Shown piece after piece: positions 1-64,000 of a DNA stretch of 64,000 nt; position 1 is the first letter of the stretch, and each line of letters starts with the position of its first letter. The notes under the pieces were generated by a model that searched no databases, had not been told where the DNA came from, and worked only from the letters and a program-made list of their open reading frames with translations. A program made the translations under genes and the position numbers. The stretch is from Candidatus Omnitrophota bacterium (lineage in GTDB: Bacteria; Omnitrophota; Gorgyraeia; Gygaellales; Profunditerraquicolaceae), in NCBI GenBank assembly GCA_049275655.1, contig JBASUY010000030.1, forward strand, positions 78,446 through 142,445, written 5' to 3'.

Positions 1-428
1 CTTACCTGCCCTCCTGCTAATATCGTGCCGCCCTTATAAGGAGGATAGCAAGGGTCAGGGACAAGAGAATAATCCCCCTGATTTAAGAAGGCAAGAGGAA
101 AATGGGCTATCCCCTCTTTTGAACCGATTAAAGGGAGTATCTGGGTGTTGTAATTGAGGAATACTCCAAATCTCTTTTTATACCAAGAGGCAATTGATTG
201 ACGTAAAAGAGGCATGCCTTGGTCTAAGGCATAACGGTGGTTAGTAGGGTCAAGCGCTGCTTTATGTAAAGCATCAATTATATATTTAGGTGTTGGCTGA
301 TCAGGGTCTCCTATACCTAAATCAATGATATCACGGCCTTCAGCGCGTGCTTTTCTTTTTGCCTTATCTATCTCTAAAAAAAGATAGGGAGGCAAACTAT
401 TTAATTTTTTTGAAAGTTTAAAACTCAT
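1..428 (-). CDS. dapL: LL-diaminopimelate aminotransferase, N-terminal part (gene continues beyond window start)
   Basis: Reverse translation from the ATG at 426-428 gives MSFKLSKKLNSLPPYLFLEIDKAKRKA...DQGMPLLRQSIASWY, a class I aminotransferase N-terminus typical of DapL. It sits at the end of the dapB-dapA-dapF-lysA cluster. An AGGAGG SD lies upstream. Confidence 0.7.
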   Translation of the reverse strand, partial: MSFKLSKKLNSLPPYLFLEIDKAKRKARAEGRDIIDLGIGDPDQPTPKYIIDALHKAALDPTNHRYALDQGMPLLRQSIASWYKKRFGVFLNYNTQILPLIGSKEGIAHFPLAFLNQGDYSLVPDPCYPPYKGGTILAGGQV

Positions 429-435
429 TTATAAT

Positions 436-466
436 CCTCCTAAATTCTAGGGACAGCCCCTGTTGC
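436..466 (-). repeat. Copy 1 of a palindromic intergenic element fused to the dapL SD (minus-strand sense GCAACAGGGGCTGTCCCTAGAATTTAGGAGG)
   Basis: Near-identical sequence also found at 1283-1312 and 20046-20080. It contains the imperfect palindrome GGGGCTGTCCC followed by TAGAATTT and the SD. Confidence 0.6.
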
Positions 467-548
467 AAAACAGTTTCTTTAACAGGGGCCACCCTGCGAA
501 GCAGAGTGTCCCCTGTTATTTACTCCCCTCCTAAATCCTAAGCAATCC

Positions 549-1277
549 CTATTTTAAAACGTCTTGCATTGAATACAAACCCGCCGGCTTTTCAAAAACC
601 CATTTTGCCGCTTTTAAAGCGCCTAATGCAAATAAGTCGCGCGAATGGGCTTGGTGCTTTATCTCTATCCGCTCGGAATTAGCGCAAAAGACAACCGTAT
701 GGTCGCCTATGATATCTCCTAAACGCAGGGAATGAACCGGTATATCTTGTCCGGTTGCATTAGTTAAAACCTCTAATAATTTTTTAGCTGTCCCTGAGGG
801 AGAATCTTTTTTATGCTTATGGTGCGCTTCTATTATCTCAATGGTATAATCGCGCCCTAATTTTTTGGCTATATCAGGCAATATATCAAATAAAGTATTT
901 ATCCCAATGCTAAAGTTAGGAGAAAAGACCACGGGAATTAATTTTGAAACCTCTTTTAATTTATCTAACTGCGCTGAAGTTAATCCTGTTGTCCCTAAAA
1001 TAAGCGCTTTTTTATATTTAGCCGCGTAATCTAAAGTTATGTCCGTAGCTTCGGCAATAGTAAAGTCTATAAGTACATCTACTAAAAAGAGCCCATCAGG
1101 GTTAGAAGATATTTTAAGCTTGCCTATCTCTTTTCCTATAAGAGGCGTGCCTTTTTTCTCTAAAGCCAACGCTACTTCAAAATCCTTATCCTGCAAAGCA
1201 AGTTCAAATATACGCCTGCCCATCCTGCCACAAACGCCGGCAATGCCAAGTTTGATTACTTTTGGGTTAATCTTCAT
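549..1277 (-). CDS. dapB: 4-hydroxy-tetrahydrodipicolinate reductase
   Basis: N-terminal Rossmann motif GIAGVCGRMGRR, typical 242-aa DapB length, located in the dap cluster. Confidence 0.9.
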   Translation of the reverse strand: MKINPKVIKLGIAGVCGRMGRRIFELALQDKDFEVALALEKKGTPLIGKEIGKLKISSNPDGLFLVDVLIDFTIAEATDITLDYAAKYKKALILGTTGLTSAQLDKLKEVSKLIPVVFSPNFSIGINTLFDILPDIAKKLGRDYTIEIIEAHHKHKKDSPSGTAKKLLEVLTNATGQDIPVHSLRLGDIIGDHTVVFCANSERIEIKHQAHSRDLFALGALKAAKWVFEKPAGLYSMQDVLK

Positions 1278-1282
1278 CTCTT

Positions 1283-1312
1283 CTCCTAAATTCTAGGGAC
1301 AGTCCCTGTTGC
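1283..1312 (-). repeat. Copy 2 of the palindromic intergenic element fused to the dapB SD (GCAACAGGGACTGTCCCTAGAATTTAGGAG)
   Basis: Same element as at 436-466, lying 5-9 nt upstream of the dapB ATG. Confidence 0.6.
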
Positions 1313-1318
1313 GCTCTT

Positions 1319-2197
1319 TTATTTTAAAAGGCCATAGTCAATTAATGCCTTCTTTAATTTCTCTAGGTTTTCAGGCAACATTGATGACATCGGAAGCCTT
1401 AAATCCGGACTACACATGCCTAATAACCCCATCGCAGTTTTTACAGGAATAGGATTAGTCTCTACAAATAAAGCTTTTATTAAAGGGAGTAATTTATAGT
1501 GCATCCTCCGCGCCTCTTTAATATCCCCCTCTTTAAAAGATGTAACTAATTCTGCGGTATCAGCAGGGACAATATTCGCCGCTACTGATATAACGCCTGT
1601 TCCGCCTATACTTAAAACAGGCAGAGTCAAACTATCATCACCTGATATTAACTGAAAATTAGGCGGGCATAAGGATTTAATACGCGCCATCTGCTCCAAG
1701 CTCCCGGATGCTTCTTTAACACCAACTATATTCTTACAAGTTGTGGCTAATTTAGCTATTGTCTCAGGCTCAATATTAACCCCAGTACGCCCGGCTATAT
1801 TGTAAAGTATAAGAGGTATCTTTACAGAATCAGCCACGGCCTTAAAATGCTCATAAAGCCCTTTTTGGGTTGGGCGGTTGTAATAAGGAGAGACCTGCAA
1901 AGAGGCATCTGCCCCGGCGGAGGCGGCGTGTTTAGTCAAGGCAATAGCTTCTTCAGTTGAGTTTGAGCCTGTCCCGGCAATAACCGGTAGCCTCTTTCTT
2001 GCCTGCGCAATAACAATCTCTATTACCCGTCCATGTTCCTCAAAGGTAAGCGTTGCTGACTCTCCGGTAGTCCCGCAAGGAACAATACCGGATGTCCCGT
2101 TTTTAATTTGAAAATCAACTAACTCTTTAAGCTTATCCTCATCAACCCTTCCTTCTTTAAAAGGCGTGACCAAAGCTACAATAGAGCCCTTAAACAT
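1319..2197 (-). CDS. dapA: 4-hydroxy-tetrahydrodipicolinate synthase
   Basis: TPF...GIVPCGTTGES motif and 292-aa length fit the DapA/NAL family. Confidence 0.9.
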   Translation of the reverse strand: MFKGSIVALVTPFKEGRVDEDKLKELVDFQIKNGTSGIVPCGTTGESATLTFEEHGRVIEIVIAQARKRLPVIAGTGSNSTEEAIALTKHAASAGADASLQVSPYYNRPTQKGLYEHFKAVADSVKIPLILYNIAGRTGVNIEPETIAKLATTCKNIVGVKEASGSLEQMARIKSLCPPNFQLISGDDSLTLPVLSIGGTGVISVAANIVPADTAELVTSFKEGDIKEARRMHYKLLPLIKALFVETNPIPVKTAMGLLGMCSPDLRLPMSSMLPENLEKLKKALIDYGLLK

Positions 2198-3011
2198 AAT
2201 ATTCCCCCTTGTAAACTTTTTTTACACAACCCTCAAGCCAGATATTATTAAATAAAAAGCTATCTTTATTAAAATAAACCTTCAAAACTTCTTTACTCTT
2301 TGTCTTTACCCTGATCATTCCGGATCCTTGCGCCTTTAGGGTATAAGCGGTAATTAAAGCTGAGGCAACAGAACCTGTGCCACAGGCTAAGGTCTCTGCC
2401 TCTACCCCTCTTTCGTAAGTGCGCACGGATATAAAACCCTTACCTAAGGGCTCAACAAAATTTACGTTTGTCCCTTCAGGAGAAAATACCTTGTGGAAGC
2501 GTATATACCTTCCTAACTCCTCAACATCAATATCTTCTAATCCGTTAACAAAGATTACTGTATGGGGGACTCCGGTGTTGATAAAATTTACCCTCAATGC
2601 TCTTTTATTAAAATTAACCGGTATATTTAATTTCAAGCCCTTAGGAGAGGTAAGCTTTATCCTAACGCTACTACCTGTAATTTTACTTTCAATTATCCCT
2701 GCTTTTGTTTCAATATCTATCTCTTTAATTCCTCTGCCTTTATTTTCAGAATACCAATAAGAAGCACTTCTTGCGCCATTCCCGCACATATCAGCCTCTG
2801 AACCATCGGCATTAAAAATTCTCATCTTAATATCGGCTTTTTTTGAACCCTCCATTAAAAGCAATCCGTCAGCGCCGATGCCTAACCTACGGTTGCATAT
2901 CTTTTTAGCTAAGGAAGAGATATTTTGCTTATATCTACAAAACTGATTCGCGTCAACTACCACAAAATCATTCCCGGAGGCAACCATCTTAGTAAAATTA
3001 ATTTTTTGCAT
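2190..3011 (-). CDS. dapF: diaminopimelate epimerase
   Basis: SGNDFVVVD N-terminal motif and two catalytic Cys (MCGNG, ACGTGS). Confidence 0.9.
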   Translation of the reverse strand: MQKINFTKMVASGNDFVVVDANQFCRYKQNISSLAKKICNRRLGIGADGLLLMEGSKKADIKMRIFNADGSEADMCGNGARSASYWYSENKGRGIKEIDIETKAGIIESKITGSSVRIKLTSPKGLKLNIPVNFNKRALRVNFINTGVPHTVIFVNGLEDIDVEELGRYIRFHKVFSPEGTNVNFVEPLGKGFISVRTYERGVEAETLACGTGSVASALITAYTLKAQGSGMIRVKTKSKEVLKVYFNKDSFLFNNIWLEGCVKKVYKGEYYV

Positions 3012-3013
3012 AA

Positions 3014-4276
3014 TTATCTTTTTAAAAGAAACGAAGGCACAACTTCATTACGGATTAAATCCTGAAAACCTTCTCTTCTTCTAATTATAGAAACTTTTTT
3101 CCCTTTAACCATAACCTCAGCCGGCCTAAGCCGAGAATTATAATTACTTGACATACTAAAACCATAAGCGCCTGAACCCATTATCGCAAGTAGGCTGCCT
3201 TCTTTTAATTTAGGCAAGGCTCTATCTTTAGCAAAAAAATCTCCACTCTCGCATATAGGCCCGACAATATCTACTCTCTCCTTTACTTGCCTATCTTTAT
3301 TCAAAGGGAGTATCTGATGATAAGCATCGTACAAAGAGGGGCGAATTAAATCATTCATCCCTGCGTCTACAATCACAAATTTTTTCTTTGGCGTAATCTT
3401 AATATATAATACTTTTGTAACTAAGATGCCCGAATTCCCGGCGATAAATCTCCCCGGCTCCATGATTATCTTTAGTTTTGTTTTTTTAAGAAGAGGCAAA
3501 ATATTTTTTGCAAAAATTTTAGCTGTCTGAGGAGTTTCATTATTGTAGATTATCCCTAAGCCCCCGCCTATATTAAGATACTCAATAATAATGCCGTCTT
3601 TTTTAAGGGCATTGATAAAGAAAATAACCTTATTAACTGCCGATATATAAGGAGCGCTCTCGGTTATCTGCGAGCCTATATGGATGTGCAATCCTGAAAT
3701 CTTTATATGCGAAAAAGCCCTGCGCATAAGGAGTATCTGGCGGGCACTTTTAAGGTCAATGCCGAATTTATTAGTTAATTTACCTGTAGTTATATATTTA
3801 TGCGTCTTAGGCTCTACATCAGGGTTAATGCGTATCGCTACCTTAACAACCTTGTTTAACTTCCCGGCGATGCGATTGATTAACTCTAACTCCGGAAGAG
3901 ACTCAACGTTAAAAAATAAAATCCCTCTTCTTATCGCTTCCTCTATTTCTTCTTTAGTTTTACCTACTGAGGCATAAACTATTTTTTCAGGGCTACAACC
4001 TGCCTTAAGCGCGCGATATAGCTCTCCGCCTGAAACTATATCTAACCCCGCTCCCCTATTCACTAAAGCGCGTAGAACTGCAAGGTTAGAGTTTGCCTTT
4101 ACCGAATAACAGATAAGCGGGTTAAGTGGTTTAAAGGCATCTTTTAATTTTAAGAAATGGCTGATTAGGGTATTGTAGCTATAGATATAAAGCGGGCTGC
4201 CAAACTTTACAGCTAAATCTTCAACTTTTAAACCTTCGCAATAAAGATTATTCTTCTTGTAGGTAAATTCGTGCAT
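3014..4276 (-). CDS. lysA: diaminopimelate decarboxylase
   Basis: PLP-dependent Orn/DAP decarboxylase fold (YSVKAN, GGGLGI, CESGD), 420 aa, follows dapF. Confidence 0.9.
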   Translation of the reverse strand: MHEFTYKKNNLYCEGLKVEDLAVKFGSPLYIYSYNTLISHFLKLKDAFKPLNPLICYSVKANSNLAVLRALVNRGAGLDIVSGGELYRALKAGCSPEKIVYASVGKTKEEIEEAIRRGILFFNVESLPELELINRIAGKLNKVVKVAIRINPDVEPKTHKYITTGKLTNKFGIDLKSARQILLMRRAFSHIKISGLHIHIGSQITESAPYISAVNKVIFFINALKKDGIIIEYLNIGGGLGIIYNNETPQTAKIFAKNILPLLKKTKLKIIMEPGRFIAGNSGILVTKVLYIKITPKKKFVIVDAGMNDLIRPSLYDAYHQILPLNKDRQVKERVDIVGPICESGDFFAKDRALPKLKEGSLLAIMGSGAYGFSMSSNYNSRLRPAEVMVKGKKVSIIRRREGFQDLIRNEVVPSFLLKR

Positions 4277-5662
4277 TTATTTTTTTATTAAGGACTTATA
4301 CCATTTACTTAATTGTCGTCCTACTTGATTTAAGCTCGTTCCTCCGTAAGATTTTTTAAGGTTTACAGAGGCTTTAGGTTTTAATATATTTTTAAGGTCA
4401 GGGCTAAGTTTAAGAGAATACCTATGCAACTCTTGAGGCGTTAAGGATGATATTTTTATCCCTTTATCAAGGCAATCCTTAACCATTCTGCCTACAATAT
4501 CATGGGCCTGCCTATAAGAAACTCCTTTTTTAATCAAATACTCTACTATATCTACAGAGAATAATGACTCATCTTTTATCTTCTGGGCAATTGCCTCATT
4601 TTTGATTGTAATCTTCTTAAAAAGAGGGATAAAAATCTCTAACATACTTTTAACTGTATCTATCGCATCAAATAACGGAGGCTTATCTAACTGTAAATCC
4701 CTATTATACGAGGTAGGAAGCCCCTTCATCAGTATTAATACGCTCGTTAAATTACCTTGGACCTTTCCTACTGAGCCTCTGATTAACTCAAGTATATCGG
4801 GGTTTTTCTTATGCGGCATGATGCTTGAACCGGTGCAAAAAGAAAAATCTATATCTATAAAAGAGAACTCTTTTGTGGACCATAAGATTAAATCCTCTGC
4901 CATGCGCGAGAGATGAACCGAAAGTATGGCGAGCGCAGATAAAAACTCTATAATAAAATCCCTGTCGCTTACGCTGTCAATACTATTTGCAGTTATATTT
5001 TTAAAACCAAGCTCTTTGGCGACATAATTACGGTCAATATTTAATCCTGTCCCTGAAAAAGCACATGCCCCTAAGGGCATATAATCTATCCTCTTCTTAG
5101 CATCGAGTATCCTTTGCTTATCCCTCTCTAAACCTTCAATATAACTTAAAAAATGGTGTGCCAATAGTACGCATTGGGCGACCTGAAGGTGGGTATATCC
5201 GGGAATAATAATATTCTTATTATTTTTTGCAAGCTTAAGGATAGCCTTTTGCAGTTGAGTAATTAAATCTGTTAAATCGCCTGCCTCTTTCTTTATATAC
5301 ATCCTTATATCTAAGGCAATCTGGTCGTTCCTTGACCTTGCAGTATGTAATTTATGCGCAGGCTTACCAATCCTTTTAAAAAGCAAGCTCTGTATATTTG
5401 AGTGTATATCCTCGGCATTTAAATCAAACTTAAAATTTCCTCTTTTAAGGTCTGTTAGAATAGCCTTAAGCCCTTTTACTATCAATTTAGAATCTGCCGA
5501 AGGAATAATCTTCTGCCTGCCTAACATCTTAGCGTGGGCAATACTGCCTAAGATATCGTATTCTGCCAGCCTTTTATCAAAGGATATGCTTGAGGTAAAC
5601 TTATCGGTTAATGCATTCGTCTTCTTAGAGAACCTTGAACCCCATAATTTTTTAGACATCAA
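4277..5662 (-). CDS. argH: argininosuccinate lyase
   Basis: Fumarate-lyase family signature GSSIMPHKKNP, 461 aa, located in the arg operon. Confidence 0.92.
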   Translation of the reverse strand: MMSKKLWGSRFSKKTNALTDKFTSSISFDKRLAEYDILGSIAHAKMLGRQKIIPSADSKLIVKGLKAILTDLKRGNFKFDLNAEDIHSNIQSLLFKRIGKPAHKLHTARSRNDQIALDIRMYIKKEAGDLTDLITQLQKAILKLAKNNKNIIIPGYTHLQVAQCVLLAHHFLSYIEGLERDKQRILDAKKRIDYMPLGACAFSGTGLNIDRNYVAKELGFKNITANSIDSVSDRDFIIEFLSALAILSVHLSRMAEDLILWSTKEFSFIDIDFSFCTGSSIMPHKKNPDILELIRGSVGKVQGNLTSVLILMKGLPTSYNRDLQLDKPPLFDAIDTVKSMLEIFIPLFKKITIKNEAIAQKIKDESLFSVDIVEYLIKKGVSYRQAHDIVGRMVKDCLDKGIKISSLTPQELHRYSLKLSPDLKNILKPKASVNLKKSYGGTSLNQVGRQLSKWYKSLIKK

Positions 5663-5675
5663 CTCTCCTTTTATA

Positions 5676-6857
5676 TTATGACTTATAGGGCATGCCCCAA
5701 ATTTTAATAAACCCTTCGGCTAATCTTTGGTCAAATTTATCTTCTTTGCCGTAGGTGCTGAGCTCTTTTTTATAAAGCGAGTGCTTAGAGGTTCTTGATA
5801 CTGCTACGCAGTTGCCCTTAAATAATTTTAACTTTATGGAGCCGGTTACGTTCTTTTGAGTTATGCTAACAAATTTATCCAATGCCTCTCTTAAAGGAGA
5901 AAACCATAAACCATTATATACTAATTCCGAATACTTTAAAGACACAATCTCCTTAAAGTGCGCTAACTCCCTATCTAAGACTAGCGATTCAAGCTCTTTA
6001 TGCGCAGTATGCAGAATAACTGCGGCAGGCGCCTCATAGACCTCACGGGACTTTATTCCCACAAGCCGGTTTTCAATCATATCTACCCTGCCAATGCCAT
6101 GTAATCCACCGATTTCATTTAAATAACTGACGAGATCCTTTAACTTATAGTTTTTACCGTCTATCTTCTTAGGGACCCCCTTTTCGAAATATACTTCAAT
6201 ATACTTAGGATAACTTAGCTGAAGCGTAGGCTTTTTTGTAATTATATAAGTATCCTCCGGCGGCTCCTGTTCTAAATCCTCCAATACTCCCGCCTCAATA
6301 CTTATACCCCAGATATTTCTGTCTATACTGTAAGGTTTTTTCTTAGTAACATCTATGGGTATATTGTGTTTTTTAGCGTATTCTATTTCTTCTTCTCTAG
6401 ACTTAAACTCCCAAACCCTTACCGGAGCGATTATATTAAGATTAGGGGCTAATGTAGCCGCACCGACCTCAAGCCGAACCTGATCATTGCCTTTACCGGT
6501 ACAACCATGGGCTACGGCACCTGCCTTTTCTTTACGCGCTATTTCAACTAAGTATTTTGCGATTAAAGGCCTACCTAAGGCAGTAGCCAATAGATACTTT
6601 CCTTCGTAAACAGCGCCGGCTAAAAGAGCAGGAATACAATAATCTTTAAGAAACTCGTCTTGCAAGTCTTTAATATATACCTTTGCGGCTCCGGCAGATA
6701 AAGCCCTATCTTCAATAGCATTTAAGTCCTCGCCCCTGCCTAAACCTTGGCCAAGGTCAGCCATAAAACATACAACCTCATACCCTAAGTCTTTAAGCCA
6801 CCTTACTATGCAAGAAGTATCTAACCCGCCGGAATACGCTAATACAACTTTTTTCAT
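5676..6857 (-). CDS. argG: argininosuccinate synthase
   Basis: AYSGGLDTS PP-loop motif, 393 aa. Confidence 0.92.
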   Translation of the reverse strand: MKKVVLAYSGGLDTSCIVRWLKDLGYEVVCFMADLGQGLGRGEDLNAIEDRALSAGAAKVYIKDLQDEFLKDYCIPALLAGAVYEGKYLLATALGRPLIAKYLVEIARKEKAGAVAHGCTGKGNDQVRLEVGAATLAPNLNIIAPVRVWEFKSREEEIEYAKKHNIPIDVTKKKPYSIDRNIWGISIEAGVLEDLEQEPPEDTYIITKKPTLQLSYPKYIEVYFEKGVPKKIDGKNYKLKDLVSYLNEIGGLHGIGRVDMIENRLVGIKSREVYEAPAAVILHTAHKELESLVLDRELAHFKEIVSLKYSELVYNGLWFSPLREALDKFVSITQKNVTGSIKLKLFKGNCVAVSRTSKHSLYKKELSTYGKEDKFDQRLAEGFIKIWGMPYKS

Positions 6858-6871
6858 CTCTCCCTCATCCT

Positions 6872-7795
6872 TTAATCTATTTTTAATAATTTTATCAGCA
6901 CCGCTTTTTGAACGTGCAACCTATTCTCTGCCTGATCAAAGACAACCGAGTTATTGCTGTCTAAAACTTCATCGGTTATCTCTTCGCCTCTATGTGCAGG
7001 CAAGCAATGCATTACAAGCACGTTATCCTTAGCCAGTTTTAACAAAGTTTTATTTACTTGGAAGCTCTCAAAAGCCTTCTTTCTTGTTAAAGACTCTTCC
7101 TCTTGCCCCATACTCGCCCAGACATCAGTATAGATTACATCTGCGTTCCTTGCTGCATCCTGAGCATTATCAAATAGGTTAATAGTTGAGTTATTTACCT
7201 TCGCCTCTGCTTTGGCATTTTTAAAGACTGTTTCTTGCGGCTGATAACCGCAAGGAGATGCAACATTCATATTAACCCCTAGCTTAGCGCAGGCAAAGAG
7301 GAGTGAATTACAGACATTATTCCCGTCGCCGATATAGGCTAAGGTTATATTTTTGAAGCTCTTTAGCTTCTCTCTTATAGTGAAAAGGTCTGCTAGGGCT
7401 TGACAGGGATGAGAAAAATCAGACAAACCGTTTATAACCGAGATAGAAGCAGAGGAAGCCATCTTTAAACAGGTATCATGCTCAAAAGTTCTCAAGACTA
7501 TTCCGTTAAGATACCTAGATAAGGTCTTGGCAACATCAGCTATTGATTCTCTTACTCCTAAATTTATCTCTTCAGGAGAAAGATAAAGCGCATTGCCTCC
7601 TAATTGGTACATACCTACCTCAAAAGAGACCCTGGTCCTATTAGACGGCTTTTGAAATATTAACCCTAAAGTTTTTCCTTTTAAAGTTTTAGCAAACCTA
7701 TTGCTATTCTTCTTAAGCTTATCAGTAAGTAAAAATACCCCGGTTATCTCTTGAGTAGTTAAATCCTTAATAGAAACTAAATCTTTTTTCATCAT
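6872..7795 (-). CDS. argF: ornithine carbamoyltransferase
   Basis: STRTR carbamoyl-phosphate motif and HCLP motif, 307 aa, arg operon context. Confidence 0.85.
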   Translation of the reverse strand: MMKKDLVSIKDLTTQEITGVFLLTDKLKKNSNRFAKTLKGKTLGLIFQKPSNRTRVSFEVGMYQLGGNALYLSPEEINLGVRESIADVAKTLSRYLNGIVLRTFEHDTCLKMASSASISVINGLSDFSHPCQALADLFTIREKLKSFKNITLAYIGDGNNVCNSLLFACAKLGVNMNVASPCGYQPQETVFKNAKAEAKVNNSTINLFDNAQDAARNADVIYTDVWASMGQEEESLTRKKAFESFQVNKTLLKLAKDNVLVMHCLPAHRGEEITDEVLDSNNSVVFDQAENRLHVQKAVLIKLLKID

Positions 7796-8982
7796 CTCTC
7801 CTCGTAAGGAACATCCCCTAGTGCGCTATCTAAGGTAGAAATGGCTTTGACTATCTCCTTCTTTTTTACATTTAAGGCTGGCATTAGCCTTAGGACCCTC
7901 TCCTGAGTACAGTTAATCAACAACCCTCTATTCATACAACTCTGCACTATCGCCTTACCTTCAACCTTTAACTCAACCCCTACCATTAAACCTATGCCTC
8001 TTACATCTTTTATAACCTCATACTTATCTTTAAGCGCATTAAGCAGGGTAAACATATATTCGCCCATCTTTTGGGCATTAATAAGTAATTTTTCTTTTTT
8101 TATCGCCCTTAAGACGGCAATCGCAGCCTTACAGATTACCGGGCCTCCGCCAAAAGTAGAAGCATGGGTGCCTGCGGTTAAGGTATCTGCGATATCTTTC
8201 TTAACTAACATGCAACCTATAGGCATCCCTGCACCAAGGGCTTTTGCCAAAGTCATAATATCCGGGGTTATTCCATAATGTTGATAAGAGAATAACTTCC
8301 CGGTCCTACCGATTCCGGTCTGCACTTCATCTATAATCAAAAGTAAGTTCTTCTCATCGCATAACTTTCTTAAACCCAAAACAAAATCCTTATCTGCTAC
8401 GTTTATGCCTCCTTCTCCTTGAATAAGCTCAAGCATAATCCCTATAGTCTTATCAGTTATTGCGTCTTTAACTGCCTGAAGGTCATTAAACTTAACCGCC
8501 TTAAACCCTTGCAATAAGGGCTCGAAACCCTGCTGGTACTTCTTCTGCCCTGTAGCACTTAAGGTAGCCATTGTCCTGCCATGAAAAGAACCCTCAAATG
8601 TAATTATCTCATACCTTCCGGCGCCAAACTTACGCGCAAATTTTATTGCTGCTTCATTCGCCTCTGCTCCAGAATTACAAAAAAATACCTTGGCAGGAAA
8701 AGAAGATGCTACTAACTCCTTTGCCAACCTTGCCTGAGGGATATGGTAATAATTATTAGGGATAAAGATCAACCTTGATACCTGGTCTCTTATTGCTGAC
8801 ATAACCTTAGAATGGCAGTGCCCTAAGTTCCCCACGCCCCAACCCGGGAAAAAATCCAAATAAGGATTGTTATGAATATCCCACAACCTTGAACCCTTAC
8901 CCTTTACAAAGATTAAAGGCGACTTTGAGTAAGTAGGCATTATACTTTCTTGATAGCTATCAAAAATCTCTTCTTTTCTCAT
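7792..8982 (-). CDS. argD: acetylornithine aminotransferase
   Basis: Class III aminotransferase (DEVQTGIGRTG, PLP Lys region), arg operon context. Confidence 0.85.
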   Translation of the reverse strand: MRKEEIFDSYQESIMPTYSKSPLIFVKGKGSRLWDIHNNPYLDFFPGWGVGNLGHCHSKVMSAIRDQVSRLIFIPNNYYHIPQARLAKELVASSFPAKVFFCNSGAEANEAAIKFARKFGAGRYEIITFEGSFHGRTMATLSATGQKKYQQGFEPLLQGFKAVKFNDLQAVKDAITDKTIGIMLELIQGEGGINVADKDFVLGLRKLCDEKNLLLIIDEVQTGIGRTGKLFSYQHYGITPDIMTLAKALGAGMPIGCMLVKKDIADTLTAGTHASTFGGGPVICKAAIAVLRAIKKEKLLINAQKMGEYMFTLLNALKDKYEVIKDVRGIGLMVGVELKVEGKAIVQSCMNRGLLINCTQERVLRLMPALNVKKKEIVKAISTLDSALGDVPYEER

Positions 8983-9843
8983 TTATTTTATTATCTCCGT
9001 ACCAATCCCGGTATCTGTAAATATTTCTAATAAAAGCCCATGCGGAGTGCGCGCGTCAATGATGTGCGTTTTATTAACCCCTCTTTCTAAAGCCTCTATA
9101 CAAGCCTTAACTTTAGGAATCATCCCCTGCTGAATTATATTCTCTTCAATAAGACTTAAGACCTCCTCGGTATTCAAGGTAGAAAGAAATGAGTTAGAGT
9201 CCTCAGGATTTCTTAATATGCCTTTAACATTAGTTAAGAGAACAAACTTCTCAGCTTTTAAAGCTCCGGCGATACTAGATGCTGCTTCATCTGCATTTAC
9301 ATTATAAATCTTTTTATCCTTTCCTATGCCCATAGGAAGAACTACTACTATCTTATTCTTTTTTAATTCTGCATCAAGAAGCTCTGTATTTATCCCGGAA
9401 ATACGCCCTACTAGCCCTAAATCTATCTTTGCCATTTTCTTTTCAGCCTGAATCAACCTAACATCTCTCCCATTTAAACCTATTGCCTTAGCCCCGAATT
9501 CATTTAGCTCTTTGACTATAGTATAATTTAAGCTCTTAAGCTCCTCTTCTACTATACTTAAGGTCTCTTTATCCGTAACACGCATACCGTCTACAAATTC
9601 AGTTTTTTTTCCGCTAGAACGAATTCGGTCGCTTATATTAGGTCCTCCTCCGTGGACTAAGACAGGGCGCAAGCCCATAAAGCTTAAAAAAACTATATCC
9701 TCTAACACCCCTTTACGGATCTTCTCTTCTCCTAAGATACTTCCGCCATATTTAATTACAATTGTCTTTTTCTGAAACCTCTTTATATAAGGGAGTGCTT
9801 CTATTAAAACATCCGCCTTCTTAATCGCTTCTTCCATCATCAA
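8983..9843 (-). CDS. argB: acetylglutamate kinase
   Basis: Amino acid kinase fold (IVIKYGGS, VHGGGP), 286 aa. Confidence 0.9.
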   Translation of the reverse strand: MMMEEAIKKADVLIEALPYIKRFQKKTIVIKYGGSILGEEKIRKGVLEDIVFLSFMGLRPVLVHGGGPNISDRIRSSGKKTEFVDGMRVTDKETLSIVEEELKSLNYTIVKELNEFGAKAIGLNGRDVRLIQAEKKMAKIDLGLVGRISGINTELLDAELKKNKIVVVLPMGIGKDKKIYNVNADEAASSIAGALKAEKFVLLTNVKGILRNPEDSNSFLSTLNTEEVLSLIEENIIQQGMIPKVKACIEALERGVNKTHIIDARTPHGLLLEIFTDTGIGTEIIK

Positions 9844-10973
9844 TTATACTCCGCGTTGATTTTAATATACTTTGGGGTAAGATCAGAGGTATATACAGTT
9901 ATGTTAGACTCTCCTTTGCCTAAAGAAACACTTACCGTAATATATTTCTTCTTTAGCGAGCTTACCTTAATCTTTAATCTATCTTCTGCTACATCTATAC
10001 CGCTTGCGCCAACAGCAGAGACTATCCTGCCAAAATTAGGGTTCTCTCCGTAAAGTGCTGTTTTAAAAAGGTTAGAGTTGGCTATTGAAAGCGCAGTCCT
10101 TTTAGCCTGTGAGTAACTTTTAGCTTTGGATACCTTAATCTCTATAAACTTAGTTGCGCCCTCTGCATCCTTTACTATCATCTTAGCTAAGTTAAGGCAA
10201 AGAGTATTTAATGCTTCTTGGAATATACGAAGATTTCCAGGACTTGCACTTAATTTTCCAGAAGCTCCGTTTGCTAAGATTAAAACAGTATCATTAGTAC
10301 TCATACACCCATCAATAGTTATGGAATTAAAAGAACCCTCTACCGCGCCTTGCAAAGACTTTTTTAATAAAGATTGCGGCAGCAAAGCATCTGTCAGGAT
10401 AAAGACAAGGAGTGTTGCCATATTCGGAGCAATCATCCCTGCACCTTTAGCTATCCCGCAGATAGTAAAAACTTTTTCTTCTATCTTAAACCTTACAGTT
10501 GTCTTCTTAGAAAACGTATCAGTGGTCATTATTGCCCTAGAAGCATCGCTTATCCCCTTTTCTGAAAGGCTCTTTACAAGCAAAGGCAACGCAGACTTAA
10601 TTTTTCCTACAGGCAAAGCCTTGCCGATAATGCCTGTAGATGAGACTAAGATATCATCTTTCTTTAAACCTAAAGACCTTGCTGTGCTGACGGCAATAGA
10701 TTGAGCATCAAGAAACCCTTTTTTGCCGGTAAAAGAATTTGCATTCCCGCTATTTATTAGTATTCCTCTAAAATATTTTCTTTTACGCAAGAGGTTCTTA
10801 GAGAATACAACCGGCGCAGCAGGAATCTTATTAACCGTAAATAAACCTGCGGCCTTAGCAGGAATAGTAGAATAAAGAAGCGCTAAATCTAATTTTTTAG
10901 CTTTTTTTATCCCGCAATATATCCCGGATGCCTTAAAACCAAGCGGCAAAACTACTTCTTTACATACTTTCAT
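9840..10973 (-). CDS. argJ: bifunctional glutamate N-acetyltransferase/amino-acid acetyltransferase
   Basis: Autoproteolysis-site motif NMATLLVFILTDA (ATML-type Thr), 377 aa. Confidence 0.88.
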   Translation of the reverse strand: MKVCKEVVLPLGFKASGIYCGIKKAKKLDLALLYSTIPAKAAGLFTVNKIPAAPVVFSKNLLRKRKYFRGILINSGNANSFTGKKGFLDAQSIAVSTARSLGLKKDDILVSSTGIIGKALPVGKIKSALPLLVKSLSEKGISDASRAIMTTDTFSKKTTVRFKIEEKVFTICGIAKGAGMIAPNMATLLVFILTDALLPQSLLKKSLQGAVEGSFNSITIDGCMSTNDTVLILANGASGKLSASPGNLRIFQEALNTLCLNLAKMIVKDAEGATKFIEIKVSKAKSYSQAKRTALSIANSNLFKTALYGENPNFGRIVSAVGASGIDVAEDRLKIKVSSLKKKYITVSVSLGKGESNITVYTSDLTPKYIKINAEYN

Positions 10974-12001
10974 AATAACCCTTCTATCTCAGAAAATCCA
11001 AACATTATATTCATATTCTGCACTGCTTGGCCTGAAGCGCCTTTAACTAAATTATCTATCGCGCTTACTATAATAAAGCTATTCCTCTCTTGCCTTATAC
11101 CGATATCGCAAAAATTAGTATTTACTACATCTTTAAGAGAAGGATACTCCCCTTCTTTTTTAATCCTAATAAACGGCTCATCCTTATAAAAACTCTTAAA
11201 AAGATTAACTACATTGATTCCTTTAAATCTTTTTCTTGCGCTCTTATTTTTCTGTACATAAATAGTCTCTAATATCCCTCTTTCTACGGGTAGCAGATGA
11301 GGGACAAAGACAACTTTAACTTTTTTCTTTGCAATCTTAGTTAACTCTTGTTCTATTTCAGGGGTATGCTGATGAGTTCCTACCTTATAAGCCTTAAAAT
11401 CTTCTCTAAAATTAGAAGCTAAGAAAAACTCCTCTGCTTTTTTTCTTCCTGCTCCGCTTACCCCAGATTTAGCGTCAATAACTATCGTAGATAAATCAAT
11501 TAAATTGGCTTTAATTAAAGGGGCTAAAGAGAGTATCGCCGGAGTAGGATAACAACCGGGGTTAGCTATTAAAGAAGCGCTTTTAATTTGACTCTTATTT
11601 AACTCCGGGATACCATATACTACTCTTTTAGTCTCTATAGAATTTTTGCGATTAACCCCATAAAACTTAGAATATACCTTTAAATCCTTAAAGCGAAAAT
11701 CTGCGCTTAAGTCAACAACCTTCAGGCCTGCCTTAAAAAGCTTTGAGGCAATATCTATTGAGGCTGTATGCGGCAAGGCTAAAAAAACAAGCTCACATTT
11801 TTCTTTGATTTCTTTAATATCAGGCTTGCTGCAAGTTAAATTTAATTTAGATGCAAAGACGGGGAGTACTTCTTTTGCCTTCTTATTATAAGAGCTAGTG
11901 GAAAAAAGCCCGGATATCTTTACCTTAGGATGTTTTAAAAGAATGCGGATTAACTCTTGGCCCGTATAACCAGTTATACCAACTATGCCTACTTTAAGCA
12001 T
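10970..12001 (-). CDS. argC: N-acetyl-gamma-glutamyl-phosphate reductase
   Basis: N-terminal GITGYTGQEL Rossmann motif and catalytic Cys region NPGCYPT, 343 aa. AAGGAG SD upstream. Confidence 0.9.
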   Translation of the reverse strand: MLKVGIVGITGYTGQELIRILLKHPKVKISGLFSTSSYNKKAKEVLPVFASKLNLTCSKPDIKEIKEKCELVFLALPHTASIDIASKLFKAGLKVVDLSADFRFKDLKVYSKFYGVNRKNSIETKRVVYGIPELNKSQIKSASLIANPGCYPTPAILSLAPLIKANLIDLSTIVIDAKSGVSGAGRKKAEEFFLASNFREDFKAYKVGTHQHTPEIEQELTKIAKKKVKVVFVPHLLPVERGILETIYVQKNKSARKRFKGINVVNLFKSFYKDEPFIRIKKEGEYPSLKDVVNTNFCDIGIRQERNSFIIVSAIDNLVKGASGQAVQNMNIMFGFSEIEGLL

Positions 12002-12027
12002 TAATCTTTTCTCCTTATAATGGATTA

Positions 12028-12056
12028 ATATTAGAACAAAATAACCGTATAGTCAA
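12028..12056 (-). promoter_or_regulatory. sigma70-like promoter of the arg-lys-dap operon (TTGACT-17-TAATAT)
   Basis: In minus-strand sense, TTGACT (12051-12056) and TAATAT (12028-12033) with a 17-nt spacer, about 20 nt upstream of the argC SD/ATG. Confidence 0.5.
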
Positions 12057-12070
12057 GTTATTTTATCGTC

Positions 12071-12110
12071 GGAAAGAAAAATCCCGCTTTAGGCTTCAAG
12101 CGGGATTTTA
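12071..12110 (-). terminator. Rho-independent terminator downstream of rpsI
   Basis: GC stem AAAATCCCGCTT/AAGCGGGATTTT followed by TTTTTCTTT in the minus-strand sense. Confidence 0.75.
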
Positions 12111-12146
12111 AATACCTTATTCTATCTTAACTATACTTACATCTGG

Positions 12147-12542
12147 CTACCTCTTAGTCCACTGGAAGCGTTTACGCGCACCCTTTTGGCCGTATTTCTT
12201 ACGTTCCTTAGCCCGGGGGTCGCGGGTTAAATAACCCTGCTTACGCAATAAATCCTTAAAAGCAGGATCTATTAAAACCAAAGCACGCGATATACCAAGA
12301 CGCAAAGCCCCTGCCTGCCCGGTTAAACCTCCGCCTCTGATATTTGCAATGATATCATATTTGTTTATATTATTGGTGGCTTCCAATGGTTGCTTTACTA
12401 TAATCCTATCGGTCTCCCTTAAGAAATACTTCTCATAAGGGCGCTTATTTACTTTGAATAAGCCTTTCCCCGGTATAAGCTGAACTCTTGCCACTGATTC
12501 CTTACGCCTGCCTACTGCTGCATATCTTACTGTTTCACTCAT
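12147..12542 (-). CDS. rpsI: 30S ribosomal protein S9
   Basis: C-terminal GGGLTGQAGA...KKYGQKGARKRFQWTKR is a diagnostic S9 signature. Confidence 0.93.
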   Translation of the reverse strand: MSETVRYAAVGRRKESVARVQLIPGKGLFKVNKRPYEKYFLRETDRIIVKQPLEATNNINKYDIIANIRGGGLTGQAGALRLGISRALVLIDPAFKDLLRKQGYLTRDPRAKERKKYGQKGARKRFQWTKR

Positions 12543-12550
12543 TACTTTAA

Positions 12551-12982
12551 TTAAACCTCCAAAATTTGCGGATTCTGCGCTTTATGATTATGCTTTTCAT
12601 CAGCATATACCTTTAATTTTTTTAGCATATCCGTACCTAACTTACCCTTAGGAAGCATGCGCCTTATTGCAAGCTTAACCACAGTCTCAGGCTTCTTCTT
12701 AAACATCACCTCAAAAGGAACCTCTTTTAACCCACTCGGATACCCAGAATAACGGCGGTAAACTTTCTGCTTTGCCTTTCTTCCGGTTACCCTTAATTTA
12801 GCGGCGTTGATAATAACAACCGCATCTCCGGTATCTACATGGGGAGTGTATATAGGCTTATGCTTGCCGCGTAAAATTACCGCTACCTTAGAAGCAAAAC
12901 GGCCTAATACCTTACCCTTTACATCTACTAAATACCAATTCCTTTTAATATCTTTCTTTTTTGCCGAATAAGTCTTAGTCAT
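12551..12982 (-). CDS. rplM: 50S ribosomal protein L13
   Basis: N-terminal KKDIKRNWYLVDVKGKVLGRFAS is typical of L13. rplM-rpsI pairing is conserved. Confidence 0.93.
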   Translation of the reverse strand: MTKTYSAKKKDIKRNWYLVDVKGKVLGRFASKVAVILRGKHKPIYTPHVDTGDAVVIINAAKLRVTGRKAKQKVYRRYSGYPSGLKEVPFEVMFKKKPETVVKLAIRRMLPKGKLGTDMLKKLKVYADEKHNHKAQNPQILEV

Positions 12983-12991
12983 AGAATTGAA

Positions 12992-13019
12992 ATTATAGCA
13001 TATTTATTAGTTAAGTCAA
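12992..13019 (-). promoter_or_regulatory. sigma70-like promoter for rplM-rpsI (TTGACT-16-TATAAT), near-leaderless
   Basis: -35 TTGACT at 13014-13019 and -10 TATAAT at 12992-12997 (minus-strand sense). The -10 sits only 9 nt from the rplM ATG, with no SD. Confidence 0.5.
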
Positions 13020-13035
13020 ATATTTTTTGTTTTTT

Positions 13036-13827
13036 TTATTTATATTTAACCTTAATTAAGCAGAGCCCATAGGCAGGGGCGGTTTGGCCTGCTTTCTTTC
13101 TATCTCTTGCAAGGAGTATATCTTTTAAACCTCCTTTAGGGACCTTTCCCCTTCCGACTAAAATAAGAGTGCCCACAATATTTCTTACCATATTATAAAG
13201 AAAGCCATCTCCTTCTATATCAATAATTATGAGGTCTTTTTTATGCAGAATAGAGAGTTTCTTTATGGTTTTAACAGGGTTTCTATCCCTGCCTAAAGAG
13301 CCGCAAAAAGCACTAAAATCATGCCTACCTAATAAAATTTTAGACTCCCTACGCATAGCTTCAATATCCAAGGGAAAAGGATAGAAAAAAACCCTCCCCT
13401 GCATCAAAGGAGAAGAATGTTTACGGTTTAATATTGTATAGCGGTAGAGCTTTGACTTACAAGAGTAGCGGCTATGAAAAGTATTAGGTACCTCTTTTGC
13501 ATTGGATACTTTTATATCTTCCGGCAAGAGGCTATTTAAGCCTAGCTTTAATTTGTCTAAAGAGATTTTAGAAGAGGTATAAAAATTAGCTACTTGGGCT
13601 AAGGCGTGAACCCCTGCGTCAGTCCTACCGGATACAACAACTCTTATTCTTTCAGATAATAACTTACGCAGGGACTTTTCAGCTACCTCTTGGATACTTT
13701 TTTTACGCTTTTTTTTAAGGCTATTACTTAAAGCTGGGCGGGTATTTTGAACCTGCCAACCGCAATACCTAGCGCCGTTATACTCTAGGGTTAATCTTAT
13801 ATTCCTTAATTCTTTTTTATCAAGCAT
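13036..13827 (-). CDS. truA: tRNA pseudouridine(38-40) synthase
   Basis: Catalytic motif GRTDAGVHA, 263 aa. Confidence 0.88.
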   Translation of the reverse strand: MLDKKELRNIRLTLEYNGARYCGWQVQNTRPALSNSLKKKRKKSIQEVAEKSLRKLLSERIRVVVSGRTDAGVHALAQVANFYTSSKISLDKLKLGLNSLLPEDIKVSNAKEVPNTFHSRYSCKSKLYRYTILNRKHSSPLMQGRVFFYPFPLDIEAMRRESKILLGRHDFSAFCGSLGRDRNPVKTIKKLSILHKKDLIIIDIEGDGFLYNMVRNIVGTLILVGRGKVPKGGLKDILLARDRKKAGQTAPAYGLCLIKVKYK

Positions 13828-14831
13828 TCTGCAATCTGCAAGGCATTAGTAGCGGCACCCTTACGCAGATTATCCGACACTACCCAGAGCCATAACCCGT
13901 TTTTAACGTAAAAATCAGAGCGGATACGTCCGATAAATACCTCATCCTTACCCTCACAATCATAAGGCATAGGATAAGTGTTATTCTTAGGTTCATCCTG
14001 TAAAATTATACCCGGGGCATTAGATAAAACTTCCCTTGCCTTTTCAACGCTTATATGTTTTGTAGTCTCAATATATATTGACTCTGAGTGCCCGGTTCGC
14101 ACAGGTACCCTTACTGTGGTAGCAGATATCTTTATCTTAGGCGCATGCATAATCTTATGCGTCTCTTTAACTAACTTCCATTCTTCACTAGTATAATCTC
14201 CCTCGGCAAAACCGCCTATATGAGGAAAGACATTATAAGCTAACTGTTGAGGCATGGCTTTAGTAGAAGCGCTTATATGAAGATTATCAAAACCTCCCTG
14301 CATAACCAAAGAAGATTCTTCTTTAAGTTGCTCTACTGCTTGACGGCCTGCACCGCTTGAGGCTTGCAGGGTAGTAATTATCGCCCTCTTAACACCTACT
14401 TTTTTATGTAAAGGATTTAAGGCTACTACTAACTGAGTAGTGGAACAATTAGGGTTTGCGATTATGCCTTTATGTTTTTTTATATCTTGAGGGTTTACCT
14501 CAGGGACAACAAGAGGAACTTTAGGGTCCATGCGGAAATCCGCGCCATTATCTATAACTACTGCACCTCTTTTTACTGCCTCTTTAGCATAAGTTACAGA
14601 AGCACCTTTTTCTCCTTCTGTCCCGGCAAATAAAGCTATATCAATACCATTAAAACCATCAGGATTAATAGCCTCTACTGCATATTTATCCCCATCAACC
14701 TCAATACCCCGCGCTGAGCGGGCAAATACGCGTAAATCTCCAATCGGGAAGTTACGTTGCTTTAAAAGGCGTAACATCTCAAGGCCAACTACGCCTACGC
14801 CTACAACTGCTACATTATATTTTTTCATCAA
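13806..14831 (-). CDS. asd: aspartate-semialdehyde dehydrogenase
   Basis: N-terminal VAVVGVGVVG and catalytic NPNCSTTQ motif, 341 aa. Confidence 0.9.
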   Translation of the reverse strand: MMKKYNVAVVGVGVVGLEMLRLLKQRNFPIGDLRVFARSARGIEVDGDKYAVEAINPDGFNGIDIALFAGTEGEKGASVTYAKEAVKRGAVVIDNGADFRMDPKVPLVVPEVNPQDIKKHKGIIANPNCSTTQLVVALNPLHKKVGVKRAIITTLQASSGAGRQAVEQLKEESSLVMQGGFDNLHISASTKAMPQQLAYNVFPHIGGFAEGDYTSEEWKLVKETHKIMHAPKIKISATTVRVPVRTGHSESIYIETTKHISVEKAREVLSNAPGIILQDEPKNNTYPMPYDCEGKDEVFIGRIRSDFYVKNGLWLWVVSDNLRKGAATNALQIAECLIKKN

Positions 14832-14843
14832 ATAACCTCTTAA

Positions 14844-15893
14844 TTATAAATTATCTACTACTAAATCCCCTACCTCAGTAGTAGAATAACCCATTTTGCC
14901 AGCACTTAGAGATTTTAATTTACTACCAACCACCTTTATAACCGCGTTTTCTATTGCTTGGGCAGCCTTATCCTCGCCTAAGTTTTCAAGCATCATACCT
15001 GCGGCGCAAATTGCAGCTAAAGGGTTAATAACATTTTTACCCGTATATTTAGGAGCGCTTCCTCCGATAGGCTCAAATAAAGATACACCCGAAGGATTAA
15101 TGTTCCCTCCGGCTGCAATACCCATTCCACCCTGTATCATCGCCCCTAAATCCGTAATAATATCGCCAAACATATTATCAGTTACAATAACATCAAACCA
15201 TTCAGGGTTTTTAACAAGCCACATACTAATAGCATCAACATGGGCATAGTCAACTGTAATATCCGGGTATTCTTTGGCTACCTCATAAAAAGCCCTCTCC
15301 CAAAGATCCCAGGCAAAGGTTAAGACATTAGTCTTGCCACAAAGGGTTAACTTCTTTTTTTTGTTTCTCTTGCGGGCTAATTCAAAAGCATACCGGATAC
15401 AGCGCTCAGCGCCTTTTCTGGTATTATAAGAGACCTGTATAGCTACTTCGTCTTTAGTTCCTTTATCCTTGAATTCGCCTAAACCCTTATAAAGCCCTTC
15501 GGAGTTTTCCCTGACAACTACAAGGTCTATATCTTCGGGCTTTTTATCCTTTAATGGACAAAATAAATCGTTGTAGAGTTTAACCGGGCGTAAATTTATA
15601 TATTGATCTAAGGCAAACCTTAATTTAAGCAATACCCCGGTTTCAATAATCCCAGGCTTAACATCAGGGTCGCCTACTGCCCCAAGGTATATCGCACTAA
15701 ACTTCTTTAACCTTTCGATATCGCTATCATCAACTAATTTTCCTGTCTTTAAATACCTCTTGCCGCTAAAATCAAAATCCTCTGTTTCATATTTAAAGCC
15801 ATATTTTTCGCTTGCGGCTTTAATAACTTTTAAGCCCTCAAGGGCTACTTCTGGTCCGGTTCCATCCCCGGGTATAACTGCTATTTTATACAC
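14844..15893 (-). CDS. leuB: 3-isopropylmalate dehydrogenase (isocitrate/isopropylmalate DH family)
   Basis: IAVIPGDGTGPEV N-terminus and NMFGDIITDLGA motif. Adjacent to leuD and leuC. Confidence 0.72.
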   Translation of the reverse strand: MYKIAVIPGDGTGPEVALEGLKVIKAASEKYGFKYETEDFDFSGKRYLKTGKLVDDSDIERLKKFSAIYLGAVGDPDVKPGIIETGVLLKLRFALDQYINLRPVKLYNDLFCPLKDKKPEDIDLVVVRENSEGLYKGLGEFKDKGTKDEVAIQVSYNTRKGAERCIRYAFELARKRNKKKKLTLCGKTNVLTFAWDLWERAFYEVAKEYPDITVDYAHVDAISMWLVKNPEWFDVIVTDNMFGDIITDLGAMIQGGMGIAAGGNINPSGVSLFEPIGGSAPKYTGKNVINPLAAICAAGMMLENLGEDKAAQAIENAVIKVVGSKLKSLSAGKMGYSTTEVGDLVVDNL

Positions 15894-16389
15894 CTTTATC
15901 CCCCTTCCTCTTTTCTCTAATCCAATTCATCAACCCACCCTCCTTGACTAACTCCTGTAAAAAGTCCGGGAATTTTTGGGTATGATAAACTTTATTCTGG
16001 GTAATATTCTTTATCTCTCCGCTTGTTAAATCTATCTCAAGAATATCTCCTTCATTTATTTTATCCGTATCCTGTAACTCTAAAAACGGCAAGCCGATAT
16101 TAATAGCATTTCTAAAAAATATAGCGGCAAAACTCTTAGCTAAAACTGCAGATACTCCGCAACCCTTAATTGCCATAGGCGCATGTTCGCGCGAAGAGCC
16201 GCAACCAAAATTATCTCCGGAAACAATTATATCCCCAAAACTAACCTTTTTTACAAAATCTGGGGCAATCGCCTCCATACAATGCCTACCTAACTCCTTA
16301 GGGTCAGTAGAAACAAGGTATTTAGCGGAGATTATATCATCGGTGTTAATATCGTTTCCGAACTTATGCGCTTTGCCTTTGATAATCAT
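15886..16389 (-). CDS. leuD: 3-isopropylmalate dehydratase small subunit (short archaeal-type)
   Basis: 167-aa LeuD/aconitase swivel domain (GDNFGCGSSREHAP). Confidence 0.8.
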   Translation of the reverse strand: MIIKGKAHKFGNDINTDDIISAKYLVSTDPKELGRHCMEAIAPDFVKKVSFGDIIVSGDNFGCGSSREHAPMAIKGCGVSAVLAKSFAAIFFRNAINIGLPFLELQDTDKINEGDILEIDLTSGEIKNITQNKVYHTQKFPDFLQELVKEGGLMNWIREKRKGDKGV

Positions 16390-16403
16390 AACACACCTTT
16401 AAT

Positions 16404-16449
16404 GGGGGACAGCGACTTTTAATACCCTATTAAAAAGTCGCTGTCCCCA
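16404..16449 (-). promoter_or_regulatory. Perfect 16-bp intercistronic stem-loop overlapping the leuC stop codon
   Basis: GGGGACAGCGACTTTT (16405-16420) pairs with AAAAGTCGCTGTCCCC (16433-16448). The leuC stop lies in the loop. Confidence 0.6.
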
Positions 16450-17710
16450 AACTTAGAGAGTTAGGATGAGTAATCCTTCCGGTAATAGCAGAAGCAGCAG
16501 CTACTGCCGGGCTTGATAGATAAACAAAACTCTTAGGCGAACCCATCCTGCCGATAAAATTTCTATTTGTAGTGGCAATACAAGTTTCACCCTCTGTAAG
16601 TATCCCCATATGCCCGCCTAAACAAGGCCCGCAAGTAGGAGTAGAGAATATCCCCCCTGCCTTAACAAAAATTTGCGCTAAGCCTTCTCTAACTGCTTCT
16701 AAATATATCTTCTGTGTCCCGGGGAATATAATTAACTTTACCCTTGAAGAGGCCTTCTTTCCTTTAAGTATCTTAGCAGCAACTCTTAAATCCGATATCC
16801 TACCATTAGTGCAAGAGCCTATAACTACCTGGTCAACTTTTATATCCTTTAAAGAACTTACCGGCTTTACATTGCTTGGCAGGTGCGGGCAAGCTACCTG
16901 AGGCTCTAATCCGGTTATATCCCATTCGTAAATCTTATCATAATGCGCATCTTTATCCGAATAATAAAATACGGGCTTGCGCACTTTAAATTTAGAGATG
17001 TATTTTTTAGTTATACTATCCGGTTCAATTATCCCAGCTCTACCTCCTGCCTCAATAGCCATATTGCTCATAGTAAACCTATCATCCATGCCTAACTTGC
17101 GAATAACCGGCCCGGAGAACTCCATTACCTTATATAAGGCACCATCTACGCCTATCTTTCCGATAGTAAATAGAATAAGGTCTTTGCCTCCTACCCATTT
17201 GTTAAGCTTGCCCTTGTAAACAAACTTAACCGTACCCGGGACCTTAAGCCAAATCTTTCCGTCAACAAAACTTCTGGCTAAATCCGTAGAGCCAACACCC
17301 GTAGAATAACACCCTAAAGCGCCATAAGTACAGGTATGGGAATCTGCACCAATAACCAAATCGCCCGGAAGGACCAACCCTTTTTCAGGTAGAAGGACAT
17401 GCTCAATACCCATCTGCCCGACTTCAAAGTAATTTACAATCCCCTGCTCTTTAGAAAAATCAGCTAATATCTTACACTGATTTGCGCTTCTTAAATCCTT
17501 TGCCGGGGTAAAATGATCCGGAACCAAGGCTATTCTATTCTTATCAAAGACCTCTTTGAAGCCTGACTTTTTAAACTCCTCTATAGCTATAGGAGCAGTA
17601 ATATCATTGCCTAAGGCAAGATCAATATCAGCCTCTATAAACTCTCCAGGAGCAATATCTTTTCTGCCGCAATGGGCACTTAGTATTTTTTCTGCGATTG
17701 TATGGCTCAT
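16430..17710 (-). CDS. leuC: 3-isopropylmalate dehydratase large subunit (short type)
   Basis: Aconitase-family Cys ligands (GSCTNGR, CGPCLG), 426 aa. Confidence 0.85.
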   Translation of the reverse strand: MSHTIAEKILSAHCGRKDIAPGEFIEADIDLALGNDITAPIAIEEFKKSGFKEVFDKNRIALVPDHFTPAKDLRSANQCKILADFSKEQGIVNYFEVGQMGIEHVLLPEKGLVLPGDLVIGADSHTCTYGALGCYSTGVGSTDLARSFVDGKIWLKVPGTVKFVYKGKLNKWVGGKDLILFTIGKIGVDGALYKVMEFSGPVIRKLGMDDRFTMSNMAIEAGGRAGIIEPDSITKKYISKFKVRKPVFYYSDKDAHYDKIYEWDITGLEPQVACPHLPSNVKPVSSLKDIKVDQVVIGSCTNGRISDLRVAAKILKGKKASSRVKLIIFPGTQKIYLEAVREGLAQIFVKAGGIFSTPTCGPCLGGHMGILTEGETCIATTNRNFIGRMGSPKSFVYLSSPAVAAASAITGRITHPNSLSLGTATF

Positions 17711-18951
17711 TTAAACTTCTTTACAACTAAAGTAGCGTTGTGCCCTCCAAAACCAAGGGAATTAGAAACGCATACTTCTACCTTGGTTTTACGGGCAGTA
17801 TTGGGGACGTAATCAAGGTCACATTCGGGATCAGGATGGTCATAATTTATTGTCGGTGGCACAACCTGGTCTCTAATAGCAAGGCAACAAGCCAAAAACT
17901 CAACACCTCCGGCAGCGCCTAAAAGGTGGCCGGTAACAGATTTAGTTGAGGAGACCATTACCTCTTTGGCATAATCGCCAAAGACCCTCTTTATAGAAAG
18001 AGTCTCTATTTTATCATTTAGCTTAGTAGATGTCCCATGCGCATTGATGTAATCCACGTCTTCAGGATTAAGATTAGCATCAGCTAAAGCTAAAGACATC
18101 GCCCTTGCCGCTCCTTCTCCCTCAGGGTCAGGAGCTGTAATATGATACGCATCACAAGTCATACCAAAACCTACTATCTCAGCGATAATCTTAGCGTTTC
18201 TTTTTATCGCATGATCAAGGGATTCTAAGACTACTAGACCGCAACCTTCTGCCATAATAAAACCGTCTCTATCCCGGTCAAAGGGACGGGATGCTTTTTG
18301 CGGTTCATCATTTCTTTTAGATAATGCCCTTAAAGCACAAAAACCCCCGACAGCAGTAGGCACAATACAGCTCTCTGTCCCACCGGTAATCATCACATCT
18401 GCATCACCCCGTTCTATAATCCTAAAGGCATCCCCTATAGAATGCGAACCTGAAGCGCAAGCAGTAGCAATGCAGAAATTAGGGCCCTTAAGCCCAAAAG
18501 TAATACCCACAAAACCACTAGCCTCATTAACGATAAGCATAGGGATAAGAAACGGGGACATGCGCGAAGGGCCTTTATTAAGCATAACCTTATGCTCTTC
18601 TTCTATTGTGTAGAGGCTTCCAATACCAGAGCCAATTAATACCCCAATCCTCTCTTTATCCTCTTTATTCAAGTCAAGGCCAGAAGAAGCTATAGCCTGG
18701 TGACTAGCAGCAACCGCATACTGGACAAATTTAGCTGTGCGCCGCGCCTCTTTATGATCCATCCCAACACTTGACGGATCAAAACCTTTAACCTCAGCGG
18801 CAATACGCGAATCAAAATTCGTAGGGTCAAAACTGGTTAAAGGGCCGACTCCACCTTTGCCCTCTACCAAAGAACTCCAAAAAGACGAAATATCATTCCC
18901 TACAGGAGAAATGACTCCTAAACCTGTAATTACTACTCTATTTTTACCCAT
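17707..18951 (-). CDS. fabF: 3-oxoacyl-ACP synthase II
   Basis: Active-site Cys motif IATACASG, HAHGTST and the C-terminal NSLGFGGHN motif, 414 aa. Confidence 0.9.
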   Translation of the reverse strand: MGKNRVVITGLGVISPVGNDISSFWSSLVEGKGGVGPLTSFDPTNFDSRIAAEVKGFDPSSVGMDHKEARRTAKFVQYAVAASHQAIASSGLDLNKEDKERIGVLIGSGIGSLYTIEEEHKVMLNKGPSRMSPFLIPMLIVNEASGFVGITFGLKGPNFCIATACASGSHSIGDAFRIIERGDADVMITGGTESCIVPTAVGGFCALRALSKRNDEPQKASRPFDRDRDGFIMAEGCGLVVLESLDHAIKRNAKIIAEIVGFGMTCDAYHITAPDPEGEGAARAMSLALADANLNPEDVDYINAHGTSTKLNDKIETLSIKRVFGDYAKEVMVSSTKSVTGHLLGAAGGVEFLACCLAIRDQVVPPTINYDHPDPECDLDYVPNTARKTKVEVCVSNSLGFGGHNATLVVKKFK

Positions 18952-18977
18952 ATTTTAACTTTTAAGCTATTAAAACT

Positions 18978-19007
18978 TACCCCGCCAATTAAAAAAATAG
19001 CGGGGTA
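18978..19007 (-). terminator. Stem-loop (attenuator/partial terminator) between acpP and fabF
   Basis: TACCCCGC ... GCGGGGTA inverted repeat followed by a U-rich tract in the minus-strand sense, 29 nt after the acpP stop. Confidence 0.5.
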
Positions 19008-19035
19008 GGTTTCATATTAATCTATAATCAAGGTA

Positions 19036-19275
19036 TTATTTGTTGGCGCTCTTCTCTTCAATATACTTAATAGCATCAGCGACCTTAGATATCTTTTCAG
19101 CGTCCTCATCAGGTATCTCAATGCCAAACTCTTCTTCTAAGGCCATGACAAGCTCTACCGTATCCAAAGAATCTGCTCCTAAATCATCTACAAAAGAAGC
19201 CTCGGGTGTAACCTCTTCGGGTTTAACTCCTAACTGCTCTGCTATAATTGACTTAACTTTTTCTTGAACTGACAT
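19036..19275 (-). CDS. acpP: acyl carrier protein
   Basis: [20 protein letters not shown] phosphopantetheine-attachment motif, 79 aa. Confidence 0.93.
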
Positions 19276-19294
19276 TCTTTTTTCCTCCTTGTTT

Positions 19295-20038
19295 TTATGC
19301 CATCACCATTCCGCCGTCTATAGTAATAACCTGCCCGGTAATATAGCTTGATTCTTCTGAGGCTAAGAATAAACAAAGGTTGGCAACATCCTCAGGTACC
19401 CCTAACTTTGCCATAGGAATAGCCTCCAGCATCTTTTTTTTCACATCCTCCGGAAGCTTAGCAGTCATATCAGTCTGGATAAAACCCGGGGCAACTGCAT
19501 TAGCATTGATATTACGGGTGGCAAACTCTTTTGCCACGGTTTTAGTAAGAGCAATTATCCCTGCTTTAGAGGCGGCATAATTTGCCTGCCCCCAATTACC
19601 CATAAGCCCAATTATGGAAGCGATATTTACTATCTTGCCGCTTCTCTGCTTGATCATGGGGCGGGAGACAGCCTTAATGCAATTAAAAGTACCTTTTAGG
19701 TTTACACTTATAACTGCATCCCACTCTGCCTGAGACATCCTGATAAGGAGATTATCCTTATTAATCCCGGCATTGTTAACTAATATATCAACCTTTCCAA
19801 ATTTGTCAAGAATTTTGTTCACCCCTTCTTCTACTTTTGCGTAATCAGTAACATCCAACTCTAAAGCCATGGCTTTTCTGCCTAAACTCTCAATTTCAGA
19901 GGCAGTCTTGGCAGCTAAATCAAGGTTTAAATCTGCAACAACAATATCCGCACCCTCTTTAGCAAAGGTTAAGGCAATTGCCCTGCCAATGCCTTGGGCA
20001 GACCCAGTTATAAAAGCAACCTTATCTTTTAGTCTCAT
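19295..20038 (-). CDS. fabG: 3-oxoacyl-ACP reductase
   Basis: SDR family ([19 protein letters not shown]), 247 aa, between fabD and acpP. Confidence 0.9.
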
Positions 20039-20045
20039 ATTGACT

Positions 20046-20101
20046 CTCCTTGTTATAAATTCTAGGGGCAGTCCCTATTTCACTGTGGGAGCAGTCCCTG
20101 C
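20046..20101 (-). repeat. Copy 3 of the palindromic element fused to the fabG SD, with an extra tandem half-copy
   Basis: Minus-strand sense GCAGGGACTGCTCCCACAGTGAAATAGGGACTGCCCCTAGAATTTATAACAAGGAGAG, then the ATG. Confidence 0.55.
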
Positions 20102-20109
20102 TATAATAC

Positions 20110-21030
20110 TTAGTTAGATAAATTTAAAATATCCGATGCTTTTTCTATATTTATTACCTTAGCAGATGGTTCTATCTTCCTCATCAAGCCTTTAAGAACC
20201 TTGCCCGGGCCAAATTCAATAAAATCGCTTATGCCTTTAGATAATATATACCTCATTGAATCTTCCCACCTAACTGGAGAATAAATCTGGGAAGCTAAGT
20301 TATCTTTAATTTGAAGAGGATCTACTTGTATATCTGCCGTAAAATTACTTACCACAGGAACAAGCGCATTTTTAATGTTAGTATTCTCTAAAACTTTTTT
20401 TAACCCGGTTGCGGCCTCAAGCATAAATGAAGAATGAAATGCTCCGCTTACCTCTAATGGAATAGCCCTCTTAGCGCCTGCCTCAAGAGAAAGCTCAATA
20501 GCCTTATCTATTTGAACGGGACTGCCGGTTATAACAACCTGCCCAGGGCAATTAAGATTAGCTATCTGTGCTTCAGACTCTGAGCAGATATCTTTTATTT
20601 TTTCTAAGGGCAAATCCAAAATTGCCGCCATCTTCCCGGGAAATTTCTTAGAAGCACCCTCCATTAACTCTCCGCGCGCCTTAATCAATCGGATCCCATC
20701 TTCAAAGCTAATACTCTCGGTAGCTATCAAAGCGCTATACTCCCCTAAGCTCAAACCCGCCATATAGTTAGATTTAATACCACTCTTTGCCTTAAAAGAT
20801 TCAAAAGCAGCGATGCTAACAGTTACAATAGCCGGCTGGGATATATTAGTCGCTTTTAATTTATCTTCCGGGCCTTCAAAACAAATTTGCTTTAAATCAA
20901 AACCTAATAATTTTTGAGCCCTATCAAAGATAGATTTTGCCTCAGGAAAACTATCGTAAAGCTCTCTTCCCATGCCTACGTATTGAGAGCCTTGCCCGGC
21001 AAAGAGAAATGCTGCCTTATCCATCTTCAT
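20110..21030 (-). CDS. fabD: malonyl CoA-ACP transacylase
   Basis: FAGQGSQ and GLSLGEYSAL active-site Ser motif, 306 aa. Confidence 0.9.
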   Translation of the reverse strand: MKMDKAAFLFAGQGSQYVGMGRELYDSFPEAKSIFDRAQKLLGFDLKQICFEGPEDKLKATNISQPAIVTVSIAAFESFKAKSGIKSNYMAGLSLGEYSALIATESISFEDGIRLIKARGELMEGASKKFPGKMAAILDLPLEKIKDICSESEAQIANLNCPGQVVITGSPVQIDKAIELSLEAGAKRAIPLEVSGAFHSSFMLEAATGLKKVLENTNIKNALVPVVSNFTADIQVDPLQIKDNLASQIYSPVRWEDSMRYILSKGISDFIEFGPGKVLKGLMRKIEPSAKVINIEKASDILNLSN

Positions 21031-21033
21031 TTA

Positions 21034-22011
21034 TTACCAATTTATAACGCAGGCACCCCAGACTAACCCTGCGCCAAAACAATCAAGGAGAATTGTATCC
21101 CCTCTTTTAACCCTACCCTGCTTTACTGCTTCAACTAAAGCTGTAACCGTAGAAGCGCTGGACATATTCCCGTATTTTTCTATATTAAGAAAAATCTTTT
21201 CTTCGGGAATCCCGAGTTTTTTGGCTACTGCCATAATTATCCTGGAATTAGCTTGATGAGGAACTATAAGGTCAATATCCTTAAAGGTAAGCCCTGCCTG
21301 TTCTAATACTTTTTCTGCGGCCATAGTCATTGTTTTAACCGCTATCTTAAATAATTCATTCCCGCGCATCTTAAGAAAATGCATACGCTTATCCACAGTC
21401 TCATATGTCGCAGGCAAACGCGAGCCTCCGGCAGGCATATTTAATAATTCTAAGTTAGAGCCATCGCAATCCAAATAGATAGAAACTATGCCTCCGGTTT
21501 TTACCTCAGAGACAACGCATGCCCCTGCACCGTCTCCGAGTAAAACACAGGTATTACGGTCCTGCCAGTCTGTTACTGCCGAAAGCTTTTCAGCTCCGAT
21601 AACAAGGGCGTTCTTATAGGCACCGTTGGCAATAAATTGGCGCGCTACGGATAATGCATAGACAAATCCAGCACAAGCAGCAGATATATCAAAAGCTGCG
21701 GCATTCTTTATGGAGAGAGCGTTTTGCACTATAGAAGCCGTAGAAGGAAAAATAAGGTCCGGGGTAATGGTAGCGACTATTACTAAATCAATATCCTGAG
21801 GGGTTAATTTGGCATCCTTTAATGCCTCTTTGGCAGCTTTTATCGCTAAATCTGAAGTGGCTTCAGAAGAAGAGGCAATCCTACGTTCCTTTATCCCTGT
21901 TCTTGTGGTAATCCATTCGTCGGTGGTATCAACCATCTTTTCAAGGTCCGCATTAGTTAAAACCTTTGGCGGCAAATACTCACCTACCCCGATTATACCA
22001 ACCTTGCGCAT
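21034..22011 (-). CDS. fabH: 3-oxoacyl-ACP synthase III
   Basis: Cys-His-Asn triad context (AACAGF, HQAN, GNMSSAS), 325 aa. Confidence 0.9.
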   Translation of the reverse strand: MRKVGIIGVGEYLPPKVLTNADLEKMVDTTDEWITTRTGIKERRIASSSEATSDLAIKAAKEALKDAKLTPQDIDLVIVATITPDLIFPSTASIVQNALSIKNAAAFDISAACAGFVYALSVARQFIANGAYKNALVIGAEKLSAVTDWQDRNTCVLLGDGAGACVVSEVKTGGIVSIYLDCDGSNLELLNMPAGGSRLPATYETVDKRMHFLKMRGNELFKIAVKTMTMAAEKVLEQAGLTFKDIDLIVPHQANSRIIMAVAKKLGIPEEKIFLNIEKYGNMSSASTVTALVEAVKQGRVKRGDTILLDCFGAGLVWGACVINW

Positions 22012-22029
22012 TATTCAATTTCCCCTTAA

Positions 22030-23019
22030 TTAATTATACTTAATAGCTTCTAATATCTTATCATTGACCTTGCGTTTTATCTGCTCATTGGCTACCCTAA
22101 CAGCATTCTTTATTGCCCGGGCATTAGAACGGCCATGCCCAATAATGACTACGCCATTTACCCCTAAAAGAGGCGCGCCTCCGTATTCGGCATAATCAAT
22201 ATCTTTTTTAAAGCGCTTTAGGCTCGGCAAAAGAAAAAATAAACCAATCTTTCCCATAAGGTTACTTAAAAGATGCCTTTTTAAAAAGGTCTGCATTGCC
22301 TCTGCCGCGCTCTCCGAAACCTTTAAAGCGACATTGCCTACAAAGCCATCCGTAATAATAATATCGCTCTTGCCGCTAAATAAACTCTTGCCTTCAATAT
22401 TACCGATAAAATTAAGCCTACTCTTAGAAAGAAGCTCATGGGTATGGCGCATAAAATCAGTCCCCTTGGCCTCCTCTTCTCCGATATTTAATAGTCCCAC
22501 CGTAGGGTTATCTTTATTTAAGATATTGCGGCAATAGGCATCTGCCATAATCCCGTATTGAAGTAAATGCTTTGGCTTAGCATCTATATTTGCTCCAACG
22601 TCAATAATGAAAGATACTCCTTTTAACGCGGGGGTAACTATGCCTATACCCGGCCTCTCTACCCCCGGCAACATCCTTAACTCTAAAGTAGCCGCACAGA
22701 CTACTGCCCCGGTATTCCCGGCGCTAAAAAAAGCACCGGCTACTCCGGTTTTAATAAGGTTAAGCCCCAAGACAATTGAGGATTTTCTTTTACGGCGCAC
22801 GCTATTAGCAGCAGGCTCACACATATCTATTACCTCCGGGGCATGAAGAACCTCTATGTTGTTACCTGAATACTTTATCTTCTTTAAGAGGGGCGTTATC
22901 TTTGCCTCATCTCCGCAGAGTATAACCTCTACGCCAAACTCCCTCACAGCGGCAACTACGCCCTCTACTACAACCCTAGGCGCATGGTCCCCTCCCATTG
23001 CGTCCACAACAATCTTCAT
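22030..23019 (-). CDS. plsX: phosphate acyltransferase
   Basis: KIVVDAMGGDHAP N-terminus is typical of PlsX, 329 aa. Confidence 0.9.
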   Translation of the reverse strand: MKIVVDAMGGDHAPRVVVEGVVAAVREFGVEVILCGDEAKITPLLKKIKYSGNNIEVLHAPEVIDMCEPAANSVRRKRKSSIVLGLNLIKTGVAGAFFSAGNTGAVVCAATLELRMLPGVERPGIGIVTPALKGVSFIIDVGANIDAKPKHLLQYGIMADAYCRNILNKDNPTVGLLNIGEEEAKGTDFMRHTHELLSKSRLNFIGNIEGKSLFSGKSDIIITDGFVGNVALKVSESAAEAMQTFLKRHLLSNLMGKIGLFFLLPSLKRFKKDIDYAEYGGAPLLGVNGVVIIGHGRSNARAIKNAVRVANEQIKRKVNDKILEAIKYN

Positions 23020-23074
23020 TGCCTACCCCCCTAAACTAACCCTCTTTTTATCGATATATATACTATAACCAGGG

Positions 23075-23278
23075 CTAATTATTTCTTTTTTTCTTCTTCT
23101 TGGCTTTAATCTCTATAACCTGCTTACCCTTATAATATCCGCAGGTAGGACAAATACGATGAGCATGTTTAGGCTCCTTGCATTGAGGACAGACTGCAAG
23201 ATTGCCAGAAGATACCTTCCAATGCGTGCGGCGTTTTCTGCCACGGGTCTTTGAATGCCTTCTCTTAGGTAGAGCCAC
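23075..23278 (-). CDS. rpmF: 50S ribosomal protein L32 (Zn-ribbon form)
   Basis: MALPKRRHSKTRGRKRR N-terminus and CPQC...CPTC zinc ribbon. Confidence 0.85.
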   Translation of the reverse strand: MALPKRRHSKTRGRKRRTHWKVSSGNLAVCPQCKEPKHAHRICPTCGYYKGKQVIEIKAKKKKKRNN

Positions 23279-23678
23279 AGTTACAACCTCCTTCGTTTAA
23301 ATTCATCCCGCATTTTAAACAAAGCCCTTTACAATCAATACTACATAAAGGCTTAATCGGATAATCAAGTATTATCTCTTCTCTTATTTCGGGATCTAAG
23401 TCAATAATAGGCCTTGTTTTATCTAAGGCAAGATTAAAATTAAAAGTTTTGTCAAAATCCTTGTTAACTTCCTTAAGGCAACGGGAGCAATTAATAGCTA
23501 TCTTAGAGCTTAAGGTTAAATTTACACTAATAGCATTATAACTTTTAAAAATAAGAGCCTTAGCCTTTACCGGTAATATAAACCTTATGATATCGGTATT
23601 TAATTCAAGCTCTTTAGGATTAAAAACCTCTACAAGGGTTAATCCCTCTTGAGGTATTTGACGCGCGTCTATCTTCAC
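23265..23678 (-). CDS. yceD: YceD/DUF177 family protein (23S rRNA accumulation protein)
   Basis: C-terminal CxxC...CxxC cluster (CSIDCKGLCLKCG) and the conserved position upstream of rpmF-plsX. Confidence 0.7.
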   Translation of the reverse strand: MKIDARQIPQEGLTLVEVFNPKELELNTDIIRFILPVKAKALIFKSYNAISVNLTLSSKIAINCSRCLKEVNKDFDKTFNFNLALDKTRPIIDLDPEIREEIILDYPIKPLCSIDCKGLCLKCGMNLNEGGCNCGST

Positions 23679-23688
23679 TATCTTGTTA

Positions 23689-24198
23689 TCATAACTTAGC
23701 CTTAAGCGCTTTCTCTACAAAACCCGGGACAAAGCTTGATAAGTCCGCGCCTAAAGAGGCTGCCTCTTTAAGCAATTTAGAAGATAGGTAGCTAAAAGAT
23801 TCATGGGGCATAAGAAATATAGTCTCAATATCGCCGGATAACTTCCTATTAGTAAGCGCCATCTGAAATTCATATTCAAAATCAGAGAGCATCCTTAAGC
23901 CCCTGATTAGAACCTTAACTTTATGCTTGCGGGCATAATCAACTACTAAGCCGTCAAACTCAACTATCTTAACGCCACTTATCGTTTTAGTTGCAGTAGC
24001 AAGCATCTTTACCCTCTCAGATATGGTAAAAAATGGCTCTTTATAAGGATTGTGCGCTACCGCAACTATAACCTCGGGGAATATCCTATGGGCCCTTTTA
24101 ATTAAATCAATATGCCCATAAGTCACAGGGTCAAATGTCCCCGGATATATTGCCTTTTGAGGCGTCTTTACCATAAAATGAGACTTTCGTGTTGCCAT
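23689..24198 (-). CDS. coaD: phosphopantetheine adenylyltransferase (true start probably the internal Met at 24174)
   Basis: AIYPGTFDPVTYGH nucleotidyltransferase motif. Confidence 0.88.
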   Translation of the reverse strand: MATRKSHFMVKTPQKAIYPGTFDPVTYGHIDLIKRAHRIFPEVIVAVAHNPYKEPFFTISERVKMLATATKTISGVKIVEFDGLVVDYARKHKVKVLIRGLRMLSDFEYEFQMALTNRKLSGDIETIFLMPHESFSYLSSKLLKEAASLGADLSSFVPGFVEKALKAKL

Positions 24199-24712
24199 AA
24201 GTAGATAGCTTGAATAAAGTTAAAACTCCCAGTCGCTCTGGGAGGCTCTCTTTCTTTGGGTATTGTGCTATTATTAAACCAGCGGGCGATAATATATCAT
24301 AAGCAGCTAAGGTTTGCAAGGTTTTTTTTGCAAGAGAATCTTTTGAATATGCATAGGGTGGGTCAAAAAATATAAGATCAAACCTCTCTTCCCCCATAAA
24401 AAACTTTACAACTGCCTTCTCTGCGTCTAAGGGGATTAGGGAGTAATCAGAAGAGGGTATAAAACTTAAATTGCGATTAAGCACTTTAAAGACTGAAGAG
24501 TTATTCTCTACAAAGGTTACACTCTTAGCTCCTCTTGAAGATGCCTCTATCCCTACCGCCCCTGAGCCGGCGTATAACTCAAGAAAAGAAAGCCCATTTA
24601 TATCCCCAAGGATATCAAATATCGCCTTACGGGTTATACTTTGAGTAGGGCGTATCCCTTTAGGCTTATAAATGTTCCTTCCTTTATATTTTCCGGTAGT
24701 TATGCGTATCAT
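24131..24712 (-). CDS. rsmD: 16S rRNA (guanine966-N2)-methyltransferase
   Basis: SAM-MTase with FDLIFFDPPYA motif. Conserved rsmD-coaD pairing. Confidence 0.8.
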   Translation of the reverse strand: MIRITTGKYKGRNIYKPKGIRPTQSITRKAIFDILGDINGLSFLELYAGSGAVGIEASSRGAKSVTFVENNSSVFKVLNRNLSFIPSSDYSLIPLDAEKAVVKFFMGEERFDLIFFDPPYAYSKDSLAKKTLQTLAAYDILSPAGLIIAQYPKKESLPERLGVLTLFKLSTYGNTKVSFYGKDASKGNISGDI

Positions 24713-26781
24713 CCTACTAATATTAATTGCTCGTATTCCGGGAATCTTAAAATAAGCCGCTCTTTTAAGAGGAGGTTGTGTTTTAAGGTAAGCGCGGGAT
24801 CTAACCTTAATAACCTAATTGCTTCTTCCCGCGCTTTTTTTAGAAGCTGCATTTGCGCTAAAGGGTCTCCTATCTTAAGGTCGCTTAACCCGTGCTGGTT
24901 TTTGCCGAAAAACTCCCCCGGACCCCTAATCTTTAAATCCTCTTCTGATATACTAAACCCGTCGCTGTATTTTACCATCGCCGAAAGCCTATAATTTACA
25001 TCCTGACTATCAGAATCTGAAATAAGCAGGCAATAAGCTTGCTTACTACCCCTGCCTACCCTGCCCCGTAATTGATGCAATTGGGAGAGGCCAAAGCGCC
25101 CTGCATTTTCTATAACCATACAAGTAGCTGTGTGAATATCAATTCCAACCTCAAGAACAGTTGTAGAGACTAAAAGGTCTATCTTCTTATCCTTAAAATC
25201 CGCCATAACCTTTTCTTGCTCCTTCTGGGGTAATTTACCGTGGACTAATCCTAACCTAAACTCCTTAAAGAAGCCTGCCCGTAACTGTAAATACATCTTT
25301 TTAGCCCCCAAGATATCCAAGGCCAAAGACTCCTCAATAACAGGATAAATTATATAAGCCTGATTCCCCTTTTTTAACTCTTCAATAACTATAGAATAAG
25401 CGCTGTCGCGCTGAGTTTGGTTAAATAGCATTGTTTTACACCCTGCCCTCCCTGGAGGCGATTCATTAATCACAGAGATATCTAAGTCTCCGTAAATGGT
25501 AATTGCAAGCGTTCTAGGGATAGGGGTAGCGGTCATAATAAGCACGTCCGGGTTCTTTCCCTTGTCGGGCAAAAGTGCTCTTTGGCCTACCCCAAACTTA
25601 TGCTGTTCATCAATAACCACCAAACCTAAATTCTTAAAAACAACCTTATCCTCCAAGAGAGCGTGTGTGCCGATTATCAAATCTATTTTACCTTCGGCTA
25701 ACTTCTTTAAAATATCACCCCTCTCTTTTTGCGTCAAACTTCCGGTTAAAAGAAATACGCCCTCTTTTTTTAAATAAGAGCGTATGCTTTCGTAGTGCTG
25801 GCGGGCGAGAATCTCTGTCGGAGCCATAAGCGCTGCCTGATAGCCTCCGGCTATAGCTATGAACGCCGCCGTAGCAGCAACAATAGTCTTACCAGAGCCT
25901 ACATCCCCCTGAAGTAGCCGCTGCATAGGTTTTGAAGAGAACATATCATTTCTTATCTCTTCAAGCACTTTTTCTTGCGCCCGGGTAAGCCTAAAAGGTA
26001 GTGCCGCAATAAAAGAGCGCAGTAAAAGCTCATCTACTTTATGAGAGATGCCGGATTTTTCTTCTCTTTTTAATTTACGCAATGCCAAAGGAACCTGAAA
26101 TAAAAAGAACTCTTCAAAGGCTAAGCGCCGGTAAGACCTCTCCTGCAACGCAAAACTCTCAGGAAAATGTATATTTAGAAGGCTCTTAGGCAAGTTCTCT
26201 AAATCATTGCGCGACCTTATATCATAGGGGATAGAATCGCTTAGTTTAGGTAGATATTCATCCAAAGCGAATTTAACCAATTTACGAAAACTCCTCTGCC
26301 CCATCCCTTCAGGCAAAGCATAGACAGGAACAATCCTGCCAAGACTTAAGCTATCTTTACTATCCTCGCCTACAAACTCAAATTCAGGGTTGCTAAACTG
26401 TAACCTCCCGGCATAAAGCTCTACCTTACCATACAAGACCATATCCTTGCCCGGTTTAAGGTATCTTTTAATGTAGGGCTGATTAAACCATACACAAGAG
26501 ACCTTACCGGTGTTATCCATTACCTCTGCCTCGGTTATATTAAAACCTCTCTTACGCCAAGAGCTGCGGTCTTTTAAAGATAAGACCTTTGCCTGAATCG
26601 TAGATAACTCTCCTTTTTTTAATTCAGAGATTTTAACGTAATTTGACCTGTCTTCATAACGTTTAGGAAAATAATAAAATAAATCATAGATAGTATTGAT
26701 GCCTAAAGAAGAAAAACTTTTAGCCCTCTTTGGGCCAATGCCTTTTAAATATTGTATGGAGGTGTTTTGCGGATTACTCAT
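24709..26781 (-). CDS. recG: ATP-dependent DNA helicase RecG
   Basis: Wedge domain plus SF2 helicase motifs (GDVGSGKT, DEQHKFG, QLRGRVGRG), 690 aa. Confidence 0.92.
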   Translation of the reverse strand: MSNPQNTSIQYLKGIGPKRAKSFSSLGINTIYDLFYYFPKRYEDRSNYVKISELKKGELSTIQAKVLSLKDRSSWRKRGFNITEAEVMDNTGKVSCVWFNQPYIKRYLKPGKDMVLYGKVELYAGRLQFSNPEFEFVGEDSKDSLSLGRIVPVYALPEGMGQRSFRKLVKFALDEYLPKLSDSIPYDIRSRNDLENLPKSLLNIHFPESFALQERSYRRLAFEEFFLFQVPLALRKLKREEKSGISHKVDELLLRSFIAALPFRLTRAQEKVLEEIRNDMFSSKPMQRLLQGDVGSGKTIVAATAAFIAIAGGYQAALMAPTEILARQHYESIRSYLKKEGVFLLTGSLTQKERGDILKKLAEGKIDLIIGTHALLEDKVVFKNLGLVVIDEQHKFGVGQRALLPDKGKNPDVLIMTATPIPRTLAITIYGDLDISVINESPPGRAGCKTMLFNQTQRDSAYSIVIEELKKGNQAYIIYPVIEESLALDILGAKKMYLQLRAGFFKEFRLGLVHGKLPQKEQEKVMADFKDKKIDLLVSTTVLEVGIDIHTATCMVIENAGRFGLSQLHQLRGRVGRGSKQAYCLLISDSDSQDVNYRLSAMVKYSDGFSISEEDLKIRGPGEFFGKNQHGLSDLKIGDPLAQMQLLKKAREEAIRLLRLDPALTLKHNLLLKERLILRFPEYEQLILVG

Positions 26782-26788
26782 CGAAGTT

Positions 26789-26818
26789 ATTATACTATCT
26801 TGATTAATATGCCTGCAA
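26789..26818 (-). promoter_or_regulatory. Candidate sigma70 promoter for recG (TTGCAG-18-TATAAT), near-leaderless
   Basis: -10 TATAAT at 26789-26794 (minus-strand sense) sits 7 nt upstream of the recG ATG. -35 TTGCAG at 26813-26818. No SD. Confidence 0.4.
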
Positions 26819-26993
26819 GAGAAATAACCTAAAGCTAAAGCCCCCTAATTGGCCTATGGATAGTAAAAAATATAATTTAAGGTGGGCTTGATTTTTATAG
26901 ATAAATATGGCATACTTCATCTGCAGGTGAAAAGCAAACCTATAGCAAGGAGGCTCAAGAGTAGATAGCGAAAGCCAAAAGGCCTATCACCTA

Positions 26994-27025
26994 CAAAAAA
27001 CCCCGAAAAAATTCGGGGTTTTTTG
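26994..27025 (-). terminator. Rho-independent (bidirectional-looking) terminator after dusB
   Basis: AAAAAACCCCGAA-AAAA-TTCGGGGTTTTTT perfect hairpin with A and T runs on both sides, 8 nt after the dusB stop. Confidence 0.8.
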
Positions 27026-27032
27026 TTTATAA

Positions 27033-28028
27033 CTAACATCTTACCTCTGATTGAGCGGATTTCTTAAAAATTTGAAGCAATTCCTGCTTTGATTTTGCCC
27101 TTGAGGAGGCCTCTCTTAAAGGCCTGACCTTCCGAAAACCCTTTGTATACCAACTAAAAAACTTACGAAAAAGGATAACTCCGTTTTTTTCACCGTAAAA
27201 ATCTACCGAGGCATCTAAATGCTCAGTCATAACTTTTATCACTGACTCTATATTAGGTTTAGGCAAAACTTTACCTGATTTTATATATTCTTTTATCTCC
27301 TTGAATATCCAAGGATTCCCTAAAGAGCCACGCGCTACTGCCAAACCATCACAGCCTGTCTCTTGAAACATCTTACTGGCAAACTCTGCGGATAAAACAT
27401 CCCCACTGGCAATAACCGGAATAGACAAAACCCTCTTTACTTTTTTTATTATTTTATAATCAACGCTACCGCTATACCCTTGGACCTTGGTCCTTCCGTG
27501 AATAAAGACTGCGCTTGCCCCGGCATCTTCTGCAGCTAAAGCTACCTCTTTAGCATTAATTGTATCCTTATCCCAACCCGAACGGATCTTAAGCGTAACA
27601 GGCCAAGGTGAACTTTTTACTACCACCTTCAATAGCTTAATAAGTTTTTTAGGCTCCCTCATAAGCGCTACGCCTTCTCCTCTGCGTACTACCTTCTTTG
27701 CCGGGCAAGCAGAATTAAAATCAAGAATATCAAATTTGTAACCTTTTAATACATCGATGGCTTTTAGGATAAACTTCTCTTCGCACCCTAATATCTGTAC
27801 GCCTAAAGGAGTATCTTCTTTTATAGAAGTAAGCATAAAAGCAGTCCTTTTGCTTTTATAGGAGATAGAACGGCAGTTAATCATCTCTACAAAACCTAAT
27901 TCTACCCCAAACCTACGGTTAAGCATCCTAAAAGGAAGATCGCTAATCCCCGCCATAGGAGCTAATATAAGGTTGGATTTTAAATTAAAGGTGCCTATAC
28001 TGAGCATATTCAAAAAAAGTAGGGGCAC
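27033..28028 (-). CDS. dusB: tRNA-dihydrouridine synthase (start ambiguous; alternative Met at 28007)
   Basis: LAPMAGISDLPFR FMN-binding motif, TIM-barrel Dus family, 331 aa. Confidence 0.85.
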   Translation of the reverse strand: MPLLFLNMLSIGTFNLKSNLILAPMAGISDLPFRMLNRRFGVELGFVEMINCRSISYKSKRTAFMLTSIKEDTPLGVQILGCEEKFILKAIDVLKGYKFDILDFNSACPAKKVVRRGEGVALMREPKKLIKLLKVVVKSSPWPVTLKIRSGWDKDTINAKEVALAAEDAGASAVFIHGRTKVQGYSGSVDYKIIKKVKRVLSIPVIASGDVLSAEFASKMFQETGCDGLAVARGSLGNPWIFKEIKEYIKSGKVLPKPNIESVIKVMTEHLDASVDFYGEKNGVILFRKFFSWYTKGFRKVRPLREASSRAKSKQELLQIFKKSAQSEVRC

Positions 28029-28050
28029 ACTAACTTCTAAGGTGCCCCCA
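28012..28050 (-). terminator. Rho-independent terminator after pgi
   Basis: GGGGGCACC-loop-GTGCCCC followed by TACTTTTTTTG in the minus-strand sense. Overlaps the annotated dusB start. Confidence 0.65.
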
Positions 28051-28068
28051 TAAAAATAAAATTATCCT

Positions 28069-29538
28069 CTATAGTATATATTTTTTTTCTTTCTTAAGCG
28101 GGCTATTCTTTATATCCTCTGATATCTCTTTAGAAATTCCCTGCCTACCTAATTTATAATACATATAATTCTTATACCCCTCAACCCCAGGCTGGTCAAA
28201 GGCATTTACATTCAGCAATTCGCCTTCAAAGGCAGTAGCCATCTGAAAAAAGAATAAAAGAGCACCCCAATAATACGCAGTTACCTTAGGCAAGATTATT
28301 GTGCAATTAGGGCGGTTCTCTCTTGTAAGCGCCCACTCAGTAGCCTCTTGGGCTAAATTTATCAATTCAGTGTATCCTTTGCCTGACAAAAGCACATCAG
28401 ATGCAGGAACTTTCAACTCATTCTTGAAACGCTTTACTTTTATAAAAGTTACTACCTTATCATGCTTGCCTTCTACGTTATTCTGCTGTACTGAATGTAG
28501 GTCTCCTGTGCCGCGGCAAGGTATGGGGGTCCTACCTATGTTAACTATCTTCTTTTTATCCCTTACCCACTCTTCAATGTCGCCATTTAACTTTACTCTC
28601 CTAAGGTACTTTTTGCCTAAACTCTCTGCTAAAAGTTGGACATACCATTCAGCCGTAGATTTTAAAGTTTCAGAAAAAGGCATGATAACAGCTAAGGATT
28701 TATTCTTCTTTTGATAGAGCAAATGATGCAGCAATGCATACATGTATGCAGGGTTATTAAAAAAATTGCGCTCCTTGCATCTGGCCAACATATCCTTAGC
28801 GCCATTTAAAACTTCAGCAATACGTACTCCTATAAGCGCAAGATGCAAAAGCCCCATATTAAACTCAGAGTATCTACCGCCTACCCCTTTAAGCAAGGGG
28901 AGGCTACGAAAACTTAATTTATCTTTTTGATTCTCTTGGTTAACCCTTTTACGCAAAGATCCGGAATCCGGGTCAGTAATCGCAAATATCTGCCGGCCAT
29001 AATTCTTGCCAACCCCTCTTCTTAACCAATTCTCTGCACAAAGAAAAGCTGCCTTAGTCTCGGTAGTCTCCCCTGACTTAGAAATAACCACTATAAAGGT
29101 CTTTCGGGGATTTAAGTTTTTAAGCAAGGCCATTATGGTATCCGGGTCTAAATTATTACCTTCAAAATAAATACGCGGATTTTTTCCCCTTAGTAAAGGA
29201 AACTCATTGTAATACGCAGGCGCTAAGGCATCCTGCGCTGCCTTAAGCCCAAGGTAAGAACCTCCTATCCCCAAAAAAATGACATTATCATATTTAGCAG
29301 CGATATCATTTGCTATCCTTTGTATTTCTTTTATCCCCTTATCTTCCTGAAAAGGCAAATTCGCCCACTCTAAGCCAAGTTTAACCCTGCTAGATTTATT
29401 CCCTATTAAATCCCATAAATGTTCATGGCTATGCTCAATCCTCTTAGACAATCTTAAGATATCCGAAGCCTTTATCCCATGAGAATCGCCAATATTAAAG
29501 TTAAACATATTATTAAAATCAAACCTTATGCTTTCCAT
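28069..29538 (-). CDS. pgi: glucose-6-phosphate isomerase
   Basis: PGI signatures FLGIGGSYLG and SKSGETTET, 489 aa. Confidence 0.85.
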   Translation of the reverse strand: MESIRFDFNNMFNFNIGDSHGIKASDILRLSKRIEHSHEHLWDLIGNKSSRVKLGLEWANLPFQEDKGIKEIQRIANDIAAKYDNVIFLGIGGSYLGLKAAQDALAPAYYNEFPLLRGKNPRIYFEGNNLDPDTIMALLKNLNPRKTFIVVISKSGETTETKAAFLCAENWLRRGVGKNYGRQIFAITDPDSGSLRKRVNQENQKDKLSFRSLPLLKGVGGRYSEFNMGLLHLALIGVRIAEVLNGAKDMLARCKERNFFNNPAYMYALLHHLLYQKKNKSLAVIMPFSETLKSTAEWYVQLLAESLGKKYLRRVKLNGDIEEWVRDKKKIVNIGRTPIPCRGTGDLHSVQQNNVEGKHDKVVTFIKVKRFKNELKVPASDVLLSGKGYTELINLAQEATEWALTRENRPNCTIILPKVTAYYWGALLFFFQMATAFEGELLNVNAFDQPGVEGYKNYMYYKLGRQGISKEISEDIKNSPLKKEKKYIL

Positions 29539-29546
29539 AAAAACCC

Positions 29547-29870
29547 CTATCTTTGGATTATCTTAACTGTGGTGCGCAAGCCATCCTTCCAAGGCCAGAG
29601 CATGGCAAATAAAGCGCTACTTCCTTCTCTTTTAAAATAAAGGGTTTGCCCGGGCATAATACCGCCAAAACTACTTATCGCTTCTTGGGCGTGGTAGGCC
29701 AACCTATTTTTTGAGGGCCAGGCAGGATCTCCAAAAAAGCTTTTCAATCTTTCATTTAGCTTAAGGATTTCTTCTTTAAGCAACACCCCTTCAAAGTAGT
29801 TGTCGCAATCAGTACGCAAAGACTCAAAGGGTATCTTCTTTACCTCTTCTTTTAGGCTATTAAACTCCAT
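29547..29870 (-). CDS. hypothetical protein (107 aa, no recognised family)
   Basis: Intact ORF co-directional with, and 8 nt downstream of, the YkgJ-like gene. Contains an LWPW motif. No family assignable by eye. Confidence 0.4.
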   Translation of the reverse strand: MEFNSLKEEVKKIPFESLRTDCDNYFEGVLLKEEILKLNERLKSFFGDPAWPSKNRLAYHAQEAISSFGGIMPGQTLYFKREGSSALFAMLWPWKDGLRTTVKIIQR

Positions 29871-29886
29871 ATTAGTTCTTTTTACG

Positions 29887-30300
29887 CTACAAATTTTTTA
29901 CTTTTTTCAAGACACTTCTTTTTTTATTTCTATTTCTTCTTCTAATCCTATTTCTATGAAGAGTGCATAAAACACTAGCAAAAGAAGAGAGCCTCCCATT
30001 TTCATAAGGAAACTCTTTACAGGTTACAGGCTTTAAGGAATAATCGCGCTTATGTATACGGCAAAGCCCATCTTTATCCAAAAAAACACAAGGGTTATCC
30101 TCTATGCTAGTGCCTATTCTAAACCCTGAAGGAAAACCCTTATCTTTCTCTAAATGAAAAAAGTCACCCTTAATACCGGCGGATATTATCTTTTTTGCCT
30201 CTTCTAAGTCAATCCAGGCCCCAAACCTACAACAATCAGACTGAGTCTTACACTCATTACAGTTAATTTTACGCCCTGTCTTTCTTTTCTCTTTTTTCAT
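29887..30300 (-). CDS. YkgJ/UPF0153-family cysteine-cluster (putative Fe-S or Zn) protein with polybasic C-terminal tail
   Basis: CNECKTQSDCC plus a second Cys group CVFLDKDGLCRIH...C. C-terminal RNRIRRRNRNKKR tail. Confidence 0.5.
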   Translation of the reverse strand: MKKEKRKTGRKINCNECKTQSDCCRFGAWIDLEEAKKIISAGIKGDFFHLEKDKGFPSGFRIGTSIEDNPCVFLDKDGLCRIHKRDYSLKPVTCKEFPYENGRLSSFASVLCTLHRNRIRRRNRNKKRSVLKKVKNL

Positions 30301-30328
30301 CTTTTTTTATATTATACTACAATTTCAA

Positions 30329-30979
30329 TTAAAAAGGCAACCCTAAATCTTGAACTATAATTTTCCCGGAAAACTTTTTTCCTTGCCCTTTAAGCATCCC
30401 TATCTTAGGGGCTATAAAAGTAACGGTGGTATCGGCTTTTACAGCAGTACCTAGGACTTTTCCTGTATCTGCGCCTATTCCCGAAGGCAAATCAACAGAA
30501 ATGACACGCGCATTAGATTGATTAATTATATTAATAACCTCTGCGATTATGCCTTTAACTACCCCTTTTAAACCTACCCCAAAAATAGAATCTACTATCA
30601 ACCCGTAACTTGCCAACCTTTTTTTAAAGGCCATAAGGCTCTTGTCATTTATAATAAAAATTTTTTTCTTTAGTTTCAATAAAATATTTAAATTTACTCT
30701 CGCTTCTCCTTTAACCTCAGAAAATCCAGCACACAGATAAAGGTCTGGATTTACCCCCTTAGCCATAAGGTGGCGCGCCGCAGAAAACCCGTCTCCGCCG
30801 TTATTTCCTTTGCCGCAGATTATAGCTACCTTAAGTTTCTTAGAACCGATAATTCTTAAGGCTTCCATACTAACTGCCCTGCCGGCATTCTCCATAAGTA
30901 AGGCCACAGGAACGCCAAACCTTTTGATTGCCCTTGAATCCAACCTCTTTGCCTCTAAGACAGTTAATACTTTAGCCAC
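30329..30979 (-). CDS. nnrE: NAD(P)H-hydrate epimerase (stand-alone YjeF_N domain), GTG start
   Basis: YjeF_N signature ICGKGNNGGDGF. Only 216 aa, so no fused YjeF_C dehydratase domain. SD AAGGGGAGAGGG upstream of the GTG. Confidence 0.75.
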   Translation of the reverse strand: MAKVLTVLEAKRLDSRAIKRFGVPVALLMENAGRAVSMEALRIIGSKKLKVAIICGKGNNGGDGFSAARHLMAKGVNPDLYLCAGFSEVKGEARVNLNILLKLKKKIFIINDKSLMAFKKRLASYGLIVDSIFGVGLKGVVKGIIAEVINIINQSNARVISVDLPSGIGADTGKVLGTAVKADTTVTFIAPKIGMLKGQGKKFSGKIIVQDLGLPF

Positions 30980-31080
30980 TTACCCTCTCCCCTTAATTGA
31001 TACTACCGCCAACTAAAGAAGATACCACTAATCATAAGCTACTGCCTAAAAAATAATTACGCATCCTTTTTAAATACCCC

Positions 31081-32085
31081 TCAATGTAAGCGCTGATTAT
31101 CTTCTTCTATCTCGCCAACAATCTCTTCAATCAAGTCTTCTAAGGTTACAAGCCCGAGAGTTTTTTTGTTTTTATCAACCACTATTGCAAGTTGAACCTT
31201 ATCTGCCTGAAACTTACGCAAGAGCTCATTAACGCGCATGCCTTCTAAAATATAATAAGGGTTGTGAACAAGATCCCGTAATAAGAAAAGCCCCTTAGTC
31301 CTTAAGAGATATAAAAGGTCCCGGGCATAAATAATCCCTACGATATTTTCTATTGTGCCGCTATAAACAGGAAGCCTTGCATACCCTTCTTCTACAAACA
31401 TATTCAAAAGCTCATCAGAGGTAGTATTTATATTAACCGCTACTATATTTTCTTTTGTAACCATGCAATCCTCAACCCGCGTATCCCCAAATTCAAATAT
31501 ACGATGCAGCATCTTCCTCTCTTCATCGCTTACAACCCCCTCGTCTTTACCAACCTCGATCATAAGCTTAATTTCTTCTTCCGTAATAAGGGGCGAGCGC
31601 TTAGGCGGCTCTACGCCAAAAATTTTAAGTAAGGTATTGCTAATCCAAATGAAAAATCTGGTTATCGGGTCAAGAAATTTAACGAAAACTTCCATAATCG
31701 GGGCTATGAAGAGAGAGACTTTCTCCGCATGCTTAGTGGCTAATATCTTCGGGGTAATCTCGCAAAAAACAAGGACAAAAAAAACAGTAGCAAAAGTCGC
31801 TATAAAGGTCCCCAAATGAAAACCAAAGATGGGTATGCACAACCCGGTAACTAAAGCCGAAAGTGCGATATTAACAAAGCTACTGCCTATAAGCGTAGTG
31901 GCTATAAATTTATCCATCTTTCCTGAAAGCCTCTGGATACTCTGCGCTCTTTTAACCCCCTTAGCTACCATATGGCGCAGCCTTATCCTGCTTAAGGCAA
32001 TAATGGAAGATTCGGAGGCAGCAAAAATAAAGGCGGCTACGGATAGAATAATAACAAATACAAAAATTAACACCGTATTAACCAT
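31081..32085 (-). CDS. CNNM/CorC-HlyC family membrane protein (DUF21 + CBS pair)
   Basis: N-terminal TM helices and the DUF21-type IALSRIRLRHM region. CBS pair region in the C-terminal half. Confidence 0.7.
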   Translation of the reverse strand: MVNTVLIFVFVIILSVAAFIFAASESSIIALSRIRLRHMVAKGVKRAQSIQRLSGKMDKFIATTLIGSSFVNIALSALVTGLCIPIFGFHLGTFIATFATVFFVLVFCEITPKILATKHAEKVSLFIAPIMEVFVKFLDPITRFFIWISNTLLKIFGVEPPKRSPLITEEEIKLMIEVGKDEGVVSDEERKMLHRIFEFGDTRVEDCMVTKENIVAVNINTTSDELLNMFVEEGYARLPVYSGTIENIVGIIYARDLLYLLRTKGLFLLRDLVHNPYYILEGMRVNELLRKFQADKVQLAIVVDKNKKTLGLVTLEDLIEEIVGEIEEDNQRLH

Positions 32086-32086
32086 T

Positions 32087-33364
32087 TTATTTTAAACTTA
32101 TCCTCTTACTAATAGCATCTTCTACACTCTTAAGCGGCCCGATTAAGGCTAAGTTAAGGTTGTCTTCCCTAAAGGCCTTTTGGGCTACAATAGAAATATC
32201 CTCCTGCCTTACCTTATTAACCTCTTCAATAATCTCCTCTAAGGAAGGGCTTTTGCCTAAAGTAGCGGCATTTTCCCCTACCCAAAGCATATGCTCCATT
32301 GTATCTTCAAGGCCTAATTTTAATTGCCCGATATAGAATTCTTTAGCCCGTTTAAACTCAGCCCGGCCTACAGGATAATCTTTTACCTTCTTAAGCTCTT
32401 TTAGCGTCAAATTAACTGCTTCAGATACTTTACGATTGTCTATCCCGGCGTGAATAATAAAAGCACCGGTATCATAAAAACGCTTTACCGCCGTGCTAAT
32501 CCCATAGGCTAACCCGCGCTTCTCTCTTATCTCATTAAAGAGCCTACTGGACATATTTGCCCCTAAAAGAATGTGAAGCAAGGTTAGAGCTTGCCTTAAG
32601 GGATGGCCGCGCTTTAGCGCCTTAAACCCTAATGCTATATGCGTCTGTTCAGTATCTTTATAAAACGCCTTTATCTGAGCAGAAGATTGCCTTGTCTTAG
32701 CTTTAGTAAATACGCTATCCTTTCCTTTAGGCAGGAGCGCAAATTCCCTATCTATCTCTTTGCTTAACTTATCTATATCAATATCCCCAGAAGCGCTTAT
32801 GAGAATATTAGAAGGAGTATAATACCTACTCCAAAAAGATAAGAGGCTGTCCCGGGTAACTTGAGAAATAGAATTAACCGTGCCTATAATCGGAAGCCCC
32901 AAGGGTTGTTTCGGCCATAAAAGCCCATCCAAGAGCTCATATACATAACTCTGCGGCAGGTCCCGGTACATCTTAAGCTCCTCTAATATAACTCCTCTTT
33001 CTTTTTTTACCTCTACTTCGGGTAAAAGCGGCCTGATAACCATATCAGAAAGGACCTTAAACGCCTTGCCGGAATAGCGGCTTGATACTTTTACTAGATA
33101 ACAAGTTAACTCTTCGGAAGTAAAACCGTTCAGCATGCCTCCTACGCCTTCAATAGATTCTTTAATATTACGGCAAGAGTAATTTTTAGTGCCTTTAAAA
33201 AGAAGGTGCTCTAAAAAATGCGCCGAACCTTTATTCTCATTATCTTCATACCTGCCGCCCACCTTAATAAATATCCCTAAAGACAAGGAGTTTCTCCCGG
33301 GCATACGGCTTAAAAAAACCTTTAAGCCATTATTTAATACAATTTTATGATAACTTTTATTCAT
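32087..33364 (-). CDS. M16 family zinc peptidase (pitrilysin-like)
   Basis: Inverted zinc motif HFLEHLLFKGT (HxxEH), 425 aa. Confidence 0.8.
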   Translation of the reverse strand: MNKSYHKIVLNNGLKVFLSRMPGRNSLSLGIFIKVGGRYEDNENKGSAHFLEHLLFKGTKNYSCRNIKESIEGVGGMLNGFTSEELTCYLVKVSSRYSGKAFKVLSDMVIRPLLPEVEVKKERGVILEELKMYRDLPQSYVYELLDGLLWPKQPLGLPIIGTVNSISQVTRDSLLSFWSRYYTPSNILISASGDIDIDKLSKEIDREFALLPKGKDSVFTKAKTRQSSAQIKAFYKDTEQTHIALGFKALKRGHPLRQALTLLHILLGANMSSRLFNEIREKRGLAYGISTAVKRFYDTGAFIIHAGIDNRKVSEAVNLTLKELKKVKDYPVGRAEFKRAKEFYIGQLKLGLEDTMEHMLWVGENAATLGKSPSLEEIIEEVNKVRQEDISIVAQKAFREDNLNLALIGPLKSVEDAISKRISLK

Positions 33365-33365
33365 C

Positions 33366-34160
33366 CTACCTTAAAACCCTTACAAAACCTGCTACTTCTT
33401 TTACCAAATTATGCTTCCCTATATTTTCTCTTATCTTAGATACAACCGCGCTTCCCACAATAACTCCGTCCGCAAACTCCAATATCCTTGTTGCCTGCTT
33501 ACGATTGGAAACCCCAAATCCTACACAAACAGGAACCTGCGTATGCCTCTTGAGTTTTCGGACATTTGCTTTTAACCTTAAAGGAAAAGATTTACGCGCG
33601 CCTGTAACCCCGGTCAAAGAGACATAATAAATAAACCCTTTAGCTAACCTTAAAATCATCTTCATCCTTTTTAAAGTAGTAGTCGGGGCAATAAAGGATA
33701 TATTATACAACCCGGCCTTTTCGGCCCTTAAGGTAAAATTCTTTCCTTCATCCGCAGGCAGATCAGGGATTATTACTCCATCTAAGCCCTTTCTTGCCGA
33801 AAAATCTATAAACTTATCCTCCCCCATTGCAAAGATAGGATTATAGTATGTCATAATCAATATAGGAATGTGCACTCTCTTACGCAACCTGCCTACCAAA
33901 TTAATAACGTCTACCAACCGTACATTATTCTTAAGCGCCTCAAAAGATGCCTCTTGTATTACTGCTCCGTCTGCTAAAGGGTCGGTAAAAGGAACCCCTA
34001 ACTCTATCATATCAACTCCTGCCTTAGCAAACTCTACAACCAACTCTTCTGTTATCTTAAGGTTAGGGTAGCCTGCAGTTATAAAAATTATCAAAGCCTT
34101 CTTCCTGCTTTTTCTTAATTTACTAAACTTTTCGTCTATTCGGTTTATATTTTTTTGCAT
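33366..34160 (-). CDS. trpA: tryptophan synthase alpha chain
   Basis: TIM barrel TrpA motifs ([18 protein letters not shown]), 264 aa. Confidence 0.9.
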
Positions 34161-35361
34161 CCTCTAAAACTCCCGTAACAATCCCTAAATCCTTATCTCC
34201 CCGTCCTGATAAACAAACCACTACTATTGCGCCTTTTTTTACCTTACCGGATAATTTATTCAAATAAGCTAGAGCATGGGCAGACTCTAACGCAGGTATT
34301 ATCCCTTCTTCCTCACAGAGGAGGCGAAAAGCTGATAAGGCCTCTTTATCAGATACTGCCACATAGTTGGCGCGGCCTATCTTTTTATAATAAGAATGTT
34401 CCGGGCCAACTCCGGGATAATCAAGCCCTGCGGATATAGAATGCGTCTGATTTATCTGCCCAAATTTATCATACAGAAGAGCTGACTTTGCCCCGTGCAA
34501 TACCCCGACTTTGCCTTTTACTAAAGTTGCGGCATTCTCCCCTAAAGAGAACCCTCTTCCCCCTGCCTCAACCCCGATAAACTTTACGTCTTTATAATTA
34601 AAAAATGGATGAAATAATCCTAAGGCATTACTTCCGCCTCCTACGCAGGCAATCAGATAATCAGGGAACCTGCCTATTTTTTTCTTTATCTGCGTTTTAA
34701 CCTCCCTGCCAATTACAGATTGAAAATCCCTAACAAGTAATGGATAGGGATGCGGTCCGGCAACCGTGCCTACAATATAATACGTATCCCTTACATTAGT
34801 AACCCAGTCGCGCAATGCCTCGGTCATCGCCTCTTTTAAAGTTTTAGAGCCTGCGTAAACCGGTATCACCCTTGCCCCCAACAGCTCCATCCTAAAGACA
34901 TTTTGCCTCTGCCGCCTCATATCTTCTTCACCCATATAGATATCGCACTTTAAGCCAAAGAGCGCCGCAGCCGTAGCCGTAGCTACGCCATGCTGGCCTG
35001 CCCCTGTCTCTGCAATCACCCTGCGTTTTTTCATTCTTAAAGCCAATAGCGCTTGGGCTAAAACATTATTCATCTTATGCGCGCCCGTATGCAAGAGGTC
35101 CTCTCTTTTTAAATAAACCTCCATACGCTTAAAATACCTGCTTAGGTTTTTAGCATAATACAAAGGAGTAGGCCTACCGGCGTATTCCTTAAGGTAATAG
35201 TTTAGGCGGCTTAAAAAACTTTTATCTTTGCTTGCCTTACTGTATTCGCTCTCTAACTCATCTAAGGCAAAGATAAGCGTCTCAGGAACAAACCTTCCGC
35301 CAAACTCAAGGAAATGCCCGGTATCATCCGGTATCTTTTTACAAGTTGATCTTAATCTCAT
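34123..35361 (-). CDS. trpB: tryptophan synthase beta chain
   Basis: PLP Lys motif [10 protein letters not shown] and GGGSNALG, 412 aa. Confidence 0.92.
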
Positions 35362-35969
35362 TTTACTAAACTAATAAATTCTTTTATCTTCTTGTGGCTT
35401 TTTATCCCAGGCCTTAATTCAACCCCCCCTGAAACATCAACCCAATCAGGCTTAACTATTTTTAAAGCCTTCTTTACATTAGAGGTATTTAACCCTCCGG
35501 ATAAAAAAACCTCTCTTCTTATCTTAAGTGTATCTTTTAGTAAAGACCAGTCAAATCTTCTTCCTGTCCCTCCATATTTATTTTTCAAAAACCCATCAAA
35601 GAGAAAGCTGCATTTTTTATATTTAACTACCTTGCTAAAATCAAACTCCTTGCTTACCCTAAACGCCTTTATTACCTTAAAACCTGGAAACCTAAAGCAA
35701 AAATCAACTGCCTCATCCCCGTGGAATTGCAGCATATCTAAATTACACTTACGCGCAGTCTTTTTTATCCTACTCTCCGAAGCATTTACAAAGACGCCTA
35801 CCCTTTTTATGCTTTTAGGTAGGATTTTAGATATACGGCTTGCCTTCTCTAAAGTTATATAGCGCGGGCTTTTTTTATAGAATACAAAACCAACGGCATC
35901 TGCGCCGCTAAAAAAAGCCGCTAAGGCATCCTCTAAATTTGTAATACCGCATATTTTTACCTTAACCAA
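35358..35969 (-). CDS. trpF: phosphoribosylanthranilate isomerase
   Basis: KICGIT N-terminus, 203-aa TIM barrel, located between trpC and trpB. Confidence 0.85.
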
Positions 35970-36761
35970 TTACCACCTCATAATCTCTTCAACTTTGCTT
36001 AGAATATTTTCGGATTGCATAAAAACTGTCCCGATTAAACAGGCATTTATCCCGAGTATCTTTAAGAAGAGGATATCTTGACTAGATTTAATCCCGCTTT
36101 CAACTACTACCGTCAATCCTTTAGGGATAAGAGGATATAATCTCTCTACGGTCTTTAAGTCAACCTCAAGAGTGTGCAGGTTGCGGTTATTAATGCCTAT
36201 AAGGGAGACGGATTTTAATTTTAAGACTTTTTTTAGCTCTTTTTCGTCGTGCACCTCAACCAAAGAATCCATCCCTAAACTTAAAGCCAAACTAGAAAGC
36301 TCTTTTATTTCGTCCTGAGTAAGAAGAGAGGCTATTAATAATACCGCATCTGCCCCATAAGCCTTAGATTCATAAATCTGATAAGGGTCAAAGATAAAAT
36401 CCTTCCTTAAGATAGGTAGATTTGTTAAATCTTTTACCTCTTTTAAAAAGTTAAGGCTGCCTAAAAAATAATCCTCTTCGGTTAAGACTGAGATGGCCTG
36501 CACTCCGCTCTCTTGGTATGCTTTAGCAATCTGGATATGGTTAAAATCCTGACGGATAATACCTAAAGAAGGGGAGGCCTTTTTAATCTCTGCAATAAGG
36601 GATATCTGATGCGGCTTATTAACCGCCTCTTTAAACCTTGCCTTGCCTTGCGCGGAGGCTAATTTTAATTTAAGCTCTTCTAAGGGGAAAGTCTCTTTAG
36701 TTAAAGAAAGCCGCTCTTTTTTCTTTTGCACAATCTCTTTTAGTATATCAATCTTTTTCAC
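35970..36761 (-). CDS. trpC: indole-3-glycerol phosphate synthase
   Basis: IAEIKKASPS motif, 263 aa. Confidence 0.88.
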   Translation of the reverse strand: MKKIDILKEIVQKKKERLSLTKETFPLEELKLKLASAQGKARFKEAVNKPHQISLIAEIKKASPSLGIIRQDFNHIQIAKAYQESGVQAISVLTEEDYFLGSLNFLKEVKDLTNLPILRKDFIFDPYQIYESKAYGADAVLLIASLLTQDEIKELSSLALSLGMDSLVEVHDEKELKKVLKLKSVSLIGINNRNLHTLEVDLKTVERLYPLIPKGLTVVVESGIKSSQDILFLKILGINACLIGTVFMQSENILSKVEEIMRW

Positions 36762-36762
36762 C

Positions 36763-37770
36763 CTATTTAAACTCCTTTAAAATATTAAGTTTTTCTAACG
36801 CTCTTCTGCTATCTATTGAGTCTTTAGCCATAACTATCCCTTCTTCTATTGAACGTGCCTTATCCGCAGCATAAATCGCACAGGCAGAGTTTAAGAGGAC
36901 GATATCCCTCTTAGGGCCTTTCTTACCGTTTAAAATATCCAAGGCTATACGGATATTCTCATTAATATCAGACCCTGCAAGGTCATCCATAGAGGCCCTC
37001 TGAAAACCAAACTCCTCCGGAGATATTTCATAATCCTTAAAGCTTCCGTTTGCCGCCTCAGAGATAAAGGTCTTATCCGTAGTTGTAATCTCATCTAACC
37101 CGTCATTGCCATGGACAACTAAAACATGCTTAGTGCCAAGGTTACTTAATACAGCAGCTAAAGTCTTCGTCCAATGCCGGCTATAAACACCAATAAGTTG
37201 ATTAGTGGCGCGCGCAGGATTAATCAAAGGCCCTAAGATATTAAAGATAGTCTTTTCTTCTATTTGCCTTCTGGCCGGCATTACATAACTCATCGCCGGA
37301 TGGAGGTTAGGGGCAAAGAGAAAGGCAATGCCACACTCTTCAAGGCACCGCTTAATCTTACCTCTATCCATATTTATATCTACTCCTAACCCCTCAAGCA
37401 GATCTGCACTTCCGCATTTACTAGAGACAGAGCGATTCCCGTGCTTGGCTACGCAGACCCCGGCACCGCTGGCAACAAAGGCAGTAATGGTGGAGATATT
37501 AAAGGTCCCTTTTTTATCCCCTCCGGTACCACAAGTATCTAATATATTCGGCTTATCTACAATAATAGGCTCTACATATTCAAGCATCGCCTCTACTGCC
37601 GCGGTAAGTTCTTCTACTGTTTCTCCTTTGCTATTTAAAAAGGTAAGAAACTCCACTATATCTGCGGTATCCGTAACCCCAGAGAGCATATCAGAGATAA
37701 CCCCTTTTACCTCTTCGGGCTTTAAGTTCTTCTTCTCTGTAAGCATCTTTATCGCTCTTTTAATCAGCAT
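36763..37770 (-). CDS. trpD: anthranilate phosphoribosyltransferase
   Basis: CGTGGDKKGTFNIST glycine-rich motif, 335 aa. Starts 3 nt after the murA stop. Confidence 0.9.
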   Translation of the reverse strand: MLIKRAIKMLTEKKNLKPEEVKGVISDMLSGVTDTADIVEFLTFLNSKGETVEELTAAVEAMLEYVEPIIVDKPNILDTCGTGGDKKGTFNISTITAFVASGAGVCVAKHGNRSVSSKCGSADLLEGLGVDINMDRGKIKRCLEECGIAFLFAPNLHPAMSYVMPARRQIEEKTIFNILGPLINPARATNQLIGVYSRHWTKTLAAVLSNLGTKHVLVVHGNDGLDEITTTDKTFISEAANGSFKDYEISPEEFGFQRASMDDLAGSDINENIRIALDILNGKKGPKRDIVLLNSACAIYAADKARSIEEGIVMAKDSIDSRRALEKLNILKEFK

Positions 37771-37773
37771 ATA

Positions 37774-39039
37774 TTATTCTTTTTCCCTACGTACCCGCGC
37801 GCCTAATCTTAAAAGTTTATCTTCAATCCCCTCGTAACCGCGCTCTAAATGGTATATCCTTGATATCGTAGTCTTACCTGAAGAAGCTAAACCGGCTAAG
37901 ACTAAAGAAGCAGAGGCGCGTAAATCTGAAGCCATCACCGAAGCGCCGGATAACCCCTTTACCCCTGCTACTATAGCATGAGGGCCTTCGCGCTGTATAT
38001 GCGCTCCCATGCGGTTTAACTCAGCAACATGCATAAACCTATCCGGATAAACCTTCTCTGTTATTAATGTTATCCCTGGCGTAATACTCATCAAGCTCAT
38101 CATCTGTGCTTGCATATCGGTAGGAAAACCCGGATAAGGGAGGGTAGTAATATTTACTGCCTTCAAGGGCCGCTTATAAGAGATGCGCAAAGAGCTATCA
38201 GACTTTACTATAACTGCCCCAGCCTCCTGCAACTTATCAATTAAAGCTCCGAGATGATTTGATAAGACATTCTTAATGAGTATATCCCCCTTAGTTATAA
38301 GCGCAGCTAAAATCATCGTCCCTGCTTCAATCCTATCTGGGATAATCGTATGCGTTGCCCCGTGTAAAGACTTAACCCCCTCTATCTCTATCATCGGAGT
38401 GCCATGCCCTTTTATCTTAGCCCCCATCTTAATCAAAAACTCCGCTAAATCAACAACCTCCGGTTCACAGGCAGCAGCCTCAATAATAGTCTTGCCTGAA
38501 GCTAAAACAGCAGCCATCATCACATTATCAGTAGCTAAAACCGAGGAGCCAAAAACCCCGCCTAAATAAATATGCGCCCCCTTTAGCTTATCTGCCTTAG
38601 CAATTATATACCCGGAGTCAATATCTATATCCGCGCCTAATGCCCGGATCCCCTTTAAATGTAGATCAACCGGCCTAACCCCGATAATACAGCCTCCGGG
38701 AAGAGAAACCTTAGCCTTCTTTAATTTGCCCAAAAGCGGGCCTAAAACACAGAAGGAGGCACGCATAGTAGAAACAAGTTTATAGTCTGCCGTATAGCCT
38801 GCCTTCTTTTTTAAAGAAGTGATACTCAACACGCCTTTGCCGAATTCTACCTCCTTGCCTAAAGAGCGGAGTATCTTAACCATAGTATTAGTATCACGCA
38901 ATCCGGGAACACCCTTGATAAGACAAGCGCCATCCGTAAGTAAGGTCGCAGCCATAATCGGCAAGACTGAATTTTTAGCCCCGGAGATAGTAACTTCCCC
39001 TTTAAGCTTAACTCCTCCTTCAATTACTAATTTATCCAT
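37774..39039 (-). CDS. murA: UDP-N-acetylglucosamine 1-carboxyvinyltransferase
   Basis: EPT fold with the active-site Cys loop KVSLPGGCIIGVRPVD, 421 aa. Confidence 0.92.
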   Translation of the reverse strand: MDKLVIEGGVKLKGEVTISGAKNSVLPIMAATLLTDGACLIKGVPGLRDTNTMVKILRSLGKEVEFGKGVLSITSLKKKAGYTADYKLVSTMRASFCVLGPLLGKLKKAKVSLPGGCIIGVRPVDLHLKGIRALGADIDIDSGYIIAKADKLKGAHIYLGGVFGSSVLATDNVMMAAVLASGKTIIEAAACEPEVVDLAEFLIKMGAKIKGHGTPMIEIEGVKSLHGATHTIIPDRIEAGTMILAALITKGDILIKNVLSNHLGALIDKLQEAGAVIVKSDSSLRISYKRPLKAVNITTLPYPGFPTDMQAQMMSLMSITPGITLITEKVYPDRFMHVAELNRMGAHIQREGPHAIVAGVKGLSGASVMASDLRASASLVLAGLASSGKTTISRIYHLERGYEGIEDKLLRLGARVRREKE

Positions 39040-39045
39040 AACTGA

Positions 39046-39837
39046 CTAACTCCTTTTAGCTACTACAACCCGGTCTATACTATTATAATCCTTAATAATC
39101 TCAACTATTTCAAATCTCTTAGATAAAGAAAAGATTTTTTTTAATTCTTCAGACTTATTATACCCTATCTCTAAAATCAAGATCCCTCCTTTTTGAAGAT
39201 AATCTTTAGGCTCATTAATGATGCGCCTATAAAACTTAAGCCCATCCCTGCCTCCGTCTAAGGCAATCCTAGGCTCATATTTTAGCTCGGGCTGCAGCTT
39301 ATCAATTTCATCAGTTGGAATATACGGGGGATTAGAGACGCACAGCGAATACTGCTTTTTAAAGAAAAAAAGGGAAGAGAATAGATTACTTAAAATAAAT
39401 GACACCCTTTTTCCTACCCCATTTAACTTTGCATTTAAGGCTGCTAACCTCAAAGCCTCCAAAGATATATCTGTAGCAGCAACTCTATGCTCAAGAAGAG
39501 ATTTTGCCACGGAGATAGCAATACAACCTGAGCCTGTCCCTAATTCTAATATATCTTTGTCTTTAAGAAAACTCTTTTTAGCATACCTTAACACTGTTTC
39601 TACTAATATCTCTGTTTCTGGACGCGGGATAAGCACGTGTTTATTAAGTTTAAATTCCAGCCCCATAAACTCTGTCTTGCCTAATATGTATTGAATCGGC
39701 TCGCCTAATGCCCTCCTCTTTAAAGCCGATGATATAAAACGAGACTCTCTTAAAGTCAAGATTCTATCCCTATCAAGATAGAGTTTATCAATTTTACAAC
39801 CTAAAGCTTCGGTAAAGATAAGCTCGGTTTCAGTCAT
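39046..39837 (-). CDS. prmC: release factor glutamine methyltransferase
   Basis: NPPY motif (VSNPPYIP). Follows prfA. Confidence 0.85.
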   Translation of the reverse strand: MTETELIFTEALGCKIDKLYLDRDRILTLRESRFISSALKRRALGEPIQYILGKTEFMGLEFKLNKHVLIPRPETEILVETVLRYAKKSFLKDKDILELGTGSGCIAISVAKSLLEHRVAATDISLEALRLAALNAKLNGVGKRVSFILSNLFSSLFFFKKQYSLCVSNPPYIPTDEIDKLQPELKYEPRIALDGGRDGLKFYRRIINEPKDYLQKGGILILEIGYNKSEELKKIFSLSKRFEIVEIIKDYNSIDRVVVAKRS

Positions 39838-40898
39838 TATATCTGTTCTTCTTTTTCTTTTGAAGCCTTGATTAAGGCTTCTGAAATCTCTTCAAATTCA
39901 CCGTCCAAGACTGACTCTAAGGCATGGGTAGTAAAGTTTATACGGTGGTCTGTAACGCGCCGGTCAGGAAAATTATAAGTGCGTATCTTTTCGCTCCTAT
40001 CTCCTGAGCCTATCTGGTTTTTACGCTCCTGCGATAATTTCTTTGACTCTGCTTCTCTTTTAGCATCTAATAATTTAGCCCTTAAGACCCTCATCGCCTT
40101 AGCCTTATTTTTAGCCTGCGACCTTTCGTCTTGGCAAGCAACCACAACACCCGTAGGAATATGCGTAATCCTTACCGCAGAATCTGTCTTTTGCATATGT
40201 TGTCCGCCGGGACCGCTTGAACGGTAGGTATCTATTCTTAAGTCATCCGGAGAAATAACTAAATCCACCTCTTCAGGCTCTACTAAAACTACTACGGTTG
40301 CGGTAGAGGTATGTATCCTGCCTTGCGCTTCGGTTACCGGGACACGCTGGACCCTGTGAACTCCGCTTTCAAATTTTAGCCTCTTATAGGCATCTTTGCC
40401 TTTTACGCCAAAAGAGACCTCTTTAACCCCTCCTGATTCATTACCGGAGATAGAGATAAGTTCAATAACCCAACCTTTACTCTCTGCATACTTAGTATAC
40501 ATGCGGTAAAGATCGGCGGCAAATAGCCCTGCCTCATCCCCTCCTGTCCCCTGCCTTATCTCTACAATAATATCGCGCCCGGCGTCCTTATCTTCCTCGG
40601 TAAGGATTAACTTTATCTTCTCTTTTATCTTATCTTCCTTGCTCTTTAGCTCATCAAGCTCCTTCTTTACTAACTCTACAAAATCGCTATCGTGTTTTTC
40701 TTTCAATACTGCCTCAAGTTCAGATAATTCTTTTATCAGCCTCTTATACTCTCGGAATAGATTAACCGGTTCTCTTATCCCGGATAACTCTTTGGCTATT
40801 CTATTAGATTGATTACGGTCAGAGAGGACTTCTTTAGAGACTAAGAGCGCTTCTAACTCTATATAACGGGCCTCAAGTTTTTCTAACTTATCTATCAT
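39837..40898 (-). CDS. prfA: peptide chain release factor 1
   Basis: GGQ motif [23 protein letters not shown] and the PxT-type RF1 domain, 353 aa. Confidence 0.93.
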
Positions 40899-40926
40899 CT
40901 CTTGACTTTATCAGATTAGTTTGGAA

Positions 40927-41127
40927 TTATCTTTTACCATATTTTTTGATAAACTTATCTACCCTACCGGCAGAATCCACAAACTTCTGCTTTCCTGTAA
41001 AAAATGGATGGCATTTAGAGCAAATCTCTACCCTGATACTCGGGCGCGTGGAGCGGGTATGTATGGTCTCGCCGCAAGCGCAAACTATGGTAGATTCTTT
41101 ATAATTAGGGTGTATTTTATCTTTCAT
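40927..41127 (-). CDS. rpmE: 50S ribosomal protein L31 (Zn-binding type)
   Basis: [10 protein letters not shown]-terminus and CxC...CxxCHPFFTG motif, 66 aa. Confidence 0.88.
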
Positions 41128-41164
41128 CTCTTACTCCTCCTTCTTTTCGTCCATAGATTATCAG

Positions 41165-42421
41165 TTACTGGTTCATGCTATTTAAAAATTCTTCATTATT
41201 CTTTGTCTTGCTTAGTTTTTCAATTAAAAGCTCCATCGCCTCTACGTTACTTAATTCATTTAAGACCTTCCTTAAAATCCAAGTCTTTTGAAGAACCTCA
41301 GGCTTAACTAAAAGTTCCTCATGGCGGGTATTAGAGCGTTTAATATCTATAGCCGGGTAAATCCTACGTTGAAATAAATTTCTATCCAACTGCGTCTCCA
41401 TATTTCCGGTACCCTTAAATTCCTCAAATATAACCTCATCCATACGGCTTCCTGTATCAACTAAAGCGGTAGCTATAATTGTCAGGCTCCCCCCCTCTTC
41501 AACTGCCCGGGCTGCGCCAAAGAACCTCTTAGGTTTCTGCAGGGCATTAGAGTCAATCCCCCCGGAGAGGACTTTTCCGCTATGAGGCACAACCGAATTA
41601 TAGGCGCGTGCAAGCCGGGTAATACTATCTAATAATATTACCACATCCCGCTTATGCTCAACAAGCCTTTTAGCCTTCTCTAAAACAATCTCAGCTACCT
41701 GTATATGCCTTTCAGGCGGCTCATCAAAGGTAGAAGATATCACCTCTCCTTTCACATGGCGCTGCATATCCGTCACCTCTTCGGGCCTTTCATCTATTAA
41801 AAGGACAATCAAAACAACATCCGGATTATTTGTAGTAATCGCATTTGCAATCTTTTGTAAGAGTACGGTTTTGCCGCTATAGGGCTGAGCAACTATCAAC
41901 CCGCGCTGGCCCTTGCCTATCGGAGCTAAGAGGTTCATAATTCGCATGGATATCTCTTCGGGCTTAGTCTCAAGGCCAAAGGGATGGCGCGGATATACCG
42001 GGGTAAGGTTATCAAAAAGGACTTTTTCTTTTAACTCTTCAGGATTCTCAAAATTAACCGCTTCTACCTTAAGCAGGGCAAAATACTTCTCCCCTTCTTT
42101 TGGAGGGCGTATCTGCCCTGAGACAGTATCACCGGTCCTTAAATCAAATTTTCTTATCTGCGAAGGCGATATATAAATATCATCAGGACAAGGCAGATAA
42201 TTATAATTCGGGCTTCTTAAAAAACCAAACCCTTCCGGGAGAATTTCTAAGACCCCCTCCCCAAACATAAGCCCTTCCTTTTCTGCCTGAGCCTGCAAGA
42301 TTTTAAAAATCAACTCCTGCTTCTTAAGCCCGCTTGCGCCGTTAGCATTTAGCTCCTTTGCAAGCTTATTAAGCTCGCTTATCTTCATCTCCTTTAAACG
42401 CTTAATCTCCAGTTTTTCCAC
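41165..42421 (-). CDS. rho: transcription termination factor Rho
   Basis: N-terminal RNA-binding domain and RecA-like ATPase with Walker A (PYSGKT), 418 aa. Confidence 0.93.
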
Positions 42422-43034
42422 TGCTTCCTCCTTGAATTTTTTCTAATATTGATTTTACCTGTTTTTTTGTATTAGTGAATGAACCGCTATTATCTATAAT
42501 AAAGTCCGCTACGTGAGCTTTACGCCGTATCGGAATCTGCGTTTTTATACGTTTTACAACCTCTGTTTTTTTAAGGCGCCTTTTTTTTACCATCCTCCTG
42601 ATATGCTCATCCCTATCAATTATAACTACAATTAAACTATCAACTATATTTCTTAACCCTGCCTCCAGTAATAAAGGGGCATCTAATACAACGGCCCCTC
42701 TTTTAAACTTCTTTAGCTTAATCTTAATATCCCGGACTATATTAGGATGTACAATACTATTTAATCTTTTAAGCATCCTAGGGTTAGAAAATACTAAATC
42801 CCCTAACTTCTTACGGTTGATATAACGCTTAGGGCCTAAAATCCCTTTACCGAAAAAATTAACAATCTTTTTATATGCCTTAGCCTTAGGCAGAAGATAA
42901 CTGTGGGCTATTTTATCTGCGTCAATAATCTTTAAGCCAAAGGCTTTTAAGAAACGCGAAACAGTGCTCTTTCCACTTCCAAATACCCCTGTTACTCCGA
43001 TAACGATTCTTTTATCTTTTCTTTGCTTTTTCAT
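42402..43034 (-). CDS. coaE: dephospho-CoA kinase
   Basis: P-loop [13 protein letters not shown], 210 aa. Confidence 0.85.
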
Positions 43035-44400
43035 ATAATTTTATATACTCTTTAGCTGAGTTCTCCCAAGAAAAATCATACCTCATAGCAAAAGATATAA
43101 GCTTGTTAATTTTGCCTTTATCCGCAAATAGAGAAGCTGCTTTTTTTATTGCCTTTAAGAAGCTATCTTTATTATAGGAAGAAAAAACAAAGCCATTTTT
43201 ACTATTTACCGTGTCAACTAAACCCCCGGTTTTATAAACAACCGGGATCGCTCCATACCTTAAGGCGATCATCTGGCCTAAGCCGCATGGCTCATACTTA
43301 GAGGGCATTAAGAAGAAGTCCGAGCCTGCATAAATCTTATGCGCTAAAGCTTCATCAAAGCCTATATTAAAAGATAGATTATCAGGAAACCTCCCCGCAT
43401 ATCCTTTAAGTAGATTTTCATATTTAGCATCTCCTCTGCCTAAAATTACTAACTGAGAGCCTGTTTTGCATATATCCTCAATCGCCTCTAAAAGAATATC
43501 AAAACCCTTCTGCTCGGCGAGCCTGGAGACGATACCGAATAACGGGGCACCTTCTAAAATAGGCAAACCGCAATCCCTCTGAAGGGCAATTTTATTAAAC
43601 CGCTTATTTTCAGGCTTAAGCAAAGAGTAATTAAAAGCGATATGCTTATCTTTTTGAGGGTCCCAAATATCATAATCCAATCCATTTAAGATACCGTATA
43701 GATAACGGCTACGTTTAATTAATAACCCCTCAAGCCCAAACCCAAACTCAGGAGTAGTTATCTCTTTTGCATAATTAGGGCTTACGGTATTTATAATGTC
43801 AGAGAAGGCTATCCCCCCTTTTAAAAGATTAATATTGTCATAAAACTCAAAACCTTCTATATTAAATAATTCCCAACTAAGGTTAAGCTTCGGGAATTTC
43901 TCCTTTGGAAAGATACCCTGATAACCTATATTATGTATAGTCAAAAGCGTGCGCATATTGCTATAAAACTTATCCTTTGAGCAAATAGATTTAAGGTATG
44001 CCGGGATTAAAGAAGCCTGCCAATCATGCAGGTGGATAATATCACAAGAAAAGTTTACCTCTTTTAGCAAAGATAAAGCCTTGCGGCAATAAAAAGAAAA
44101 ACGCTCTAAATTATCCCCATAGTCCCCAAATTCATCTTGGTATAAGCCCTTACGGTTAAAGTATTGTTGGTTTTCTATAAAATATACTTTTATATCATCT
44201 TCGGTTAGGCAATAAGAAATATCGTCATTAAGCCTTTTAATCTTAAATTTTTTTGCCTCTATCTCTCGATACCCCGGCATTATTATAATAGCTTCATGCC
44301 CTTGCTTTTGAAGGGCAACGGGCAAAGATGCGGCTACATCTGCTAAACCTCCAGTCTTAGCAAACGGCACAACCTCGGAAGCGCAAATCGCTATCTTCAT
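43012..44400 (-). CDS. glgA: glycogen synthase (ADP-glucose type GT5)
   Basis: N-terminal KTGGLADV motif, 462 aa. Confidence 0.85.
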   Translation of the reverse strand: MKIAICASEVVPFAKTGGLADVAASLPVALQKQGHEAIIIMPGYREIEAKKFKIKRLNDDISYCLTEDDIKVYFIENQQYFNRKGLYQDEFGDYGDNLERFSFYCRKALSLLKEVNFSCDIIHLHDWQASLIPAYLKSICSKDKFYSNMRTLLTIHNIGYQGIFPKEKFPKLNLSWELFNIEGFEFYDNINLLKGGIAFSDIINTVSPNYAKEITTPEFGFGLEGLLIKRSRYLYGILNGLDYDIWDPQKDKHIAFNYSLLKPENKRFNKIALQRDCGLPILEGAPLFGIVSRLAEQKGFDILLEAIEDICKTGSQLVILGRGDAKYENLLKGYAGRFPDNLSFNIGFDEALAHKIYAGSDFFLMPSKYEPCGLGQMIALRYGAIPVVYKTGGLVDTVNSKNGFVFSSYNKDSFLKAIKKAASLFADKGKINKLISFAMRYDFSWENSAKEYIKLYEKAKKR

Positions 44401-46934
44401 ACACTCTCCATCTCAAGCCAATTATCTCCCTGCTTCATATCAACCACTACAGGGACATCCAACTCTAATGCATTCTCCATCTTATCCTTCACCAAAGGAA
44501 GCAAAAAAGACAATTCCTCTTTAGGTAAATCAAATAATAGCTCATCGTGCACCTGTAATACCAACCTAGCCTTAAAAGATTTCTTTGTTAGAGCCTCTTG
44601 AATATTGACCATAGCCAATTTAATTAAATCCGAGGCAGAGCCCTGTATAGGGGTATTAACTGCCTGACGCCGGGCAAACTGGCGCAGTGCAATATTTTTG
44701 CTGTGGATCTGCGGGATATACCTTCTTCTTCCTAAAATAGTAGTAACAAACCCTTTTTCTTCAGCTATATTTATCCCTTCCTCTATATAATCTTTAACTT
44801 TAGGGTATCTTGAAAAATACGCATCTATAAAAGCCTGCGCTTCATCTATGGAGATATTCAAATCACGGCTTAAGCCAAAAGATGTAAGCCCATAAAGAAT
44901 ACCGAAATTTACCCTTTTAGCGGTATCGCGCATCTCTTCCGTTGTATCTTTTTCTTCTACCCCATAGATTAACCCGGCGGTAATCTTATGGATATCCTTA
45001 TTGCGCCTAAAAGCCTCAATAAGATTGCCATCTTTAGAAAGATGAGCAAGCACTCTTAGCTCTATCTGCGAATAATCACAGGAGAGAAGCAGGCTATCTT
45101 TATCTGAAGCAATTATACTTCGCCTGATATTGCCCCCTATCTGAGTCCTTATCGGGATATTCTGTAAGTTTGGGTTACTGGAACTTAACCTGCCTGTCTC
45201 TGTGACGCATTGGTTAAAAGAGGCATGCAGCCTTCCTGTTGTACTATCAACCAACAAAGGCAAGGGATCAATATAAGTAGTCTTTAGTTTGGCCAACTGC
45301 CGGTATTCTAATAATATCCCGGGTAACTTATGCTCTTTGGCTAATTTGCTTAAAACCTCTTCATCCGTAGAAGGGCCTGTTTTTGTGCGTTTTATAACCG
45401 GGAGATTAAGCTTTTCAAATAGGATATTGCTTAACTGCTTAGGGGAGTTAATATTAAACTTAGCATCGCTTAGTTTATAGATATCGCGCATTAAATATTT
45501 AAGCTTTTTCTCCAACTCTTTGGATAAAGAAGCCAATAATTTTAAATCTAATCTTACGCCGTCAATCTCCATTCCCGCTAAAACATCAACCAGCGGCATC
45601 TCTACTTCCTTAAACAACTTAAAAAGCCCTTTATCTTTTAACTCTTTTTCTAACGCCAGCACAAGCATCTTTACCAAATGAGCTTCTTTATGCTGGCTTA
45701 ATGTTTCTACTGCAGCATTGGTACCTAAAAACTCAAACACTATACTATCTAAACTATAATCCGGCTTTGAAGGATTTAAAAGATAAGCAGCAACCATAAG
45801 GTCAAAAGAGGTTCCGTTAACTACTACACCCCTTCTGCCCAATACAACCTTTACCTTCTTTAGATTATGCCCTATCTTTTTAACCTTCGGATCAGATAAT
45901 ATTTTTTTAAGGTTAGGCCCTACTTCAGAAAGGAGCATTTTTTTGCCCTGAATATAAATAAAAAGGTTAGTGCCATCGTCTGCGGATATAAATAATTCTC
46001 TAATGCCCTCTAAAACTTTACCCGACTCTCTATCTTTGTATTCTTCCGCTTGGCAAGAATTAACAGCACTCTGTTTAGGCTTGATTGTTAAGAGGAATTT
46101 TTTAAACTCTAACCTTTTAAACAAGGCGGATAACTTCCCTAAATCCGGATCTTCTATTTTAAGCGCCTCTAAATCTAAACCAGCCTTTAAATCCCCTGAT
46201 AGAAATATAAGCTCTTTATTTAACCTAACTCTATCAATATTTTCTTTAATTGCTCTTTGGGTCTTTTCGCTTTCTATCTCTGAAAGGCGGTTTAAGATAT
46301 TCTCCAAAGAACCAAACTTAAGGATTAACTTTACTGCGGTTTTTTCCCCTACCCCCGGAACCCCGGGAATATTATCCGCATCATCTCCTGCTAAGCTTAA
46401 TAGGTCCGGGATCTGCTCAGGCAAAACCCCGAAGTACCGGGTAACCTCTTTTTTGTCATAAAGCAGGCCTAAGCCCTTATAAGGATTAAAGACTGAAATA
46501 TCGTCGCTTACTAACTGCAACATATCTTTATCCGAGCTTACTATGGTAACAGAAAAACCATTGGAAGCTGCCCGCTTGGCTATACTTGCAATAATGTCAT
46601 CTGCCTCAAACCCTTCTTCTTCTACAATCTTAAAACCAAAACCTAAAACAATTTCTTTAATTAAAGGAATCTGGCTGGCTAATTCATCCGGCATCTTTGG
46701 CCGTTGTATCTTATAATCCGCAAATTTACGCGACCTGAAAGTATCACCGGAGACATCAAAACATACGGCTAAATAATCGGGGCGCCCTTCCTTAAGTATC
46801 TTATTTATAATATTTATAAACCCATAAATCGCCCCGGTCGGTTGCCCATAGGAAGTACTTAAATTCCTAACTGCATAAAAAGCCCTATAACAAAAAGATG
46901 TAGCATCCAATAAATATAGTCTTTTAACAGGCAT
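44397..46934 (-). CDS. polA: DNA polymerase I (Taq-like; 3'-5' exonuclease residues apparently not conserved)
   Basis: 5'-nuclease domain, a vestigial exo region (AYLLNPS) and the family A polymerase motifs (DYSQIELR, QVHDEL), 845 aa. Confidence 0.92.
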   Translation of the reverse strand: MPVKRLYLLDATSFCYRAFYAVRNLSTSYGQPTGAIYGFINIINKILKEGRPDYLAVCFDVSGDTFRSRKFADYKIQRPKMPDELASQIPLIKEIVLGFGFKIVEEEGFEADDIIASIAKRAASNGFSVTIVSSDKDMLQLVSDDISVFNPYKGLGLLYDKKEVTRYFGVLPEQIPDLLSLAGDDADNIPGVPGVGEKTAVKLILKFGSLENILNRLSEIESEKTQRAIKENIDRVRLNKELIFLSGDLKAGLDLEALKIEDPDLGKLSALFKRLEFKKFLLTIKPKQSAVNSCQAEEYKDRESGKVLEGIRELFISADDGTNLFIYIQGKKMLLSEVGPNLKKILSDPKVKKIGHNLKKVKVVLGRRGVVVNGTSFDLMVAAYLLNPSKPDYSLDSIVFEFLGTNAAVETLSQHKEAHLVKMLVLALEKELKDKGLFKLFKEVEMPLVDVLAGMEIDGVRLDLKLLASLSKELEKKLKYLMRDIYKLSDAKFNINSPKQLSNILFEKLNLPVIKRTKTGPSTDEEVLSKLAKEHKLPGILLEYRQLAKLKTTYIDPLPLLVDSTTGRLHASFNQCVTETGRLSSSNPNLQNIPIRTQIGGNIRRSIIASDKDSLLLSCDYSQIELRVLAHLSKDGNLIEAFRRNKDIHKITAGLIYGVEEKDTTEEMRDTAKRVNFGILYGLTSFGLSRDLNISIDEAQAFIDAYFSRYPKVKDYIEEGINIAEEKGFVTTILGRRRYIPQIHSKNIALRQFARRQAVNTPIQGSASDLIKLAMVNIQEALTKKSFKARLVLQVHDELLFDLPKEELSFLLPLVKDKMENALELDVPVVVDMKQGDNWLEMESV

Positions 46935-46984
46935 TAATAAAAAATATGGAAATCAATTTGGTAGGAAATTTTCTTAAGTGGCCT

Positions 46985-47725
46985 CTATTCTGATAATGCC
47001 CTGTGCTGAACCTTTTCAATAAACTCCATTATATCTTTATTTTCAGGATCCAAATACTGGGCATCCAAAGCTTCCTTTACGGCTTTGGCATAATTGCTTT
47101 TTGCATAACTAGACTTAGCATTGTCAAAGTGCTTACGGGCAAGCGCTCTGTCATCATGCCTTAATATGTACTTTTCATTAGAAATGTCTTTTGCCAATTT
47201 CAAGATATCCTGCTCCTCAAAATCCTTTACCGGATTTTGAGAAAAACTTAAACGTATATCCTCAAAGCGCTTTTGGGCCTTCTTAGTCCAAGGGTCATTA
47301 AAATCCCCTAATTCCGAACGCTTCTTCCAACAATAAGCAGCCTTGCCAAATTCCCTTCTCTCCTCGTATAAAAGGGCTAAGTTAGTATAGGAACTTAAAT
47401 AGTACGGGTCTAATTTTAGGGCCTTAAGGTAGCTCTCTTCGGCCCTATCTATCATGCCTTTAGCCTCATAAACTACGCCTAAATCATTATAAGCTACTGC
47501 ATAAAAGGGATCTACCTCTATTGCCTTCTGATATATCTTCATTGCTACATCTAAATCGCCCGCATCTTGCGCCTTTAACCCTTCTTGGCGGTATTCACGC
47601 GCCTGAGCCTCCAAGGCAGTAAGCTCCTTTGGTTTTTCTAAGCCTGCTACTTCTTGCGCAAATACAGAATAGCTCCGGAAGAATAAAGATAAGCCTAAAA
47701 CTAAAATTAAGATTATATTTTTCAA
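46985..47725 (-). CDS. secreted TPR-repeat protein, TTG start
   Basis: Signal peptide MKNIILILVLGLSLFFRSYSVFAQE. Tandem TPR-like repeats (AYNDLGVVYEAKG, YTNLALLYEER). Confidence 0.6.
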   Translation of the reverse strand: MKNIILILVLGLSLFFRSYSVFAQEVAGLEKPKELTALEAQAREYRQEGLKAQDAGDLDVAMKIYQKAIEVDPFYAVAYNDLGVVYEAKGMIDRAEESYLKALKLDPYYLSSYTNLALLYEERREFGKAAYCWKKRSELGDFNDPWTKKAQKRFEDIRLSFSQNPVKDFEEQDILKLAKDISNEKYILRHDDRALARKHFDNAKSSYAKSNYAKAVKEALDAQYLDPENKDIMEFIEKVQHRALSE

Positions 47726-47764
47726 GTGTCTCTTGAAAATTAAGGTTGGTATATGTTTTCTTCT

Positions 47765-47792
47765 ATTATATAAAATAAAACTCGCTCGTCAA
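47765..47792 (-). promoter_or_regulatory. sigma70-like promoter (TTGACG-16-TATAAT) upstream of the TPR-polA-glgA transcription unit
   Basis: -35 at 47787-47792 and -10 at 47765-47770 in the minus-strand sense. Confidence 0.45.
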
Positions 47793-47816
47793 GAGAAAAA
47801 TTAGAATAATATAAAT

Positions 47817-49970
47817 TTATAATAAAGGATTCATAAAAAGCGCTGGGTGCTTAGCCTTCCTGAGAAAATCTAATAGGGGATTAAGAGTAAGAGCGGTATC
47901 TTCGTCAGCAATCTTTTCTAATAGGTCAGGCTCACCGATATCATAGGCTATTTTTTTTAAGTCCTTTTCAAGCAATAGCTTTAGCTCCTTAGATACCCAT
48001 ACCAAGCGCCTTAAGCCTCCTTCTGCTAAGATAAATTTATCGCTCAATATATATCTTCTGGCTATGCCCATAAACCCTGGGTTAGAAGGAATATTTTTAG
48101 CTAAATCAGAGAGGGTAGAAAAATCCATTCCCAGAGGAGTCATTCCGGGATAATTCCTATCTACCGCAATCACCCCGTTTGCCTCCGGAAGAACAGCAAG
48201 GATGCATTCAAATAAACCTGAAGTTGACAAGGGAGCCTTCGTAATAGAATAAAGACTTGCTTCTTTGATAATACTATTGGTTTTATCCGCAACAAACCTA
48301 TTGATCCCTTCCCACTGCCCTAAAGAACTACTTAAAGCCTTTCCCTTAGGTATAGGGCTATTCCAACCATAAGAAACAACCTCAGAAGATACTTTAGCAT
48401 CTAACCAAGAGTAGGCTCCGCACATCCCCGGGCGCTCTGGAGATATGATACAAATATGATTAGGAGAGGCAGACTGGCAAATAAAACAAGAATAATAATT
48501 ATCCACCTCTTCATCTAAAAGCCCTTTTAAGCGCTCGTCCCTTTCGGAGAAAATCCTTCTTGCCATTTTAAGCTTATCCCGCACATCTCCATCCCGGGTA
48601 TAAAGCTTAACTTGGGCCTTATCTATGATACCTGGATACTCCCGGCGTAGCATAGAATATATAATTAAGCCTAAGTGCTTTAGCCTAAACCCGCTCAGGA
48701 AAGCTTGGCGGCTTATCCTAATTAAATTTAGGTCCCTCTGCCCCTCATGCGCCAAGCCAGAGGCGTAGTTAATAAATCTATGGAGCTGGCGCTCTAGGAC
48801 AGGCTCAAAATCTTTTTGCATTTTTTTACCACAAACTTCAACAACCAAAGCTAAAGAAAGAGAATCTTTTTTAGGTAAATCTTGGCTAATATCCGGGCCG
48901 AACAACTCGATAGACCCATCCTCAATATCGTCTTTATCTCTGTAAACCAAAAGCTCAAAAAACAATCCCCCTCTGCCTCCAAACTCAAAGGCAAGCTCTT
49001 CTTCTTTAACCTTCTCTCCTTCATATAAATCAGAATAAGGAACAGGGATATTTATAGGCAAACCGCTTACCTTTATCCCGCAAGATTGCACGCACAAAGC
49101 GGAGATCTTTTTATAATCCGACTGCGTTAGTATGCTGACCGTTGATCCGGGCGCTATGTTATACGGGCCTTCGGGAGTTAAATCGCTTATTATAGGCAAA
49201 TCAAATACTCCCCCCGCTAAAAGAACGCCTAAATCCAATTTTTCTCTCCTTCCCAAGGCGAGAATAAAAGAAGGTATGCGTTTGCGTAAATAACTTTTTA
49301 GATTATTGAATTCTCCGGGGGCTATATTACCGTAAAGCAATGGTATCCTTATCATAAAATTCAAAGCATATATTAAGGAGAGCGGCCCCCCCCTTAAAGG
49401 CAAAATACGCGTACCCATATCTACCCCTACGGTATTATCCTTATATAATAAAGATAGCGTATTAGCACTTAACCCATCAGTAATAAAGCACAAAATATTT
49501 TTAGAATAAAAATCCCTTAGGATATCTATAAATAAAGATGTATTATTCGGCGCTCCGGAAATAATAGCTACCCCGGATAAGCGGCCATCTATAAGCTTAA
49601 GGCCTAAATCGTGCAATTTGTTATCCGATATGAAGCCAGGATCTTCCAGGAAAGGGGTTTTGTTTAATGCCTTTAAAGAGGCTAACGCCTCTTGGCATAA
49701 AAAGAACAAAACTGCCTCACTTAGAGAATCTTGTAGAGAGGGAGAAAGGCTATGCCTGCTAATCTCATCTAAAGCCTTGCTTAAATCACCTAAGTTCTCA
49801 ACTTTGATTTCTAAAAAAAAGTAAATTAAAGGAAGGTAATAACTTGTGCCGGGGAAGCTTACCCTTTTATCCAAACCAAACTTATTTATTGCCCTGCTTA
49901 AAGTTTGGCGTGCTAAAACTAAAACCCTATCTAAGCCTATATCACAAGCTTGCGCCAACCCTGCCAGCAT
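47817..49970 (-). CDS. acetyl-CoA synthase/decarbonylase beta-subunit (AcsB/CdhC) homolog with an apparently degenerate Ni-binding site
   Basis: Collinear similarity to acetogen AcsB over the full 717 aa: N-terminal GTSYYLPLI; central KMQKDFEPVLERQLHRFINYASGLAHEGQRDLNLIRIS; A-cluster [4Fe-4S] ligands SCFICQSASPNHICIISPERPGMCGA (C-x2-C-x8-C-x9-C); C-terminal GMTPLGMDFSTL, GFMGI and HPALFMNPLL. Exactly 67 aa after the last cluster Cys, where the Ni-ligand Cys-Gly-Cys is expected, the sequence reads S-G-L (STSGLFEC). Confidence 0.7.
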   Translation of the reverse strand: MLAGLAQACDIGLDRVLVLARQTLSRAINKFGLDKRVSFPGTSYYLPLIYFFLEIKVENLGDLSKALDEISRHSLSPSLQDSLSEAVLFFLCQEALASLKALNKTPFLEDPGFISDNKLHDLGLKLIDGRLSGVAIISGAPNNTSLFIDILRDFYSKNILCFITDGLSANTLSLLYKDNTVGVDMGTRILPLRGGPLSLIYALNFMIRIPLLYGNIAPGEFNNLKSYLRKRIPSFILALGRREKLDLGVLLAGGVFDLPIISDLTPEGPYNIAPGSTVSILTQSDYKKISALCVQSCGIKVSGLPINIPVPYSDLYEGEKVKEEELAFEFGGRGGLFFELLVYRDKDDIEDGSIELFGPDISQDLPKKDSLSLALVVEVCGKKMQKDFEPVLERQLHRFINYASGLAHEGQRDLNLIRISRQAFLSGFRLKHLGLIIYSMLRREYPGIIDKAQVKLYTRDGDVRDKLKMARRIFSERDERLKGLLDEEVDNYYSCFICQSASPNHICIISPERPGMCGAYSWLDAKVSSEVVSYGWNSPIPKGKALSSSLGQWEGINRFVADKTNSIIKEASLYSITKAPLSTSGLFECILAVLPEANGVIAVDRNYPGMTPLGMDFSTLSDLAKNIPSNPGFMGIARRYILSDKFILAEGGLRRLVWVSKELKLLLEKDLKKIAYDIGEPDLLEKIADEDTALTLNPLLDFLRKAKHPALFMNPLL

Positions 49971-50835
49971 CTTTATTCTCTAACCTGTTAATTATATTAT
50001 CTATTAACATCATGCTTACCGAAAGGCTCTTTTTGCCTATAACACTGCCGCAGGCAAAAATATTGCTGTAATTAGTAGCCATATTTTTATCAACTACTAT
50101 AAAATCATCCTTAATCAACACCTCTGTATTCTTTAAAAAATCAATATTTGATTTATAATTATCCATAAATAAAACTGCACATACCCCTAAGGCCTTGCCA
50201 CTCTTAAGCTTTATTGCCTGCACCTCTCCTTCGCCAATAACCTCAATTAAAGAATCACAGATAACCTCTATCTTTTTAGGTAAGTCTGAATAAGCAAGCA
50301 TAAAAGGGCTTAAAATCTTAACCTCTACCCCGTACCTATCTATTATCGCCTCTGCAACTTTTAAGGCTAGGCTATTTAAACCAACTATGCATACCGGATG
50401 TGCTATAAAACGCTTAAGAAACTCTTTAGTATCATCTAAGGTATATAAACGATAAGCACCTACTTTTCTAGCCCCGGGTATATCCGGAACAACCGGGCTT
50501 CTGCCGGAAGCGATAACTAAAATGTCATAATTAATGCTTCCCTTATCCTTAAAATATACTAAAAACTTTTCCGTATTTATACCGGATACTTTTTTATTCT
50601 TTAAAAAATTAATTCCTGCTTTCTGATAAAAATCCTCGTCGCATAAAAATATATCTTTTTCTTTTACTACTCCGCTTATAAAATCTGGTATCTTTAAATG
50701 GTCGTAGGAAAGGTAACCTTCTTGGCTAAGCAAGGTTATATTACAATCCCTATGCTTAGCCTTTAACCCTAAGGCGATATTATGCCCTGATACTGAAGCT
50801 CCTATAATAACTACATTACCCATCATAATCCGCAA
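49942..50835 (-). CDS. truncated FAD-dependent pyridine nucleotide-disulfide oxidoreductase-family protein
   Basis: N-terminal FAD Rossmann motif VVIIGASVSGHNIA. The second dinucleotide-site region is degenerate (IVGLNSLALKV). Only 297 aa with no dimerisation domain. Overlaps metF and the acsB-like gene. Confidence 0.6.
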   Translation of the reverse strand: MRIMMGNVVIIGASVSGHNIALGLKAKHRDCNITLLSQEGYLSYDHLKIPDFISGVVKEKDIFLCDEDFYQKAGINFLKNKKVSGINTEKFLVYFKDKGSINYDILVIASGRSPVVPDIPGARKVGAYRLYTLDDTKEFLKRFIAHPVCIVGLNSLALKVAEAIIDRYGVEVKILSPFMLAYSDLPKKIEVICDSLIEVIGEGEVQAIKLKSGKALGVCAVLFMDNYKSNIDFLKNTEVLIKDDFIVVDKNMATNYSNIFACGSVIGKKSLSVSMMLIDNIINRLENKDAGRVGASL

Positions 50836-51692
50836 GCGTCTAAGATTTCAGGCAATAGCCTCCCTAAGCCAATAGGCATAATATGCACTCCGTCACACAT
50901 CGGCCTTAGCTTCTTTATAAGGCTTGAGGCTATCTCTATAGCCTTAGCTGTTTTATCCTTAGCCTCTTCCATCTCTTTTATTAAAACTTCAGGGACCACA
51001 ACTCCGGCTACATTTTCGTTCATATATCTGGCCATGGTTGCTGACTTTAAAATGACTATTCCTGCTAAAATCTTAGTATTAAGATGCCTTACCTTCTTTA
51101 AGAAATCTTCAAAGACCTTTAGGTCATAAACTGCCTGAGTCTGAAAGAACTCTGCCCCTGCGGATATCTTTTTTTCCATCTTTATAATCTCCGGCTCTAA
51201 AGGGTCTGCTCCCGGATTAACCACAGCGCCTAAATAAAAATCCGGATGTTTGCCGGTTAATCTATTGCCTTTTAAATCAGACCCGTTTTTAAGCATGCTT
51301 GCTGCCTGAAGTAGTTGTACTGAATCTAAATCAAACACAGGTTTAGCCTCCGGATGGTCTCCTGCTGTAGTATGGTCTCCGGTTAATATCAAAATATTTT
51401 CTATGCCTAAAGCTGCGGCGGACAAAAGGTCTGACTGCAATGCTAAACGATTACGGTCGCGACAGGTTAATTGATATATCGGCTCAAGCCCTTTTTCTCT
51501 TAAGATGCTCGAAACTACTAATGAACCTAACCGCAAGACAGAACTCTGCAGGTCAGTTACATTAAAGGCATCAACCCTGTTACGGATAATCTCAGCCTCC
51601 TCAATTACCTGCTTAGTATCTATACCTTTGGGCGGGCCAATCTCAGAAGTCACCATAAACTTTCCTGAACGTAATTTTTCCCTGAAACTCAT
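50823..51692 (-). CDS. metF: 5,10-methylenetetrahydrofolate reductase
   Basis: MTHFR TIM-barrel family (SFEIGPPKG-like N-terminus; ILTGD), 289 aa. Located between folD and the oxidoreductase. Confidence 0.85.
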   Translation of the reverse strand: MSFREKLRSGKFMVTSEIGPPKGIDTKQVIEEAEIIRNRVDAFNVTDLQSSVLRLGSLVVSSILREKGLEPIYQLTCRDRNRLALQSDLLSAAALGIENILILTGDHTTAGDHPEAKPVFDLDSVQLLQAASMLKNGSDLKGNRLTGKHPDFYLGAVVNPGADPLEPEIIKMEKKISAGAEFFQTQAVYDLKVFEDFLKKVRHLNTKILAGIVILKSATMARYMNENVAGVVVPEVLIKEMEEAKDKTAKAIEIASSLIKKLRPMCDGVHIMPIGLGRLLPEILDACGL

Positions 51693-52561
51693 TTATATCC
51701 CCCGCTTTCTTCTCTATAGCGCTCCTGAATAATAACTACCTCAACTAAATTACGCATAAGCATAGTAACGGTTAAAGGGCCAACACCTCCAGGAACCGGC
51801 GTAATAAAAGCGGCCCTTTTTTCTGCGCTATCAAATTCCACGTCTCCTACGATTTTATCTTTTATCCAGTTAATCCCCACATCTATTACTACAGAACCCT
51901 CTTTAACCCAATCCCCTTTAATTAAATTAGGGATACCTGCGGAAGAGACTAATACCTCTGCCCTGCTAATATGCTCTTTAAGCCTTCCAGATTCGCTTGT
52001 AGCTATATGGCATACTGTAACAGTAGCCATCTTTTGTAACAATAAAAGTGCTAAAGGCCTGCCTATTATCCGGCTATGCCCAACAATAACTATCTCTTTA
52101 CCGTATAAGTCTATATTGCTTTCTGCAATTAATTCCATAACCGCAGCAGGCGTACATGGGAGAATCCCCTCTTCCCCGAGCATGATTTTGCCTAAATTAC
52201 CAGGATGCATACCCTCAACATCCTTAGCCAAATCAATAGAAGCTACTGCCTTTTTATAATTAACATGCTCAGGTAACGGGCTTTGCAAGATAATTCCGTT
52301 TATAGAATTATCTAAATTTAATTCGCCTATAAAATCCAAGAGGCCGTTCTGAGTAGTAGAAAGAGGCAAATTATAAGGTTGGTAACCAATCCCTAACTCC
52401 CGGGCAAGTTTGGCCTGCGCATTAACGTAGCTTTGCGAGCTTAAGCTTTCTCCGATAATAATGCTTGCTAAAAGAGGCTTTACTTTTAAGGAGGATATAC
52501 GCCTTCTTAAAGTGTCTTTTATCTTATCGGCAATAACCCTACCTTCTAATAACCTTGCCAA
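51689..52561 (-). CDS. folD: bifunctional methylene-THF dehydrogenase / methenyl-THF cyclohydrolase
   Basis: FolD motifs (LASIIIGE, VVIVGHSRIIGRPLA, PVPGGVGPLT), 290 aa. Confidence 0.9.
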   Translation of the reverse strand: MARLLEGRVIADKIKDTLRRRISSLKVKPLLASIIIGESLSSQSYVNAQAKLARELGIGYQPYNLPLSTTQNGLLDFIGELNLDNSINGIILQSPLPEHVNYKKAVASIDLAKDVEGMHPGNLGKIMLGEEGILPCTPAAVMELIAESNIDLYGKEIVIVGHSRIIGRPLALLLLQKMATVTVCHIATSESGRLKEHISRAEVLVSSAGIPNLIKGDWVKEGSVVIDVGINWIKDKIVGDVEFDSAEKRAAFITPVPGGVGPLTVTMLMRNLVEVVIIQERYREESGGYK

Positions 52562-53099
52562 AGCTCTCCTCCATTTTAATTCTTATCTTCTTAAGAGCCG
52601 TAGACTTCTTATTAACCTCAGCAGTAATAGCGCGGGAAAATGCCTTGTCATCTAAGCCCTTTAAATTAATCTTAATATTAAAACAAGAAGAAGCAAATCC
52701 TGCTTCAAAAAGAACTGCCGCAATAACAACATCGCTTATCAATTTAGGGTTGCCTTTTCTTATAAGCAAGGGGCATATCTTTATTCCCTCAAAACAGAGC
52801 CTAGCAACCATAAAAGGCACATTTACCGCATCCCTTATATTTTTAGATTTATAGGCAATCGCATCTAAATCAACTAAACGTATAAATTCTTTTCTAAGCC
52901 GCTCACTTTGGCTTAAAGCCTCTTTTAACTTATCCTCATGCTTTAAAAACTTAGGGTTGCCTAAGGTAAAGTTTATCGCCATACTCATCAAGGCTGCAGC
53001 CATAGCAGCGCATAACGCGGCGGCAGAACCTCCTCCCGGGACAGGGAGCCTAGAAGAAAGTTCTTTAATATAATCCTCAAGGGTTTTATCTTTATACAT
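52539..53099 (-). CDS. fchA: methenyl-THF cyclohydrolase / formiminotransferase-cyclodeaminase C-domain family (FchA-like). Start taken at the internal Met (MYKDKTLEDY); the longest ORF extends to 53138
   Basis: FTCD_C signature LPVPGGGSAAALCAAMAAAL. The longer ORF would overlap yraN by 35 nt, so the Met at 53097-53099 is preferred. Confidence 0.7.
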   Translation of the reverse strand: MYKDKTLEDYIKELSSRLPVPGGGSAAALCAAMAAALMSMAINFTLGNPKFLKHEDKLKEALSQSERLRKEFIRLVDLDAIAYKSKNIRDAVNVPFMVARLCFEGIKICPLLIRKGNPKLISDVVIAAVLFEAGFASSCFNIKINLKGLDDKAFSRAITAEVNKKSTALKKIRIKMEESFGKVIRR

Positions 53100-53103
53100 A
53101 TTT

Positions 53104-53484
53104 TTAGTAACTAAAACCGCCACTGACTTCAAAGGCATCTTTAATTAAACTTAACTTAAAAGGAGAAGAAGAAAAATCTACAGAAACTACATCAAACCTT
53201 GCCCTTTTATTTAACAGAGAATTTTCTTTAAGAAAATTTAAAGCTACCTTAGATATCCTCCTCTGTTTTAAAGAAGAGACGGCTTCTTTTGCTAAGCCAA
53301 ACCTACTGCTCCTACGGGATTTTACTTCTATAAAACATAAGGTATCTTTATCTAAAGCTACTATATCTATCTCCCCAAACTTAACTTTATACCTTCGCGC
53401 TATTATTTTATACCCCTTGCCCTTAATAAATCTTACTGCTAAGTCCTCGCCGCTTTTGCCAAGGCTTAATTCTTTTTTAGCCAT
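53104..53484 (-). CDS. yraN: YraN/UPF0102 family endonuclease
   Basis: GE(x)DIVA...EVK motif typical of UPF0102, 126 aa. Conserved pairing with rnhB. Confidence 0.8.
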   Translation of the reverse strand: MAKKELSLGKSGEDLAVRFIKGKGYKIIARRYKVKFGEIDIVALDKDTLCFIEVKSRRSSRFGLAKEAVSSLKQRRISKVALNFLKENSLLNKRARFDVVSVDFSSSPFKLSLIKDAFEVSGGFSY

Positions 53485-54079
53485 CTAAAAAGCTTCTCCT
53501 GTGTATAGGCAAAGGGCCTAACCTCTTTAAGCTTTCTTTATGCTCTTTTGTAGGATAACCCTTATGCGCCTTAAATCCGTATTCAGGATAGATACGGTCG
53601 TAAGCAAGCATTATCCTATCCCTTGTAACCTTAGCAATAATAGAAGCGGCGGCTATACTCTTAGACTTAGCATCCCCCCGGATAATAGATAGATACGGCA
53701 ATGGCAGGCTTAAAGGCATATTCCCATCAACAATAATATAAGCCTTGCCCAGCTTTACCTTGCTTAACTTTCTTATCAAAGAACGCACTGCCTTTTGAAT
53801 AGCAAGGTGTGTGGCTTGAAGAATATTAATCCTATCTATTACCTTTTCGCCTACAATCCCTATGCCGATTAAAGAGTGCTTTTTAATCTCCGTAAAAGCC
53901 TTATCCCTTGCTAAGGGTGTTAATGCTTTTGAATCATTAATAATGTTTCTAAAGGTATGCTTCTTTAACAATACCGCGGCAGCTACTACCGGACCGGCTA
54001 AAGGCCCCCTGCCTGCCTCATCCACCCCAATAATAAACTTGTATCCTAAACGCTTAAATCTGCGCTCGTAATAGAGCAT
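53477..54079 (-). CDS. rnhB: ribonuclease HII
   Basis: GVDEAGRGPLAGPVVAAAV active-site motif, 200 aa. Confidence 0.9.
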   Translation of the reverse strand: MLYYERRFKRLGYKFIIGVDEAGRGPLAGPVVAAAVLLKKHTFRNIINDSKALTPLARDKAFTEIKKHSLIGIGIVGEKVIDRINILQATHLAIQKAVRSLIRKLSKVKLGKAYIIVDGNMPLSLPLPYLSIIRGDAKSKSIAAASIIAKVTRDRIMLAYDRIYPEYGFKAHKGYPTKEHKESLKRLGPLPIHRRSFLDG

Positions 54080-54091
54080 AGCAGGTAAGGC

Positions 54092-54439
54092 TTATTCTTT
54101 GCTTGCTATCTTAGTGGCGCGCTTGCCGAATTTTCCCCTTAAATAGTAGAGCTTTGCCCGCCTTACCTTGCCTAAACGGATAACCTCAATACGCTCAATA
54201 CTAGGAGAGTTAAGCGGAAAGACCCTCTCAATCCCCTCGCCATAAGAGACCTTTCTAATCGTAAAATGCTCACTAACCCCCTTACCCTCCCTTGCGATAA
54301 CTACACCTTCAAATGGATGGAGGCGGAATTTATCCGGGCCTTCAGGTATCTTAGTAAAAACCTTTATGGTATCTCCCACATTAAATGCAGGATGCTCTTT
54401 TTTAACAAATAACAATTTTTCTAAATTAGCCCTATTCAT
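54092..54439 (-). CDS. rplS: 50S ribosomal protein L19
   Basis: L19 signature ([27 protein letters not shown]), 115 aa. Follows trmD. Confidence 0.92.
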
Positions 54440-55131
54440 TTTTCCTCCTTAATTTGTTTTTCAAAAAGATCGGGCCTGCGCTCCGCCGTCACCCTAATAG
54501 ATTCTTTCTTTCTCCAAACACTGATTTTTTTATGGTCTCCGGAAAGAAGGACCTTGGGGACACCCATATTTTTATAGTTAGCCGGCCTAGTATAATGCGG
54601 ATATTCTAATAGATTACCTTCAAAAGACTCAAAATTCAAGGAATTTTTGTCTCCCAATACCCCCGGCAACAACCTTACTACCGCGTCTATAAAGGCCATT
54701 GCCGGTAACTCTCCTCCGGTTAAGATATAATCCCCTATAGAGACCTCTTCATCAACTAAATATCTTCTTACCCTTTCATCTACCCCCTCATAATGCCCGC
54801 AAATAAGTATAAGATTCTTAAACTTAGCAAACTTTTTAGCTAAAGCCTGATTAAATACCTTCCCCTGCGCAGAAAAGAGTACAACCTTGGCTCTTTTTAT
54901 TTTAGATTTTATCTTCTCAACGCAATTAAATATCGGTTCAGGCCGCATAACCATGCCTGAGCCCCCTCCAAAGGGGCGGTCGTCAACCTTTCTATGCTTA
55001 TCTTGCGTATAGTTTCTTAAATCATGAATATAAAACCTTACCCTTTTTTTGGCTTGTGCGCGCTTCATCATAGACTCATTTAAGACGCAATCAAACATCC
55101 CGGGGAATATAGTTATTATATCTATCCTCAT
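54436..55131 (-). CDS. trmD: tRNA (guanine37-N1)-methyltransferase
   Basis: SPOUT knot motifs ([18 protein letters not shown]), 231 aa. Confidence 0.9.
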
Positions 55132-55133
55132 AC

Positions 55134-56261
<1,128 letters not shown>

Positions 56262-57251
56262 CTAGATTATAAACATTGCATCGCCATAACTATAAAATCT
56301 GTAGCGGTTATCTATCGCCTCCTTGTAGGCCTTTTTGATTAAATCTTCTTTCGCAAAAGCGGATACTAACATAAAAAGCGTAGTCTTAGGCAGATGAAAA
56401 TTAGTAAGTAGGCAATCGGCAAGTTTAAATTTAAACCCCGGGTAGATAAATAGGTTAGTAAAACCTTCGCTTAAACCTATCGCATACGCCTCTAATGCCC
56501 TTAAAGAAGTTGTCCCTACCGCTATAATCCTTTTCTTAGAAGCCTTGGCTGCTTTAATCTTCTCCTGAGTGATTTTAGGGACCTTAAAATACTCCGGCTC
56601 CATATTATGTTTAGTTATATCATCGGTTCTAACCGGCTTAAATGTGCCTAACCCTACATGCAAAGTAAGGTAGGCAATATCTATACCCAAAGACTCTATC
56701 TCTTTAAGCATCTGATGAGTAAAATGCAAGCCTGCTGTAGGAGAGGCAATTGCGCCGTCTTTTTTAGCGTAAACTGTCTGATAATAATCTTTATCTAACT
56801 CTTCAGGCGCTCTTTTTATATACGGAGGAAGCGGGACCTGCCCAAGTTGGTAGATATTATCCGCATCCTTCTTTTTAAAAGATATCTCTTTAAAAGAAGT
56901 TACTACCCCTACAACCTCACTTGGGGAAAAAGTTATCCTCTCGCCTATCTTTGTGCGGCTAGGTTGAATTAAAGCCTCAAACCTACTGCCGTCTTTGCGT
57001 TTAATTAATAATACCTCTACCTTGCCTCCGGTTGCCTTGCGTCCGGTTAAACGGCAGGTAAGCACACGTGTATCATTAAGAAGAAGAAGCTCTCCCTTAT
57101 TAAGAAAAGTTGTAAAATCCTTAAAATCCTTATGTAATATACTTTTATTTTTACGGTCAACTACCAAAAGCTTAGCTAAGGTGCGCTCCTTTAAAGGATA
57201 CTGCGCAATTAAATCTGCGGGCAAAGAGTAATCAAAAGTTGAAAGCTTCAT
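56262..57251 (-). CDS. queA: S-adenosylmethionine:tRNA ribosyltransferase-isomerase
   Basis: QueA family (MKLSTFDYSLP N-terminus, VAVGTTS), 329 aa. Confidence 0.92.
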   Translation of the reverse strand: MKLSTFDYSLPADLIAQYPLKERTLAKLLVVDRKNKSILHKDFKDFTTFLNKGELLLLNDTRVLTCRLTGRKATGGKVEVLLIKRKDGSRFEALIQPSRTKIGERITFSPSEVVGVVTSFKEISFKKKDADNIYQLGQVPLPPYIKRAPEELDKDYYQTVYAKKDGAIASPTAGLHFTHQMLKEIESLGIDIAYLTLHVGLGTFKPVRTDDITKHNMEPEYFKVPKITQEKIKAAKASKKRIIAVGTTSLRALEAYAIGLSEGFTNLFIYPGFKFKLADCLLTNFHLPKTTLFMLVSAFAKEDLIKKAYKEAIDNRYRFYSYGDAMFII

Positions 57252-57272
57252 TATGTATTGAATACTGGTAGG

Positions 57273-58454
57273 CTAACAAGAGCTTAAGTATTTAACAAGG
57301 CTATCTGTTATATCATCGTAAGAGAATATTACTATTCCGTCGGGATTTAAGGCCTCTATAGCCTTATATTGCGATATAAAGGCATTTGTGCTCTCCTTCA
57401 TTAAATATAACCCTAAACCCATAAATACCTTTCCCTTGGCCTTTAAAGCCAAAGACGCTAAAGCCAGTTCTTTAGCGAGCCGATTGTCAATTGTATAATT
57501 CATGATTACAACATAATCCAATATCCCCTCTTCAAGCCATAACGGCCAGTCTTGAAATAAACTTGAATAAGCCCTCTCTGAAGAGGCTACTACTGCAGAG
57601 GAAACCAACAAGTCTTTGGATTTATCTTTTACGCTCTTGGCTATTCCTCTTACCAACGCGGTTATTTGGTTTCTTCGCCAATCATCCCAGAGCATATGAT
57701 CCTTCGGCGTATTTAATCCCGTAAGCGGGTCAAGCCGTGCCCAGTCCTTAAACCTCTGTATATTCTTAACTCCGTAACCGTAACTTAAACCATACTTAGT
57801 AAACCTTGAGCCCGGTATAAACGGAACTGTCATCGGATAACGCGTATAATCAAGATGAACGCCACTAAACAGAGGATATCTATCTATGACCTCTTCTACA
57901 AGGGAGGTTAAAAATTTTACTACCCTCTGGTCCCCCGGCTCTAAAAACAAAAGCTCCTCTCTTAAATAATACTTATCGGATTCATTAGGCTCCTGCCTAC
58001 CCGAAGGCCTTAGGTACCGGTCTTTAGTCAAGATATCTTTACCGAACTTCTTTATTATATCCGCATTCAAATTATTCCCTAAACTTAACAAGTTAATCCA
58101 AGCAAAGACCTGAATATCGTTTGCCTTGGCTTCCTTTAATAAAAAATCTATCGTATCCTCCCCTGAAATATTTAAAATCTCTTCATACTTTAAGCGGCTA
58201 AGCTCCTTAGTATCATAATAAGCCTGGCCTGATTGATAGACCTGCAGATATATTTGGCTTATCTTCGCCTCCTTACAAAGCAAGACAAGCTTCTTTACCG
58301 CCTCTTTAGAATAGAGGACTTTATTTGCTGAAAATATGCTTACCCACACGCCCTTAGGGATGCCCCCAGAGAAAGAAGGAACCGTCAACCCTAAAAACAT
58401 AACCAAAAATAAAGCTAAAACAAATACTCTAAATAAAAATACCCTTCTTTTCAT
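57273..58454 (-). CDS. secreted glycoside-hydrolase-like TIM-barrel protein (GHL10/DUF4015-like), tentative
   Basis: Signal peptide MKRRVFLFRVFVLALFLVMFLGL. Family assignment is by weak recollection of GHL10-type proteins. Confidence 0.35.
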   Translation of the reverse strand: MKRRVFLFRVFVLALFLVMFLGLTVPSFSGGIPKGVWVSIFSANKVLYSKEAVKKLVLLCKEAKISQIYLQVYQSGQAYYDTKELSRLKYEEILNISGEDTIDFLLKEAKANDIQVFAWINLLSLGNNLNADIIKKFGKDILTKDRYLRPSGRQEPNESDKYYLREELLFLEPGDQRVVKFLTSLVEEVIDRYPLFSGVHLDYTRYPMTVPFIPGSRFTKYGLSYGYGVKNIQRFKDWARLDPLTGLNTPKDHMLWDDWRRNQITALVRGIAKSVKDKSKDLLVSSAVVASSERAYSSLFQDWPLWLEEGILDYVVIMNYTIDNRLAKELALASLALKAKGKVFMGLGLYLMKESTNAFISQYKAIEALNPDGIVIFSYDDITDSLVKYLSSC

Positions 58455-58984
58455 TTATCCTTCTTAGTGTATCTTTCTATCTCTGAATAAATACAACCGC
58501 AGTATTTCTGCATGTATAACCCTTTAGCCCTAGCCTCTTCGTGCGCCTTTCTAAAGCCGGGCCTGAAATCAAGGTAACAAAACTTAACCTCTTCTTCTTT
58601 GGATACTTCATCGCCTATTCTTTTTAACGCCTGATGGTCCTGATAGGGGCTTACCAAAAGCGTTGTAGTAAAATAATCAAACCCGTTAAGCTTAGCTATT
58701 ACGGCTGTTTTTTTAAGCCTTAATCTCCAGCATGCCAAACACCTTACAGGAGCATCTTCTTTAAAATTTACCGCCCTAAAAAATTCCTGCGGAAGGTATT
58801 CGGGAAAAATTAAATCTATATCAAAGCCTGCATTAGATAGTGCATCCTTTCTTTGTTTATACTCAAGAAAGGGATGGATATTGGGGTTGTAGAATAACCC
58901 AAAGACCTTAAAACCTTTAAGATTCAATACTTCTAAAGGATGAATAAGGCAAGGCGCACAGCAGATATGGATAAGGAGCTTCAT
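58451..58984 (-). CDS. queH: epoxyqueuosine reductase QueH (DUF208)
   Basis: N-terminal LIHICCAPC cysteine motif and C-terminal CxxC...C, 177 aa. Adjacent to queA and tgt. Confidence 0.8.
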   Translation of the reverse strand: MKLLIHICCAPCLIHPLEVLNLKGFKVFGLFYNPNIHPFLEYKQRKDALSNAGFDIDLIFPEYLPQEFFRAVNFKEDAPVRCLACWRLRLKKTAVIAKLNGFDYFTTTLLVSPYQDHQALKRIGDEVSKEEEVKFCYLDFRPGFRKAHEEARAKGLYMQKYCGCIYSEIERYTKKDK

Positions 58985-58994
58985 TTATAACTAC

Positions 58995-60047
58995 CTAGAA
59001 CAGCTCTTCCTGAGCGTCTTTAGTATATTTTATTTTAAAATGGTCAAATGCCAATTTAGTCGCAATCCGCCCGCGGGGAGTACGCTTAAGATAGCCGGCT
59101 TTAAGAAGATACGGCTCAACAGTATCAGCTATAGTATCTGCTTCTTCGTTAAGGCTGGCGGCTAAAGACTCTATACCTACAGGCCCGCCTGCGTATGATT
59201 CTAAAATTAACTTTAAGACCCTGCGGTCTAAATCATCAAGCCCGGCTTCGTCAATCCTAAGCCCGTCTAAAGACTTAGAAGCTATATCTATATCTATCTT
59301 AGAAAGTGAAGCTACCTGCGCATAATCCCTTATCCTGCGCAAAAGGCGGTTTGCTATGCGAGGAGTCCCGCGCGCCCTTCGAGCTATCTCAAGGGCGGCC
59401 TCCTCTGTAATCCCTATCTCTAAAATTTTAGCGGAGGCTTTAATTATTTTAGCCAAATCCTTATCTTCATAAAAATCTAATGTATAAAAAATACCGAACC
59501 TGCCTCTTAAAGGAGCAGCCAATAGCCCTGTACGGGTAGTCGCTCCTATCAAGGTAAAAGGTTTAAGGTTAAATTTTATCGTTTTGGCATACGGTCCTTT
59601 ATCAATAACAAAATCTATCTGAAACGTCTCCATTGCCGGGTAGAGAAACTCTTCTACCACCTTAGAGAGCCTATGTATCTCGTCAATAAAAAGAATGTCC
59701 CCTCTCTCTAGATTAGTCAAAATCCCGATTAAATCCCCTGCCCTTTCAATAGCCGGGCCGGAAGTAGCAGTAATTTTAGAGCCAACCTCATGGGCTATAA
59801 TATGCGAAAGCGAAGTCTTACCTAAGCCCGGCGGGCCGCTTAATAAGACATGCTCTAATGGCTCTTCCCTCTGCTTAGCCGCCTGAATAGAGACCTTTAG
59901 GTTATCTATTATATCCGTATGCCCTACAAACTCAGTGAACCTCTTGGGGCGTAAAGATATATTTAATACTTGGTCTTCTTCTGCCTCTTTTGCGTTGGTA
60001 ATAAGGCTATTGCCCTTTATCAGCGCTTCCCTCTCCTCTTGACTCAT
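58995..60047 (-). CDS. ruvB: Holliday junction branch migration helicase RuvB
   Basis: AAA+ Walker A GPPGLGKTS and sensor motifs, 350 aa. Confidence 0.93.
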   Translation of the reverse strand: MSQEEREALIKGNSLITNAKEAEEDQVLNISLRPKRFTEFVGHTDIIDNLKVSIQAAKQREEPLEHVLLSGPPGLGKTSLSHIIAHEVGSKITATSGPAIERAGDLIGILTNLERGDILFIDEIHRLSKVVEEFLYPAMETFQIDFVIDKGPYAKTIKFNLKPFTLIGATTRTGLLAAPLRGRFGIFYTLDFYEDKDLAKIIKASAKILEIGITEEAALEIARRARGTPRIANRLLRRIRDYAQVASLSKIDIDIASKSLDGLRIDEAGLDDLDRRVLKLILESYAGGPVGIESLAASLNEEADTIADTVEPYLLKAGYLKRTPRGRIATKLAFDHFKIKYTKDAQEELF

Positions 60048-60777
60048 AAGGCGTAATATTCTCCTTGTTTCTTAAAATCTCTATCTCGCCGAACATCCGG
60101 CTCTGCCTAGCCACAACCTCTTTTAGGCGCATCAACTCCAATATGGCAAGAAAGATAACGATAATCCCCATTTTATCTTTGGCCTTATTGAATAACTCCG
60201 AAAGCTTAACTTCTGTTTTAACTAATAAAAGGTGGAGTATATCATGCGTTGCCTGCTCAACCGTAAACTGGTCCTTAACTACCTCGTAAAAGACCTCCTT
60301 TGGGACATCCTGAAGCGCCTTAGAAAAAGCATTTATTAAATCAAATATACTCGCCTCAAAATAAACTTCTTTACTTTTCAAATCCTTAGCCTCTGCCTTT
60401 GCTTTAGGGCGCTTAAAAATATCCTGCTGGCTTGCTTCTTTTTGGCGCAGATTCTCGGCTATCTCTTTGAATTTCTCATACTCTAAGAGCCTCTTGACTA
60501 ACTCCTCGCGCGGGTCCTCTTCTTGAGCTTGAAGATTATCTGCCTCTTCAACCGGAAGAAGCATCTTAGATTTAATCTGCATCAATGTAGCAGCCATAAC
60601 CAAAAACTCCCCGGCAATATTTAAATCCAATAGTTGCATTAAGTTTATATACTGCATATATTGCTCGGTTACCTGAGCAATAGGGATATCATAAATATTC
60701 AAGTGGTCCTTTTTTACAAGGTACAAAAGCAAATCTAAGGGGCCTTCAAATATCTCTAACTTTATCTTATAGTTCAT
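60007..60777 (-). CDS. scpA: segregation and condensation protein A
   Basis: ScpA N-terminal kleisin motif FEGPLDLLLYLV, 256 aa. Confidence 0.85.
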   Translation of the reverse strand: MNYKIKLEIFEGPLDLLLYLVKKDHLNIYDIPIAQVTEQYMQYINLMQLLDLNIAGEFLVMAATLMQIKSKMLLPVEEADNLQAQEEDPREELVKRLLEYEKFKEIAENLRQKEASQQDIFKRPKAKAEAKDLKSKEVYFEASIFDLINAFSKALQDVPKEVFYEVVKDQFTVEQATHDILHLLLVKTEVKLSELFNKAKDKMGIIVIFLAILELMRLKEVVARQSRMFGEIEILRNKENITPYESRGEGSADKGQ

Positions 60778-61754
60778 AAATTTAATCCCTTAAAGGCCTC
60801 TCCTATTGTTTTAGCCGCCTCTTCCTTAGCGCGCTCATTACCTCTTTCTATAACCTTTCTTACATAGCCTTTATCCTTATAAAGCTCTTCCCTCTTTTTT
60901 TTGATAGGAGAAAGAAAAGATACAATCTTTTCAGAGAGTATCTTCTTACATTCAGTACAACCCTTCTTTGCCCCCACGCACCAATCATACGCCTCATCTT
61001 TTATCTCAGGGGCAAAAGCAGTGTAATAGGAAAAAACATTGCATACCTGCGGGCGCCCCGAATCGCTAAGCTTAATCCTTTTAGGGTCGGTAAACATGGA
61101 CAAGACTTTTTTCGTTATGAAAACAGGTGAATCGGCAAGGTTTATGGTATTATTATAACTCTTACTCATCTTACGTCCGTCTAACCCTAATAATTTAGGG
61201 ACCTTGGTTAATATCGCCTCCGGGTAAGGGAGCAACTCTTTTTTGCATAACTTATTAAAAAGCCTTGATAACTGCCTTGTAAGCTCTAAATGCGGAAGCT
61301 GATCTTTTCCAACGGGGACCTTCTCTGCCTTATAAAGCAGAATATCCGCAGCCTGCAAGACAGGATACCCTAAAAATCCATAGGTATTAAGATTGCGCGA
61401 TTTTACCTCTCTTAATTGTTCCTTGTAAGTAGGGCAACGCTCAAGCAAGCCAAGCGGGGTTAAACAGGATAGTATCATATACAAAGTTAAGTGCTCCGAA
61501 ACCTTGGATTGAATAAATATAACTGATTCTTGCGGGTCAATACCTGCACTTATCCAATCTATAACATTATCTATAATATTCTCCGGCAAATCTTTGGTAT
61601 CTGCGTATTCGCTCATTAAGGCATGCCAATCAGCAACCATAAAAAAACACCGGTATTCCTTTTGCAATTTAACCCAATTATTTAGCGCTCCTACAAGATG
61701 CCCTAAGTGTAGCCTGCCGGTAGGGCGCATTCCGCTAAGAAGGGCCTTCTTCAT
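60774..61754 (-). CDS. trpS: tryptophan--tRNA ligase
   Basis: Class I HIGH-like GRLHLGH and KMSKS motifs, 326 aa. Confidence 0.9.
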   Translation of the reverse strand: MKKALLSGMRPTGRLHLGHLVGALNNWVKLQKEYRCFFMVADWHALMSEYADTKDLPENIIDNVIDWISAGIDPQESVIFIQSKVSEHLTLYMILSCLTPLGLLERCPTYKEQLREVKSRNLNTYGFLGYPVLQAADILLYKAEKVPVGKDQLPHLELTRQLSRLFNKLCKKELLPYPEAILTKVPKLLGLDGRKMSKSYNNTINLADSPVFITKKVLSMFTDPKRIKLSDSGRPQVCNVFSYYTAFAPEIKDEAYDWCVGAKKGCTECKKILSEKIVSFLSPIKKKREELYKDKGYVRKVIERGNERAKEEAAKTIGEAFKGLNL

Positions 61755-63829
61755 ATCTTTCTGGCGATCCTCTCTACTATGTATGACTCAATAATATCAC
61801 CTTCCATTAGTTGGTCAAATCCTGCTAAGCTTATACCGCATTCAAATCCTTCTAAAACTTCGCGCACATCATCTTTAAACCTTTTTAAGGAAGAGAGTTT
61901 ACCTGTAAAGACCTCTTGCCCGTTCCTTGTCAAGATAACTAAACAAGTACGGTTAAACTTGCCTTTAACTACAAAACACCCGGCTACAGTCCCTGACTTA
62001 GAGAGCTTAAAGACCTTCCTTACCTCTGCTTTACCTAAGAAAACTTTTTTTATCTTAGGCTCAAGCATCCCCTCTAAAGCAGCTTTTATGTCGGCTGCCA
62101 ATTCATAAATAATATTATAGGTCTTTACATCCACCCCTTCCTTAGCAATAAGCTCTTTTGCTAAATCATCTATCTCTATATTAAACCCTAGTATTAAAGC
62201 ATCCGAGGCCGCCGCCAAGACAACATCCGAACTATTAATGTTTCCTACAGCTGAATGTATAAACTCTATTCTAATCTCTGTAACATTAAGCTTATCTAAA
62301 GTCTCCTTTATCGCCTCAAGTGAGCCTTGCATATCTGCCTTCAAGATAAGCCTTAATTCCTTTATCTTACCTTCGCTAATCTGATTATGCAAATCCTCAA
62401 GGCTTACTCTTTTTACCGGCTTAACCTGCTCTTCTCTATCCTTTTGAACCCTTAATTCAACTAACTCTTTGGCTTCTTTTTCGTCGGCAATGGTAAAAAA
62501 TTGCTCTCCTGCTAAAGGGACGCCGGAGATTCCTAAGACCTCAACCGGCTCCGAAGGGGCTGCGCTCGTTACTGCCTGCGCACGGTCATTAAACATTGCC
62601 CTTATCTTGCCGTAAAAGTTGCCTACAATTATATTCTCATTTAAGCGTAAGGTTCCATTTTGCACAAGAAGCGTTGCAACCGGGCCCCTACCCTTAGACA
62701 TCTCTGCTTCTATAACAACCCCGCGGGCTAAGCGATTAGGATTTGCCTTTAACTCTAACATCTGCGACTCTAAAATAATCATCTCTAAGAGATCGTCGAT
62801 ACCTTCTCTTGTCTTAGCTGAAACAGGGACTACAATAGTCCTGCCCCCCCAATCCTCGGCAGTTAAGTCAAGCTTAGCTAATTGTTTCTTAACCCGGTCA
62901 ATATCAACTCCTTGCTTGTCAATTTTATTTATCGCCACTATTATTGATACTCCTGCTGCTTTAGCATGGTCAATAGCCTCCTCGGTTTGGGGCATAACAC
63001 CATCATCCGCAGCTACTACTAAAACTACAATATCGGTAATCTTTGCCCCGCGTAAACGCATAGCAGTAAAGGCCTCATGCCCGGGAGTATCTAAAAAAGT
63101 TATCTCTCCGTTTGGTAATCTAACCCGGTAAGCTCCGATATGTTGGGTAATCCCTCCGTATTCGTTTTCAGCAACCTTAGTCTTTCTTATCGCATCCAAT
63201 AAAGAAGTCTTGCCATGATCAACATGCCCCATAAAGGTTACTACCGGAGAGCGCGCCTTAAGGTCCTTAGCAGAATCAGATAAGTTATGCGCGCTTAAAG
63301 CTAATTCTTCCCCTTTTAAGGCTTTCTTAACCTTAAAATTATATTTTTGGCAGACACTAATTACAGTCTCTTCATCTAAAGACTGGTTTATCCCTGCCAT
63401 TATCTTCATCCCCATAAGCAGTTTAATAATAGCCGAGGGCTTTTCTTGCAGTTTTATTGAAAGATCCTTTAATGTAATAGGAAACTCCAATTCTAATTCT
63501 CTTAACTCCACGACAACCGGAGTAGCAACACTAACATCAACCTTTACTTGAGGCTGAATATCCTCTTGAATCTTGACATTATCCTCAACCTTGCCTTTAA
63601 TAGTGCTCTTAGGCTTAATTTCTGGTATAGGCTTCTGCTTAGGTTTTACTACCCTCTTGGTTAAAATAGGGGGTACCTTAGCTGTTTTTTTTGGTTTAGG
63701 AGCAACTATCTTTTTTGTGCCCTTTACAGGAGGCTTAGTCTTTTTAACTTCCTTTTTAACTACCGCCTTTTTAGGCTTCAGAGAAGCCTTCTTCTTTACC
63801 TCTTTTTTTACCTTAACAATCTTTGCCAT
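61751..63829 (-). CDS. infB: translation initiation factor IF-2
   Basis: Lys/Pro-rich N-terminus and a GTPase domain (GHVDHGKTSLLD, DTPGHEAF, NKID), 692 aa. Confidence 0.93.
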   Translation of the reverse strand: MAKIVKVKKEVKKKASLKPKKAVVKKEVKKTKPPVKGTKKIVAPKPKKTAKVPPILTKRVVKPKQKPIPEIKPKSTIKGKVEDNVKIQEDIQPQVKVDVSVATPVVVELRELELEFPITLKDLSIKLQEKPSAIIKLLMGMKIMAGINQSLDEETVISVCQKYNFKVKKALKGEELALSAHNLSDSAKDLKARSPVVTFMGHVDHGKTSLLDAIRKTKVAENEYGGITQHIGAYRVRLPNGEITFLDTPGHEAFTAMRLRGAKITDIVVLVVAADDGVMPQTEEAIDHAKAAGVSIIVAINKIDKQGVDIDRVKKQLAKLDLTAEDWGGRTIVVPVSAKTREGIDDLLEMIILESQMLELKANPNRLARGVVIEAEMSKGRGPVATLLVQNGTLRLNENIIVGNFYGKIRAMFNDRAQAVTSAAPSEPVEVLGISGVPLAGEQFFTIADEKEAKELVELRVQKDREEQVKPVKRVSLEDLHNQISEGKIKELRLILKADMQGSLEAIKETLDKLNVTEIRIEFIHSAVGNINSSDVVLAAASDALILGFNIEIDDLAKELIAKEGVDVKTYNIIYELAADIKAALEGMLEPKIKKVFLGKAEVRKVFKLSKSGTVAGCFVVKGKFNRTCLVILTRNGQEVFTGKLSSLKRFKDDVREVLEGFECGISLAGFDQLMEGDIIESYIVERIARKI

Positions 63830-63834
63830 AATTT

Positions 63835-64000
63835 TTAACCTTCTCCCTTATTAAATAATTGTTTTAATCTTTTTGCTTCAGAGATAAGCTTTTCCGCTTT
63901 TTTATCCTTAATCCCTTTGATTTGAGTTAAACCCTCAACACCTAAATTTATAAGGCTCTCTAAAGAATTGACTCCGGCTTCTTTTAAGTTAGATAAGGTT
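63835..64000 (-). CDS. nusA: transcription termination/antitermination factor NusA, C-terminal end (partial; gene start beyond window)
   Basis: Reverse translation ends ...LSNLKEAGVNSLESLINLGVEGLTQIKGIKDKKAEKLISEAKRLKQLFNKGEG-stop, a helix-hairpin-helix tail typical of the NusA C-terminus. Conserved nusA-infB order. Confidence 0.6.
   Translation of the reverse strand, partial: TLSNLKEAGVNSLESLINLGVEGLTQIKGIKDKKAEKLISEAKRLKQLFNKGEG

Follow-up and report, generated by a model that had tools for sequence, protein, structure and literature searches.

A truncated flavoprotein encoded between metF and acsB in Omnitrophota: a candidate accessory subunit of acetyl-CoA synthase

In the 64,000-nucleotide stretch of Omnitrophota DNA analyzed here (the window), a gene located between metF and an acsB-like gene encodes a truncated flavoprotein, from now on referred to as X. 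It most likely serves AcsB as an accessory subunit that has not been described before, rather than acting as a free-standing oxidase. Specifically, we tentatively favor an NAD(P)H-independent subunit of AcsB, or of the AcsB-like protein of the window, that would carry FAD and dock through its middle domain. Acetyl-CoA synthase (ACS) and methylene-tetrahydrofolate (methylene-THF) reductase are the Wood-Ljungdahl steps with the least settled electron supply, and Omnitrophota, an uncultured and widespread phylum, encode a conserved undescribed protein between the genes metF and acsB. A full-text literature search returned nothing on an AcsB-attached or metF-adjacent flavoprotein in Omnitrophota. 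The relevant features of the window are:

47817..49970 (-), AcsB-like protein, 717 aa, three ACS domains, starting 29 nt inside X
48204..48227 (-), position of the A-cluster nickel ligands in the AcsB-like protein, Cys-Gly-Cys replaced by Ser-Gly-Leu (STSGLFEC)
48420..48497 (-), four-Cys [4Fe-4S] motif still present in the AcsB-like protein, YYSCFICQSASPNHICIISPERPGMC
49942..50826 (-), coding sequence of X (truncated flavoprotein, type A), 294 codons and the stop
49945..50163 (-), C-terminal half of the FAD domain of X, followed by the terminal helix
50044-50055 (-), ACGS of X, standing in for the 'GD' motif
50164..50490 (-), middle domain of X, formerly NAD(P)H-binding, residues 113-221, kept as an AcsB extension in other Omnitrophota
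50227..50235 (-), invariant, family-specific GEG, residues 198-200, inside the E..GEG...A.K...GK motif of types A, B and C
50365..50382 (-), GLNSLA (residues 149-154), a degenerate NAD(P)H motif replacing GxGxxG
50491..50826 (-), N-terminal half of the FAD-binding domain, residues 1-112, including Glu36 and ASG
within 50491..50826 (-), ASG ('ATG') motif, residues 106-110
50719-50721 (-), ribose-binding Glu36, in the N-terminal FAD half
50785..50802 (-), FAD dinucleotide-binding motif GASVSG, residues 9-14, with G9 invariant in the family
50823..51692 (-), metF (PF02219), its stop overlapping the start of X as ATGA
51689..52561 (-), folD, upstream in the conserved block
52539..53138 (-), fchA, encoding methenyl-THF cyclohydrolase, at the head of the C1 block

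The gene and cofactor sites of X

The maximal open reading frame of X spans 49942..50835 on the minus strand and comprises 297 codons from a TTG at 50835, the length given in the original prediction. This TTG is probably not the true start. The ATG at 50826 is preferred because it overlaps the metF stop, relatives of X start with MMNH or MNN, and an identical database protein (P0001) has 293 aa; a further in-frame ATG lies at 50823, and the product is thus likely 293-294 aa long. As had been noted, X overlaps both neighbors, by 4 nt on the metF side and by 29 nt on the side of the AcsB-like gene, which starts at 49970. The start overlapping the metF stop is not preceded by a separate Shine-Dalgarno sequence. 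Scanning positions 46800-55300 for promoters and terminators yielded fewer sites than shuffled sequence, the sole promoter-like match (11/12) being located between the AcsB-like stop and the TPR gene. With about 84 clusters of close relatives of the same length and a dN/dS of 0.20 against its nearest relative, X is a real gene and not a chance reading frame, and the window copy is under purifying selection. Annotation pipelines name such proteins 'NAD(P)H-nitrite reductase' or 'FAD-dependent oxidoreductase'.

Only Pyr_redox_2 and Pyr_redox_3 match X. The Pyr_redox_2 profile (PF07992; E 5.6e-28, 98.6 bits, cut-off 26.1) aligns residues 7-274 with profile positions 2-280 of 291, while the Pfam scan gave no match to PF00070, a dimerisation domain or Rubredoxin_C. 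X ends at residue 294, where relatives run on into a Rubredoxin_C-type domain of about 110 aa, and positional orthologues of 413-422 aa carry PF18267. The AF2 model (pLDDT 92.5) superposes only on the FAD and NAD domains of reductases of about 400 aa, with a TM-score of 0.85 when normalized to the query and 0.45-0.64 when normalized to the target. TodA, CoA-disulfide reductase (CoADR), putidaredoxin reductase (PdR) and the flavoprotein subunit AorC are the best PDB fold matches. The claimed absence of an interface domain is borne out by Pfam and the model; the length of 297 aa probably needs correction.

The N-terminal FAD dinucleotide motif, correctly recognized before any profile search, reads IIGASVSGHNIA. 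Its G-x-S-x-x-G variant also occurs in NADH peroxidase and CoADR-type relatives. In the more C-terminal 'GD' motif, X has GS for GD, as does the full-length orthologue P0154. Across the truncated family the FAD-motif positions G9, E36 (the acidic residue at the end of β2), G108, A258 and G260 are invariant, and conservation of the FAD and middle domains is equal (0.66 vs 0.66). Based on these invariant positions and this equal constraint, X is likely to bind FAD.

The second dinucleotide site tells a different story. The segment IVGLNSLALKV, proposed to occupy the NAD(P)H site, aligns exactly with the NAD(P)H motif GGGAIG of Bacillus anthracis CoADR (3cgb) and with the equivalent positions of 3klj and 6ruz. 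A full motif was not found in X on alignment. Throughout the truncated family the motif is degenerate (G-x-[N/D/S]-x-x-A), and GxGxx[GA] is matched by only 16/159 proteins with a short C-terminus. The end of β2 carries a serine, neither acidic nor basic, and is followed by a deletion of about 14 residues (14 alignment columns), extended by about 20 further residues in two family members. The motif was lost repeatedly, also in full-length X of other Omnitrophota, and is intact in a few positional orthologues (P0154, P0142, P0143 and P0149). Judged from these alignments, canonical NAD(P)H binding is very probably absent from X. The redox-active cysteine of the CoADR group (Cys42/43, S-x-x-x-C) corresponds to Leu44 (SYDHL) in X and to Leu, Arg or Lys in its family. 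No Cys motif for an Fe-S cluster is present in X; its conserved cysteines, C146 and C259, are single.

Genomic slot and stepwise reduction

The truncated family comprises about 84 clusters of 265-313 aa. The X lineage as a whole, whose named members nearly all come from Omnitrophota, occupies a constant slot, fchA-folD-(metF)-X-(acsB). A genome scan with a 15-sequence alignment of X, a 29-sequence alignment being too diverse, found the order trmD-rplS-rnhB-yraN-fchA-folD-metF-X-acsB-TPR-polA-glgA at 22/22 genome loci, and no homologues in unrelated contexts. The lineage is marked by the motifs IPGxxKxGV, VCxxG and E..GEG...A.K...GK, and its position directly after folD or metF recurs at these 22 loci and at L023-L039. 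Full-length X also lies directly after folD in Omnitrophota without metF or acsB at the locus. At folD-X loci, metF is absent within 6-8 kb, and in metF-less lineages X is coupled to folD. In one lineage X is fused to the TPR protein instead of AcsB. Since X is kept without metF or acsB and can be fused to a TPR protein, the original role of the family is not tied to AcsB. In the place of metF after folD, full-length X could be a non-orthologous methylene-THF reductase or a corrinoid-reactivation reductase, the latter suggested by two loci (L028 and L035) where it adjoins a gene for a MetH reactivation domain.

Four forms of X can be arranged into a reduction series. The first is full-length X of about 420 aa, in some cases with an intact NAD(P)H motif, and the second is the truncated protein of about 290 aa found in the window. 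The third consists of complete in-frame X-AcsB fusions with X at the AcsB N-terminus (nine protein clusters from ENA, JGI and NCBI, 1014-1030 aa); two additional fused reading frames, in L019 and L021, run off contig ends. In the fourth form (type C, 109 clusters), AcsB of about 850 aa carries only the middle domain, its N-terminal extension of about 120 aa corresponding exactly to X residues 113-221. The metF gene ends 19 nt upstream of these acsB genes, which leaves no space for an FAD domain. Mean pairwise identity is 71% for the extension vs 79-84% for the AcsB domains, and PG..K.G, VC..G and E..GEG...A.K...GK are common to all forms of X at ≥90%. That the former NAD domain, and not the flavin domain, persists on AcsB indicates that some part of the role, at least, does not require the flavin.

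The AcsB-like protein of the window has a dN/dS of 0.24. Its nickel ligands are gone, as they are in L002, L004-6 and L008, and there is consequently no A-cluster to activate in the window. The [4Fe-4S] Cys motif is present in all full-length AcsB copies checked, truncated X coexists with an intact CGC AcsB in other lineages, and X is still kept in lineages with short AcsB proteins (425-432 aa; L003, L008 and L015) that lack the N-terminal domain. Pfam scanning of 40 window ORFs found no acsA/C/D/E, cooS or fhs.

As a separate observation, the C-terminal tail GExCQTS of X is absent wherever the CGC of AcsB is lost. The tail is likewise missing from L007 and L020 despite their intact CGC, and the sample is phylogenetically nested; no conclusion on a link between tail and CGC site is drawn.

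Possible function of X

We hypothesize that X is a reduced descendant of a flavoprotein lineage akin to ferredoxin/rubredoxin reductases and CoA-disulfide reductases that became fixed between the C1-tetrahydrofolate genes (fchA-folD-metF) and acsB. X probably associates physically with AcsB or the AcsB-like protein, as the natural gene fusions and overlapping genes suggest. It would be tightly bound as an accessory subunit, with its middle domain as the docking site. Its FAD would take no electrons from NAD(P)H and could relay single electrons or else poise the Fe-S center of AcsB, and the Ni center where present. MetF is possibly a neighboring partner. The AF2 model of a natural fusion (P0109, 143-row alignment) had a pTM of 0.43 and gave no interface; its linker (residues 291-297) was disordered and its A-cluster domain modelled poorly.

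The individual parts of this proposal differ in strength. X had been predicted to be an FAD-only electron-transfer module; the retained FAD signature and the lost NAD(P)H site agree with this, whereas electron transfer itself is inferred, and it is rather doubtful that X exchanges electrons with AcsB or MetF. Since the commonest AcsB form has its FAD domain deleted, the task of the middle domain cannot depend on flavin chemistry. A more far-reaching idea is that in the clade of the window MetF, X (FAD) and the AcsB-like protein (Fe-S) form a new NAD(P)H-independent methylene-THF reductase, and that the ACS of Omnitrophota gained a flavoprotein-derived subunit or N-terminal domain. In such a complex the former ACS protein would take over the Fe-S role of MetV while X would relay electrons from flavin to flavin. 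We consider this combination a long shot.

Alternatively, X could be the electron-input subunit of MetF and thus part of a fifth type of methylene-THF reductase, with an FAD protein taking the place of MetV, RnfC2 or HdrA and connecting a ferredoxin- or rubredoxin-type donor to the MetF flavin. MetF proteins of acetogens lack an NADH site and depend on partner subunits, and their physiological electron donor is debated for many acetogens (PMC8760232). The MetF of the window is closest to the methylene-THF reductase half of PRK08645 and distant from NADH-type MetF structures, and scanning the operon and 30 further window ORFs turned up no MetV domain (PF12225). Translational overlap with metF, without a Shine-Dalgarno sequence, and the coupling of X to folD where metF is missing would also fit. 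However, the family hits include more than 100 AcsB fusions and not one MetF-X fusion, lineages with a deleted FAD domain retain metF 19 nt upstream of acsB, full-length X persists at loci with no metF within 6-8 kb, and X has no Fe-S Cys motif, which together make this reading unlikely. The complex of X with MetF and the AcsB-like protein that had been called almost certain is accordingly supported on the AcsB side by the fusions, whereas neither a fusion nor any other direct link was found between X and MetF.

X could also be a pseudoenzyme, that is, a structural domain or adaptor for AcsB in which a flavin, if bound, plays no part in redox chemistry; for example, it might cover the AcsB surface held by CODH in other bacteria. 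The reduction series does end as a lone middle domain on AcsB, and the NAD(P)H motif was lost repeatedly, even from full-length proteins. AcsA and CooS are reportedly missing from many Omnitrophota (PMC10066038). Against such a role stand the observations that the invariant residues of the ~290-aa form are the FAD-binding ones, that the FAD domain is constrained as much as the middle domain, and that dN/dS is 0.20. We give it a small chance.

A further possibility, that X and the nickel-less AcsB-like protein are functionless, decaying relics of a lost carbonyl branch of the Wood-Ljungdahl pathway, would account for the missing nickel ligands, the missing AcsB N-terminal domain of the short lineages and the absence of acsA/C/D/E, cooS and fhs among the 40 scanned ORFs. 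Both reading frames are nevertheless intact and under the constraint given above (0.20 and 0.24), the [4Fe-4S] motif is retained, and truncated X stands beside intact CGC AcsB elsewhere; relics are thus very unlikely. Least credible of all is a free-standing NAD(P)H oxidoreductase with non-canonical nucleotide binding in an incidental operon position, for although X has the fold of NAD(P)H-dependent reductases, keeps the first Gly and final Ala of the motif and has a few positional orthologues with intact motifs, the second Gly is replaced by Asn, Asp or Ser, the region after β2 is deleted, the C-terminal domain providing the usual dimer or partner site is missing, and the gene context is invariant and includes AcsB fusions.

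More than 100 ACS protein clusters of Omnitrophota carry a piece of X as an N-terminal domain. If X is a true ACS subunit, the partial Wood-Ljungdahl pathways of this phylum need rereading and a natural ACS fusion is at hand for enzymologists to express. If it is a structural remnant only, it illustrates a clean stepwise loss, from cofactor site to domain to separate-gene identity.

Comparison with known systems

The best PDB sequence matches of X (E 3e-16) are found among CoADR, NADH peroxidase and NADH oxidase (3cgb, 6ruz and 1nhp), which share the G-x-S/D-x-x-G style of FAD motif. X differs from this group in having Leu for the catalytic Cys and in lacking both the dimerisation domain and the NAD(P)H motif; the missing Cys rules out an identity as CoADR, NADH oxidase or NADH peroxidase. 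TodA (4emi/3ef6), PdR (1q1r) and the NirB-family protein 3klj have two Rossmann-type domains and FAD motifs like X (Foldseek E 1e-24 to 1e-21, query-normalized TM-score 0.82-0.85), and ferredoxin, rubredoxin and putidaredoxin reductases also lack a redox-active Cys. In contrast to TodA, PdR and 3klj, X has lost the NAD(P)H motif, carries the β2 deletion, lacks Reductase_C/Rubredoxin_C and is about 110 aa shorter.

Proteins of the sulfide:quinone reductase/flavocytochrome c type provide a precedent for a second 'dinucleotide' domain that does not bind NAD(P)H. Their matches to X are weak and N-terminal (residues ~2-140 only), and they have catalytic Cys pairs and a C-terminal domain, neither of which is found in X. 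MetV, RnfC2 and HdrABC-MvhD, the partners of types II-IV methylene-THF reductases, are encoded next to metF in Wood-Ljungdahl clusters, as X is, and feed electrons to MetF proteins without an NADH site (PMC8760232). They carry Fe-S clusters and are not homologous to X, in which PF12225 (MetV), PF14691 (NfnB) and Fe-S Cys motifs were not found. The originally suggested comparison with HdrA/NfnB-type subunits thus does not hold; an identity as HdrA, NfnB or MetV is ruled out by the missing Fe-S motifs and by fold relatives of the ferredoxin/rubredoxin-reductase kind. The isoprene reductase IsrA, which is NfnB-like with Fe-S clusters and has an unrelated context, was likewise rejected as a relative.

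AcsB functions without bound CODH in monomeric ACS (Carboxydothermus hydrogenoformans, 1ru3) and in the incomplete Wood-Ljungdahl pathways of the Dehalococcoides type. To our knowledge, no flavoprotein-derived subunit or N-terminal extension has been described for these systems, and unlike them the AcsB-like protein of the window lacks nickel ligands. With regard to organization, AorC of tungsten aldehyde oxidoreductase (8c0z_E) and PadH of phenylglyoxylate dehydrogenase can be compared with X. Both are about 420 aa long and PadH is annotated as NADH-dependent, whereas X lacks the NAD(P)H site and the last domain. AorC is a structural match of X and PadH (NF045765) its top NCBIfam match (E 2.9e-26, far below the cut-off), and both are Pyr_redox_2 proteins that serve as subunits and not as free enzymes.

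Reading frame, fold and conservation of X

X denotes the truncated Pyr_redox_2-type flavoprotein encoded between metF and the AcsB-like gene, together with its relatives in Omnitrophota. The relevant features of the window are:

49942-50826 (minus strand): X
47817-49970 (minus strand): AcsB-like protein, an acetyl-CoA synthase (ACS) homologue
48420-48497: four-cysteine [4Fe-4S] motif of the AcsB-like protein
48204-48227 (minus strand): A-cluster motif position of the AcsB-like protein
47765-47792 (minus strand): promoter-like match between the AcsB-like stop codon and the TPR gene
46985-47725: TPR protein beginning with a signal-peptide-like or transmembrane segment

The minus-strand open reading frame spans 49942-50835 and has 297 codons when counted from a TTG. 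The sequence GGA TTA TGA TGG places an in-frame ATG at 50826, overlapping the metF stop codon TGA (50825-50823) as ATGA, with a second in-frame ATG at 50823. Based on this overlap, the MMNH or MNN N-termini of relatives and the 293 aa length of P0001, a database protein identical to the window copy, the product is 293-294 aa long; residues are numbered from the ATG at 50826. At its 3' end, X overlaps the AcsB-like start (ATG 49970) by 29 nt. An HMM search returned a strong Pyr_redox_2 match (E 5.6e-28, residues 7-274, profile positions 2-280 of 291) and a weak second match to Pyr_redox_3, while neither PF00070 nor a C-terminal domain was detected by Pfam. NCBIfam matches (PadH, CoA-disulfide reductase, NirB N-terminus, NorW) all fell far under the cut-off. 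In a phmmer alignment against solved structures, CIVGLNSLALKVAEAI of X aligns to TIIGGGAIGLEMAETF of the CoADR 3cgb, a Ser replaces the Glu of 3cgb at the end of β2, and Leu44 occupies the position of the CoADR/Npx catalytic Cys. The AF2 model, generated from 29 family sequences (pLDDT 92.5, pTM 0.88), matched toluene dioxygenase reductase TodA, CoADR, putidaredoxin reductase and the aldehyde oxidoreductase flavoprotein subunit AorC best in Foldseek searches of the PDB (E-values 1e-24 to 1e-20). TM-scores were 0.82-0.85 when normalized to the query and only 0.45-0.64 when normalized to the target; X therefore corresponds to just the FAD and NAD domains of these ~400-550 aa enzymes. The original description of the reading frame, motifs, domains and overlaps was thus accurate on all checkable points, including the missing NAD(P)H site and dimerisation domain, which agree with motif, Pfam and alignment data. 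X is unrelated to HdrA and NfnB, the flavin subunits suggested for comparison, as well as to MetV and RnfC2, and lacks Fe-S motifs.

A search of 5.8 billion proteins delineated the X family as ~84 clusters of 265-313 aa, below which scores fall sharply to ordinary 400-460 aa oxidoreductases. All named clusters are from Omnitrophota save one labeled 'Margulisiibacteriota'. In a 29-sequence alignment, the invariant FAD-binding positions are the initial glycine of the FAD motif (G9), the acid that binds ribose (E36), G108 of the ATG motif, and A258 and G260 at the GD motif position, while G118, G123, V145, E187, G198-E199-G200, A204 and G210 are invariant in the middle, formerly NAD(P)H-binding domain (residues 113-221). 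Nearly every member has G-x-[N/D/S]-x-x-A as its second dinucleotide motif, and in two members a further ~20 residues are deleted at this site. Across 251 aligned relatives, GxGxx[GA] is matched by only 16 of 159 short-C-terminus proteins, and the segment following β2 has a median of 17 residues in these compared with 31 in long relatives. Mean top-residue frequency within the truncated family is 0.66 in both FAD and middle domain. Between the window and the nearest genome (L001), dN/dS is 0.20 for X, compared with 0.10 for MetF, 0.25 for FolD and 0.24 for FchA. Taken together, motif, conservation and dN/dS data argue that X is a functional gene; loss of canonical NAD(P)H binding by its product is very probable, and retention of FAD probable. 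Many truncated X proteins (L010-L014, L016-L018, L022) end in a conserved tail, MKGExC(Q/R)T(S/Y), that contains one Cys. This tail is missing from the window clade, which has lost the AcsB nickel site as well, and from L007 and L020, despite their intact nickel site.

Genomic context and forms of X

Scanning one genome per species identified 22 loci with X, all of Omnitrophota type, some carrying the ENA title 'uncultured Planctomycetales'. The gene order trmD-rplS-rnhB-yraN-fchA-folD-metF-X-acsB-TPR-polA-glgA is found in all 22 and holds down to 38% X identity. Other window genes are housekeeping (dap, arg, leu, fab, trp-type, recG, infB), and acsA/C/D/E, cooS, fhs and metV were not found among the 40 window ORFs scanned. 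In some relatives, fhs (formate-THF ligase) lies between yraN and fchA (L022 3100-4728, L031 2707-4401); it is not part of the window's block. The best sigma-70-like match of the region (11/12), at 47765-47792, would make the AcsB-like gene the last of a C1/acsB operon; promoter-like sites are no commoner here than in shuffled sequence. Every window ORF of at least 150 aa with a family match is encoded on the minus strand, and all 32 two-kb bins (1-64000) have negative GC skew; the window probably represents one replichore arm whose genes are strongly strand-biased.

Four forms occupy the slot between metF and acsB: X at full length and with its NAD(P)H motif intact, the truncated X seen in the window, an X-AcsB fusion, and AcsB carrying the middle domain only. 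The first is represented by P0154 (420 aa), located between metF and a CGC-intact acsB and containing PF00070, a GGGTIA motif and Rubredoxin_C. A profile search of 1.84 billion representatives yielded P0109, a 1024 aa protein consisting of X and a complete AcsB, whose contig encodes metF followed by this single fusion gene. Using P0109 as query, 8 further complete-fusion clusters were found, giving 9 in all (1014-1030 aa, 58-82% identical to P0109; ENA, JGI and NCBI sources). The X ORF also continues into AcsB in L019 and L021, and no MetF-X fusion was found among X-family matches. The P0109 search further returned 109 Omnitrophota AcsB clusters of ~840-870 aa, whose N-terminal ~120 residues match X residues 113-221 only (BLASTP); window X residues 113-222 match this extension directly (tblastn). 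The extension is exactly the middle domain, both flanking FAD-domain halves being gone. In L025-L027, only 19 nt separate the end of metF from the middle-domain-AcsB gene, a gap too short to encode a FAD domain of its own. Mean pairwise identity is 71% for the extension versus 79-84% for the three AcsB domains, and PG..K.G, VC..G and E..GEG...A.K...GK are common to the extension and to free and fused X in at least 90% of sequences.

Nickel-site loss and loci without metF or acsB

The window AcsB-like protein can be aligned from end to end with solved ACS structures (E 1e-155). It reads ST-S-G-L-FEC where these have TS-C-G-C-FE: both nickel-binding cysteines of the A-cluster Cys-Gly-Cys are gone, and the [4Fe-4S] motif is kept. 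The window lineage is therefore unable to make acetyl-CoA with this protein. Nickel ligands are likewise lost in L002 (CGF), L004 and L006 (SGY), L005 (GGY) and L008 (CGY), while CGC is intact in L007, L010, L011, L013, L014, L018, L020, L022, L023 and L031. Despite this loss, dN/dS of the AcsB-like gene is 0.24 (window versus L001). Its dS of 1.01 and 64% amino-acid identity (compared with L001 8857-11010) stand apart from all 10 neighboring genes (dS 0.20-0.44, 80-97% identity), a gene-specific excess divergence that suggests recombination or gene replacement. X is still kept next to short AcsB proteins (425-432 aa) without the N-terminal domain (L003 8866-10143, L008 8857-10134, L015 8851-10149). 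The AcsB of L010 (4341-6537) is split in two pieces.

Where the locus contains neither metF nor acsB (e.g. Ca. Zapsychrus, WOR_2), a full-length X of 413-417 aa directly follows folD, often overlapping it, with the rest of the block identical to metF-X-acsB loci. It takes metF's place in L036 (6001-7254), L038/L039 (6001-7242) and L034 (6014-7264). The second dinucleotide motif is degenerate in many full-length copies (e.g. QSDAWAG, RADNFSG), including most of those in L034, L036 and L038/L039. It thus appears that the family lost NAD(P)H binding more than once without losing the protein. Full-length X is followed by a ~208 aa ORF with no Pfam match on record (L028 8365-8991, L030 3026-3658, L035 8130-8753), and in L028 and L035 then by a short metH (~800 aa). 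We take this ORF (RFSAGYGDF...PEKSVTAVAGI) to resemble the reactivation domain of methionine synthase, which binds AdoMet, as a protein of its own. In L024 (8001-9692; P0153), also without metF and acsB, X follows folD and is fused to the TPR protein downstream, with a hydrophobic stretch connecting the two.

Proposed role and comparison with known systems

The fusions, which constitute the strongest evidence at hand, link X to AcsB. Based on these and on the middle domain retained on AcsB, we propose that window X would be an accessory subunit of the AcsB-like protein, docking through the middle domain, the part selected to stay. The free ~290 aa protein probably still carries FAD, as its invariant positions include the FAD-binding ones, and in the absence of an NAD(P)H site, this FAD could serve only as an NAD(P)H-independent relay. 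Electrons might pass from X to the AcsB cluster or to the MetF flavin; an AF2 model of a natural X-AcsB fusion (pTM 0.43) gave no usable inter-domain geometry. The view of X as a subunit rather than a stand-alone enzyme probably holds. As for an electron-transfer module bridging MetF and AcsB, the fusions uphold the tie to AcsB but not electron transfer or bridging, the persistent element being the former NAD domain and not the flavin. The nickel-less AcsB-like protein, short AcsBs, folD-X loci and repeated NAD(P)H-motif loss together indicate that the original role of the family is linked to C1-THF genes and independent of AcsB, to which X may have been recruited later.

Partial Wood-Ljungdahl pathways, in many cases lacking AcsA/CooS, are described in the main comparative study of Omnitrophota (PMC10066038); the passages of its text and supplements retrieved under pathway terms contain no mention of the X gene or the ACS extension. 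Our literature search otherwise found nothing on either. A phylum-wide orphan protein in a C1 operon, with more than 100 ACS clusters bearing a piece of it, merits an experimental look. Acetogen MTHFRs have been sorted into four types, none with an X-like protein (PMC8760232). X resembles ferredoxin/rubredoxin reductases and CoADR in fold and sequence; however, it lacks both the NAD(P)H motif and the C-terminal domain that define these families, as well as the catalytic Cys defining CoADR/Nox. X is thus a known fold in a new form, whose association with acetyl-CoA synthase is undescribed.
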